A stretch of 64,000 nt of DNA from Entomortierella parvispora E1425 (lineage: Eukaryota > Fungi > Mortierellomycota): assembly GCA_020891255.1 (NCBI GenBank), contig BQFW01000008.1, forward strand, positions 3,100,001 through 3,164,000, given 5' to 3'. A program made the translations under genes and the position numbers. Under the pieces are notes generated by a model, which saw only the letters and a program-made list of their open reading frames with translations, made no database searches and was not told the DNA's origin. Positions 1-64,000 of the stretch are shown here, one piece after another. Every line of letters begins with the position of its first letter. Positions within the stretch are counted from its first letter, which is position 1.

Positions 1-385
1 TTTCAACGACCTCTGCCATCATCCTCCTCCTCAGTTTTGTTACATCTCCCCAACGTCAAGCACTAGCTCAGTAAGGTTCATCTCCCTTTCTACTTTCTAT
101 AAAGAGGCAGCAGGTCCACAACCAATCTTGCCTCCAACACCCCGACTTCACAACATCCCTACATTGCCGCGATTGCTAGAGCCGCCCTTACGAACGATAC
201 CTGACCCAAAGCCATAGAACCTACCGACACCCATCTCGACTTTCACTTGTCGTACTCACGTAAGTCCGTTTGCTGGTCCTGATGGTGCTCATTTGTTAAT
301 TAACCAGGCTTCATGTCTGGCTGACATCTTTTATCACTGTCTTTGTTCCCTTCCAAAATCACACCGTCTTGGATCCAGTTGAAGT

Positions 386-655
386 ATGAAGCTGTTTATC
401 TCCGCTATGCTCCTGGCTATGGGCATGCAAGCCGTTGTGAATGCTAAATGCACTGTTATAACAACGACCCCAAAGACCCCCGGCAATCACCCAGCCAGCT
501 CAAGAACCCTTAGCTGCAAAGCAACCTGCGCTTATGTCCTCCATAATGTTGGCACTAATTTTGCTTGCTCTGGCGATCATGATAAACCTAATACCGTTCT
601 CTGCGGTTGTAGAGATGACCCTTGTCGTCCATTCCCTCCAAGTCTGGGCTGCTAG
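386..655 (+). CDS. Small secreted cysteine-rich peptide, defensin-like (CS-alpha-beta-type Cys spacing)
   Basis: 89-aa ORF with a hydrophobic signal peptide (MKLFISAMLLAMGMQAVVNA) and 8 Cys, including CxxxC (CKATC) and CxC (CGC). TATAAA lies at 98-103, and a probable 5'UTR intron starts GTAAGT at 260. Confidence 0.7.
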   Translation: MKLFISAMLLAMGMQAVVNAKCTVITTTPKTPGNHPASSRTLSCKATCAYVLHNVGTNFACSGDHDKPNTVLCGCRDDPCRPFPPSLGC

Positions 656-2093
656 TTCACATCCAAACAGTCATCCTTTGGAGTCTTTGAGTGCTTTACA
701 TCCTTAGGGGACTATATCATTCATACCAAACCCAGATTTCATCATTGTCCTAACTTGCAATCCAAAGACAAAAATAAAAAAAAAAAAAACTTGCACAGCT
801 GAAATTATGAGAAGCGTGAAAATAGGAAAACACAGTATTCAGGCATACGTCCTATCTGCACTCACGAAAAGTAAAGCGGTCCATCTCGTAGCGCCATGAT
901 GGAGGTTACACGGGACACGCTCTCGTTCAGATACTTCTAGTGAAAGCCTACTGAATTCAACCTGAGCCGTTCACGGCTTGCTTACTCTGGACGGTTATAC
1001 TTTTCTCGCGTTGACGCATTGCGCCAGACTCTGAAACATTCCTTGTTCAACTGAGATCGCAACTGCACATCCCATCCGCTTATTCACCGTGTAGATAGGG
1101 AAGTTCTTTCTCCACTCTATTAAGACTTATCGAGAGACAAAGAGTCCTGGCCCAAAAGGTAACGGGCCAATACAATGATATCAAGCACAGTGCAACGCAA
1201 TCCCTTCCACACGGCGTTTGGGATCCCGACGAGGTTTCTAATGTGGGATGTTACACTAGGCCTGTGCGCTGGTACTCTGAACAGGGCAGCCAGGATTCAC
1301 CAGAAAATGGCATACCACTACACTAGAACTTGGAGAAGGAATTTGTAGCCGTTTCTCGTCAACGGTACGGAATTGAAGGTATCCTGTCAGTGTGGTGCGT
1401 TCTAGTCGATCTACCTCTGCTCGTTTCCCGATGAGTCAGCCTCTGAATGTCAAGAGACTGCCCTTGATAATGATGCCAGCTTACACTCATCTATATGATA
1501 TCACAGTTGTGCACTATCAATCCGCAAACCGCTGGAGGTCGCCCTTCTTTCCCCGATCGACTGTGTTGCCGCTATTAAGAGATCTGACGTGAGGAGTTGC
1601 AGGATCCTTGTAAACATTATAACCCTCCGCTACTAAAAAAGGAGAGCGACCCAAATTTGCGACGAAGTTTGCGACCAGCTTTCAAGCCCATCTAGGGAGA
1701 AACGACCAAGTTCACTTCAAACATCACAACCTGGTCGCAAACTTAGTCGCTCTCGCTACTCATTGCTTCGATTGCTAATTGCTCTGCCACTATAAATGCC
1801 AAGATGGGGAGAGCGGCGGCATTCGATAGACCTTGTCCTTTTTTTTTTTTTTTTTTTTTTTTTGGGCGCCCCCACATGGATGCCTCTATTCCAGATTCTT
1901 CCAGTCTCATTTTTTGTAAAAAAGTAGCTTTAATTTGACAATGGTGAAATGAAAGGGGGAAAGTGGAGCGAAGCGGGGAATAGAAGTGATAAAAAGCAGG
2001 CATCCTCAGAGAAACAGATAAAAAAAAAGAAGGAAGTTCAAGAAAAGCCGGTCCCAAATCAAGGCACTCCAACTTTCCATTTGAGCCTCTTTC

Positions 2094-3490
2094 TTAGTTT
2101 TGCTTCTTCTCAAAACGCTGAGGCTGCTGCACGCTCAAGTTCCAGAAGATACCCATGATGCCGATGGGCACGATGATGAACGCAACCAACAATCCCATGA
2201 AGATACCCTGTGAGAAGAATGTGTAGTGGTGGAAGAGTCCAGACTGGGTGGGCGTAGGTGATGGTGGTTGTTCAGGAAGCTGGCGAGCGCTCAATTTCTG
2301 CTCATGAGGGAACTCCTTTGTCTGGCTAGTCGAGTACAGGACCAAATAGTTGTCTTGGAAACGGTCCCGAACCTCAGAGATGATGGTATCCAATGCTTGA
2401 TCTATACCGTGCATAGTGAAGTTGCTCTGTCAGCCTCTCCAAGTCCTTTTTGAAGAAACAAAAATGACGTGGTGACTTCCAGCGTAAATCATGTGGTCGC
2501 TTTGTTCACTCTTACCATTTTCCTTAACAGAGTCTGAGGTCAACTTCTTGTAAAAGACAGATGGTCCTTCGGCGGTAGCGACAGCATCTACAATGATTCA
2601 TTAATGAGTGATAAGTCGTCTGTGTCCTATGGGTCCAACATTGATCGCGATATCTAGTCCATGCAAGTCCTGTTCTCCGTTTACCTTTGTGGTAATCGAC
2701 GTCAAAGAATGGTGTGTGGCACTTTTGAGAAAGAGACTCTCCCAGCTTCTCGAGGTCGACGGCTCCCTGAACAAAGGGAATCTGAAGTGAACTTCCTGCA
2801 GATTGGATCTGGTACTAATGAGCCATACGAAATAATAAAAAATGTCACTTGTCAGTCTCCTTTGTCTTTCCATTCCTCCTTAATCCAGTACTTTGGACTT
2901 GAATTTGCTTCGGATTCCAAATGGTCGATGGAGTATCCTGAATTCTGTACCTTCAACTTGTCTCGTCCACTGCGTCCCAAATCCGAGGCATGAAGCTATT
3001 TACAAAGTCGATAGACGTTTTAGCAATCCAGAATAGAGACAAGAACTAGCATAGTCCTCGACACACCCAACGTGTTCATTACCTCCAACTCGTCGACAAC
3101 CAAGATCGCCTTGTGCGAACAATCGACGAGATCATAAATGCCATTCTTCAAGTCCTGGACAGAGACAACCTGTGCATTCAAGTTCTTGGCCGCATTCAAT
3201 CTACATTCATGAAATCAGAGAGCAAAAGAGAGTCAGGAGAGGTGTCTTTTGTGAACACGGGATAGGATGCAGTCCTGCATTGCCGTGGTGCAAATGTTGC
3301 AAGGCAGCCTTCGACTCGAAAGAGCATGTGACCCACAGGCACATGACAACCCAAGTCCATCCAGACGACACAAAGGGGCGATCCCACCTTACCCATTCGA
3401 GGACCAGGCCAAAAACGGACTCGTCTTTTCAAAGGCCGCAACCTCATAGACGGCTGTAAGCAGGAGGGAGAGCAGGACCGAGGAACGCAT
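2094..3490 (-). CDS. BIG1/Ac45-Voa1-like ER / V-ATPase accessory type I membrane protein (multi-exon)
   Basis: N-terminal signal peptide MRSSVLLSLLLTAVYEVAAF followed by TSPFLAWS. The last exon has the typical LFHHYTFFSQGIFMGLLVAFIIVPIGIMGIFWNLSVQQP..FEK TM segment. Internal exon boundaries were not all resolved. Confidence 0.75.
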
Positions 3491-4329
3491 GGAGGGAATG
3501 TGATGAGGGGGAGTAGGGGATGGAGTAGAGAGCGAATGGATGCATGCATCCTCTGCTCTCCTGGCCTTCCTACAAGTCGACAATGAATGAGAGAAAACGC
3601 GTCCCGCTGTTAAGGGGTGTATTTCTTCAGTTTCCTCTTCCCCGCACGCACTCACGCTTGGATCGCTTCTCGTGGACAACGATCGCTTGTTCCACGATAA
3701 ATGGTACTTCAGAATTGGTCAAGGAAGAACTGAAGTAGAATCTGACGCGACACAATCGCGGTATCACAAGGCAAAGCAAGGCAGAGCATGCACTTCTTTT
3801 CGATTCTTGCTGCTCTCCGCCTCGGTCCATCTTTCAGCTCGTTTCTCTTCATCAACTTGTCTTCCATCTCTCCCATCTCTCCATTTCATCTCTTCTCTCT
3901 CATTTGGTCATCATTCACATTTTGTCTCCATTGATATAATACTGGTAAGCACTCTGGAACGGTTGTGCCAGGAACAGAAACAAGGAGAAGTGTATGTGGA
4001 ATGGTTGCTTACGTTAAAAGTCTTTATTTCAAATGCATACCATAGACTGCCTAAACGCTCAGCATCGTGTCCTTGCTTCCTGAGGAGAGAATACATATCA
4101 GTCGTGTCGAGGTACAGAATGCAAACAATCATCACAGTCTTTTTATTCAAAAGCATGTCTGCAGTTGTCCTGGAAAAGTCGCTTATCCTCTTTGCGTGGT
4201 GACCCAATAGAAGACACCTCTCGTTCCTAGTCAGTTATCCCCACAGGACACTCTTTCGCGTTCCACTCCGGTCGGCAAGGCACATATCATCGCCAACGCA
4301 CCACCCTCCCTGACAACGCTTGCTTCTGC

Positions 4330-6221
4330 GCCAATGCCTTTGACCACCAGCCTGCCTCTGCCCTCAACCTCTCCACTCCTGAACAAGGTCAACACCGATC
4401 CCGACATCGAATTTGCGACTGATGTTCTTCTTCGCCAACGGTCAAGAGTCTACGACAGACGCGCTATATATATCCAGTTGCTGTCAAAACACGACTTTCG
4501 AGCATAGAAGGTGTCCTTGTCGAATTATAAGAGCAGACAAAGAGTTTTCTTGAGAGAAAGAGCCAGGTCCTACTCATCCTTGGAGACTCCAGCGCTAGCA
4601 AGTCGACATTTGGGTTGCGTTTAGAGAACGATCTGCGAGCCGCATACAAGGCAGGGGGCACCATCCCACTTTTCATTGATTTGAAAATAATCGACGCACC
4701 AGACAAGGACATGATCCATCAGCATCTGGGCGACATGGGCCTTTTCACTGACCAGCAAATTTAAGACATGCAGCGATCTCGACAGTTTATTCTGATCTGC
4801 GATGGCTATGACGAATATCGCAAATGGACCAACCTCCATACTAGAAATCAGTTCAACAGACCTCGACAATGGCAAGCCAAGATGATCATCAGCTGTCGTA
4901 CTCAGTATGTGGGACCCAACTACCGCAACTACTTTGAGCCAGAAACAGCGACCGTCGACAACCCCAACTTTTCTCATTCATCGGACCTGTTTGAGGAAGC
5001 TGTGATTGTCCCTTTCAGAACCACTCAGATCAACGAGTATATCGAATTATTCACCCAGGGACCAAACACCATGGAGTACCCCGGTCAAGATTCAGGGTGG
5101 AGCACGGAGCAGTATATGGAGCGCCTCAAAAGTATATCCCACCTGATGGAACTGGCCAAGAATCCCTTTATGCTCAAGATGATCTTGGACGTCCTCCCGA
5201 CAATCGCCAAATCGACCACCAAGATGACGCGAGTCGAACTCTATGATCGTTTTGTGGAATTTCATTTCAAGTCGGAACAACGGCGATTGAAGGCTCAACA
5301 CTTCCAGTGGCAAGATGGACAATGGAACTATTTCAGTCTTCATATCACTCCAAAACGAGGAACTCACTGCTCTTGGACTGGATCTCTCTAAGCAACTCTC
5401 CCTCCACATCTTCAAAGAACTGGAGGGTCTCAACTCGGTGACTTACTCGGTCATGCTGGACAGTCCATCGTGGAAGGAAAATTCTTTGGGTCCGATGCTC
5501 AGGTTATGAACTCTTGGATGCCTTGAAAGGTGACGACCCTTCTTTGAGTGGCCACGACGATTATGTGTGGTCTGTGGCGTACTCTCCAACCCGACATCAG
5601 ATCGCATCAGGCAGCTGGGATAAGACAATACAACTGTGGAATACACAGACCGGCGAACATCAATCTACATTGCGTGGCCACGCCCACTATGTCATGTCTC
5701 TGGCATACTCACCCAGCGGTCTTCACATCGCATCAGGCAGTGCGGACACGACCATTCGACTCTGGAATGCAGAGATTGGAGAACTGGTCTCGACCTTGAG
5801 CGGCCACACCGGCTATGTAAATTCTGTGGCGTATTCCCCTTGCGGCAACATGATTGCCTCAGGCAGTGACGACATGACTGTGAGGGTTTGGCATGTAGGA
5901 TCGGGTGAATGTCTGTCGATATTGTATGGTTTTCGGGGGAGGGTCCATAGCGTTATTTGGATGTCACAGCCTGATGGCACGTATCTCGTAACCGGTTGCC
6001 TAGACAAGTCTGTGCGCTGCTGGAAAATCATGGAAGGAAGGGGCCAGTATGAATTCGACTTGCAATGGCAGTCATCGCCACCGCTACTTGTTCTATCGAA
6101 AGCCACGATCCAAGGCGTGAAAGAATTAAGCACGACGGGCTTGAAGCTGTTTTTGCAGCAGAAGGCCGTGGGTCTGCCAGCCACATCGAATTTGGACTCG
6201 GGAGGTTCGGTAGACATGTAG
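4330..6221 (+). pseudogene. Degenerate NACHT-NTPase + WD40 (NLR-like) gene
   Basis: Degenerate Walker A (LILGDSSASKST, ~4570-4610) and a Walker B (FILICDGYDE, ~4785-4815). In-frame TAA stops occur upstream of 4768 and the frame breaks near 5320 and 5510. About four WD40 repeats (GH..V.SVAYSP....ASGS.D.T..LW) lie in 5514-6221. The 5' boundary is approximate. Confidence 0.8.
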
Positions 6222-6819
6222 TTGATCTCTTACCTTCACACATTAAAACGATACCAAAATCCATTCGTTTCGAGCGAGATCATCGGCCTCATCCACCTTC
6301 TCGAGTACGTCAATGAGTTTGGATTGTTTGCACTTTTGGTTAGAACAATAAAAAGCTGTATATTTATTTTTTTTGGAGGAAAAAAACTCAGATGAAGAAG
6401 GTGCAGAGCGGACACTATGACGATGACGAGTGAGGAAGGACTTCATGTTTTCAAAGCAAAAACAAAATAATAGAAAAGGATGCGGTAAAGTGAAGAGGAA
6501 GGGAAGATGGAGGGGAGGGGAAAGAAAAATACAATAATAAAAACACAAAAAAATTCAAGCCGACAAAAGTGAGGATCAACCATGGAGCAAAAAAGAGATT
6601 CGAACAAGCATGTCCTTCGTCCCAGCTTCCAAAGCGTCCCTGCTTTTCGTTCGTTTCTCATTCTTTTCAAGGGTGGGAGGGGGTCTTCTTTTTTGGGTTG
6701 TTTTGTTTTTGCGTGCAAGAGAGTGCGAGGGTGGGTATCAAAAATGGAGGGAGGGGAGAAGTGCAAAGAGTGAAAAAAAGATGAAAAAAAAAGGAAACAA
6801 AATTTCAGAAACCTTTTTT

Positions 6820-9800
6820 TTAGGCCTTGATCTTGCGTTCTTCCACTTCCACCTCCACTGCTGCTACCCAACGGGCCAACTCGTCGGCCTTGTCAAAGAC
6901 CTTGCCAAAGTAGATCACGGCCTGCTCGCCATCCTTGGCTGCCTTCTCCTGCTCGGCACGGCGTCTCTCATGAGCCTCAATTTCCTTTTGGAATCGGTTC
7001 TGGATCTCCCAGGCGTTGCTCTTGAACACACGACGGCACTCCTTCGTGATGCGCATGGCCTCGTTGTGGACCATGGTGCTTTCCCGGACATGGTTGCGGA
7101 GCTTGCGAGCAGTCTTGCGGGCAAGGGCGTGCTTCATATCTGCAGCAATGTACACAAGAAGACCCAAACCAGCCGCAGTCACAACGGGCACGGCCCACTT
7201 GCGGACATTGGAGACACCCACAGTGTTGGTGATGTCAAACAGGCTGTGGATCAAGGATTTGTAGCCGAGAGCCTTGCTCGAGAACATGGTAACGGCACCG
7301 AGAGAGACACTGGCGACACCGAGCTTATCTTGAACCTCGAAAATATCGGCAAAGTCCAAAGAAAGCTCATCCTTGAGCTTTCCAGTCGAGATGCGGACGG
7401 CATCGGGCTTGGAGAAGAGAGTCATGGCATCAGCCTGGGCCATGGCGCTAGAGTCCTCAGCGATCGTGAGGATATCAGAGACACCAGAGCGGGTCTTTTC
7501 CTTGGCTTCCACTTCACAGTTCTTGACACGGTCCACAAAGAGGTCGGCCATGACATAACGAAGATCGGTGGCGTATTGCCAGATGTGCAAAAGACCGTTC
7601 CAGGGAACGAGGGCTGAAGCAGCGTTCTCAATATCATCGACAGCGTTGCTGAGCTTTTCACGGGTCATAGAGTCGATCACGGAGCAGGTCTCCTCGGCCA
7701 AACGCTCGACCTTCTCGAGGACGACCTCGCGGCGGATCAAAGTCTCTTGGTACTCGGGCTCAGCGCGCTCGAGCTCCAAACGAACCTTGGCCAGTTCCTC
7801 AGAGGCCATCTGGCGGTTAGATTCGGAAAGGACGCAGACATCACTGAGGATGTTCTCAAGGTAGACCTTGGCAGGGGCAAGCTTGGACTTGCAACGCTTC
7901 TCGAGAACAAAAGAGCGCAAGCACTCCTCGAGTCTCAAAAAGTCATCGGGAAGGGGGCCGTCCTTGATGGTCTCGGGCAAGCAAGAGCCGGCAGAGACAA
8001 AGTGAACAAGCTCGTCAGCATCCTCGTAGGTCTTGGCAGAGAGCTGCTTGATCTGATCCAGAATGACCCGCTTGCAACGCTCCTTGTCACGGATCGAGTC
8101 GAAGCGGTTGACGACGATGAAAATGTGAGTCTTCTCGTTGGCGGCATTCCAGAGGAACTCTTTGCCCTATATTGATATAATTAACAACGAGGGAGAACAT
8201 TGAGTCAGCGAGTTGTTGATATTCGGGTCTAGGCAAACAGGAATGTTGTTTTGACTCTTCGCCTCCCACCACGCGTCTTCCCCAGACAGCTGAGAACGTA
8301 AAAAAAAAAAAAAAAAAAAAAAAAGAGCGGGGTCCTTTTGCCATGCAAATGTACTGTCGCACAAGGTCGACGGTTGCGGGCTGGCATTGAAAAGTGAAAA
8401 ATGGCGCGCTGGCCATACGTCCGTCCGTGTCAACAAAGATGGCGATGGGTTCCCATGAAAAAATCTTGAGCAGATGTTGTGGGTGGGTGAGCCACACACG
8501 GGTGACATCAGACGGACAGGCACGAAATAATTTTTTTCGGCCGGAAGACAAGGCTAGTTTGTCCCAGCCTGACTTGCTGCCCCTGCACCAACAAATGGAT
8601 GACTAACACCACGCAGTGCGGTGCGGGATGGTAGTCTTTGCTGGTACAGCTGTCTGTGTGTGGCATGTGTGTGTCATGATCACTCACTCACGCAGAGCTA
8701 GTTAGCCACCTCACATCCCCATCATACCGACCATTGGTCATTCATTCAACCAGCCAACAATAGAACTTCCAGGGGAATAAGGGGGACAGGGCTTCACACG
8801 CGAGTCATTAACGAAAAATTATAGAGTCATGTAAAGAAATGCAGGTACTGGCTGCAGGACAACTTACAGAGAGCGTAAAGTGGTTCTCGGCAGAGACCAC
8901 AAACACGACGACATCGATCTCCTGCTGGCGCGCAAAGAGCGCCGTGGTCTTGACAGAGTCGCGGTTCAGGCCGGGTGAGTCGATCAAAGCAATGTCGACG
9001 ACTCCGTTGTGAAGCAAAGAGTCGTTGACCTTGCGACGATCTGTGCAGTACACCTTAAGCTGAGCATAATCCTCATAACCATCGATCACATCGTTCATGA
9101 ACTTCTCGAGGTGGCGCATGTCAACAACGGTGAAGGTGTTGGGATCCTCGCGGTTATAGAGCGAAGGCTCCTTGATGGCGTGCACGGCCTCTTGACCCTC
9201 ATTCTCCTGGGCGTCCAAGACTTCGCAGAACAAGGACGTGCAGGGCTGTTGATCAATGGGCAGGATGGTGCGCTGCATCAGAGCGTTCACGAGCGTGGAC
9301 TTGCCTGCGTTCAGATCTCCAGTGATAAGGACCTTGGAGCTCTTGTCGGACACACGCTGGTAGAGGTTGTCGAGGTGCTTGCTGCTTTGCTGAATACGAC
9401 CGTCCAAGAGGTGGGCGATCGTGTTGCGCTCGAGTCCGCGCAAGAGGGTGTCGTTGCCGGTCGCGTAGTTTCCGACCTTGAGGTCCAACTTGAGCACGTT
9501 GAGTTCAGGAATGAGACGACCAACAGAGGGGATCGACTCTGCAGGTGTGTGGGCGTGCTGTGGGGAACCGGGAACAGAGGTGAAGGAGCGTTGGAGGCGA
9601 GATTGACCGGGCAGAGAACGCTCCTCTTCCTCGGGGTGGAATGAGGCGGAGCGGCGGAGGGGATGGCCCGAGGCACCACTGGCAGCAGCTGATGCAGCAG
9701 CGGCTACCGAAGGGATCTGGAGACTAGGGTAGTAGGTCTGCCATGCCTTTGTGGCATTGGTTTCCCGGATCTCCTCCAAGAGTCCCTTTGTGTTTACGAT

Positions 9801-10034
9801 AAGACTGAGGAGGCGATTACTCTTGTCTGCAAAGATCTGCTGGTTCAGAATCAAGTTGGGGTGCGGGCTGTCCTGGTTGGCGGCAGCGGCGGCAGCTGCA
9901 TAGGACAGCGAGGGGAGGACGTTGTGTGTAGTCGAGGTGGAGGACTGGTGTCTATCAGCCTCGTCGAGACTGAGGCGAGGCAGCGAGTTCCTCCTTTGCG
10001 CAGGAGCGTGCTGAGCAGAGAAGTATGAAGTCAT
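6820..10034 (-). CDS. FZO1: Mitofusin (dynamin-like GTPase), 2 exons: 10034-8868 and 8166-6820
   Basis: G1 GDLNAGKST, G3 DSPG and VVFVVSAENHFTLS/GKEFL..A..EK..IFIVVNRFD are present, followed by two C-terminal hydrophobic segments and a coiled coil. An in-phase GTAAGT...ATAG intron spans 8867-8167. Confidence 0.93.
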
Positions 10035-11642
10035 GATGTCGGATGTCTATAGTGCCGACAGAAGGAGAAGGAGAGGAAGACGAGATTCGATATCGGGATC
10101 GGATGGGTTGGATCGAGAATGGACACAGGCCAGTGAGCAATGGTGTCGGAAGAGCAGGAAAGAGAGAAGGAATAAGTGAGTGAGTGAGAGCCAATGGGAT
10201 TGATTTGATTCTATGAACGTGAAAAATAAAAAAAGTCGGGAGGTGCGAATGGATGTACAGGCTTATGAAAAGATTAAGGGCGAGTGGAGAATATTGAATG
10301 CAAAAGTAAGAAGAGTGAAGAGTGGGGAGTGAAGGAGCTAAGGTATGTATGACAAATGAATGAACGAGCAAAGAGAGAAGAAAGAAAAGAGAGAGAAAGG
10401 AAAGGGCGCACAGGCACAGAGGAAAGACCGGTCCGACAAGGCGGGGCTGGGTGGGACTGCTGTCTCGCGCACAGAGTGCCAAAAAGGGGATCTGATACAG
10501 GCGATACTGCGATCGGATATCCGATGGGGTGCGCGGGCGTGTTCGGGGGATGGGGAGCAAAGAGGAGCAGGCTGCAGTCAAGATGATCTTGACAGAGCAG
10601 CAGTAGGACGCAAGGATGGACAGTGGGGAAGAAGGGCAATGGAAGGCACGAGCAGAATAGCTGTAGCTGCGAGATATGGTGTCCTGGCAAAGGGAACAAA
10701 ACAGAGGACACAAGGGGTTCCCCAAATGCCTGTGCGTGTGAATGGGTCGGATACGAGAACCACGGATAAAGGGGTCCACAGAACGAAGACAAGATAGGAA
10801 GAAAGGGAGCCACCCTGCGAGCAAACGAGGGATAGAGAACAGGACGAGCAAGCGAGGATGGAATCAAAAGATTCACCCTCCAATTAGATCAGGGAGTAGT
10901 GAGGGTATTGCATGCATGCACACTCTTTACTGTTGGTGGCCAAATCCGTCTTGGCGCGAGAGGGAGTCTGTCTGTCTGTCGATGGCAGAGTGAGTGTGCG
11001 TGTGAAAGGAAGGACGGTGAAGAGGAGGGAAAGAGAGAGGACAGGACTGAACGGTGCGGTTGTAAAGGGAATAACAGTCGAAGTTGTGAAGAAGCCAACG
11101 GACTATTGTAAAAAAAAAAAAAAAAAGGTTCCTTTACCTGCTGGGTTCTGATTCGGCTCGTCTGGATTGAAAGATCCGGTACAAGAGATGACGGAGAGGG
11201 AGAGACAGGGAGGGAAGGTGGTATTCTCGAGAAAGAGGGCGGAGGGGGAAGGCTCAATCAAAGAGGTGGGAGTGCAATTGCAAAAGAGGAATGGCTCTAC
11301 ACTTAGTCGCCAACAAAGCAGGGGATGGCAATGCGAGGAGGAGGGAGGGAAGAGAGAGAGCGATCCCGAGGTGCCAGCTGGCTGGTCTGTCCATAGCCAG
11401 CCAGTGAGGCCCGAAAAGGGTGGTCTCACGACATGGAACATGGAACATGGCAAGTGGGAAGAGTGAGTGAGTGAGTGAATGTACAGAATGCACACCTCTG
11501 ATCCATACGGTGATGTCACCTATAAGTCACGTGCATTGATCCAATGGATCAAAAGACTCAGGAGCAAGATCTTTCCTTTCTTGGCCAGTTCAATCAGTCA
11601 ATGGCGCAAGAGCAACTCTTTTTTTTTTTTTTTTTTTTCCTC

Positions 11643-11679
11643 TCGTTCGTTCGTTCGTTCGTTCGTTCGTTCGTTCGTT
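11643..11679. repeat. (TTCG)n microsatellite upstream of the carrier gene
   Basis: About 9 perfect tetranucleotide units following a T-homopolymer. Confidence 0.9.
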
Positions 11680-12241
11680 ACTCACATACACTCACACTCA
11701 CACAGACAGAGGTCTCCTCTCTGCTTCGCACTCTTCCTCTCTTCCTTTGTCTTCTCTTCTCCTCCCTTGCACTCTCTCGTCCCTCCTTCTCCTCCTCCTC
11801 TCCTCGCCTCGACTCATTGCCACTGCATTCCTCCATTCCACTCATTTGGATTCCCTGTTTCTTTGCTTTTTCTCCTCTTCTATTTGTTGTCCCTGGCAAA
11901 AGGTTTGTCCTGCATCCCTCTCGTCTTCCTCGCCCTCCCTTCTTTCCTGTTTCTCGAAATCAAAGCTCGATATGAGATTTCTTCCCAGGGGGTCACCTCG
12001 GCCTGCAGTCGCCGTGTGGACTCGACTCTTCCGTATAACTAACCCTTCTCTTGACCCGCCACTTTCGTCTAGAAACAACAACTTGTCTTTTTCTCCGCTG
12101 CGCTCTATCTGATCGGACCTCCACAGAATTGCGCCCAACAAAAAAAAAACAAAAGAAATCCATCATACCCACCCCCTCCTTTTCCCACTGCACAACGACC
12201 TTTGCTTTCTTTTCTTCTCGCTTTCCTGACTTTTCCCCACC

Positions 12242-14330
12242 ATGGCAAATCAGACGACCCTTCCAGGACAGATCTTGGCGACCCACCCTACCCTCTCCAT
12301 ACAACACACAACAGCAGCCACGACGACAACGGGTACGGTCGCCGCTCACACGGAAGAATCAGGCTCTAGCTCCCAACCTTCTGCAGGACAGCGCATGATC
12401 TCGGCCTGTGCCGGATCGCTCTTCACCTCCTTGCTCGGTAAGCAACAATGACAAAAAGATCAAAAGCTTGGAAGAACAAGTGGATGTGTAGCAGGGAGAA
12501 TAACAAGAACCTGCTTTTTTGTATGGATAATAGTTACGCCTTTGGACGTGGTCAAAACGAGACTGCAATCACAAACAGTCCAGGCAACACCGACCTGTGC
12601 AGTTCCATTCACGTTCTCAAGCAATGCGTCCGCATACGAAAAGTTGTGCACATGTTGCCGAGAAGTCTTTTTTGCGCCTAATCAACCAGGAGCAGGCGCC
12701 ACAGGAGCAGGATCGTCCAGTGTATCATCGTCAGCAGCAGCAGGCATTCGACAAAACATTGCGAATGTTCTCACGGGGTCCCTTGCATCTAAATCCCAAT
12801 CATACCCGCAGCAACACAGCCACCACCACGACCACCACCACCATCGTAACCATAACCATAATCACGCCAGAGGAACGTCTGCAGGCTGTGGACCCAGTAT
12901 ATCACAACAACATTCAGAGGGCACTGTCGTGGGCATGAAGGCTTCTCAGGCACAACAACAACGACTGGAGCAACTGGCAGCCAACTGTGTCGAGAACAAT
13001 CATGCGGCCAAGGCAGCTCAAGAGCGGTACTTTCATGGAACTTGGGATGGCGTGAAAAAGATTGTGCGGTACGAGGGTGCCAGTTCACTCTGGAGAGGTC
13101 TCTCACCGACCTTGGCCATGTCCGTGCCCGCCACAGTGATTTACTTTGTTGGGTACGATTACCTCAAGGTCGTTTTGTCCGATAAGCTCTTGGCTTGGGA
13201 TCAGAGTACCCACGGTCTTCCGTCCTCAAAGATGGTGGGCCAGGACTTTATTGTAAAGTACCGGGAAACGTTGGCACCCTTGGCCGCAGGAGGTTTTGCT
13301 AGAAGTAAGTCGGGGCAAAAAAAAAAAATCCAGTTTTGTTTTTTTCGGGCAGTTTTTTTTTTGTGTCACGAACTTTGATGAATCAGAGTCAAGGATGTTT
13401 CTTTCCGTTTTTAACCGATTTTTCACCCATCCTGTTTGTTGAAATAGCCGTTGCAGCGACCGTTATTTCGCCCCTAGAGTTGTTCAGGACACGGATGCAG
13501 AGCGTGCACACCGATACAAAGGGAAATGCCGGGTTGTTTAGGGGTGTCTCGCAGGGTATTGTAGCCATGGTTCGATCCGAAGGTGTCCTGTCCCTCTGGC
13601 GAGGTCTTGCTCCAACCCTCTGGCGCGATGTGCCCTTCAGTGGTAAGTAATTTTTTTTGTCCTTTGTTTCGTTTTAGTTTTGTGCATGCATGCATGCATG
13701 TTTCTTTCTCCGACCAAGGGGATTCTAATTCGACTTTTTTTTTTTTTTTTTTTTTTTTCAATGAAAATCTTAGCCATTTACTGGATGGGCTATGAGAATA
13801 TCAAGAAGCGACTTGTGCATTGGGACAACCAACAAGTGGAGCGTAGTCTGAACGAATTCGAGGTCGCGTTCTTGAGCGGAGCGCTCTCGGGCATGTTTGC
13901 GGCCACAGTCACGACACCCTTTGATGTGGCCAAGACGCGTCGACAGGTGGATCTGTTGCAACCGGTGCATACAAAGATGTTTGGACTGATGCGGGCTATT
14001 GTACAGGAAGAAGGTTACCGGGGTCTGTGGAGAGGCTTGACCGCAAGAGTCGCCAAGGTCGCGCCCAGCTGTGCCATCATGATCTCGAGTTATGAAATCG
14101 GAAAGAAGGCTCTGTCCGAACAGTGGTGGGATCAGGATGCTGCATCTTCTTCCTCTTCTTCATCCTCCTCATCGCCCTCCTCTTCGGGCTCATCTTCCTC
14201 AGCCTCTGCTTCAGGCACCACCGGCGGATCGGCGAGTGGCAATGGTGCAGATGATCGAGGCGTGCTTTTGTTGCGGGAACGTCACCCGGCAGCTGGTCTG
14301 CCCCGATACAACGCTACTTCTGCGGTGTAG
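12242..14330 (+). CDS. MTM1: Mitochondrial carrier, SLC25A39/40-MTM1 subfamily (4 exons)
   Basis: Three carrier signatures (PLDVVKTRLQ, PLELFRTRMQ, PFDVAKTRRQ), plus LWRGLSPTL.MSVPATVIYFVGYD, RDVPFS and CAIMISSYE.GK. GT-AG introns begin after 12437, near 13307 and near 13643. Confidence 0.88.
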
Positions 14331-14570
14331 AGAACAAATAAAGATGAAAAAAAAAAAAAAAAAACTGACCAAAAAACAAAGAACCATATCAAAATGCGTC
14401 ATGAAATTTTTATTGATTTTTTCTTTTTTTCTTTGGGTAAAAAAACATCTAATAATCTAGATGGTTGCTTCTCCAAAAACAATTCTCAATCGAGGAGAGA
14501 GGACAGAGGGAGAAAGAGAGAGAGAGAGAAGGAAGAAAGGAAGAAAGGAAACAGGTGGGGTGTGGGCAGA

Positions 14571-17500
14571 TTAAACACCTTGGTTGGTTCGAAGACGGTA
14601 CTCCAGATCATCCAATTCCTTGGACAGCTTTGCAGGGAAACGTTCGCCAAACCGGACAAAGTAATCCCGGGCCTTGTCAACCTCGGACAGGTACGACGCG
14701 TTGTCCACTTTGAGCAATTTCTCCATCACGCCACCTTGCACCTCCTTTTCAATACCCGAAAGATCCAAGGACTCGGGCTTGGGGACATAACCAATGGGCG
14801 TAGACTTGTACAACTTTTCGTCCTCGGGATGCTCCAAACGGTCAACGATCCATTTCAAGACTCTGAGGAGAGAAAGAGAAAGAGAACAGTCGGGTCAATA
14901 ATCAAATATGAAAAGAAAAGTCCGAGAAGGGAGGGTACAAAAACAAGACTAGCGAAACTGTTCGAGAAAGGAAATTTTTCTGCGTTGGATTGGTTACCTC
15001 GAGTTCTCTCCAAAGCCTGGCCACAGGAAGGATCCATCGGTATCCTTGCGGAACCAGTTTACATGGAAAATCTTTGGCAGCTGGGACGCATCCTGGACAC
15101 GACCTGGCATGGACAGCCAATGGTTGAAATAGTCGCCCATGTTGTATCCTGCGAAGGGAAGCATGGCGAATGGATCGAATCTAGTGGAGAGAGAAGCTCG
15201 TATGTTAGCCATCTTCCGAAAAGTAGCGACCGTGTCACCGTGCATGCACTAGCGAGGTGAGAGAGAAAAGATTCCTTCTTTAGGCCTTACCGGAGCTGAC
15301 CCAAGTCGCTACCTTCCGCAGCAGCCGTCTTTTCACTGGCAACGGTAGCTCCGACGAGAACACCGTGGTTCCAGTCTTTGGTCTGGAAGACAAGAGGGAC
15401 CGTTGTCTCCCGACGGCCTCCAAAGATGATGGCCGAGATTGGGACGCCGTTGGGATCATCCCAGGCTGGATCTTTGGCGGGACATTGGTCAACACTGACC
15501 GTGAATCTCGAATTAGGGTGGGCAAGAGGCGTTCCCTTCTCGCCCATGGAGGGGTCCCAGATTTCGCCCTTCCAGTTCGTAATCTTGCCTTCGGGTTTTT
15601 GTTTCGTCATTCCTTCCCACCAAACATCGCCCTTCTCGGTGAGGGCCACGTTGGTAAAGACAGTGTCCTTACGAATTGTCTCCATGGCGTTGGGGTTTGT
15701 CTTTGCAGACGTGCCTGGTGCCACTCCAAAGAATCCAGCCTCGGGGTTGATGGCATACAGGCGCGAGTCTTGCGGGTTGAACTTCATCCTATTGAGTTGA
15801 ACCAAAAGAAGGAAACATGTATGAGAATTGAAGACGCAGATACCGAGTATGAACAATGACAACCTGTAGCCCAGATCAAGATGCTTACCAATTAATGTCA
15901 TCACCAACAACTTGCACTTTCCATCCTGGCAATGTTGGCTTCATCATGGCCAAGTTGGTCTTGCCGCAAGCACTAGGATGCAAGTCAATGGTCAATCTAC
16001 GACCTATACATCAATCCCTTCTCCTGTGTTTAGAAACAACTCTCTTCTTACCTTGGGAAAGCTGCGGCCACATAATACTTCTTGCCAGCAGGGCTGGTCA
16101 AACCGAGGATCAACATATGCTCGGCCAAGGAGCCTTCATCGCGGGCCATTACGGACGCGATTCGGAGGGCCAAGCATTTCTTGCCCAGTAACGAGTTGCC
16201 ACCATAACCACTGCCAAAGCTCCAAATCTCGCGTGATTCTGGAAAGTGGACAACCTTGCGCTCGGGTATATTACAGGGCCAGAGCACATCCTTATCCCCG
16301 GGTTCTAAAGGTTTGCCCACCGAATGGACACAGGGCACAAACTCCTTGTTCTTGCCCAGGACATCAAGAACGGGTTGACCGATGCGTGTCATGATGCGCA
16401 TGTTGACCACAACGAAGGGTGAATCCGTCACCTATGAAGGAGGAAGAGGGACATGGCACGTTGTTTGTCAATTCTCCAGTTCAATGTGATATTATGTTTA
16501 CCAAACTGTCTTTCAACACAGCACTATTCTGTGGTTACCTGAACACCGATTCTCGCGAGTGGCGATCCGATGGGACCCATGCTGAAGGGAATTACGTACA
16601 TGGTACGACCTTTTTTTCAAATGAGAACAAAAAGCAAATGGCCAGTTCTTGAATAAGGGGTATTTTTGGAACTTGGGTTGAAAAAGATCAAAGCAGTTTT
16701 CACCAAAAAAAAAAGCTGTCATAGTACCTCGCATGGATCCTCTGAACGACTTTTCTAGTTCTATTCTCATCACATCCGGATCTACCCAGTTGTTTGTTGG
16801 ACTGAAGGAACATCCATAAAAGAAAGAAAGAGAAAAGAAAGAGAACCAAATGTTAGAACTCAAAGCTAATCTCAACCCGCTCCAAAAAAATCCAGATCCC
16901 TCTTAAAGGCGAATACAACCGATATCTCTTGCTCATTCATCCGGAAGGCATGACATCTGTCTACTGCCTTCTCCCTCTCTCTCCTCATTTCTCAAGATCT
17001 ATTCATGGCCCTTTTTGTTTTTGTTTTTCCTTTTTCTCTCCAGTGATTGTTACACATGAAGAGAGAGGAGATGAGGTATGATGAAATAGAAATACGTTAC
17101 CCTGCATCGATCTCCTTGCGACTGCAAATAAAGGTCGAGCTCTCGGATCGGGCTACATCGGCGGGGTCCGTGCGAGTCAAGTAAGAACCAGGTCTGAGCT
17201 TGCTGTCCAATGGAATCATGACCCCTCGGTCCACCAGACCCTGGACCATCTCCTCGTACTCTTCTTTGGACCCATCGCACCAATGCACATGGTCTGGTTC
17301 CAACAAGGCCTGTTGGGCTCGAACCCATCGAAGTAATTTTGCATGTGTCGTCGGTGGAGAATCATGCAGGTGCGACTCTTCCACCTGAGGATGGAATGTC
17401 GCCAGTCCAGAGAGAGGCGAGGTGTGGCTGGCAAAGAGCGTCTGACGCGACAGAGGCTTGGAGATGGCACCCAACAAACGAATCTGATTCGCTGCGGTCG

Positions 17501-17991
17501 ATGTCCTGGTGGTCGACGTGGGGGACTTTACAAAGGAGGGTTGTTGCGTTGAGCGGAGGGTGGCCAGTGCGGCAGGCCCACGGCCCTTTCCGGCCAGGAT
17601 CGAGGTCGTGTGCAACAGTTGCGTTGAAGGACGACTTTGGATCGTCATCCAGTGGCTGGTGGTGGTCACCAGCCGAGCAGAGTTGGAAGGTCTAGTCAAG
17701 AAACAGACAAACAAGGGTCGCACGTCAGTCAAGCTACGGTCTTCATGGTCGTCTTTGTCTCCCACGCACAACACAGGGTTCTAAACAATGAACAGGTGAG
17801 CCCGCGGCAGAGACTGTGGGGAGGAGCACGGCGCTCTTTCTTTTGGAGGGCGGAGGTGACTGCGGGGTAAGAAGAGAAGAGCATGGTCTCACGGGCACGC
17901 ATGCATGTCTTGTTCCGTCTCTTTGTCACTCTTTTCATGGGGGGAGTAGGTCATGGAGTCGCATGTCTGTTCATTACCTGAGAAGAAGCAT
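14571..17991 (-). CDS. PCK2: Phosphoenolpyruvate carboxykinase, GTP-dependent type, with probable mitochondrial presequence (multi-exon)
   Basis: Motifs [62 protein letters not shown] and [10 protein letters not shown] 14-nt first exon (17991-17978) splices in frame to 17691, giving [13 protein letters not shown]... Confidence 0.93.
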
Positions 17992-18132
17992 GATGGGGAG
18001 AAGGAAGGGTGGATGTTTTTGAGGTTGAACAAAGTTGAGTTGGGTAGAGTTGTTTGTTAAAAGCACAGGTTGGACTCTGGAGGTATGTACAGAAAGAAGA
18101 GGCCGAGCAAGTCAAGAAACTGTTGAGAGTGT

Positions 18133-18162
18133 AGAGAGAGAGAGAGAGAGCGTGTGTGTGTG
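18133..18162. repeat. Compound (AG)n(GT)n microsatellite
   Basis: agagagagagagagagagcgtgtgtgtgtgt, read directly. Confidence 0.85.
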
Positions 18163-20369
18163 TAGAGAGGAGGGGGGAGAGAGAGTGAGAAGAGAGAAGG
18201 CGAGGATGAAGAAGGAGAGGAACACAAGGAAGACAAGGAAGAAAGAGAGAGAGAGAAGGAAGCGAAGAGACGCGAAAGAAAGAGAGAAGTGAGACGGAGG
18301 GGGAACAAAAAGAAGAATACAGTAAAAAAAAAGGAACGGACACGGATGTCGTTGTCATTATTATTCTTGTCTTGGGCGAGGATCATTGCGACCCGACCTT
18401 GCTGGCTTGCCTTCTCTCTTTCCCGCTTCCTTGTCCTTCTCGCTCGCGTTCGCTCTTGCTGGTCTTGGGTCTTGACTGTCCATTGCTACTCTCCTGGGCG
18501 GCACCTGCTGGACAGCACTCTCATCATCACCACTGTCAGCATCACCCTCCTCCTTGAGCGGTTTTGTTGTTGACGTTTGACCAAAACGCAAAGGCAAAGT
18601 GAGGGTGGACTGACCGGATCATCTTTCCCTTGTCTCTTTCTTTGTTTCCGAGCATCATCCACAGGGGTGATATGCTGATGTTGATACAACAAAAGGGGCC
18701 GGGGACATTGGGGACATTGAGACAAACCTCCATCGAGGAAGGACTTATTTTTTCCATTGGATCCGATCCTCCTCCGCGTCCCCCTTCTACATTTCTGTTT
18801 CCTACTTGCAGTCCCTTTTCTTCAACTCCTTGACTTCGAGTAATCATCTAGACCCGGTCTGTCATCTCCTTCCCCAGGTGCAAACACAAGAGGCTGGCGC
18901 TCTTGCATGGACCCACACTCAGGGCAAGGCACACACACATGCACACTCGTCTGTAAAAATAAAGTCAGCAAGATGAGGACAACTTCGATCAGGAGACAAA
19001 GTGTCATTGGCGTCAGGCCAATGTCCCAATAGTTCTCACGGCTAGGTAGGCTATTCCACATCCCATCTCAATAGACGAACAGAAAAAGCAAGCGCACAGA
19101 TCTTTCATTGTTCGGCTCACATTGGTCTGTACTCACTTGATGGTTCCCGCACAGTTAGTGCGGACCTTCTGGTTCTGAGGGTGAAGCAGGAACACCAGCG
19201 TCTTGTGGTCTTGTGGTCCTCGACCTTCATGAGCGTGAGGGTGGAAAGGCCGAGTCCGAGTCCATGGCTCAATTGTTGTTGTTGCTTTTCCCCCACACAC
19301 TTTTCTTGGGTTCACCTTCCTCATAAAGACGACATTGTTATTGCCTCTGTCTCCAACTCTCCCACGGACTCGATTCTTTGTTCCTCATCCCTCCATTCCT
19401 TCCTTCTCTCTTGTCCTTTAGTGTTTTGGCTTGCACCCTTCATTCCTCTTAACAAATTGCCTGTGCGAAATGTGCATGGTCCTCCTCTCCGAACAAACGA
19501 CCACCACAGGCCCACAGGCACACACACTCGCTTCGATTTTCCCCCCTTCGGAATCCCTGTAAAGCGCGAACAGATACAAACTGTCAACAATGTCGGAAGG
19601 GTTGTCTGCACGGTTGACGAAAATAAATAGATGCCATGACCCCCCTTCATCGCGCGCCCCCCCCCACCACCACCCCTTCTCTCCCCCTACGACTCTCCCT
19701 TTTTTTCGTTAATTTTATTTTACAGTGCCCACGGAGAAGGAAAGGAAGGACTCGGAACAGCAACGCAACGCATGTGGCATTGACCCTCTCTCGTTTTTCA
19801 GAACAAAAAAAAAAATTGTCCCAAAATGGCATGTCCGCGTGAGGGGTTTCCGACAAGTGTAAAAGGGGTCAAAAAGAAGTGAGGTGGGGAGACATATGAA
19901 GGTGGCGCAACACTCTCGAATGAATCTGACTAGGTGATGAGGGCTGTGGACTGTGTTCAGTTGTGGGGTTGGGAAAAAAGGGAGGATATTATTACAAAAG
20001 CCAAAAAACCAGTTGTTTGTTGAAGCGTGGGCAAACAACGCGAACGACACGCGTGAGGGGCGGTGCAACGGGTCCTGAAAGAAACAATTGTTTTGTCCCT
20101 AGGTCACTTTTCTGGCATTTCTGGCACAGGACATGGAAACTCTTTCACCTTGTACATGGTGTCTGCGCCAAGTGACAAATTACATGGGCAGAGAGAAAAA
20201 AAAGGTGAAAAGACGGAGGTCAATGGTGGTTTCCATTTTTATTTTAATTGATTACATGGTACAGGGGTTAAGATTTGAATATGAACAAAAAAGACGGCGC
20301 GTTGGCGAGAATGAGAGCTTTCTCTCAATATCTCTTAGTTTTTCAAGGGTAAATGGTCCGCAAAGCAGC

Positions 20370-21366
20370 TTAGTTCATCTGCATGACCTTGCCACCATCA
20401 AAGTTGGTGGTCTCTCCATCGCCACCGTTGATTCTGGCGTGCAAGACTCTCTGGTAAGAAACCAAGCAGCAGCAGAAGTAGTACTGGAAGCCAAGACCGA
20501 TGAGGAACGTCACGATCCAGCCAGCCCAGTAACCGCCTCCAAAGTCATACCGGGCATAGTAAGAAGCCACAATGGCAATCTGAACGATCTGCAACACAGC
20601 CCAAACCAAGGAACCGATCACGAAGAAGCGAATGTAGCGGTCCACCCAAAGAGGCTCCTCCTTGTAAATACCAGCAAAACCATACCCTGACAGAATCGCC
20701 ACTCCCAAGTACAGGATTCCAACCACAATGAGAAGAGCATTGTAGAAGCCTATTAGGAGGATAAAAAAAATGCAAAAAAGCAATGCGGCGTTCAGTCAAT
20801 TTTTTTTCTTGCTTTAGATTCATTTGCCAATCTTTTTTTGTCAAGGCTAATTGGAAGAGGAGCTTACCAGCGTAAAAGCCAGAGGTAAGCAGGGCAAGAC
20901 CGCAGTATCCGTAAAAGATGACCATCAAGAAGGTAATGATCAAACCTCCAGTGTGCAAGGGGAAGCACAGGCAGCACTGCTCAAACTGGTGGAACTTGCC
21001 AGTCAAACCACGACCGTTACCACGGGTGACGACAGGCATGGCCGAGGTGGCGTGGGCAGCGGCGTAGACAACTGGGGGAGCCTGCTGAAGCTCAGGCTGA
21101 GGTTGGTAGGGTTGGGGCTGGTAAGCCTGCTGGTTCTGCAATTGAGGGGTCTCGGCAGGGTAGTAGGGCTGCTGAAGGGTGGAGGGCTGCACCTGGGGCG
21201 AGTAGACGGGTTGCTGAACGCCAGGCTGGGCAGGAGTCACGTACTCAAACGCAGGGGTACCAGTTTGCTGAAACTGCTGTTGCTGAGGCTGGACATATTG
21301 AACATTAGGGTCCTGTGGAACGGGTCCAGGAGAGTAGAAGACGGGCTGCTCAGGTTGAGCCGACAT
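20370..21366 (-). CDS. Small 4-TM membrane protein with Pro/Gln/Tyr-rich N-terminus (LAPTM/tetraspan-like)
   Basis: The P/Q-rich region is followed by CCLCFPL..G and four hydrophobic segments ending in YFCCCLVSY. One GT-AG intron spans 20867-20750. Confidence 0.75.
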
Positions 21367-23765
21367 GATGTGGATGTGAAGAGAAGGAGGAAGGAAGGGG
21401 TGAGGTTTGTCTAAAAGACTTTTTGGGCGGAACAAAAAAAAAAAAAAAGACTAGGAAGAAAAGAAGAAAGATCAGAAAAGTAGGGGATTCTGGTCTACTT
21501 TTATAGTTGTTGAGCATGCCCGCGAAACAACAACAGCTCTGCCCATCGATGGCAAAATTCAAAATCTCCAATTGGGTCCTGAGCCAAGAGAGAGGGTCGA
21601 GAGCCAGAGCCATGACCAGAAAGGGGCAGGGGTTGGTGTAGGCAGCAATCGTTTCCTCAAAGAGTCGGAGGTGCAAAAAGCTGACTGCATGGGGGTGAGT
21701 CGTTGATGCTCGGGCTCTGCTGCAGAAGAGGAGGACAGCTCCTCTTTCTTTTTTTTTTCTCGAAAGGTCTCTCTTTCTGCTGCATGGCAACCTAAAAAAA
21801 GAGACCCGTCCGCGGACCTGTCCTTCCCTTTGTTCTTGAACACGCGCCTCCGCTCCGTCACTTTCGTGTTTGTTTTTGTTTTTCTACAGCCCAAAGCGTC
21901 GCACTCAAAGTCAGATAAACATTGAACCGTTTGGAGGCTGCCCTCGACCGATACACCACCCGCGATCCCAAATGGAGGCAACGGGACCGCAGCGCAAGCA
22001 ATGGGCTGTAGGAAGCTGGTGCTTTTGTGCCGTTTTTTTTTATCAGCGTTTCCTGTCTGACCGTCTTGCCTGTCTGCAGGGCCTGGCCCTGTCTTCTCTC
22101 TTGAGGACCTCAGGATGTTGGGGGTTAAGATGACGACGGCTCCGATCCTAAGCTCATAACGGCTCACACGCCACTGGACCTTTGTTAGTCTACACTCCTT
22201 TTGGTAGTTGCACCGCCTCTTTTTGATTCATTAGATTGACCTGACGCAACAATTTAGATCTCTCATCCTTTTCATTGTTTGATGAGCAATTAAGAACTTG
22301 CATGAATACTGACCAGCTGGACAACCTTGGTCATGATCCCTTCACATATCTCGGCTCTCCACACGGTAACGATCCCCGAGGTGCGAGACCCCCCCCCGGT
22401 CAGTAATCTTTTGGGCAGGGTCAGCTATTGTTGGCAAAGATCGATTGACTGCTGGGCCGCATGGAGAATGGCAAGTAAAAAAAGAAAATATGGAGGCAAA
22501 CGATGTTGTGTTTTGGTTTCTTTGTCAAGCAACGAAAACATTGAACCCAACCTCACACCATGAACACACGCAGGCACACGCATCCTCGCACCACACACCA
22601 ACAATGGGAGCTGGACTCTGTTTGGAGAATGCCAAGGTGCACAGTGCCACATCCAAAAAAAAAAAAAGACAAAAGCGAGCGACAATCCACTCCCTTCTTT
22701 GTTTGTGGTGGCACCGAGTTCTCTTTCTCTCTTCCTACTTGTTTTAACAGCTTTAGAGTCGACAACAATACTGACAAACCTTATTGAAAAAACAATCGGA
22801 CTATGGAGCTTTTACAGTTGCTCTGACATGGTTTTTTTTTTTTTTTTTTTTTTTCTTTGAAGGCACTGCTGATCGTTGCTGCGGCGAGGGAGCCCCGCCT
22901 TCGTCTTGTCCCCCTGCCATCTTGCATTGCCACTTCCACCCGCTTCTGGTTAGTGTTGCCACCGTTCGCCGCCGCCAGTAGCCAGTGAAGCTGTCATGGG
23001 AGTGACAAAGCTTGTCCACAGGGGGACGGTCGACCTACACAAAAGAAGCGGCAGCTGGACAAGCATGGGCCGGAGAAAAGTCGCCCCTGTTTTAGACTTA
23101 CATCGTCTTGTCTTTTGTTCTTCAGCATTCCTTAGAAAACCTCCTCAACCTTCACGCGAGACGCCGCCTTTTTGAAAAGGAGAGTTTTGTTTTTCTTCCG
23201 GTACATCCCTGCATAGCGTTCAATTGAAACCCCATCGGAACAATGCATGCTACCATGACGGATCAACTATTCCTCATGGCCAATTCTAAAAAGGCCATAG
23301 AGTTCTTGATAATGATTATCGGTCAGCAAAGTCATGAGGAAGCAAGGAGCTTTTGCCATCCCATTCTCAATCTGATCGATCGCTCCACCTTGATTTCTAT
23401 TTTTTTTTTTTTTTTTTTGTACATGTACTCGGTCCGTGTGTGTGATCCCTCTTCTCTCTTTGCGACCTCCCAAAGTTCGATCGTGCTTGTCAACAAATCC
23501 GGGAAGACAATCCACCGGTGTTCATGCTCTTTGCTGTTTTTTTTTCGTCCAAAAAAGGTCTAGAATCCTCAGAATCGCTGTTTCATGCACACAGACCGAC
23601 CCCAGGGTTGCCCTTTTTGTGTCTTGTTTATGATGCCGGGATACCTTTTGAGTTCCCGATCGTTGGGCAGTGCTCGTGCATGGATGCAACGATGTAGCTT
23701 ACTCAAAAAACACAGACGCCCTCATGCGGACCTGAAAATAGGAGCTGCTGCAGCGCCTCTTCATG

Positions 23766-23774
23766 TCTCTCCCT

Positions 23775-23812
<38 letters not shown>
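23766..23812. repeat. (CT)n / CCCT microsatellite
   Basis: Direct reading. Confidence 0.85.
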
Positions 23813-23813
<1 letters not shown>

Positions 23814-24319
23814 GCCCTTTTTGTTCTCGTCCTCTTGCTCTCGTTCGCCACCGGCTCCCTGTTTAGACGCGCTAATCGCCCAAAAGTCCAATCTTTTGTC
23901 ATCCTCGGTTTGTTGTTGTTGGGTGTTGCAAGGGATCTCAACCTCCTATCAGACCCGAGCAAAGGGCTGTGCGCCTTCAGCGCGTGAGTGGCAACGAGAT
24001 GGATTTTTGTTCCGCGTGCAGTTGTGCAGGCGCTGTCATCGTGTTTTAAGTTTGTCGCCCTCCCCTTTCCCCCTTTCCCACACCATCGATCGTCTACGCG
24101 CCCATCGCATCACCTATTGGTTGTGCCTGGGAACACCATGCAGAGTTTTTTTCGTCTTTTTTTTTTTTTTGCTCCATTGTTTTTTGACACAGGTAACAGG
24201 GCAGGAAAGTCCCTCTTGCATGAGGTGGTATCAAAAAAATCGGTATCTTTGTATTTGTATTTCCAAGAAAAACCCACATCCCTCGGTTTCTCCTGTTTGC
24301 CATGAGAGAAGGTAGGCAT

Positions 24320-25968
24320 TTACACGTTGTGTCTCCTCAAAGTCGGTTGTTCAGGCTTGACGGTGTAATAGATGGCGCTCAAAACCTTGTGGATCATACC
24401 TGCTGTCACAAAGTAGCCTCCGATCAATCCAGCCAGACGGACCAACAAATGTCCAAAGGACATGGAAGACTCTTCCGTGATCCTCAGCGTCATGGGCTCA
24501 AAGTCGTACTTGAAGAACAATCCTGGTACACCTTCATGTTCACCAAATGTGCGACGGTGTTCGCTGACAGAGTATTGGTTGGTCAAGAGACTTTTACCAG
24601 AGCGGTCTAGAATTATAACAGAGAACACGTCCAACGTCAAAAAACATTTCCACGATATGGGCCTCTGAAATCCTTGGGCAGGAAAGGTATATGTTCAGCT
24701 GTATCACTTGCTAACATATCCAATGGTCCTTACCGACATAGATGGTTGGCACCACAACCAAAAAGTACTGGAATGCCTCGAAAGCTAATAAATCCCAAGA
24801 GCAAAGCCTAGGTGAGTCATCTCCATGCTGTATCGTCGAAGTACCATATTTGCAAGTAGTCAGCCATTTACATGATTTGGAGAGCTCAAAGCTGTCATCC
24901 AAAGGGTTGACAATGTTGGGATACAAGTCTCCGAATGACAACTCGTCAATCTTGTGGGTCATGTTCATAACTATAGGGTAGGAGGAGTGAAATTAGAATG
25001 TCGTTTTGAAAGAACATCCACAGCAGCCATGCCGAGAAGAGTAGCCACATACCACTATGGTCGGCGTGAGCTCCATAATATCCATGTCCAAGTGCAGTGA
25101 TGTGCAAGTTTCCGCTGAGTTTGTTGGCTTTGAAGCTTCCGTGAATCCTGCATGCCTTATGATCCTCATTAGCTATTGAGAAGAACCAGAGAGTCAGCAT
25201 CGGGCAGTATTACATGCCTCGTTTCATTGGAAAAGCGGTCTGCTAGTCTCTCATTGCTGACTATTACATTTGCTGGCTTTTTCGAGAGCGGCGGTCTTTC
25301 TGGCAGCCCTGATGAGTTTTTGAACATTGAGAGGTTGCTTGCGAATGTGGTCCGAGTGTTCGCTGGAGCTCAAAGAAAAGTGCTGGTCAAAACGAATATG
25401 ATCTGGAGGTTAATAGACTGGTCCGGCTGAATACGAGAAAACAAAAAAAAAAGCCACAATGTCCCTGTCCTTTCGATCTATTCTACAACGTGTGGCAGTC
25501 TGGAGGTTTAAAGCAAGGGTTGCGCAGGAATGTTCATATGAGGTGCACATACTGTGGGGATCTTCTCGACCTGATCCGAGAGTCTGAGCTGGACTTCTGC
25601 AATATCCCGAAGATCCAGTGACAGGGCTAAGTGCGCAGGGAGGACATGGTATGAGTATCATTTCATCCATCAAAGATAGGATCTGATTGGATGTCCGCGT
25701 GCAAAACGATGTTCCGAAGCCAACAGCAGCACGTACCATCACAGGGCATGGCGACTGTAATGTCCAAGTTAATCTGAAGTTCGTGGTTGATGAGGGGATC
25801 GACCAAGAAGCTATAGTCGTTCCTTAGGCTCATGTAGTCCCTGATTTCGCCAATGACCAAGAGACAGAGGATGGCCGAGACCATCAGGGTCAAGATGCCA
25901 CCGGAGCCAGTCCGCTTGACAAATCCAGACTCGACCTTGGGGAAAGCGTCAAACTCCTTGAACTGCAT
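24320..25968 (-). CDS. ERV41: ER-Golgi COPII cargo receptor, ERV41/ERGIC2 family (multi-exon)
   Basis: FDAFPKV...GG..TL, QINLDITVAMPC, ACRIHGS...NK..GNLHIT, N.THKIDELSFG..YP...NPLD, FQYFL.VVPTIY, TNQYSV, PGLFFKYDFEP and RL.GLIGG motifs. The exact start codon is uncertain. Confidence 0.88.
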
Positions 25969-26262
25969 GATGTCTTTATCTGCGAGGAGCGAGGCGGAGG
26001 GAAGCGTCTTCTTGAAGGGAAGGAAGGGAAGGAAAGACAGAGCAACGAAAAGAAGAGATGAAGATGAGCCGGTCAGTCAAGACATTTCTCATCTCCATCA
26101 GAGTCCATCCCCCGCTTTTGGCTCGCCTTGGGCAAAGTGGCTTCTTAAGGGTGCAACCCATGGACGCGACCCTTTCTTCCTTTCTTGTCAGTCTCTTTTT
26201 TGCGCGCACTCTTTTTTTTTTGGTCGGTTCCTTTGCATTCAGGACATCTGCCAGCTGCGACC

Positions 26263-28545
26263 ATGGACTTCACAGAGCCGTTCAAGCACTCCAACTTCCT
26301 CACCCTGTACTCGCCCAATGCAAAGTACCTGGCATCCTACCATCTTGTCCATGAGGGCTACACAAGGCTGCATCCATCCGCCGCCATTCACACCCAGGAG
26401 GACGGCGGACAAGGCGCGCTCGTCATTCGATTCGCCTCCACCTTGCAGATCATGCGCATAATCGACATTCGACTCTTCCGCGACTCTTTGCCCTCCATCA
26501 CTGAAATCGGCTGGGCTCCGGACTCGTCCATGATCCTCGCTGCTTCACCCGCCACGGGTACCGTCCTAGTATACTCTGTTGATCATGAAGAGTTTAAAGC
26601 GACCATCACCGTCCCGGGTATCGCCAACGGAAGCCCCAAATCCACTGGCAGCCAGTCGCCAAAGACCGGGAAAGGTCAGCAGGATCGAGCCACTGTCCTG
26701 AAAAAGATTCCTGGATATACACCAGTAGGCGCAGAATGCCAGCGAGGAATTCGATTCAGCGCAGACTCTCGACATATTTTGATTTGGGAGGCTCATCTCT
26801 TGCGCGTGTCGATTTGGTCCTTGGAGCGGTCCCCTACATCTATCTTGACTGTTCCCGAGGAAAGTGCTATGTCCGCCTCGGTTTCTCGGTCCATGATGAT
26901 GGAGCAGCCACTCAAAATGGTCATGGCGATCCAACACCCCAAGGAAATGCTACGGTCGTCCGTCACGTCCTTTTCTGTGCCACCACATAGCACCTTGGGA
27001 ACCACAGCAACCACAGCAATGGGACCAGGATCACAGTACATGTACAGTCTTCGAGCAGATTTACAATATCTTGCCATCGTGGAGCGGGACTCGCGCGAGT
27101 GCAAGGATATAGTGTCGATTTATGGGACGCAAAACTACTGGAGCAGACCAGACGCAATCCACAGTTTTTCAATATCAGAAGATGATAAGGCTGGTCAGCT
27201 TGCAGGAACAGGAGGCGGAGGCATCAAGGATGCAGAGGGGATTCTGTGGAGCCCTGACGGACGGTACTTGGCTTTATGGGAGAACCCAAATTTGGCATTC
27301 AGAGTGGCTATATATACCATGGATGGGCGCCGTCAAGGCTCTTACGAGGCGACAGAATTGAACGAAGCGGTGGATGCAGATGGAGCTCTTTCGTCCAATG
27401 TCAGTACTCTCGGCACAGGAATGGGCGTCAAGTCTGCCTGTTGGCATCCAGCCTCCAAGCTGCTGGCACTTGGAGGCTATGATCAAAAGGTAGGATTGAT
27501 AGATTTATTATCTCGGAAAGAACATGCCTCGCCAGTCGTTCCACCTGAATGATCAGCTAATGCTTTCATTACTCTTGGATAGATTCGATTACTGAACCAC
27601 CTTACATGGAAGTCGATTATGGAATTCCGCCACACAGCCTACATCAACTACGGAAACAAGACGGTAAGAAGTCGCCAAGTTGAACATGACCAAAACCCTA
27701 GTATGTCCAGTGGTCATGATATTTATTTTCTTGGTGTATTTCATTGTAGACACTTTGGCGGGAAGCAAACTCGACTGTCGAGGTGACAGGGTCCGTCCGG
27801 GTTCAAGGAGGAATAGAATGTAAGCTGTTGTATACATCTTTTCGACCCGTAGAGTTAGAGACATGGGCGCGGAGTAAATTTTTCCTATTGGACCTAACAC
27901 GCGGTATTTACTACTCTTCTATGATGCAGATGTCATGGTGGATCAGCCGGCCTGGATCCCAGCAACACGAGTCGATACCCAAAAACCAAATGCAAAACTC
28001 GGAGTTGGTTGGTGTGATTTCAACTGTGATGGATCGCTGCTGGCGTCGCGGAATGGTAAGGTTGCTGTATATGGATGGTGTTCTTCACGGTTGTCCAATA
28101 TGTAATTCTGACAACTTTCTTTCTTCTCCCGATTATTATTCCAGACAATATGCCAAATGTTTTATGGATCTGGTCCATGACTGAATTCCAGCCTGTGGCT
28201 ATTATACAGCAACAATCGCCGATCCGAGTCAGTCGCTGGGATCCAACATCACCTTCCCGGATTATCTGGTGCTGCGGGACCAACCAGGTGTATAGCTGGA
28301 GGTCGACACCTTATCCGGATATGGTCCGGGCGGGCAGTGTTATTACAGTTGCCGGAGGGATAGTAGAGTCGATTGAAGTGCCAGTCGAGGAATTTGAGGT
28401 CTCGTCCCTACGATGGTGCCCAGATGGCAAAGGGTTGCTGTTGCTTTCACGAGACCAATTTTGTTTAGGATTTCCAGTAGAAGAAGAGGAACAGCCACAA
28501 CCGGACTATGACCAAAATCAATCCCTTTTTTCTCGATTACGGTAG
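26263..28545 (+). CDS. WRAP73: WD40 protein WRAP73/WDR8 (centrosome / spindle pole body)
   Basis: N-terminal MDFTEPFK..., WSPDGRYLALWEN, LALGGYDQK.RLL..LTW, GVGWCDFNCDGSLLASRNDNMPNVLWIW and W.PDGK.LLL...D.FCL motifs, spread over several exons. Confidence 0.85.
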
Positions 28546-28880
28546 TTTCGTGGAGATGATAAAGTAAATCGAGTCAACAATCACTTGCCGGCAAGGGCGT
28601 TTCTTACTGGATTACTACCTTGTCTCGTTGTTCAGCGTCTTCTGCTACAGCCCTTCGGTCTATAATCCCATCCTTATGACTTCAGTTCAAAAGCCAGATA
28701 AGGATACTACAAGCGGCGCTGGGCGGAATGTGGGTTGAAGATGAAAGAGGGCAACAACGTCCCCATCACGGACATTTCACGGGCGGTGGCCACTTCTGTT
28801 TGCACGTGGAAGGTTGTCGACAATCCGTACAAGAGTGCTTCCACTGGTGATCAACACCACCAAGGACCTTGACGGCGATC

Positions 28881-28911
<31 letters not shown>

Positions 28912-29068
28912 GTATCATTGAGTTTTATTACTTTACATAAGACGTGCGAAAGGTATGCTTTTTTCGCAGGCAGAGTTTTTTTCTAAGAGAAGTGAGGGTA
29001 CGATTGAATGATGTTGACAGTGTGCAATGTTGAAATCGGATCGGATGTGGGGAAAAGAAGGATGCTGT

Positions 29069-29945
29069 CTATGCCTCGACTTTTGAGGGATCCAAGCGGG
29101 TCTCCTTTCCAAGAGCATCGTACCGCTTGATGATGTTTTGCTCATAGGGGTGGTCCTCGCCCTCAAAGACAAACAAGCGACCCAATCTTGGCTCGCGAAG
29201 TCTGTTCTTGGGCAACATGCCCGAGACGGCCTTGCGGATGATCGCATCGGGGTCCTTCTGCATCAAGTTCTCGAACGTGGTCTCCTTCAATCCACCAGGG
29301 TATCCAGAATGGTGTCTGTAGAGCTTATCCTGTGCCTTGGTGCCGGTCGTCTTGACGGCGCGAGCATTGATCACAACCACATAGTCTCCACAGTCGGCTA
29401 TCATAAAACAAAGGGAACCATCCAGCGGTTAGGAAATGGTGTTGCGATTTGAGGGAAAGGATAGATCAAAAGGTAGAATTGGTGTCCTGACTGAGCCTTT
29501 GGCTTCCGCTGTCTGTGTTGGTGTAAATGGTACATGTCCGGGGTCCAACAAGTTGTAGTGAATATATCTCCCCCAGACGAGTTTGCTCCGCATGCATGCA
29601 GGTCCATTCCATTCCCCGTTCCTGGTTCCATGTGCACTTGTCCTGATCAGGTCGAATTCATGAGCATAGGTTTGAACATTACAGGCAGGGTCATAGATAG
29701 GCTTGTGCTTTCCCATGAGAGTCTCAGCAATGCCGACAGACATGCGTCCGAGAACTCTTTGCTTGGCATCGACAAGGTGCCATACCCTGGCGTAGGCCAA
29801 TGCCGTCTATTGAAGGAGGAACAGGTGAAAGGAATGTCAGCCAAGTCCGGGTGTAGTGCAGAGAGGGTGCGGTGGGTCTTTGACGGGCGAGGCGGCTGAT
29901 CAGGGTGCAAGCATCGGCAGTTACCTTTCCAATGCTTTGAGACAT
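29069..29945 (-). CDS. MRPL13: Mitochondrial ribosomal protein uL13m (yeast MrpL23-like), 3 exons
   Basis: Spliced MSQSIGK|[21 protein letters not shown]...GKHKPIYDP|[11 protein letters not shown]...[12 protein letters not shown]...[12 protein letters not shown]. Confidence 0.95.
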
Positions 29946-30682
29946 GGTTGATGTGAGAGATGTGAGTGGAGCAAAGAGAACGGAAAAGAGAGAAGAGAAA
30001 GGAAGGAGAACAATGGACCATGCGAGTGCATTGAGCGGCACAGGGGGAATGATACGGCGGTGGCTTGTGCTGTTTATCGAGGTCCGCAATTTCTACATTG
30101 GATTTGTGCGTGGATCAACAAGTGTCGCCCCTTAAATATGTAGGATGGCAGATCGAAGTTCAAACGCGCACCAGTGGGCCTTGGAAGCCCCAATTCCAGG
30201 CTATGATATATTCTCACCAAACTGTTGCAAAGTCATTCCACTTGATAGCCAGCTTCTGCTACTGCTATCATTCTAGTATTTCGAGTTCAATGATAAGTCT
30301 CCGCTTGTCTTTTATGCTATCGAAGGGTTTGAGGTGTGAGTCGTTTGAGTTCGAGGTGAATTGGAGTGTGTTTTCAAGGGAAAGTGTTGGTCGGCTGGTT
30401 CTTGAAACTCGAGTGGCTGTTGGTTCAAGAGAGGCAAGCAGCGCTCTGCAGCACAGCACTGTTGTCATGACAATGACTACGAGTGCCCCTTTGCCACCAA
30501 TTTTGCATCCTCGGACAAATCACGTGTTTTTGGTGCATTGAGGGCAGAAGAGAAAGAATCAAGCCACTGGAAGTATTGTGCTTTGCACCTAAAAAAAAAT
30601 AAACTTGCAGATATCATGATGATAAAATATATATTCAATGAACAGTCACTCCGGTTAACTTAGAAATTTGGTGGGCTAAATG

Positions 30683-30910
30683 CACGTGACAAGACGGGCA
30701 CGTGAACATGGACGCAGGATAAATAAAATATCAGAAAGCGTAGGGGTGCATTTACTGACAAGGAGTTTCTGCGTGTAGTTCGAAAAAGCATGGGTACGTT
30801 CGTATTTGACTGGCATCCGTTTATTTGTAGTATAATTGCGAACTTTTTACGCATTCAGAAAGGGTAAAAAGATGAGAAACAGCTATTCGGACTGCAGTAT
30901 TTAAACTGCA
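30683..30910 (+). promoter_or_regulatory. Putative transposase promoter: two GCACGTGA E-boxes and a TATTTAAA box inside a 6-bp inverted repeat
   Basis: CACGTG at 30683 and 30699. TGCAGT-ATTTAA-ACTGCA at 30893-30910, about 40 nt before the ATG at 30949. Confidence 0.4.
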
Positions 30911-30948
30911 ACGTGCGTGTTGCTTCTCAAACATCACCCCACATCCCA

Positions 30949-31963
30949 ATGACCTTTTCAGACGATATTCGCTGGTGCGCCATTAAGCTCTACAATATAA
31001 TGGGCCTGCCCAGGTCTGCTGTGGCAGTGTTGCTAGGCATTTCGCAACACACGATCACGAAATGGTATCGTAAGTCAGCGTTGTTGAGTCGCGTCGCCTT
31101 CGCGTTTTTTTTTCTTATTCTTTTTTTTTTTTTTTTTTGGGAAATGGACAGGACATTTCAACAACACAGGGAACGTTCACATTGAACATACGCGCAAAAG
31201 CTCTTCTCGATGGCCACCAGATGTGTTGACTTTCGTCGAGTCATATACCAAAAACCATCCTTGCTTCTTCCTTGAGGAGCTGCAAGAGGAACTTTGGCGT
31301 GAATTTCCAGATCTGCAGAGTACATCCGTCTCCACAATTTGCCGTGCTTTACGAAATGATCTGAATCTCACAAGAAAAAAGTTGCAGAAGCGAGCACGCG
31401 AGTCAAATCCACAGGAAATCGAGTGGTTTCGACAAAACATGAAGGAACTGTACCTCTTTCCAGAGCGGCTTGTGTTTATTGATGAGACGAGCAAGGACGG
31501 ACGAGCGGCTTTGAGATCGTACGCCTATTCCACAGTCAATACGGCAGCTATTGTAAACGTTCCTTTCTCACGGGGGGTTCCTGTCTCTGCACTGGCTGCT
31601 TTTAACTACGGAGGTTTTCTTGCCTGGGAATTCACTACCGGAACATTCACACGGGAATCGTTTCATGATGCATTTGTCGACAAGATTCTACCCCACCTTC
31701 AACCTTACCCTCTACCAGTCATAGACAATGCTCGCATTCATATGTATAGCGAATTCCGGGAAGCAATCGAGGTTGGTTTCTCTCTAACCAAACGCTTCAT
31801 TGAAAAGAATGCAAATCTTGTTTATGCCGAGGCACCGGAAATCGTTCTAGACCTTGCATTCAAGGCATGTGCAAAAACATGGCCTATAACCATCAATTTG
31901 TTTTCGCACTGTGGCTATGACGCCGATGGACTGAAGGAGAGCATTGACTTTATTTACACTTGA
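30949..31963 (+). CDS. Tc1/mariner-IS630 family DDE transposase, 2 exons (30949-31069, 31152-31963), probably inactive
   Basis: N-terminal HTH (AVAVLLGISQHTITKWY), second HTH (FFLEELQEEL...SVSTICRALR..L.LTRKKL), and catalytic LVFIDET (D at 31481) and IDNARIH (D at 31724). The usual LPPYSPxLNP segment is absent before E.GFS. Confidence 0.88.
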
Positions 31964-31979
31964 TCCAGCCATAAACGTG

Positions 31980-32943
31980 TCAATCAGAATCTGCGTGATC
32001 AAGATCTTCCATATTCTCCCGCGGGCGAGGGAGAGCAGCCTGTTGTAGATGGACAAGGCCATTCAAGCCATGCTGTGGGAGGTTAAGAGCCGTCCGTAGG
32101 CTCTCCACATCCACAAGAAGAGAAACTATTGCGTCCCCAAGCTTTAATCGAATCCGTTTGAATTGTGCTCCATCAGCTTCTCGAGTTCGTCGCCGTCTAT
32201 CTTCCTGTGCTATTTGTGAATCTAAGTGCTGTGCTTGAACGAAAGTGGCGGTTGTTGGCATCTCTAGGCTCCTCTGGATCAGGCAATCGAGCATCTTGAG
32301 CAAGTCTCTGTGTAAACAAAAATCTTTGTAATTGGTCCTGGAGGTTGTATCTGTCCATCCTCGACTGCCTGTTGAATCCTCTGAACCGCCGCCGCTTTCC
32401 GTGATGCTGTTGCTCGCTGGATTGTCGATCCTGAGCCACCGCTGTTTCCTGAGGCATGAGTTTCGGGGTAGGTCAAATAAGCGAACAGATGGAAAACAAT
32501 CTGCCCCGGATCTACTCCACGCTTCCGCTCCATGCGCTATGCTCTTTCAATAGCTTCTTCATAGGTGTTCTCCTCCAAGATCTGGAAGAGCTTTGCTGAG
32601 GAGTGTTTGGATGGTTTGACATATGGACTGGCATCAGTTGGCCAGCGCATACCAGGTAGACGAGTCAGAATGGACCCTCGAATGCGCGCACAAATTTGAT
32701 GGTAGGAATCTCTCTTCCATTTGTGCTGCCATGGTGGCGGGTCAGGTAAATCACCGATGATTTTCCGATTGTGAGCAGCAAGAGCGGGTAGCTTCCGTAG
32801 ATTCAATTGAATGATGAGGTTCTCTGGAAGACCATCATCATCTGATTCGATATCACCTGTAGGGGATCGGGAGGATTTTTTTTTTTGTGTGGGGATCGGG
32901 AGGAAGAGTGCCGAGGGAAGGGGTATACAGTAGAGTCGAACAT
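31980..32943 (-). pseudogene. Accessory gene of the element (unknown family), disrupted
   Basis: Reading frame DIESDDDGLPENLIIQL...WQHKWKRDSYHQICARIRGSIL...EEAIERA*RMERKRG... has an in-frame TAG at 32537-32539 and a 1-nt frameshift near 32310-32320. It ends 17 bp from the transposase stop. The 5' exon is uncertain. Confidence 0.6.
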
Positions 32944-33110
32944 CGTTCAGATCACGTGTGTTTGAAGGTTTGGATGCGAGACTAGCCTACAGACGCGTCG
33001 CTCGCTCTTTGCTTTTCCCTGCTCCTCCGCCATTGCCCTTTGCCTTGTCTCTACCGCCTCTCCAATCACCAAAAGAACTCGTCTTGTCTTCATTCCCTAC
33101 CGCCAGCGTC

Positions 33111-36100
33111 ATGGATTACACCGACGCTGATGTCCTGGAAGACATCAATGAGACTCTTACCATCAACATGGAGATTCAGGACATTGACTTTGGACGCGAC
33201 ATCGCGGTATCCACAGAGGTATGACTTTGAATTCCAGTTTGCAATGGCGTTGATGCTGTTGGTATGGTTTCCATACCCTTACTCTTATTTATGCTCTTTC
33301 TTCCGATAGTTTTCTGTTTCATTCATCGATGATGATGAGTTTCTTGCTGAGGCAAACGCACGACTTTTAGCTGAACAGGATGACGAGCTTCAGCTACGCG
33401 TTGACTACATGATACAGGGTGCGGACGATGGACTGCCGCTTAACCAAAATGTCCGACAGACTTTGGATGTTCTCCACCATCGATACGGTCTGGTCGTAAG
33501 TACATGCTCGAGCTCCCTTTCTGCACTTGTTGCATCCGTCATGTCCCGAACATCGCTATCAGCCTTCCGAATTCAGACTCCCGGCGGCCCTGTCACTCTC
33601 CCTCCATCCCGATTGCTGTTGAGAAGGATCTCTCAAGCTGCACAGATCAAAATTGTTGTTGTGTCGACTCGCTGCAAGAAACTTGTGTTCGAGCCTGTTG
33701 GCGAGCCGAAAGCGCTGGTTGTCCTCGCCCACATCGCTGATTCGTTTCAGGGAGTCAATACCTACACCGCGTTGACTTGTTCAGTAACAAGTCCCAATCG
33801 AGATTTCCGTATGCCCTCCGTTCGACTTCCTCCTGTAATACCGACAGCAGAAAGGGCCACATATCGAGAGGCAAAACGATCAACAACTCGCGAGATAATC
33901 GAGTTCAGCGTCTTGGAAGCCGAAGAGAGTTTTCTTTCCGGTTGGTACGTTTTCTGGTTTACCCAAAGCTATGGTAATAATTCTAATATTAACCTTTGGA
34001 CATATTATACATAGTAAAACGACCTTGAAAAAGAGAATCAACGTCGCCGTGAACAAGGTCGTCAGCAAAACAAAAGGAAAGAAAAAAGGTCCTGTGGATA
34101 TCCGTGCCGCCTTGGAGAAGGAATACGTCGACTTCATCGATGCCGAGTGTAAACTCCAGCGGCTACCAAGAGGGCTCATGCAGGACGCCATATCAACTCT
34201 GGAAACATCCCTTGGAGTGGGAAAAGGTCGTATATCAAATAATGACTTTACGCTTCGTATGAGCATGGAACAGACACACACGGCATATCGCAACTTTATG
34301 AAGGAAAACGGCTGCCTGTTTTGGGATCATTCAGTTGAGAATAAGGACAAGAAACTCGAGCTTGAACCTGTCTCTAGTCAGTCCCATGTCCAAGAGATTC
34401 CCTCTCAGGTCAATGATATATCCAAGACCCAAGAAATCAGGATGTGCGATGCTCCTTTGCACAGGATCCTCCGTAAAGACTTTTGTAAGGACAACATAAC
34501 AAGGATCCAGGGAATCCTCGAGGAGAAACAAACGAGTATGTCAGACCACATGGATGAAATCCAAGTGGCAGTTTTGAAGGTGCACATGGAGGTAAGAAAT
34601 ACCTACTGTCGATGAGACAATCTACACATGCTTTTTGCTTCCAGCACTCACTGACATATCATCCACTATATGATAGGTGTTTCGTGGTTTGCTGCACGAG
34701 ACAGCAGAAGAGGTCGACATTTCTGACATTCTTCCTACAGATTTTGAAATCCGCGACGCTCGGATCAAAAATGATCGTATCCTCAAAGTTGCGAAGGGCA
34801 CCACGGTCTTTATCGAAGAGACTATCAAAACCGACTCTGATCTTCACAACCTATTCAATCAGAGTTGTCTAGAGCACCTAGCAGCAAAGCTCAGCCCTAC
34901 TTCATCGAGCTCTGAGCCCCCGCTAAAGAAACCAAGACTCGCTGGCGACGGAGATGCAGAGAGTCAAGGCGGGAGTGGATACGGAAAGCATCCAAAATGG
35001 GACAAGTTGGCTCACTGTATTCAACAGACTATGTATGCAACCGACAACATCAAGTGCCCTCACGGAATGTCTCGAACCAGAAATGAGATGCTCCGTGCTA
35101 TGGCTACCAACATCCACAACATCTGGAACGGATCAATATACAACGATCTGAAGAGAGCAGTCGTCCGCTGTCTTGTCCGAGTCTTTTTGCGACCTCTCAG
35201 TGAGGAGTGGTACCGGCAGTTCAAGAAAAAAAAAGCCAAGGAGAGACGAGAAAGGATCGCTGCTAAGCAAGGCAAGGCGAGAAAACGACAAAAGCGATCC
35301 TGGCAGAGAACTACATCTCTTATCAATCAACTGGATAGTACCATCGGCACCTGCGACAGGCGATGGTCGGGAGCTACTCTCTTTCTCTCTGATCCACAGA
35401 CTGGAGGTTGTCCACGTGTTACACGCGTCCAGACACTGATAGGATTGCTCAATCCGGCAGTTGCACCCCTATTATCGCCCTTTGCAGCTGTAGATGATGA
35501 GTACGAGGATGAGGCCTACATGGATATCGATGAGGATGATGACGATGATGCGGACATTTGGGAAGCAGATGACGCTGATGGCTTTGAAGAAGCAGTAGAG
35601 GCAGAAATGAGTATTGCGACACTGGGCCAGGCCATCGAGTCAACTGAAAAAGGTAACTTTAATGATTATACATATCGCTTCTATAAGAGATTAGAGAAAA
35701 ACATTGACACAGATTTTTTTGTCTATAGCGGCCGCTCGTAAAAAAGAACCCAAGTCAAAATACCTCAAGGGCATCGAGGCTTTAATTTGCAAGCTCATCG
35801 ATATGGCTTCGTTGCCAGACCTTATCAGTGAAGCAGAGATTCGCAACCATTTGTTCTCTGGCCAAAGTTTCAAGGACAACGAAATTCAGGTGGCGGTTCA
35901 CATCGTCAATGCGTTGCGTCCGTTTGCCCCAAAGAAGGATGCCTCTGGATCCATTCCTCATCATGTTCTCGCTACTGGCCCTTTCGCCTATCTGGCAAAT
36001 CATCTCTTGATCGCCATGGGGTTCAGCGAATTTTCCAGACAGCTATCCCCTGTCTCGTCAGCCGGAAAGCTCCTCCCTCTGCCACTGAATTCCACTGGGA

Positions 36101-38380
36101 TAAGTGAATCTCTGTGCGCCTTGGATCCACACCATTTCGATATCTTCGACTCAACCGGCCTACTGGTTTCAGATCAAAAACATGCGCCAGGGAACGCCCC
36201 TACCATTTTCTCGGCGTTCTTCGACATGCAGGTGATCCATGCAACTTGTGCCAAATTTGGTCTGCGCTTCGGAGACAGGTAACAACATGTTTATGACTTT
36301 TTTTTTTTTTTTTTTTTTTTTTTGACTGACGCAGAATCTAACATATTGACCCATTTCAATAGGCTTGTCTTCGTTGACGAGCATACTGTAAGGATTATGG
36401 GGTACGAGGCCCGACCGAACGCTCCACGCAACATGATCAAGGAGAAACGAAAGAAGCTTGGCAAAGGCCGTTCAAGGGAGCCTACGGATGCAGAACAGCG
36501 CCAAATTGTTCTCCATGAATCGAAACTATCCAAGGCGGAAGCCAAAATAAGTGCCGCAGATCATGATGTGCGTATAACGGAGCTCAAAGAGGAGATAAAG
36601 GCACTAAACCGGCAGCTGGGGTTGGAAGAGATCCGGATGAAAAGCGTGAATGCAGATTTGCGACGGCTAAAAACTGAGAAACGCAAAGAGAATGACGTTA
36701 ATCGAAAGGAATGTCTGGGCGAGGAAATCGACACAGCATTCAGAGATCTGCATACGCTACGCTCGAGCGTTCACAGACTTCGGCGGAAAGCGCTTCCTAT
36801 GCGAAACCAGATCAAGGGGTTGCGGCAAAAAAAGTATGACCTTGACAAGTATGTTTCGTCCGAATCAAAGCCAAAGACGGAAAAGGAGTCGAACGGGGAG
36901 CTGAGCGAGTCGGTCACATCCAAATTCTCTTCGACACCCTCTCTCCTTCGCCGGGGATGCTTAGACTCTGTTGAATCAACCAGCATCGACAGTCTCGTCA
37001 AGGATATTGAGACCAACAACGCGGATCAAAGGAACAGAAGGATTGTTTTAGTCCCAGGTGGGACGGATCCAGGCGCCCATGTGTTATTCAACACGGTCCC
37101 GATAACTGAAAACAAACTGATCGAGCTTCGAAATCGTTTCGAGATACTTTCGAACGAGGGGGCAGAATCGGAGCAAGATCCGGAAGAAGGGGTGCAGTCA
37201 ATTGACCAGATACGGTTCCCAGATCCGCACCAGGTCACTGTTAAGCACATACGCCACCATGCAGGCCTTGTGAAGCAATCGCGATTCAGAAAGAAGCTCA
37301 TTGCAGCTAATGCTGAGGTACGCAAGGCACACGCTGATCTGGCGGATAACTCAATCCGGCGAGCAAACTCTTCGCATGCCATTGAGCAGGCCCAAGAAAC
37401 ACGTCGCAACTGTCGCACAACACTCCGATCTTTTGAGAAATCCAGAAGGATGAAGAACCTACGACGCCGTACTGAACTTCAACTGAGGAATACGTATGAC
37501 AAAGTTGCAGCCGCGGAGCGAGACGCATTTAAGAGGGTGGTGAATGGTAAGTCAAGCACTGCTGTCTGTATTGATTTTACTGCAGCAGGTGTGCTCTATT
37601 TACAGTACTCATTCGCATTCGTCTTTCAAACTCGACTCAGTAGACAGTAATTCATTGCAAACCTCAGGAGAGCCGTCCTATCCATCAACCGGATATTGCA
37701 CAGACTGCAGGACACACCACCGTCCAGAGTTTGTCGTCGATCCGAGTGCCCCTCGTGGGCGACGCCTCGTCTTGAAGCATGTGAACCAATGTCCAAGGGC
37801 GAGTCCCATCGTCATGCCATTAATGCTTCACGGTGCCGCAGGTTCCGGAGTGGGTTCACGTCTCAAAGGTCATTCAAAAATGGGAGGGAACAAAATTCCT
37901 GAGAAACACTTGCGCTATACGCCGGTCCTCAAGACCAATGAACACAAAAGCTCCCAGCTTTGCCCCTTTTGCTTTTCGCAGATAAGACTCGTACGGGCAA
38001 GGCGCAACAAGAACGGAGTCATGAGGTTAGTGCGAGTACATGGAGCAATTCAATGTACAAACCCAGACTGCCCTTCCTTCAAGGTTGGATATGCTGATCG
38101 CGGGCGAGACACCAATGCAGCGGTGAACATTGCATTGGCTGGATACGTATGCCTCACCTCTTCCGATCACAAGACCCTGCCGCCATTCAATCCACGGTGC
38201 CCTGCATGGGAACCTTCTTCAAACACCAGATCCATCTCGACTGGAACCTCAACCTTTCCTCTTGCACCGCAGGTCGATGCCAAGATTTTGGAATTGGGCA
38301 TTCGCTCAACATATGTAAGTACTCTCAGGTCAAATTTGCTCATTCTCCTGTCAATTCTCATTGAGCTCCATATTAACTAA
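33111..38380 (+). CDS. Giant Fanzor1/TnpB-like RNA-guided endonuclease, ~1,580 aa, 7 exons (33111-33218, 33310-33944, 34015-34591, 34677-35652, 35729-36278, 36363-37546, 37668-38380)
   Basis: RuvC-I GTDPG (D at 37066), shifted RuvC-II Glu in TNEHKSSQLCPFC (E at 37940), zinc finger CPFC...CTNPDC, and RuvC-III RDTNAAVNI (D at 38108). Six canonical GT-AG introns join in phase into 4,743 nt with no internal stop. Confidence 0.88.
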
Positions 38381-38573
38381 ATTTTCTTGGGTGATTTCCT
38401 TTTGAAAGTCACAATAAGACAGTCCTCCGTTTCTTCTCTTGCTTGTCGCGATCAGCTGGCTCTTCCTTCCATTCCTTCACCCTCATCCCTCTCATTCGAC
38501 CTGCATTGGACGGCGCGGAGTGCTTTGGACTCGGACAATCACATACACTACTTGCACTCTGAACAGCACAGTC

Positions 38574-41500
38574 ATGTGGAAAGTCTCGGCTATCAACAGC
38601 CGCTCTTGTGCTGCACCCAGTCGTCTCTGCCCACGTCTTTTGGTCTCGACTTCTTCTCACGGCCGTGTGCTTTTGACCAGTGGTCGCAGGACATTCCAGA
38701 CCGGAACCAGGAGGAACTTGGACTCTGGAAACCCTATCGGAGGGAATGGTGGATCGAGCAGCGGCAGGGTACCTCTTGTCGGCGACCGCATCACCCTCGA
38801 TCCAAAGACAAAGCAGAGGATGGAGCTTAGAAAGGACATCAGTGGTGGCAAGATTGGCAACAGCAACGCGACTGGATCAAATGCTGGAAGCAACAAATGG
38901 GCGACACCACCAGGTCAAGCAGCTAGGACTCAGAACAGTCAGTACCGTCGCGCCTTTGAAGAGTCGCGGGACAACCAGTATGGATACAGCTCGGGATCGC
39001 GTGGTCAGAGCAACGCAGGCAAGAATCAACAGCAGTCAGGCGAAGGTGCTCGAAGACCGGGACGCTATGTTGACCAACGCAACAACAATGCTTCCGCGGG
39101 ATCCCGTGGTCAACAACAACAACAACCACGATCAAACGCCCCATCCTCCTTTGCTACGTCTGCTTCTTGGGGATTCTCTGCACCAAAGCCAAAAGCACAA
39201 CAGGCACCTCCTCAGGCGCCGCCTTCGTCTTTTGCTACTTCAGCATCGCGGGGATTCTCTGCTCCAGCACCAAAGCCCAAGCCAGCTGCACAAGGTTCCG
39301 CGCCTGCCCAAAAACCAGCTTCAGCACCCACCACGACCTCGCCTCAAAAAGCAGTATCTGATATCGGCAAGGAGGCTGCTGCTCCCGCAACAAAGACTCC
39401 AGCTCCCGTAACAGCGAAAACAGCTCCTGCTACTTCTTCGGCAGGTCCTCCTGCAACTAAGCCCGCTACTACGTTTACAAAGTCATCTCGGACAGCCAAG
39501 GAGAACGCCAGGATTGAGGTAGCCAGGAGATCTCAGAATCGCAGACAAAAACAGAAAGCTGCCAAGGATGTCTTTATTCCTGAAGCCGTCAGTGTATCCA
39601 ACCTCGCGGGACTCTTGGGAGCAAGGATTGGGCACTTTGAAAAGACGATGAAGGCTCTGGGAATGGAGATTACTCGTCACGATCACAGTAAGTTGTTGTT
39701 GCAGCGAGATATCATTTCCTTTCCCTTTGAAACGAATGATAGCTAATGCGCCCTGGTCCGTTACTATGAATAGTCCTTACCTCGGAAGACGCTTCGTTGT
39801 TGGCACTGGAATACAATGTCAATCCCATCCTCGCCAACACAGAGGCACTCTTTGATCTCACCCCTCAGTAAGTGTGGGGAGTTTTCCGATGGTCGGATCC
39901 CATGCCGCCAAAAAAGGAAATTTTACTCTTTGTGCATGGCCCTAACCCAATTTCTGTTGTTTTAGACCTGAGCCAGAGGACATGTCTATCTACCCACTGC
40001 GACCTCCAGTTGTAACAATCATGGGCCACGTCGATCACGGAAAGACGACTTTGTTGGATTCCTTGCGAAAGACCTCGGTTGCAGCAGGAGAGGCAGGCGG
40101 TATTACCCAACACATTGGTGCGTTCTCGGTCCTTTTACCCTCTAAGCAACGCATCACTTTCTTGGACACTCCTGGACACGCGGCCTTCTCAGCCATGCGC
40201 GCCCGTGGAGCCCAGACGACAGATATCGTAGTCTTGGTTGTGGCTGCCGAGGACGGTGTCATGCCCCAGACTGCAGAGGCGATCAAGCACGCCGAGGAAG
40301 CAGGTGTGCCAATTATTGTGGCTATCAACAAATGCGACAAGTATGGAGCGGAGCCTGACAAGGCCAAGCAGGCTCTCCTCAAGTATGGTGTGACAGTAGA
40401 GGACCTGGGAGGCGAGACTCAGTGCATCGAAGTCTCTGGACTTACAGGCAAGAACCTGGACAAACTGGAGGAGGCCATTTTGACCTTGGCTGAAGTCCTG
40501 GATCTTAGGGCCGAGACATCTATCCGCGGGGAGGGACACATCATTGAATCGCAGGTCGAGAAGGGCCGTGGAAATGTTGCTACTGTCCTGGTCAAGCGCG
40601 GAACGCTCAAGGTCGGAGACACGATCGTGGCTGGCAGTGCCTGGTGCAAGGTGAAGGCGCTTGTCAATGATACTGGCAAGAACGTGAAAGATGCACCACC
40701 CGGCACTCCTGTCAAAGTCATGGGCTGGAAGGATCTCCCAATGGCCGGTGACGAGATGTTGGGCGCCGAATCAGAGGAGCAGGCCAAGCTTGTGATGACT
40801 AACCGCGCTTTGAAGAAGGAACGCAAGGAGCAGTTGAAGACTCTGGTCGCGATTAACGAGAAACGCCGCATCACCGCGGAAGAGGAGGACGAGGAAAAGA
40901 TGGCGTTGAAGGAGTACAAGCGCAAGGCCTGGCTGTTCCATCAAGGAGTCATTGATACTTACCCCGAGCCGATTCAGGTCAAGAAGCAACTCTCTGTGGC
41001 GGCCATGCAGGCCAAGGAGGAAGAGGCGAGTGAGGTGAAGAACATGAGGATGGTGGTGAAGGGAGATGTCAGTGGAACAGTCGAGGCCGTGTGCGACGCA
41101 CTCTCGGGTTTGCCTGCCAACCAAGTCAAGGTCAGCGTGATCCAGAGCGGTGTTGGCAACATTACAGAGAGCGACATTCAGTTTGCTGCAAGTTGTAACG
41201 GTAAGAGCACCCCCAAACAACAGTGGGAGAAAAGCTCTTTTTTTGCTTGTGATACCTTTTGTTTTCATGGGAACAAGAAAGGAATGCTAGAAAAGGAAGA
41301 GTCGGAGACTGACCTGTTTTTTTTGTTTGCTCTTTTGTTCTTTTAGCTATGGTCCTGGGATTCAATGTCAAGGCAGACAAAAAGCTGATGCAAACCGCTC
41401 GACAGATGGGCGTCGGCTTGAAGTCGTACAATGTCATTTACAAGTTGTTGGACGATGTCAAAGTTGAAATGGCGACACTTTTGCCCAAGGATATCGAGAT

Positions 41501-41807
41501 CCAGGTCGTTGGTGAGGCCAAGGTTGCCCAGGTCTTCCCCATCAAGATGAAGGGTGGTCAGACACAAAACGTTGCTGGTTGTCGTATTGTCAATGGTGGT
41601 GTGACCCGCAAGGAAGACGTCCGAATCGTGCGTGATGGCGAAGTGATCTGGGATGGCCGACTTTCCACACTGAAGCGTATCAAAGAAGACATCCAGGAGG
41701 CCAAGAAGGGCACGGAGTGCGGTATGGAGTTTGAAGGATTCCAGGACTTTAAGGAAGGTGATGTTATTCAGAGCATCAAGAAGATTGAAGTCCTGCGAAA
41801 GCTATAG
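38574..41807 (+). CDS. IFM1: Mitochondrial translation initiation factor IF-2 (4 exons)
   Basis: Arg/Ser-rich presequence, RPPVVTIMGHVDHGKTTLLD, GGITQHIGAF, FLDTPGHAAF, AINKCD, and C-terminal GTECGM. GT-AG introns follow 39687, ~39867 and ~41200. Confidence 0.95.
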
Positions 41808-43796
41808 GGGATCTCCGTTTTTATTTGGCGCTGAGGCCGTCTGTTTCTCCAATTCCCACCAACCATCATCGATACACCTTCACTACCACCACTATTCACA
41901 TCTACACTTTATCTTTTCATCATCCCCACCATTCGCCTGTACAATACACTTCAATAAATCCATCATCATAGAGCTACCCCCTACCTAACAGAGGAAAAAA
42001 CAACAACGCGTTGTTGACCCATTTGACATTCGAACACCCTCTAAGCATTTGATCCCTCATCCGCTCCTAACGTCCCGTCCATCACCCCCAAGACTTTTGA
42101 ACGCTCAAGCACGCGAAGACAATGAGCTGTGATCAGATCCCAGATCGTCTGAAGATTTTTCTTTCGCCCGGGCTCTCGCCGCGTTGCATGCAAGTTGAAG
42201 GTCTTGGGGTCTCTTCTTTTTTGCCACATTGTTTGGAAGGAAATGTAAAATTGCAGCCCTGCTCGACCTGGGAACAGTAAAACAGGGTTGGAGAGGAAGA
42301 GGGCGTCAAGGAGTCGGGCGCAGGGGGGAGGAGGAGTGGAGAGGGTCCCGGTCGTTTTGTGGGTGGGTGAAGTTTAGGCGGTGACTCAGTCAGTCATGAC
42401 CCTTTCCCTCTCCCCCCTTTCATTCTCCAGAGCGTGTCAAGAAGGCGACACTCGGGCCTCTTCTCATTCCATGAAATTTTCTCGTAAGTAAAGAAGCTGT
42501 TTGTTCAGCCACACAGCGAACACGAGGTTGAGCCAACAAAGAAAAACAAGACGTTTCCTCTTTTCTTTTAGTGCGTCACCGATGCAGATTCCCGTTGTGT
42601 CACTGTGATTCAGACAATTAGCACCCGGGCGGATGCGTGGCAGCTGCAGGAGGAAAGTGAAGGGAACGGCAAAAAGAAAAAAAAAAGGGGCATGATGACC
42701 ATGGGCCATCATCGGGAAGAAAACAAGAAGAAAAAAAAACATGGTTGGGTGCACGGTCTCTTTTTTTTTTTTTTTTTTGCGTGGGTCAAGGCATGTCTTG
42801 GAACGCGTCCACGAACACGTCCTGGGATCCACTGTTGAGTTCTCCTTGTTGCTGCTGAAATCTAGTTCGTCCCTGCAGTGTATATGTGTCCAGCATGAAG
42901 TATGTGTCCCTGCAATGAGCTTGATGCACAATCAAATAATGAACAGACCCCTGTTGCTGTCCCCCACCCCAACTCCCAGCCCAGTTTGCCTTTTGTGTTT
43001 ACACCTGGGCAGCTATATTTGCTCATGCAGCCCAAGAAAAGAACGTCCAGGGGCCAAGCAGACCACACGGCACAGAAGCCAGGGCTCATATCACGTGCGG
43101 CTCGCATGGTGCCACCGTACACCGTGCTACTGAACTGCCATGTCAAAAGAGGTTTTTTTTTCTCTGTTGATTGCCCACACAGTGTAACATCAACCAACGG
43201 GTTACAAGTCCAGTGCAATAAGCCCCCCTGCGTCTGTTGTCTGTGTGTCTGCGTTCTTGCTGTTTGTTCGTTTGTGTTGCACCACAGTACCAGCACACAG
43301 TGCCTCGGTCGGCCCGTCAGTGCAGGGCCACAGAGGATGAATGTTTGAAGGGTGAGTCTGCAGCCCTCTTTCTCTTTTTTTTTCACCTCTATTTTTTTTT
43401 GTTTTCGTTCTCTTCCTTCACTTCAATTGATACCCCAACATATACCCATTCTCCAAATACTGGTTACCTTCAACACTGCAACACTCCACTCTCCTCCTCT
43501 TGGCGTTCAAACAGCTCTTTCACTCTCTCACAGACACATCCGCCTCTCCTTCAACTACACGATACTCTCTCCTCTGGCTCACACTTTTTTTATTCTCGGT
43601 CTCTCTCATTCCTCACCATTCCCTTTCCTCTCATTCTTTGCATCCACAAAAACAACCAGGACATTGACCTGATCCCTCTGATCCCTTCTTCACCCTCGAC
43701 CAGACCCAACTTGCAAAGACAAGGGTCCATTACCCGCAACTGCCCACACTCCTCGCTCCCTCTACTGCCTGCAGCCCTATCACAAACGCACACACC

Positions 43797-46127
43797 ATGG
43801 CCCCTTGGTCCAGGGCAGTCGTTCCTGAAACCGCGTCCACCTCTTCAGCAGCAGCAGCAGCAGCGGCAGCAGCACCGCCACTGCTGCAACCCCGCCGGTC
43901 TCATACTCCGTCGTCTGCAGCTCAGCCACAGTCCCAGACCCAGAACCAGGTCGTGCGGTCTTTGGCCCCTTCGACCCACACTGCACTCCGGCACTCGACC
44001 TCCAACACGTCTCTCTCGGCCACCTATCCCTCCAAGGATGCTACAGAAGTCACCGTTTCGCTGTCCGACGCTGAAGACAAGGACAAGACCCCGACGGCGG
44101 TGCATCGAAACATTGGCGATAATACCCCTCGACCCTCGCACCAAAAGATCCTGAGCCACAAGTCCTCCACCGATACCCTCAAAGCCGAAGCAGCCACCTC
44201 CTCGACCACCTCTTCCTCCAAGGCAAATTTAGGGTCTATCACAGCCCCCACCACCCACAGGGGCCATGGGCCCTCCGAGGGACGTTCTCGGAATCGGCGG
44301 CAAGAGCACGTTTCTTCTTCAACCACATCACCGCCCCAGCGTCGTCGCTCTGGACATCGCTCCGCCCAACCTTCCTCTTTACAGCAAACCACACCCGCTC
44401 GTTCCAACTCGACGTCCAAAAAGTTTTCTCTCCGGAGCAAGAAAAAACGGCAAGAGCGGGAGGACCAAGAACGGGAAGAGCGCCGGTTGAAGGAGGAGGC
44501 AGACGAAGCCATCCGGAGAAAACACGGTGAGTACCACCCGCCAGGCCAGAGTCAGGGCCAGATCCATACCCATCGCTTGCCGAGACACCAGGACCAACAC
44601 GAGGTGGAGCGTCAACGATCGTTTACGAGTCTACGGCAACAATACCAGTACCAACAACGACATAACAGTGGCTCCAGCAGTCGAGTTGTGTCCCCGACGC
44701 CCGGGTCTAAATCGCCACCGTCGGTCGAGGATCTACGCCTGTATTATCAACAGCAACATCAGCACGACCGAGATCGAGATCGTGCGCGGGACCGCTCCCG
44801 CCATTCGTCCAGATCTTCGTCTTCGTATTCGTCCCGTCAGGGCAGTCGAGGGACGAGTCCGGAAGCGTCTGCTGCGGTGAGGTATGGCCATCATCATCAG
44901 CACGCCGTGGCTTCCACGGTAGCGAATGGACTGTCGTTGAATGATCTCGACCCAGAAGGTATCCTTTCCGAGTACTGGGAAACGCAAAGCGAGCAGGATG
45001 ATCCGGATTTGGATGCCTTTGGACCCCTGCGAGGAGACCACAGACGGGACGGAAACTCGTTGGATCAGGAGCGGAAATCGTCCATGGATACCAATAGCAG
45101 TTACCAATCCAATCCGTCGTCCATGAGCAACGGCAATAGCTCCCGTCAATCAAGACAGAGCCAGACGGCGGTCGATGCTCGGTCTTATCATTCCCATGGA
45201 GGTGTTGGTTTGGGGAACAATCTCTTGTACCCATCCCACTTTGCACTGCAACAACAACATCTTCAGGAACAACTGCAAAAGACGCCGATCCAACAACCGG
45301 CACCCACACACCAGTCTAGAACAGACAGTCGACTCTCGAGCCATCGGGGTCTTAGGGCCCTGGAGATGGGTGAGCTCAAGCCTCAACATCAGTCATGGCC
45401 TCTGAACAACGCCTCTCAGACGGGTATCGTCACTGGATTGGACCCGGCCATTGAGGTTTCGAATCCTTCAGGATCCTCTCATCATCAACATCAGCAGAAT
45501 CGTCTCCATGGGTCCATCTCAGGGACCTTTCGGCCTGGATCGAGTCAGAGTCAGAATCACTACCAAAGCGCGCAGCGATCACGGGACAACATGGTCGAGC
45601 GGTATCTCTACCATGCACGGGCCAATTCGCCTTCCAACTCGAATGTGGCCTCGTCCTCCAACCACCGATCGTCCAGCAGTAACAACCATCATCCTCATCT
45701 CTACCATCTGGACCACCCTCATCACCCTCGGTCGACCTCGGCCTTTGGTCATCACACGTCCATCGACATGGCGGCCGTCGAGGCCCTTCGTGCCAAGGCT
45801 GGCTCGAGGGCCTCCCGAATGAATGGCTCGAGTACGATTCATACCGGCTCTGGCACCAACACGGCCGTGGCCACCAGCCCGAACGCGGGCATGTTTAACA
45901 AGGAGATTGACGAGACCATGGAGTTGCCGGATGAGCACAATTATCTGGCTCCTTTGCCCCCTTTTCAACAGGGACCTGCTTACACGCGCGTGCCAAAACG
46001 GATGTTCTGCCAGTGGTTCTGTGGAGGCTGTCGCTGGTGGGTCTTGTTGCTTTTGGTCTTTATCCTCCTGGTGGCTGCTGCCATTGTGTTCGTGAGCTTG
46101 AAACACTACTGGCCGTCTTGGTTGTAA
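43797..46127 (+). CDS. Intronless 776-aa low-complexity (Ser/Gln/His/Arg) protein with one C-terminal TM helix; function unknown
   Basis: Long open frame ending KRMFCQWFCGGCRWWVLLLLVFILLVAAAIVFVSLKHYWPSWL*. Confidence 0.7.
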   Translation: MAPWSRAVVPETASTSSAAAAAAAAAPPLLQPRRSHTPSSAAQPQSQTQNQVVRSLAPSTHTALRHSTSNTSLSATYPSKDATEVTVSLSDAEDKDKTPTAVHRNIGDNTPRPSHQKILSHKSSTDTLKAEAATSSTTSSSKANLGSITAPTTHRGHGPSEGRSRNRRQEHVSSSTTSPPQRRRSGHRSAQPSSLQQTTPARSNSTSKKFSLRSKKKRQEREDQEREERRLKEEADEAIRRKHGEYHPPGQSQGQIHTHRLPRHQDQHEVERQRSFTSLRQQYQYQQRHNSGSSSRVVSPTPGSKSPPSVEDLRLYYQQQHQHDRDRDRARDRSRHSSRSSSSYSSRQGSRGTSPEASAAVRYGHHHQHAVASTVANGLSLNDLDPEGILSEYWETQSEQDDPDLDAFGPLRGDHRRDGNSLDQERKSSMDTNSSYQSNPSSMSNGNSSRQSRQSQTAVDARSYHSHGGVGLGNNLLYPSHFALQQQHLQEQLQKTPIQQPAPTHQSRTDSRLSSHRGLRALEMGELKPQHQSWPLNNASQTGIVTGLDPAIEVSNPSGSSHHQHQQNRLHGSISGTFRPGSSQSQNHYQSAQRSRDNMVERYLYHARANSPSNSNVASSSNHRSSSSNNHHPHLYHLDHPHHPRSTSAFGHHTSIDMAAVEALRAKAGSRASRMNGSSTIHTGSGTNTAVATSPNAGMFNKEIDETMELPDEHNYLAPLPPFQQGPAYTRVPKRMFCQWFCGGCRWWVLLLLVFILLVAAAIVFVSLKHYWPSWL

Positions 46128-47185
46128 AAATGAACAAGAAAAAAAACAAAAAAAAAAAACAAAAACAATGGAAAAAAAATAAATATAAGAGAATTGAAGG
46201 ACAAAGGATCCATGATGGCTCTTTTTCTTTCAAACAAAAAAGTCTCAACATCCAACAGTGTTTATTCAATAATAGCCATCCTCCGTTCTTGTGTGCTCAA
46301 GAGAATTACTTTTTGATTCTCTCTGGAAATCAGAGTTTTTTCTGCTTTCCAGCGAGGATCTAAGTTGTACAAAAACAAAGAAAGTGATTCTCTTGGCCTC
46401 GAAGAAAGAAGGCAGGCTAGGCTAATATTCGGCTATCTCGGCTATGTCGGCAGCAAGGGTTTAATTCGGTTCGGAGATTGTTTTTTTTCAAATCATTTGA
46501 GGATATCTCCTCGATCTCACCCTATGTTTTTCGGAAAGTTTGAGGTGTAGGTAGCTAGAGCGGGTCTTTGCTTTTTGTGTTTCCCCTTGATCCAACTTTG
46601 CTAGCACATGAGGAAGAGGATAGCAAGGCAAGGTTTTCTCATTTTCTGACATCTAAACTATGTGTGGGTTTGGTAGTTGTTTTTCGTTCTGCGTTTCCAT
46701 AGTGTTGCTGCAGCTGGGGCAAATCGGCAACTTTCCGCCCTGACTATCTAGTCGTTGTTGATACCATCTTAATAGAACCCCCTATAGAGTTCTGTGGTAC
46801 CTTTCACGCTACACTTGTAATCATTCTGTATTTCGTTGCTATCACAACTTTTTAAAACAAGAGAATCAAAGACTTTTTTGTTTTGATGAAATTCTGCTGA
46901 AGTGTTGAGGAATGCCTACATCTCGCAGACTACTCATACCCGGTCATCACAGTATGAGTTTCTCGGCTGGTGTTCGTTACGGTATGGGAAAGAGATATAT
47001 CTTCTTTGGACGTTCTACAATTTTTTTCGATGGAGGGCAGTTCAGGGAGAGTCAGGAGCAGTATTCTTATATAGAGGCCAAACACCCCTGAAGCTGGCTT
47101 TTGATCCAGCAATGAACATGCAACTGGCCGATCAGCGGAGGAGGATATAGATATACAAGTGAACAGATTCTCTGATTGACCTGTC

Positions 47186-48753
47186 ATCTCCGAAATACAA
47201 CACTGGACGGCACCAAGTACCCTTTTTTTGAGAACGACAACAAAAAAAAAAAAAAGCATTGTATCAATCAGTCGACCCAAAACTCGGGACATGATAATAC
47301 CTCTCGAGACATATCAGTTCACATCCTCCGGTAGATAGATATTCAATGATCCCACATCCCGTCAGAGGCGTGGCGGGCATTTCATTTCACATAGTGCTGA
47401 TGGAGGTAGGATCAGTCATGGCTGATAGAAATTCGAAATGAAATACCAATATCTTGTGCCCCTCACCCCTCTTTTTTTATTTTTATAAAAGCCCAGAGAC
47501 AGGAAGATACTACCCTCCATCTTTCCATAGTTCTTCATATCGAGGTTAAACATACACGACATGGCCCACATTCTACCTCCAAAGATTGTCGATAGTAGCC
47601 CATCATCCGACAGATTTGTCAGATGTTGGCGGTTATCGACATGTGGAAACGAAAAGAGAGTTTCATGTAGACATACCCGATCTGGGGCTGTTCAATTAGT
47701 GTTCTGTCCTTGACTCCGCCTCCACCTTCCCACCCCCTCTCCTCCCTCTCCTTCTCTTCAGCAGAGCTAAGTAGACAGAGTATTCAACTATGTCTACCTG
47801 AGCAAGGATGGGATGGGGGGTTTTTTTTTTGTTTAGACCATTGTTGACATTCCAGATAAGTAGGCTGAGAACGATTGGTTATGAAAAAGAGAGGTCAGCT
47901 TCCAAAATGATCAGCGTGGGGGGAGCAGACCGACTTTATGAAGACTATAGAGTTGTCCTTAGGTAGACATAGTCATGAAGTAGGGGGATGTTCATATCCC
48001 CTCCTCCCCTCCTACTCCCCTCCAAGGAACAGATGCGGGTGCTACACACGATATCACAAACCAAGAAATAGGAACAAAGAATACACTTATATACAGGCAC
48101 ACAATCCACAGCAAATGGATCTGAATCGCCGGTGTCTGATTTGCAAATTGCAGGACATAGAGTCGGGTTTAAATGGCTAGTCGAAACAATGGGAAACAAT
48201 GGAAAGGTGACTTGGCTCGGATACATCATAGAGTCATTATAAATCATCTTCAGATCCTCTCCCGATTCTCTCCACAGGCCATCTTGCCTACCTCGGTCGC
48301 ACAGACAGAGAACAGCATGTCGCCTTTCGAAACAGTAATTGTGAACGGATCTTAGACCTCCTGCCAATCGAAGATGAAGAAGAATCGACTATGATGTACA
48401 TCTTTTTGATCGGCGGTGAAAAACGTCCATAGTGTGGTGGGTAGGGGGTATATTTCATTCGTTTCAAATCATGATAATTCTCATCAAAATAAATAAAAGA
48501 GTCGAATATCTCTATTCTGTCTGTTGCATGCTTGCCGTCGGAGCCGTCGTCAGTTCTTCCATGCTGTTTGACACCGTGGACGATACTGGCATCTGCACGC
48601 CAGTTCGGCGAGGTCGACTCGTCACGGCCTTGTTGACCAGCAACGCGCCGCTCCTCTTTGTCTCTTCTTTTGATTTCGTTGACTTTGACACTTTGGATCG
48701 CGACGTTGTTGCCTCCCTGCGCTCCTGATCCTGCTGTTGGTTGCCCAAAGGTG
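47186..48753. repeat. Copy A of a diverged tandem segmental duplication
   Basis: Blocks 47186-47535, ~47835-48060 and ~48230-48753 align by eye with 48904-49282, ~49820-50100 and ~50460-50979. Confidence 0.85.
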
Positions 48754-48903
48754 AGATCATCATGCTGTGCTTTTCTACCCAGTGTCTCGCGTCTGGCGTA
48801 CGTGCAATGCGAAGCGGGATCTTCTTGGGAGTTCTACTTTTCTTGAAGGAGAACAGTTCATGGGATAGCCGGGGGAGCACTATTAGACAGAGACGAACAC
48901 GCG

Positions 48904-50979
48904 CATCTCCGAAAATACAACCTGGACTGCACCAGCACCATGTGCCCTTTCTTGAGGATAAAAAAAAACAAACAAAAAAAAAAAAAACAGACCATTGTAT
49001 CAACCAGTCGACCCAGAACCCGGGACATGAAAACGTTAAATATCAGTTCGCATCCTCCAGTAGATAGATATTCAATGATCACAGATCCCGTCAGAGGGAG
49101 TGGCGGACATTTCATTCCATGGAGTGCTGATGGAGGTAGGGTCACTCATGGCTGATAGAAACTCGGAGAAAAATGAATTGAAATACCAATCTCTTTTCCC
49201 CCTCCCCTCTTTTTTTTCTATAAAAGACCAGAGACAGGGAGACGATACCACCCTCCATCTTTCCATAGTTCTTCATATCGACGATGAGACAGTTACAACA
49301 TAGCCCACTTTCTAAGCCTGAAGATGGTAGACCTTGGACAACTGGCTCATAAATCCTTCCAGGGCTGAAGACAAAGCAATGTGATATTGCATACCCCCTC
49401 CTCTGCCCCCGTCCAAAATAACTTCAATACGGCGGCCTTCTTGTTTGTAGAACAGCCTAATTCAGACCATCTTCTTATCACCCCATGCAATTTCATCAAC
49501 AAGTTCGACGACGATCAATACCGGATATCTCTGGATCGTTGCACTCCGAAAAGCATATGGAGAACATGCATAGTGAACAGCACCGACGATATCAAGACAA
49601 TGGCGTATTGATTCCTGGTATGAGTGAATCATTGTCAAGTCATATAGAGAGTACAATCCTGGGAGTTTGATATAGGGACGTTCCCAATCCGGCACTGTTC
49701 AAGTGGACATTGGTATTGTGTTCTTGTCTCCGCCACCCCCCTGCTCCTGCTCCTGCTCAACTGCACGCATTGACCGAATTTTCAATAGGGCGAGCTGAGC
49801 AGGCTTCTTTTATTCTTCTTGTTGACACTATTGTTGACATTCCAGATAAGTAGGCTGCGAACGACTAGCCAAAACAAGGCGAATGGACTCCAAAATGATC
49901 ACCTAGGGGATCCGGTCCCGAATCTCTGTCGAGTGATTAACCAAGTTACTTCGAAAATGAATTATAGCGACTTCCCGAATACGATAGAGTTGTCGTTAGA
50001 CCAGACATAGTCATGGAGTAAGTGTATGATCATACCCCCTCCTCCCCTCCTCCCCCACAAGGAACAGATGCAGATACACGATATCATAAATCAAGAAATA
50101 GGAAAGCTTCTATCACCCAAAAAAACTACCGTAGCACAGATATCCAAAAAAACCCCGACAGTTCATTAGGGGTCCGTTAACCTACTTCGCCACATGTTGG
50201 ACGTTCACGACAGGCAAAACATGGCTTCTCACATTCATATCAGACTTTTTCTACCTCATTACCAGTATCCCATTGAAAACGATGTGGCTCCTTGCCAACA
50301 AAAAAAAAAAAAAAAAAAAAAAAAAATCGCTGACGCTGGCACTACATGCAGCAGCATAGAGCCTTTGTCACCAACACCAGATACTCAAAAAAGAATTGGT
50401 TTTAAATAGCTAGTCGAGACAAAGGCAAGGTTACATGACTTGGATACGCTCATAGAATTATATAGATTATCTTCAGATTCTCTCCATAGGTCATCTTGCA
50501 TACCTCAGTCGCACAGACAGAGGGGAATAGGAAGTCGCATTTTGAGACGGTAATTGTCCATAGATCTTGGACCACTCGTCACTTGGGGATAGCAAGAATG
50601 CAATTGCGAGGTACATCATTTCGATCGGCGGCGAACAATGTCCATAGTGTGGTGGGGTAGGGGGTATATTTCATTCGTTTCAAATCATGATAATTCTCAT
50701 CAAAATAAATAAAGAATCGACGTGGGGCAATCTCTATTCTGTCTCTTGCATGTTTGCCGTCGTGGCCGTCGTCAGTTCTTCCATGCTGTTCGGCCCCGTG
50801 GATGACGCTGGCATCCGTACGCCAGCTCGGCGAGGTCGACTCGTCACGGCCTTGTTGACCAGCAACGCGCCGCTCCTCTTTGTCTCTTCTTCTTTTGATT
50901 TTGCCAACTTTGACACTTTGGATCGCGACGTTGTTGCCTCCCTGCGCTCCTGATCCTGCTGTTGGTTGCCCAAAGGTGA
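48904..50979. repeat. Copy B of the tandem duplication (includes the 3' end of the 53655-50734 gene)
   Basis: Shared strings such as gtagatagatattcaatgatc, ccctccatctttccatagttcttcatatcga and cgaggtcgactcgtcacggccttgttgaccagcaacgcgccgctcctctttg occur in both copies. Confidence 0.85.
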
Positions 50980-53655
50980 AGTTGGCCCTGATCCTGATCC
51001 ACTCTCCTTGGTCTCTAAATCATCCTCTTGACCCTCAATCTGAATCTTGGGTTTCGACTTTGATCGACTTGATTGTCTGACCAGCGCCGACTTTGCAACT
51101 GAGGCATCTGACATTGTTGGCGAGGAAGATGTAGAGCTAGGTGATTTCGAGGAAGAGGACAGTGCACTCGCCGACAAAATCGAATAGCCGCTGGTCGAAC
51201 CAAATCGCGAAGACGTTGACGAGACGGAAGCACTGCTGGCTCCCTTCACGTGGCGACCTCCCTTTCGTCTCATCCCCTCTCCCAGAGTCTGTTCAGACAT
51301 TGGGGGAGGTGGGGGCAGGGGTGGTAGGGGAGCCAGGAGCTCACTCGCTGTCAAAGGTGTCTTGGGTTTCGGTAATTCAGCATGGGCAGTCGACCTTGCC
51401 TCCAGGAACAGTCGGATCTTCTCTGCTTCCGTGGTCGTCTCCTTGGCCTCTTCCACCTTGTGATCCCACGACGACACCAAATTCTGAATATGGGCCGAGG
51501 TCACAGCACGTTTCCTGGCGCGACCCAAAACGATCGGAGGAAGTGGTTCTGCAGCCTTGCGCGCCTCTTCTTCCTATTAGCCCCAAGGTATCAAGGCAAC
51601 TCTGTCAGTCAATTGTGCCTGATAGTGAGTCACAATAAAACATAACAACATGATGAATGTTCTTACCTCGCGCTCTTTTTCACGTTCATCGAGGACGCTG
51701 CCCTTGCCCGCAAGTTTTCGTCCTAGAATATGCTCGACCTGATCTGCCAATCGCTTTGGAATCGCCACAGGCTCCACATGGTTTCGATCGCCTCGTTGCT
51801 TATGGTAGCCATGCAGGGTCGAGACTAAAACTGAACTTGCGCTGGTGGCTGTGGCGGTTTTGGATCGAGGTCGAGAGCCTGTGGACGAGAGGGACGATGA
51901 GGAGGACTTTGAAGAAAGTCCCTCAGGCGACAAAAGACCAGATCCTGACCCTGACATGGCAGCTGCTGCCTCCTCTCGCCTTTTCCTCTTGTCTGCAGCG
52001 GTATCTTTGTCATCGTCTTCGTCGTCCGAAGAGACCAGGATAGCCTGAATCTTTTTGACCGTCCTCAAATTGGCCGTAATAGGGATCTTTGCCAACTCTT
52101 CATCTCGCCGTTTTTGCTCCTCTTGCTGAAGAATCCTGGCCTGAACTAAATTGAGGGGGATCTGAGGGGTCTGAAGCTGTCTCAACGTGGGATTGACGAG
52201 GCTCATGGGTTGATGCCCAGTCGGTGGTGAGGGCATTTGTGAAGAATACGAGTGCGAGTGCAAACCACCAGACAGCAACGACGAGGAGGATGAGCTGGAC
52301 GCGGTGGTATGTCGACGAGCTGTGACGCTGGGTCGTTTGAGGAGCGGGGTCGTCGAATCTGAAATGGGCACCGTTGGAGTCGTTGACGGTGGTGACGATG
52401 GTTTCGACGATAGAGACGACTTTTCGGTTGGCGACTTTGAGGAATCCGATATCGGAGACAAGGATGAGGATGGTGCTTGAGGTGGAGTGATGCTCGACGG
52501 AACAGCGGTTTCAGTCTTGACCTGAATGACAACATCCGCTTCCTTGCCCGTTGACAGCTCTGCAGTATCCTCGCCACTGAGCGCTTTGGTGACGCTTGCC
52601 GCCAACGATGACGATGATGTCGAGAACGTCAACACTGGTGGTGCATTGGCAGCAAACTGACTTGGGACCAGAGCCTCGCCTGCATTTCGCCTTCTTGACG
52701 CTTTTGTCGATATTGTCGTGGAAGCGGTGGATTCTGTCGTAGTAGCAGCATTAGTCGGGGATGATGTTGCCTCTGTTGGTGTAGCTGAGCCAAGTACACT
52801 AGGTGGTCCATCATCTCTTGAACTCGATCCCGTTTCCTTGTAGCCCAAGTTAATATCGCTCTCAATTGCTCCCACCACCGTCATTAATTGTTTCGGTGTG
52901 GACAAGGGGTCCGTGGCCAACGTGGATCGATCCTCGTTCATTTCGCGTGGCGATGGCGGATATTGTTCTACCACCGGTGTGGAAGATGAAGACGACGGCG
53001 GAGTTGTCCTTCCTCCTTGGTCTTGTGCTGTTGTTGATGTCGTCGTTATAGGTCCTGGAGGACTTTGAGATCCTCGACCGCCGCTGCCAAGTTGGACTTT
53101 GGTCATGCCTGGTCCTGGTACCCCACGCGCCTCTCGTCGTTGAGGAGCTGGTCCTGGCTGAGTGGTCGGTGGGGCCATCTTGTTGCAACTCAGCGACGGA
53201 TCTTCTCTGGCCGCAATCATGGCCTTGATCGAGGACTCTTTCTTGCTATTCGATGAGGTTGCCCCCGTTGCAGTCAACATACCGCCGACGGACGGTGACA
53301 AGGACGCAGGCGGACTTGTGCCTGAACTGCTATTGTTCTTGTTGCTATAAAACGGAGATCCTTTCAAGATAGAAGAGGAGGAGCCTGTAGGGGTGGTGGG
53401 CGTCGACGAAGAAGAAGAGGTCGGAGAAGGAAAGGATGAAGAGCGGCTTGAGGTCGAGAGCGCCCAAGGGTGATTGATCTTGTTGGGCACCCGTTGCGGT
53501 TTAGACGACGAGCCGGCGACCTTTTGCTTGAGGAGCAGGGCCATGGCCTCGATCTTGGAGAGTCCAGCAGTCGAGGCCTCTTGGCTATGACCAGAAGAGG
53601 AAGAAGAGGAGGAGACCGGGTCCATGACCTGTGTGGATGGACGATCTCTGTTCAT
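50734..53655 (-). CDS. Ser/Pro/Thr-rich disordered protein of unknown function, ~940 aa, 2 exons (53655-51667, 51573-50734)
   Basis: Two long ORFs joined in phase by a GTAAGA...AATAG intron. Short helical islands (LVQARILQQEEQKRRDEELAKIPITANLRTV; QNLVSSWDHKVEEAKE). Confidence 0.7.
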
Positions 53656-54015
53656 GGATGAATGTGGAGGTAGAAACGGGGAAAGAGATCAGGAAGGGTT
53701 ATGATTCAGAATGAGAAGAGAGGAGAGAAGAGAGGAGAGAAAGAGAGAAGCGTGGTCTTCATTTAACAATGAGACGAGAGGATGAGAATGGAGAAGAGAT
53801 GAATGAAGAAAAGAGAAAAGAAGAGAGAAGAGGAAAGGAAGGAGAAAGAGGACACGACCATGGACATGGGAATGCATGCCACTCTTTTTTTTTGCAGTGG
53901 TTGTAGCAATAGTAAGTAGCAAGACAGCGGTTGCAGGCGGTTGCAGTCTGGAATCTCGAATGGGGACACACAGTTCAGTGGTGCGAATGCATGCCATGGC
54001 CATGCATGGGCCATG

Positions 54016-54060
54016 TGTTGTCTGTCTGTCTGTTGTCTGTCTGTCTGTCTGCCTGTCTGT
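54016..54060. repeat. (TGTC)n microsatellite
   Basis: Direct reading. Confidence 0.8.
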
Positions 54061-54667
54061 CAATAAATAGGAGAAAAAGGGGTTGTCCCCCCATGCCTTG
54101 CTTGCTCCTCTTCCCGCGTGTCCATCTCTTGCCATCCTTGTCCTGTCTGGCCACCACCGTGCCCCCTTCTTCCTTCTCTTTTCCCCCTTGCTCTCGTTCT
54201 CTTTCCCTCTTTCCCTCTTTCGTTGCAGGGGGAATCCCTTTCCTAGCAATGGCCATCGTGCTTGGCCCCAGCCCGGTCTTTGCACGTTCGCGTCTCCCTT
54301 TCCCTTCTTCCGTCTCCTTCCTCTTTCTCCCACATCGCATTTCCTTTTCTTGCTTTCCCGCAAGTACCTAGGAGTCCACTTTTGCAATCCCATGTCATCC
54401 ATCGCGTGCAAAGAATGTTTACTCTCGATGCGACGAGGTTTTTTTTTATTATTACTGTCTGTATCAAGACTGGGGATATCATTATGTTGCAGAAAAAAGG
54501 AGGAAGAGGAACGGAGGTTGTGGAGATCTATCTTTGTCAACGATAATGGTGGATGTGCTTTTGCTTTTTTTTTCTCTCTCTCTTTCATTCCTTTCTTTTT
54601 TCTTTTTTTCTTTTTTCTTCAACGTTTCGTTCTTTCTTTCTTTCTTTCAATCTATTGCGCTCGGGAC

Positions 54668-57600
54668 TCAGGATGCCGTAGGACTCACTGTCGCTGCTGA
54701 AGGCATGCTGCCACTCCCGACCCGACTCTCCTCAGAGCCGCCCTGCGGGTCCCCATGACCATGCCCGTGGTGGCCACCCCAAAGGGCCCCCAGGACCCTG
54801 CTCCACTGTCTCGACGACCTTCGCTGGCCGCCTCCACCACTACCCGCCGAAGGGGCAGAATGATGGCCCTCGGCGCCCTCTCCGAATTGGATCCCGAGCG
54901 CGTTGCTGTTGCTGCTGGTATGGTGCACATGGTGCCATCCCTGCCCAAGTTGTCCCGAATGGGCCGCCGAGGACGACCCTCTTCGGTTCTGTCGAGCCCT
55001 CTCCTGTCGTCTCCGGTCTTCTTCCTCCTCATCCGTATCCATGCCCAGGGTTGATCCGCCCGATTCAGACGACGAGCTCTGACCCAACGCACGGAGCACG
55101 TTCCTCATCGTCACATCCCCATTCCGTCCAACGGCAGCCTCTTCCATCCGTCTCTCTTGTTCCGTCATTGTCCTCTCGCGTTCTGCACGCGTCAAAAGAC
55201 TACTATGACTCTGACGACGACCGCCCGTCGTTGGGGTCGTTGGGATTGTCAATGTTGTTGTAGTGGGGGGAGTAGGTGTGGTGGTCTCTGCCGTCGAACC
55301 CATATTTCCTCCTCCTCCTGCCAGTTGGGCGCGTCGCAGCATGGGCGAAACGATTTCACCTCTGGAGGCGGCAGAAGAAGACCGAACGAGCATCTGGAGG
55401 GTTCGAGTGTGCATCTCTTCCCGAATCTGTCGCTGCAAGATCTGCTCCTGTTGTTCCTGCAGTTGGTACTGAAGCTGCAGTTGACGACTGGCCATCTCGG
55501 GGTCGATTACCATGGAATTCGGTCGAGAGGTCACCGACGACGACACGGCGGACGGTTGTCCGTCGGAGAGGGCACGGGGCCGATCTGCATGCTGGAGCGG
55601 ATGCAGGCTGTTTTGGGGTGGATGAAGAAGGTTCTGGCTCGGACGCTGCGTCTGGCCATGGTGGTGACTGACACCGCTCGAAGACGACGATCTCGATCCA
55701 GAGCGCGTAGTAGTAGCAGGAGAAGCAGGTGTCGCCGTTGAATGCCGCTGGTGTTGCTGTTGGCGCGGCTGCTGCTGCGGCTGAGGCTGCGGCTCATGCT
55801 GAAAAGCGGGTGGCATGGCTCGGGGCAAGGTATAAAACTTTGGCATGCATCGGTCCTCCAGACTGGTGGCAATGTTGGCGGCTGCTTGCAAGTGCTCCAG
55901 CCAGGTCAGGGCATCGATCCTGTCTTTGCACTCCATCAACAAAGTCCTGTCACAGGCACGGATCCGGATCACATTGGGTCGTTGCTTGTAATCCACTGCA
56001 ATCTCACAACGCGCCATCTGCAAACTAATATTGCGCACATGGAGTCGGGGCACGTCGTCCATGTCGACCGCATACAGCCTCAGAGCCGTTCCTCGAAGGT
56101 GAGCAAATGTACGCCTATCATTCCAATTAAAAAAAACGGTCAATATTTTGAACCATGTGCGTCAAGATGAACTGAAATTCAAACAAAAAAAAAACTTACT
56201 TCCAAGGCCGTCGGTAGGGTCGCCAATTGCCTACAAGCTCAGTCTTGCGGTTAATACAGCCCTCTCGAAAGACTGAGCAGGTGTACCGCGGCAGGGCCTC
56301 CTGCCCTTGTTCTGGTCTCGGCTCAATCTTGGGCCACCCCTTGTATTTGATCGCAGCTTCCCAATAGGACGGAGGCGAAGACAGTGCCAGACTCGAGACT
56401 GGGATCTTGTGGTTATTGTGGATCACAGCAGACAAGGGTAGCTTTGGGGTTCCTTCCGACTCGTCTCCAGTGGTTGCCGCAGGACTGCCACCGCTGCCAC
56501 TCAGACAACTGCTGGGCGTCTCTGGTCTCAAGAAAGGTTCGCCCGAGCTCATCATCTCCAAACTCTCTCGACCGTCCTCCTGCGCCAACTCTCCTTGCAG
56601 GTTGGCGTTATTGGCCAGGGATCGGAACTGGGGGTGGATCGAAACACTGCTGCTACTGGCGCTGAGCACACCTGCCTGGAAGGCATTGTCCGCAGAGACC
56701 GATCGCCGCCTCTCACCCAAGCCTTCTTCTCCTTGGGTCATATCCTGAGACGAGGCTCGGCTGATCAAATCCAGAGGCGTCTGTCCATCCTCCAACTCGT
56801 CTGCATAAAAGAACAATTGCTGTTGGTAGAGAGGGTGCACATTCTGTTGAAGACTCAGGGGGGTCAACAAGAGACGTCGTTGTACCACCGAATCTGCTTC
56901 AACACTCTCGCGTCGCACAAAATCATATTCGTCATGGTTCTCGATACCACCGACAAAGAACGAGGTGAAGAGTCGGCTCCACATTGACGGGACTTGGGCT
57001 TGAACGCCCAAAGAGACGCGACGTCCTGCATGGGCGCTGTGGCGTCTGGTTGTCGCATCCGTGGATCGCTCTTCGCTCATGGACGCACGAGGGGTGCCTC
57101 CCTGCGCGGCATTCTCGGCCACGATCCAGCCAGGAGAGAACCGATCCAGCTCTCCAGCATGCGAGCGCCTACGAAAAGTGGCCGAGTTGCGTTGTTGCAA
57201 GTGCTGGTAATGAGGGGGAATTGGATCAGGAGGACCAATGTGTCGCTGCTGAGGCTGTTGTGGTGGTGGTCGCTGGTTGCTGGCATCAGGTCCAGGACTA
57301 GGGGTGTTGGGTCGGTTAAGCATAGAACTGTCTATGGAAGATCTGGAACCAGCGCCCGAAGCAGATCCGCTAGCTGCTGTCGTCGAGAATGGAAAGTTGA
57401 AGGAGCGGTGCTTCAGGATTCTTTGAAGACGACCCTGCGGCTGTCTGAGAGGCGCGCTCTGATGTTCTGGGTGACGAGGAGGTCGTTGCCCAGGCGGTGG
57501 AGGTGTCCACATCTCAAACGTCTTTGTCGGTGGGGTCGTTGAGCGCTCTTCCGTTCCTTCTTCTGAGGGATCATCCGTGTCTGCCTGCGATGGTGGCGCT

Positions 57601-60117
57601 CCAGTTGGTTCAGGCTCCCGAGTCACCTCGTTATCTTGAATATCCTGCGTATCCTGCGTGTCATGAATCGCGCGCGCCAGACTGTGGCCCGTGCCGGTGG
57701 GATGTGAAGCAGTGACAGGAGAGAGAGGCTGATCCCCTCCTGATGCAACTGCTAAACTAGCCCATTCTGATTCCGTCCGACGGTCAGCCTCCTGTTCCGT
57801 CTCGGCCTCTCCCGCTCGAGCTTTTATCCTCAGGGAGAGAACGTGGGGCGCGACTGACTTTATGGCGTCCTTGAGCAAGCTCATGTCGTCGGTGGACATT
57901 TGGGGCGAGTCTGATGCCAGGTCCTCTGGATCGATCCGGTCGTGGTCCTGGGGGTTGCTGTTCGTGTCGGACGAGACGCCTTCTTGATCCGTGTCGATGG
58001 TAGAAACCGTGGCCAGAGGATGCTGTGGTCCATTTGTTTTCTTGCACGAGTTGCGCCGTGAGGGGGCGGCCGAGAGGGGAGTAAAAGTGGCAAAGGGGGT
58101 GCAGGCAACGGAAGACATTGAGGTGGAGGCTCTGGTGTGATTTTGGGTATATGCAGGACAAGGAGCAGCGGCGGTAGACGAGGACCCGATTGGGAGATTG
58201 GATTCAAATTTGGCTTGTAGTTGAGAAAACTTTGAAGAATGACCATTAGGGGAAGAAGGCGGTGAAGAGGTAGGAGAGGAAGTTCCTGGCGAGGTGGGTG
58301 GAGAGGAATGTTTGCAGGACTGGGAGTGTGGATGGGTAAGAGAGCGGGTCCGACTGGTATCAAGGGAGATGGAGGAGGAGGAAGCAGAGGACGAGATGGG
58401 CGAGGATGGCCTTGAGGCGGAGGCCTTTGCGTTGGCCGGGGAGTTCTCTGACCAGTTCCGCATATGGTCGGTGTCGGTGGAAATTAACTGCGAGGGAAGA
58501 GAGACGGAGAAAAGGAGATACGGATGGTGAGTAGGGAAAGAGGGAAGGAGGGAAGAAGGAAGCAAGGCAGAGCGGAGCAACGTGGACATGAGAATAAGTT
58601 TTTTAGTGCAATGAAATGAATAAAACGCGAGCAAGAAAGAAAGGAAGAAAGAAAGAAAGAGCAACAAATAGAAGGAAGGATAGAAGGATAGAAGGATGGA
58701 AGGATAGAAAAGACAAGAGAGAGAAGGGAGAGAGCATGGATGATTCAGTCAGTCAGTCAATCAGTCAGTCAGTCAGTCAGTCAGTCAGTCAGTCAGCCAG
58801 CCAGTCAGTCGTCTTCCCAGCAGAGCACAGCATTGGCCACACAGAACAAACACAGAACAAACACAGAACACAGAACAAACATGAGACAGACAAGGACCGC
58901 CGCCATTTGCACACTCTCAGACCACCTCTCGTCTCACACCCCACACACACGACAAAAAGGAGCCCTGGCGCGGCTCTATTTTTCGTTCTTGGGTGGCCTG
59001 GACCACCTGGTTGCCGTTGAGACACGGTCACGCGTTGGCGCGTCCAGGGGATTTGGATTGGATGCGGGTGAAAGAAAGCAGGGGAGGGGGATCATCCAAT
59101 GTTTGTTTGCTTTGTTCGTTTGTTCGTTTGTTCGTTTGTTCGTTTGTTGCAATGCCCAATCCTTACCCGTTGTTCCTGCTTTTGTCGTCGCACTGGCTGC
59201 GGCTGTTGTTCTTCTTCTTCTTCGTCTCGCTCTCGTGGTCGCAGACTAGTGCCAAACACTGGACCCGTCCGCGGCGGAGAGCCAGGGGTGGAAGAGGACA
59301 GTCTGGGTGAGGATGGAGCCGTCAAGGTCAAGGGCGGATACAACGGTCCTGACCGAGGTGGGGTGGTCTGACGCTGCAGGGTGACAACCGGTGAAGGAGA
59401 ACAAGAGGAAGGGGTGGAGGGCCAAGCCAAAGGCAAGGACGACGGACACAGATAGGCTCGGTCCAGTGCCACTGCTTCCGTGAACGCTGGCGAACAGCTA
59501 GGATCGCACCCTTCTGTGGAAATGGTGGGCAGTGGCTGCGATCGCTCGAGGTTGGGTGAGGAAGGTGTGGTGGTGGTGTTGAGTGCCGGTGTAGGCGTAG
59601 GTGTGGGGATGGGTGTAAGAGAGCTCGCGGAGGTCGAGGCGGAGTAGAGGAAGGGATGGGAGAGGGTAGTGGAGTAAGAAGAGAGTGAGGAGGATGAAGA
59701 CAAGGAAGGTACGAGAAAAGTCGAGGGGTTGCTGCTAGAGCTATTGCTGCTGCTATTGTTGCTATTGCTGTTGTTGCAAGATGATCTGGCCGACAAGGAT
59801 GATGACATGGACGAGAAACACGCTGTTGCCGCCCTGTCCATACCCGAACCGCTTTCAAGGAACGGCAGGTTGGCGCGATAACCACACCTTGGACAACTGT
59901 TGTTGTCCCCATCCTCATCATCGGGTTCTTCATTCTGATGATGGCCACCACCTTGTCTTTGACCACCTCCATGATCACAACCAACATCAACATCAGCAGC
60001 AGAAGCCAAGCCATGTTGATTTGACGGCGTCAAGGCGATACACGGTGTAGGCAACAAAGAAGCTGTTGGAGACCGACAACCAAACCCATGGCGCCAATGA
60101 TGGCGATGATGGACCAT
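54668..60117 (-). CDS. PH-domain protein (yeast YHR131C/YNL144C-like core) with long disordered arms, ~1,560 aa, 3 exons (60117-59167, 58487-56200, 56114-54668)
   Basis: LPRY.C....EG....K.E....R..K|R....LRGTALRLY...ISLQMA.C..A.DYKQRPNV.R.R...R.LL.E.......W...LQAAANIA..L..R.MP. Both introns are in phase. The first exon is less certain. Confidence 0.78.
58744..58809. repeat. (CAGT)n microsatellite within the 679-nt intron of the PH-domain gene
   Basis: About 15 imperfect tetranucleotide units. Confidence 0.9.
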
Positions 60118-61607
60118 TGAGTATATATTCACGGAGAAGCAAGGCCGATTCAAGGAAGGGCGAGGGGGGGTTTACCAAGAAGGACAATGAAAAATAAGGA
60201 GGTTCGTTGTTAGTTAATAAAAAATGTGGAGTTGTATCTGTTTCTCTCTGTCTGTGTGTGCATATGTGTCTTGCGTGTGTTGTTCTGCAATTACAAGAAG
60301 GCGCGAGGAGAATGAAGAAGGGGGAAAGAGGGGCAAGTGCAGCAGCGGGGACAATGGACGAAAAGATAGATCGCGAGAAGGAAAAAAAGCGTAGAGCATG
60401 CGAAGGATGACCGCGAAGGAAACATAAAAAAAAGGGAAAAAGGGAAGGGAAGGGGCCAAATCGCGTTGACGAAAGGGCTAGACCCGTTGGAGGGATCGAA
60501 CCACTTTGTCGGGGACTGCAACGTGCAAGGTGCAGGTTTCTAATGTGCCCATGCTACCATGCATGGGCATGGCACTCGAGCATGGTGCAATGGTGAAATG
60601 GTGAAATGAATGAATCAGGGTACGGACAAGTGGGGGGTGAAGTGAGGGGGTCTGTATGGAGGAGAGGGGGGAAGCGGTATGTTTTGAGCACTGACCATGC
60701 CAGGGCTTGACTTCGAGGTCGCAGTCGTCAAAGGACATAATGGCAGACTGTGATTCCGAAAATAAAAAAACAATTGTGTTTTGTGAGCACACACACAGAG
60801 ACAAGCGAGACGGGAACTGTGCCGGGCCAGGGGTAAATGTATGAGATGCAGAGGGCGAACGGATGCAAGGAAGGAAGGGCAAGGCACGGAAGGAAGGCAA
60901 TGCGTGCAGGAGAAGCGGCAGGAGAGAGGGAGAGGTGGGGGAGGGAGGATGAAGAAAGAACTAGCGAAATGAAGAAGAGAAGGAAGGAAAGAGACAAAGA
61001 TACGCACCTAGTGTCTGCGCGAGTACGGTGTGTCCAGGGGCAGTTGGCGCAGGTGCGATTGATCCCCATCCCCCAGTCAAGCCTCGTTGTTGTTGTTGTC
61101 CACCAAGTCCACGCGCAAAGTGTCATTGTGCGAGCAACAAAAAAGGATGATGTGATGCTCATTTTTCGTGTGGCAAAATGACATCACGATATCCGATGCG
61201 ATGATCATCGCTGCAAGGGACTCCTCTCTCTCTCTCTCTCTCTTTCTCTTTCTCTTTTGTTTTCTTGTTGGCTCTCTCTTCCAGACAGCATGCGAGCCTG
61301 TCTGTCTGTCTGTCTGTCTGTCACTCTATCTGTCATCCTGTGAGCCACTGACTCTGTCTGTCTCTCAGCCTGTGAGCCATTGCGTCTGTCAGTCTGGTAC
61401 ATGTTCCATGCTGTGTCCATGGGCAGCAGGACGATCTGCTGGAGAAAGGAACAGCACCCCTAGATTTTTTCCCTTCTTTTTTTCTTCTTTTTCCTTCTTT
61501 CAATGCCCCTCCTTTTCCCCTGTCAAGTGCTATCCTCGCCTGAAAGTTGTCGCTCAATCCTTTTTGGTTGTTTGCAGTAATAATATTTATGTATGTATAG
61601 TCCTCCA

Positions 61608-64000
61608 TTATGCAATCGTCTGTTGGTTGCGCTCGGGGTCGTGAAGACGATGCACTCGGACATCAGGGCCTGGGGAAACGCTGCTGGCGTCCTGGGGGGT
61701 GATCAGGATATACTGGACTCCATCCGATTCGCGCGCAGTATCAATCAACATCTGCATACTGATTCTTCGGTTCACAGCATCCATGAACACATCAAACTCA
61801 TCCAAGCTAATTGACATCAACAATTTTGAAGGTAAAACAACGAGTCAGTAGAAGCCCGCTTAGTGCTTGACCAAAATAGATAGAGGCCATTCTCAAAGTA
61901 GAATATAGACATACCAGCGGATCGAGCTGGCCATGGAGTCCCAGAGAGCCAACAACAAACAGATGGTCGAGAACGACTTTTCTCCTCCCGACAAAGACTT
62001 TGGATCCTTGTCGCGAGCAACTCCTGCCTTGGCCGTGCGCTGATCTTCAGTCTCAACCTATGTCAGGATTGAAAAAAAGGAGAGAGGAGCGAGTCAGAGT
62101 CTGTGACGGCATGCATCCTTTCCAGTAGGATTGAAAGCATAGAATAATTAGACTTACGCGAATGGTCAGCTTCTTCTCAGAATGATGGAACTCGAGTTCG
62201 CCTGAATAACCGCGCTGAGAAAGCTGAAGGCCAAAATTGATCTTGGACCGCAGGGACATTTGCGCTCGGAATTCGCGCCAGCGCGAGAGACGGTTGTTCA
62301 GAGTCATTTTCAATTGCTATCGAAAAGAAAAGGAGAGAGCAGTAAAGCGTCAGATACCAATGAGTAAATGTATGCCAATTGGTTTTCTTCCTCAGTTTTT
62401 TCTTTGACTTACCTTGACAAACACCTCCATCTGGTGGATGGCCAGTTTTGAGGTTTTGTACAAATCCTGTTTCCGCTGCATATCGAGGGCAATCTCTTCG
62501 AGAGTGGCTCCACGCTGCTCTTCTTGTTCACGAAGACGCTCCTGCATCTGCTTGATATCGCGCTCTAGTTGAGCTACCGAAGCCGTCACCTCCACGCGGT
62601 CACAGTACTCGACAGCCTTTGCGGTGGATTCCTGTTAAACATATAAAAAAAAAAATGGTTCAGTGTTAGTCCACATGTCAATTTGGTTCGAGGGAGACAA
62701 CTCATTGCTGCTTCCATGTACTTGCCTCTAGGTATTTGGTCTTGCCAGACAGCTCGATCTGCAATTGCTCAATGTCCCTCTGCTCCTTGTTCAATTTGTT
62801 CTCCCAATAGAGAACCCTTGGCAGTTTGTCCTGTCGTTCCAAATTGAGTCTATCAAGGTCGGATCGAATTGTCACCGACTCTTCTTCCTTTCTCCGGATG
62901 GATTCGTTGATTTCCTTGAGTCCTTCCTTGAGAGGCTCCATCTCTGCCAGAATCGCCTGCTTTTGAACCGCCACGGGCTCATACTGCTTTTTCATGGTCT
63001 CGATCTGCTCCAGAGTCGTCTGCTTTGCATCCTCATAGGCCGAGATGCCGGTGGTATCTTCTTCCTGCTGAGTTGCCCGGAGATCTTCGATAGCTCTTGT
63101 CTTCAACTTCAAATCCTTCTCCAGATTTTGTTGCTGACGCTTGGACACCATACGCTCCCTATCAAAAGAGGCCAGCTCGCTCATCAAAGCCTCCGACTCC
63201 TTCATTCGTTGACGGAGTGAATCGCCGACTTGCTCTGCTCTTGCCTGCAAGACCTGCAACTGGCCCTCCACGTTCTTTGACAATCGAGGTGGTCCATTGT
63301 AGCGGCGCATCATAAGTGAAGAGGCTCCACCACTTCTATCACCAACGCGGATCAAGTCCACAGTAAAGCACTGGCTGACACCCTCTGGGAATCCTCCGTT
63401 GGGCCCTGAACTCGTGATTCGATCTGCCTCTTGACGCTGCTCCACCAAAATTGTAGACTCGATCGAGTTTTTGTCAATCAGCAGTCTTCGAACCCATTCG
63501 TCGTCAAAATCCAGTATTCTGTTGATTGTAAGGAATCGTGTTGAGGGCTCCTTGTGGCTGTAGTCGAAAATAACTCTCTTTGTGCGAATAACATCCGCTT
63601 TCCTAATATGATGCAGAAATATTAGTGAATGTTCAACAATTGTTACTATAGAGATGTTCACCCCCAGATCCCCAACACAAGCATGTACCAGTTATATTTT
63701 CTCATGATTCCCATGAGCGTTGTTCTGTCTGCATCCTCAGTTACAGCAAATGCATTGAGGACGCCTCCGAGAGCGGACTCGAGAACCTGTGCCCACTTTT
63801 CCTCTCGGAGCTTGACATGCCGTCCCAAGGGTCCCACCGGAGGGCTGCCTCGCCAACCACCTCTTCGGGTCACCTGTTCAATGTCTCGGAGGATATCGGG
63901 GACCGCAGGTCCAAAAGCTCTGAGCGCATTCTGCTTTTGAGCTTCTATTTGCTTGATCCGGTCGCGACTTTCCGACAACTCTCCCCTGAGCTTGTTTGTC
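61608..64000 (-). CDS. SMC6: Structural maintenance of chromosomes protein 6, 3' part (continues beyond the window)
   Basis: Hinge PPVGPLGRHVKL...W...LE..LG..LNAF, long coiled coil, signature SLSGGEKSFST.CLLLALW, Walker B LDEFDVFMDAVNR, and QYILITPQ. Confidence 0.93.

Follow-up and report, generated by a model that had tools for sequence, protein, structure and literature searches.

EMPS_06637, a giant Fanzor1-family gene probably carried by a Tc1/IS630-type transposon in Entomortierella parvispora

No eukaryotic RNA-guided DNA nucleases other than Fanzors are known to us, and the Fanzors characterised are compact. In a 64,000-nt stretch of Entomortierella parvispora E1425 DNA (contig BQFW01000008.1, positions 3,100,001 to 3,164,000; hereafter the window, in whose numbering all coordinates are given), a preliminary description made from the letters alone had recognised a series of plus-strand open reading frames as an intron-split, probably active Fanzor of ~1,580 residues. 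We asked whether these pieces form one gene, whether its product is a Fanzor1-type nuclease, and what kind of element, if any, carries it.

Recomputation reproduced the proposed assembly, in which seven plus-strand ORF pieces joined across six introns give an uninterrupted 4,743-nt frame (33111-38380). RNA evidence, in the form of assembled contigs of RNA runs, upheld most of this splicing pattern: five of the six GT-AG introns (33219-33309, 33945-34014, 34592-34676, 35653-35728 and 36279-36362) coincided exactly with junctions in spliced contigs of run X2, which represent a ~97% identical copy, but the acceptor of the sixth had been misplaced and a seventh intron missed. Intron 6 spans 37547-37640 rather than ending at 37667, its acceptor lying 27 nt upstream of the one first read, a shift that keeps the frame and adds nine residues. 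Intron 7 (38315-38408, plus strand, 94 nt) sits within the right-hand subterminal part of the transposon described below; after 38314 the X2 contig continues with a loose end, TCACAATAA, identical to window positions 38409-38417, and excision of the intron gives a protein ending in ...STYSQ with the stop at 38415-38417. Its donor and acceptor are kept in two paralogous loci (L005 and L006) and in a MITE-like derivative. The corrected plus-strand model, with eight exons, a 4,713-nt coding sequence and a product of 1,570 residues (giant, as proposed, but not of the length first given), matches letter for letter GenBank GJJ74279.1 (P0060), "hypothetical protein EMPS_06637". The spliced model is therefore already in the public annotation of E. 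parvispora, and the identity of this RNA-supported model with GJJ74279.1 establishes the gene as a real feature. The contigs bear a 6-nt insertion missing from the window copy and so derive from a paralogue; near-identical copies are thus transcribed and spliced. Their loose 5′ sequence (GACACGTAATGACC...) had no match in the window or in the compared paralogous loci, and may come from another copy or from an upstream leader exon.

All the motifs quoted in the preliminary description were located in the spliced protein by motif search. Exon 6 (36363-37546) encodes GTDPG at residues 1182-1186, with D1184 (37066-37068) as the presumed RuvC-I aspartate. Exon 7 (37641-38314, its acceptor at 37640 taken from the RNA contig) encodes LMLHG at 1404, which places G1408 at the canonical RuvC-II position; NEHKSS at 1443, with E1444 (37940-37942) 36 residues past G1408; a zinc finger (37961-38071) with CPFC at 1451 and CTNPDC at 1482, the second Cys pair being C-x4-C (C1482-x4-C1487); and RDTNAAVNI at 1499, with D1500 (38108-38110) as the RuvC-III aspartate. 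The Fanzor/TnpB superfamily motif, D-X(125-275)-[TS][TS]-X-X-C4 zinc finger-X(5-50)-RD (Bao and Jurka, 2013; PMC3627910), is present as D1184, 262 residues, S1447 S1448 Q L C1451-x2-C1454...C1482-x4-C1487, 11 residues, and R1499 D1500. In the Fanzor lineage the RuvC-II glutamate is replaced by Gly or Pro and an alternative Glu lies tens of residues downstream, with DPG at RuvC-I (PMC10530073; PMC10711439); here G1408 is followed by E1444, which aligns with E541 of SpuFz1. In the alignment of the giant family to which the protein belongs, the RuvC-I motif is D-[PY]-G throughout, D1184 is at least 90% conserved among 43 relatives, and R1499-D1500 is invariant.

Comparison with solved structures led to the same protein. 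A family profile limited to RuvC-I through RuvC-III (A4) was needed for the match, and found SpuFz1 as its top PDB hit (E 0.0046), with E1444 on the catalytic E541 and D1500 on D606 (PMC10432273); a profile covering the entire C-terminal module (A3) was swamped by its coiled coil and retrieved only coiled-coil chains. SpuFz1 was also best in a single-sequence search of the PDB (E 0.23). Pfam searches of each exon and of full-length relatives gave TNB matches only, all sub-threshold, and in the atlas the nearest clusters (score 0.98) consisted of TNB proteins from eukaryotes and giant viruses. The Fanzor1 fold includes the REC2 pair of long helices (PMC10711439), and the predicted fold was closest to Fanzor1 structures, this pair included; a structure alignment placed model positions 107-765 on SpuFz1 chain 48-633, with TM-scores (0.23-0.30) that are low because of insertions in the giant protein. 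A TDG motif in the WED domain is characteristic of Fanzor1, though not defining (PMC10711439); neither TDG nor any T[DE]G string occurs anywhere in the protein, whose WED region is very divergent. Residues ~870-1530 are a Fanzor1 core, comprising a WED/REC region, a long helical hairpin (residues ~1006-1114, 36532-36858, in exon 6), a split RuvC with rearranged Glu and a zinc-finger TNB; the part alignable to SpuFz1 begins at about residue 870, in exon 5 (35729-36278). The superfamily motif and the profile match to SpuFz1 both support the Fanzor1-type identity first proposed.

The proposed unusual size also held, since 1,570 residues is about 2.5 times the reported Fanzor mean of 620 (PMC10530073). 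Most of the excess is an N-terminal extension of ~770-870 residues, conserved across four Mortierellomycota genera and specific to the lineage of giant Mortierellomycota Fanzors; the whole architecture is colinear in P0038 (Mortierella sp., residues 40-1527), P0030 (Gryganskiella), P0061 and P0055. Exons 1 (33111-33218, residues 1-36) and 2 (33310-33944) encode an α/β domain (residues 35-195, about 33215-33786; model pLDDT 70-89), exon 3 (34015-34591) a helical portion, and exon 4 (34677-35652) conserved blocks together with an acidic run (725-731) and, starting at residue 623, the basic stretch KKKKAKERRERIAAKQGKARKRQKR. The α/β domain repeatedly drew OTU structures: in about 20 of the top 50 Foldseek matches in the PDB, every one of them insignificant (E above 0.1), in OTU clusters of AFDB (probability 0.98-0.99), and in 38 of 100 matches of an atlas feature search. 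Pfam found no OTU domain (PF02338) in these residues, and the family alignment shows no conserved Cys or His there, the position of the OTU catalytic Cys holding E, D, L, N or K; the domain does not qualify as an OTU cysteine protease on that account, and at best is predicted to be a dead OTU-like fold. An N-terminal profile matched no solved chain in the PDB and retrieved only two close relatives in a word-indexed protein search, and a PDB fold search with the model of the entire N-terminal part (pLDDT 56) produced no significant match. The extension might serve in nuclear import, via its basic stretches, or might bind a partner or chromatin via a catalytically dead OTU-like domain.

An extension that accounts for half the protein and equals the RuvC-I region in conservation towards other genera (27-29% versus 26-28% identity) could be read as the seat of the main activity, with RuvC as a targeting scaffold, or the whole protein as a nuclease-free, TldR-like RNA-guided DNA binder or regulator. 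We regard this as improbable: the whole catalytic triad and the zinc finger have been kept throughout the family, and with no member having a catalytic Cys in its OTU-like domain, there is no sign of another enzyme activity. Intact frame, conserved triad, expression and recent copying fit a predicted active nuclease.

What carries the gene became apparent by comparison with paralogous loci, which defined the element ends; a repeat search around 33111-38380 had found no convincing terminal inverted repeats. EMPS_06637 is cargo at the right end of a 7.8-kb, probably Tc1/IS630-like element (30574-38417), a canonical eukaryotic transposon carrier as in Fanzor1, and not IS607. The locus lies between an L13 ribosomal protein gene and mitochondrial IF2. 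Similarity to L004, L006 and the MITE-like derivative (L001) begins exactly at 30574, the flanks being unrelated, and the left end (30574-30589, plus strand) reads TATTGTGCTTTGCACC, its terminal TA being the presumptive target-site duplication. Six independent right ends all read ...CACAATAA and then diverge. Exon 8 (38409-38417), which encodes Ser-Gln-stop, also serves as the terminal inverted repeat on the right, where the TA within the Fanzor stop codon is the presumptive duplication; TA stands at both ends of every copy compared. The left TATTGTG is the inverted complement of the right-end CACAATA, in a repeat that is short (seven exact bases, or 11 of 12 with one indel) and, as a 70-nt alignment, does not rise above shuffled controls.

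The left part of the element encodes a Tc1/IS630-like transposase (30949-31963, plus strand), apparently with a short intron following the HTH exon, and with Pfam matches to HTH_23 (E 4.6e-8) and DDE_3 (E 8.7e-9, covering only positions 1-102 of the 146 in the profile). In the window copy 60 nt are missing, in frame, from between 31768 and 31769, and with them "PPYSPQLNPIE", the third catalytic motif; L004 and L006 keep these bases, which code for ...SRGAFLVFLPPYSPQLNPIE, and L004 has an intact transposase ORF with the full DDE motif set. Fragments of a minus-strand ORF (31980-33112), for which Pfam gave no match, lie between the transposase and the Fanzor gene; L004 has a longer, 190-aa ORF in their place. 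Lacking the third catalytic motif, the window transposase leaves this copy not self-mobile, and the intact enzyme of L004 could mobilise it in trans.

That the 4.7-kb Fanzor frame is intact in the window, where the transposase lacks a catalytic motif and the minus-strand ORF is interrupted, and that the large architecture is old enough to be shared by four genera, might suggest a domesticated host gene, recruited to a role in the cell and now separate from any mobile element. We consider this quite unlikely in view of the copies: at least four, ~97-98% identical, lie at unrelated loci with sharp common ends, accompanied by the MITE-like derivative and by the intact transposase ORF of L004, and the frameshifts found in two of the four are more in keeping with the turnover of a transposon than with an essential, single-copy gene. 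Synonymous and nonsynonymous codon changes between copies number 24:34, 24:53 and 24:35, giving rough dN/dS values of 0.45-0.7 that indicate only mild constraint, and introns diverge between copies at least as much as exons; the giant family as a whole is under selection, given 24-30% identity across genera with catalytic residues kept. That the window copy is merely decaying, its intact frame a sign of youth and its protein not made or inactive, would accord with RNA contigs that match a paralogue, with the two frameshifted sister copies and with a dN/dS only moderately below 1, but is very improbable given 4,713 nt of coding sequence across seven introns without a stop or frameshift, canonical splice sites throughout, and that same conservation across genera.

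We therefore favour, with a probability of about 0.8, the reading that EMPS_06637 is a Fanzor1-family RuvC nuclease gene and the cargo of a Tc1/IS630-type cut-and-paste transposon. By analogy with characterised Fanzor1 and TnpB proteins, its product would bind an ωRNA (reRNA) transcribed across the right end (terminal inverted repeat and TA), whose guide of ~15 nt would read into the flanking DNA, and would cut matching, TAM-flanked DNA with its single RuvC site (D1184, E1444, D1500); such guided cutting may aid persistence or spread of the element after excision. Folding energy and covariation detected no ωRNA at the right end: neither element end gave a folding signal (right-end z -0.6 to +0.8), and the right end shows next to no covariation.

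Set against solved Fanzor1 proteins, EMPS_06637 is far larger than SpuFz1 (8GKH, 9CEU-9CEZ; about 640 residues) and PpFz1 (9CF0, 9CF1; about 850), and only 11-16% identical to the SpuFz1, PpFz1 and GtFz1 (9CER) chains; it has in addition the 770-870-residue extension and, at 1363-1394, a further Cys/His motif, and its helical hairpin, of about 110 residues, is far longer than theirs. Fanzor1 genes ride in Mariner/Tc1 transposons (Bao and Jurka, 2013, PMC3627910; Jiang et al., 2023, PMC10530073), and like those elements the present one combines a Tc1/mariner-superfamily transposase and a Fanzor1 between terminal TAs and has non-autonomous and chimeric derivatives, but its Fanzor is more than twice as long, with the stop codon inside the right terminal repeat and a subterminal last intron, and its left (transposase) module is shared at 87-92% identity by Fanzor subfamilies only 44% identical in protein. 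Unlike TnpB (IS200/IS605, IS607) and Cas12 (for example CasΦ/Cas12j), EMPS_06637 is eukaryotic, spliced and of rearranged Glu, and belongs to a DDE transposon and not to a TnpA element, without a CRISPR array. A literature search on Fanzor and Mortierella found nothing; the entries listed in a table of PMC10432273 include one 677-aa Mortierella Fanzor, and the EMPS_06637 product is absent among them.

We tentatively raise a further possibility, which we think rather unlikely as a whole: that the giant Mortierellomycota Fanzors are a distinct Fanzor1 subclass in which the ~800-residue extension, a dead OTU-like domain with helical modules, adds a function absent from compact Fanzors, such as linking the RNA-guided nuclease with ubiquitin or chromatin machinery, or with the Tc1-type transposase of its own element, and that they act in a currently mobile element whose ωRNA would run through the last intron and right terminal repeat.

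Large size makes the practical value for genome editing low; for the biology and evolution of Fanzors the value is moderate. The giant family has kept a complete Fanzor1 catalytic core while doubling in size through a conserved extension, and it occurs in a culturable soil fungus in a young, multi-copy Tc1-like element whose copies differ in which part is intact, and which hence offers a natural system for asking what part Fanzors play for cut-and-paste transposons, how a guide RNA could coexist with a coding exon, an intron and a terminal repeat, and what the added domains contribute.

EMPS_06637 (33111-38417, plus strand) encodes a Fanzor1 core in which the catalytic set is complete, and lies in a recently active Tc1-like element. 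The seven plus-strand ORF pieces of the preliminary description were reproduced by three-frame translation of 33000-38500, and joining them via its six proposed GT-AG introns gave the 4,743-nt open frame that it had claimed. Splicing was checked by placing contigs from four public runs on 32900-38600, one run (X2) providing spliced contigs. One of these joins exons 1-4, with 33219-33309, 33945-34014 and 34592-34676 removed, and a second joins exons 4-8, with 35653-35728, 36279-36362 and 37547-37640 removed. Five predicted junctions were hence exact, but the sixth acceptor (37640) is 27 nt upstream of its predicted position, with the reading frame kept. Beyond 38314 the second contig reads TCACAATAA, which is window 38409-38417, and a seventh intron (38315-38408) is therefore removed; with it spliced out, the protein ends in ...STYSQ and the stop codon is at 38415-38417. 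The final model, with 8 exons and a 1,570-aa product, is identical to P0060 (GenBank GJJ74279.1, 'hypothetical protein EMPS_06637', Entomortierella parvispora, GCA_020891255.1, contig BQFW01000008.1), whose retrieved locus, L002, matches window 23111-48417 at 100% identity.

Divergence of 1-3% from the window, together with a 6-nt insertion at 35459 that the three sister copies share, assigns the spliced contigs to a paralogue rather than to the window copy, so that the RNA evidence shows expression and splicing of at least one near-identical copy. A 54-nt gap in exon 4 between both contigs is bridged by the open frame alone. Contigs from all four runs, including the one with spliced RNA, leave the window sequence leftward of 32985-32991, where they read GACACGTAATGACCCC..., a sequence found neither in the window nor in any locus retrieved, which may stem from another copy or represent a leader exon further upstream. 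The divergence site comes after CCTACAG, which resembles a splice acceptor.

Single-sequence searches gave weak matches to Cas12f1-like_TNB in Pfam (E 0.0075-0.017) and, as the best in PDB, to SpuFz1 (E 0.23). With a RuvC-I to RuvC-III profile of eight family members, SpuFz1 was the top PDB sequence (E 0.0046), E1444 and D1500 aligning with its chain residues 935 and 1000, which are E541 and D606 on correcting for the 394-residue MBP offset; the SpuFz1 metal ligands are D383, E541 and D606 (PMC10432273). D1184, in GTDPG, is kept in at least 90% of 43 relatives, the family alignment shows no variation at R1499-D1500 or at the zinc-finger cysteines, and the P0060 sequence matches the Bao-Jurka motif (PMC3627910). 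The rearranged active site described previously was borne out, with Gly at the canonical RuvC-II position and Glu 36 residues further downstream, the arrangement characteristic of Fanzors (PMC10530073; PMC10711439).

A structural comparison with SpuFz1, TnpB and Cas12 had also been proposed, and for an AlphaFold2 model of residues 765-1570 (mean pLDDT 73) the seven best Foldseek PDB matches were all Fanzor1 structures (SpuFz, E 1.7e-5; PpFz, 5.2e-5; GtFz, 2.5e-3; probability 1.0 each), with Cas12 variants ranking after them (E 0.016 or worse). From these matches, the predicted Fanzor1 core spans residues ~870-1530. A 110-residue helical hairpin (1006-1114) occupies the position of the paired REC2 helices in Fanzor1. 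A family-specific Cys/His motif, G-x-C-x2-C-x2-3-H-H ... H-x3-C-P (37697-37792, residues 1363-1394), follows the RuvC-I helices and precedes the RuvC-II strand. It is kept in relatives P0061, P0027, P0030 and P0038, is missing from P0017, P0032 and P0035, and may be an extra zinc-binding insertion.

At 1,570 aa with a conserved extension, the product is indeed unusually large compared with the mean Fanzor size of 620 aa (PMC10530073). Exon 6, used as the query of an exhaustive HMMER search, yielded 50 relatives, the named ones all from Mortierellomycota (Entomortierella, Mortierella sp. AM989 and GBA35, Gryganskiella, Modicella) and the remainder metagenome or run-assembly proteins. P0055 and P0061 are colinear with P0060 end to end, P0038 (1,823 aa) from residue ~36-40 to ~1527, and P0030 (1,731 aa) in two stretches, 39-963 and 1139-1528. 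Conservation of the N-terminal domain equals that of the RuvC-I region, and its fusion to the core is therefore old rather than an error of annotation. The N-terminal model was poor overall (pLDDT 56), with confident parts at 35-195 (alpha/beta) and 235-365 (helical). OTU domains recurred among its fold and feature matches; none of them was significant in PDB, and no member of the family alignment has Cys at the catalytic Cys position. Region 192-700 matches uncharacterised AlphaFold DB proteins (E down to 2.6e-7).

Comparing the window with the loci of paralogues defined a 7,844-bp element (30574-38417) with the Fanzor gene as right-hand cargo. Similarity to L004 runs from 30572 to 38411, and that to L006, whose Fanzor subfamily has merely 44% protein identity, begins exactly at 30574 and stops at 38417-38420; flanking sequences are unrelated in every locus compared. 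The ends, TATTGTG... on the left and ...CACAATA(A) on the right, form a short inverted repeat with TA outermost at both. Right ends read CACAATAA in all six independent cases (window, L001, L003, L005, L006 and a MITE-like element in L001). In the Fanzor stop codon, the first two bases come from the presumptive TA duplication, and the base following this TA is A in 6/6 insertions, the non-coding MITE included, as either part of the element or a target preference. This ~940-nt MITE-like element (L001 4859-5798, minus strand) joins 80 nt of left end to 168 nt of right end, the latter with the last Fanzor intron, and lies 4 kb upstream of a truncated Fanzor copy, EMPS_10907. With a ribosomal protein L13 gene upstream and a mitochondrial translation initiation factor IF-2 homologue next downstream (window ~38574-41800; L002 15464-18697), the element sits in an ordinary housekeeping neighbourhood.

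The left module encodes a transposase with HTH_23 and DDE_3 (Pfam). The window copy has both ends and an intact Fanzor, but an in-frame 60-nt deletion, seen on alignment, takes out the FLPPYSPQLNPIE motif of its dead transposase. In L004 (EMPS_07350) the transposase ORF is intact, with FLPPYSPQLNPIE, as is the left end, the right tip being damaged and the Fanzor carrying a 4-nt frameshift. L003 (EMPS_06447) has lost the left end and transposase and has an intact Fanzor; EMPS_10907, in L001, is truncated at 32941, with no transposase and two Fanzor frameshifts. Codon changes among these four near-identical copies (24 synonymous versus 34-53 nonsynonymous; dN/dS roughly 0.45-0.7) point to mild purifying selection. 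Elements whose Fanzor proteins share only 44% identity have left modules (left end, transposase and minus-strand ORFs; window 30574-32854 versus L005 777-3740 and L006 1330-3691) that agree at 87-92%, whereas their Fanzor DNA is 66-72% identical and aligns in parts only, which suggests module exchange or unequal rates within one element family. A 190-aa minus-strand ORF in L004 (2359-2931) starts at the CATG of which the Fanzor ATG is part; its window counterpart (32537-33112, minus strand) is interrupted, and neither matched Pfam.

By analogy with SpuFz1, PpFz1 and TnpB, the nuclease would be guided by omega/reRNA and its core would cleave in a TAM-dependent manner. Fanzor1 reRNAs contain the TIR and TSD and run ~15 nt past them (Yoon et al., PMC10711439), and a putative reRNA of EMPS_06637 would share sequence with the last intron and the 9-nt exon 8; structural and covariation signals for it were sought at the right end of the element and neither was found. 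Both the rearranged active site and the carriage of Fanzor1 by Tc1/mariner elements have been described before; what is new, by comparison with the literature examined, is the size, the conserved extension and the gene end built into the transposon end, in an enzyme whose guided cleavage would, as in SpuFz1, PpFz1 and TnpB, serve transposon maintenance.
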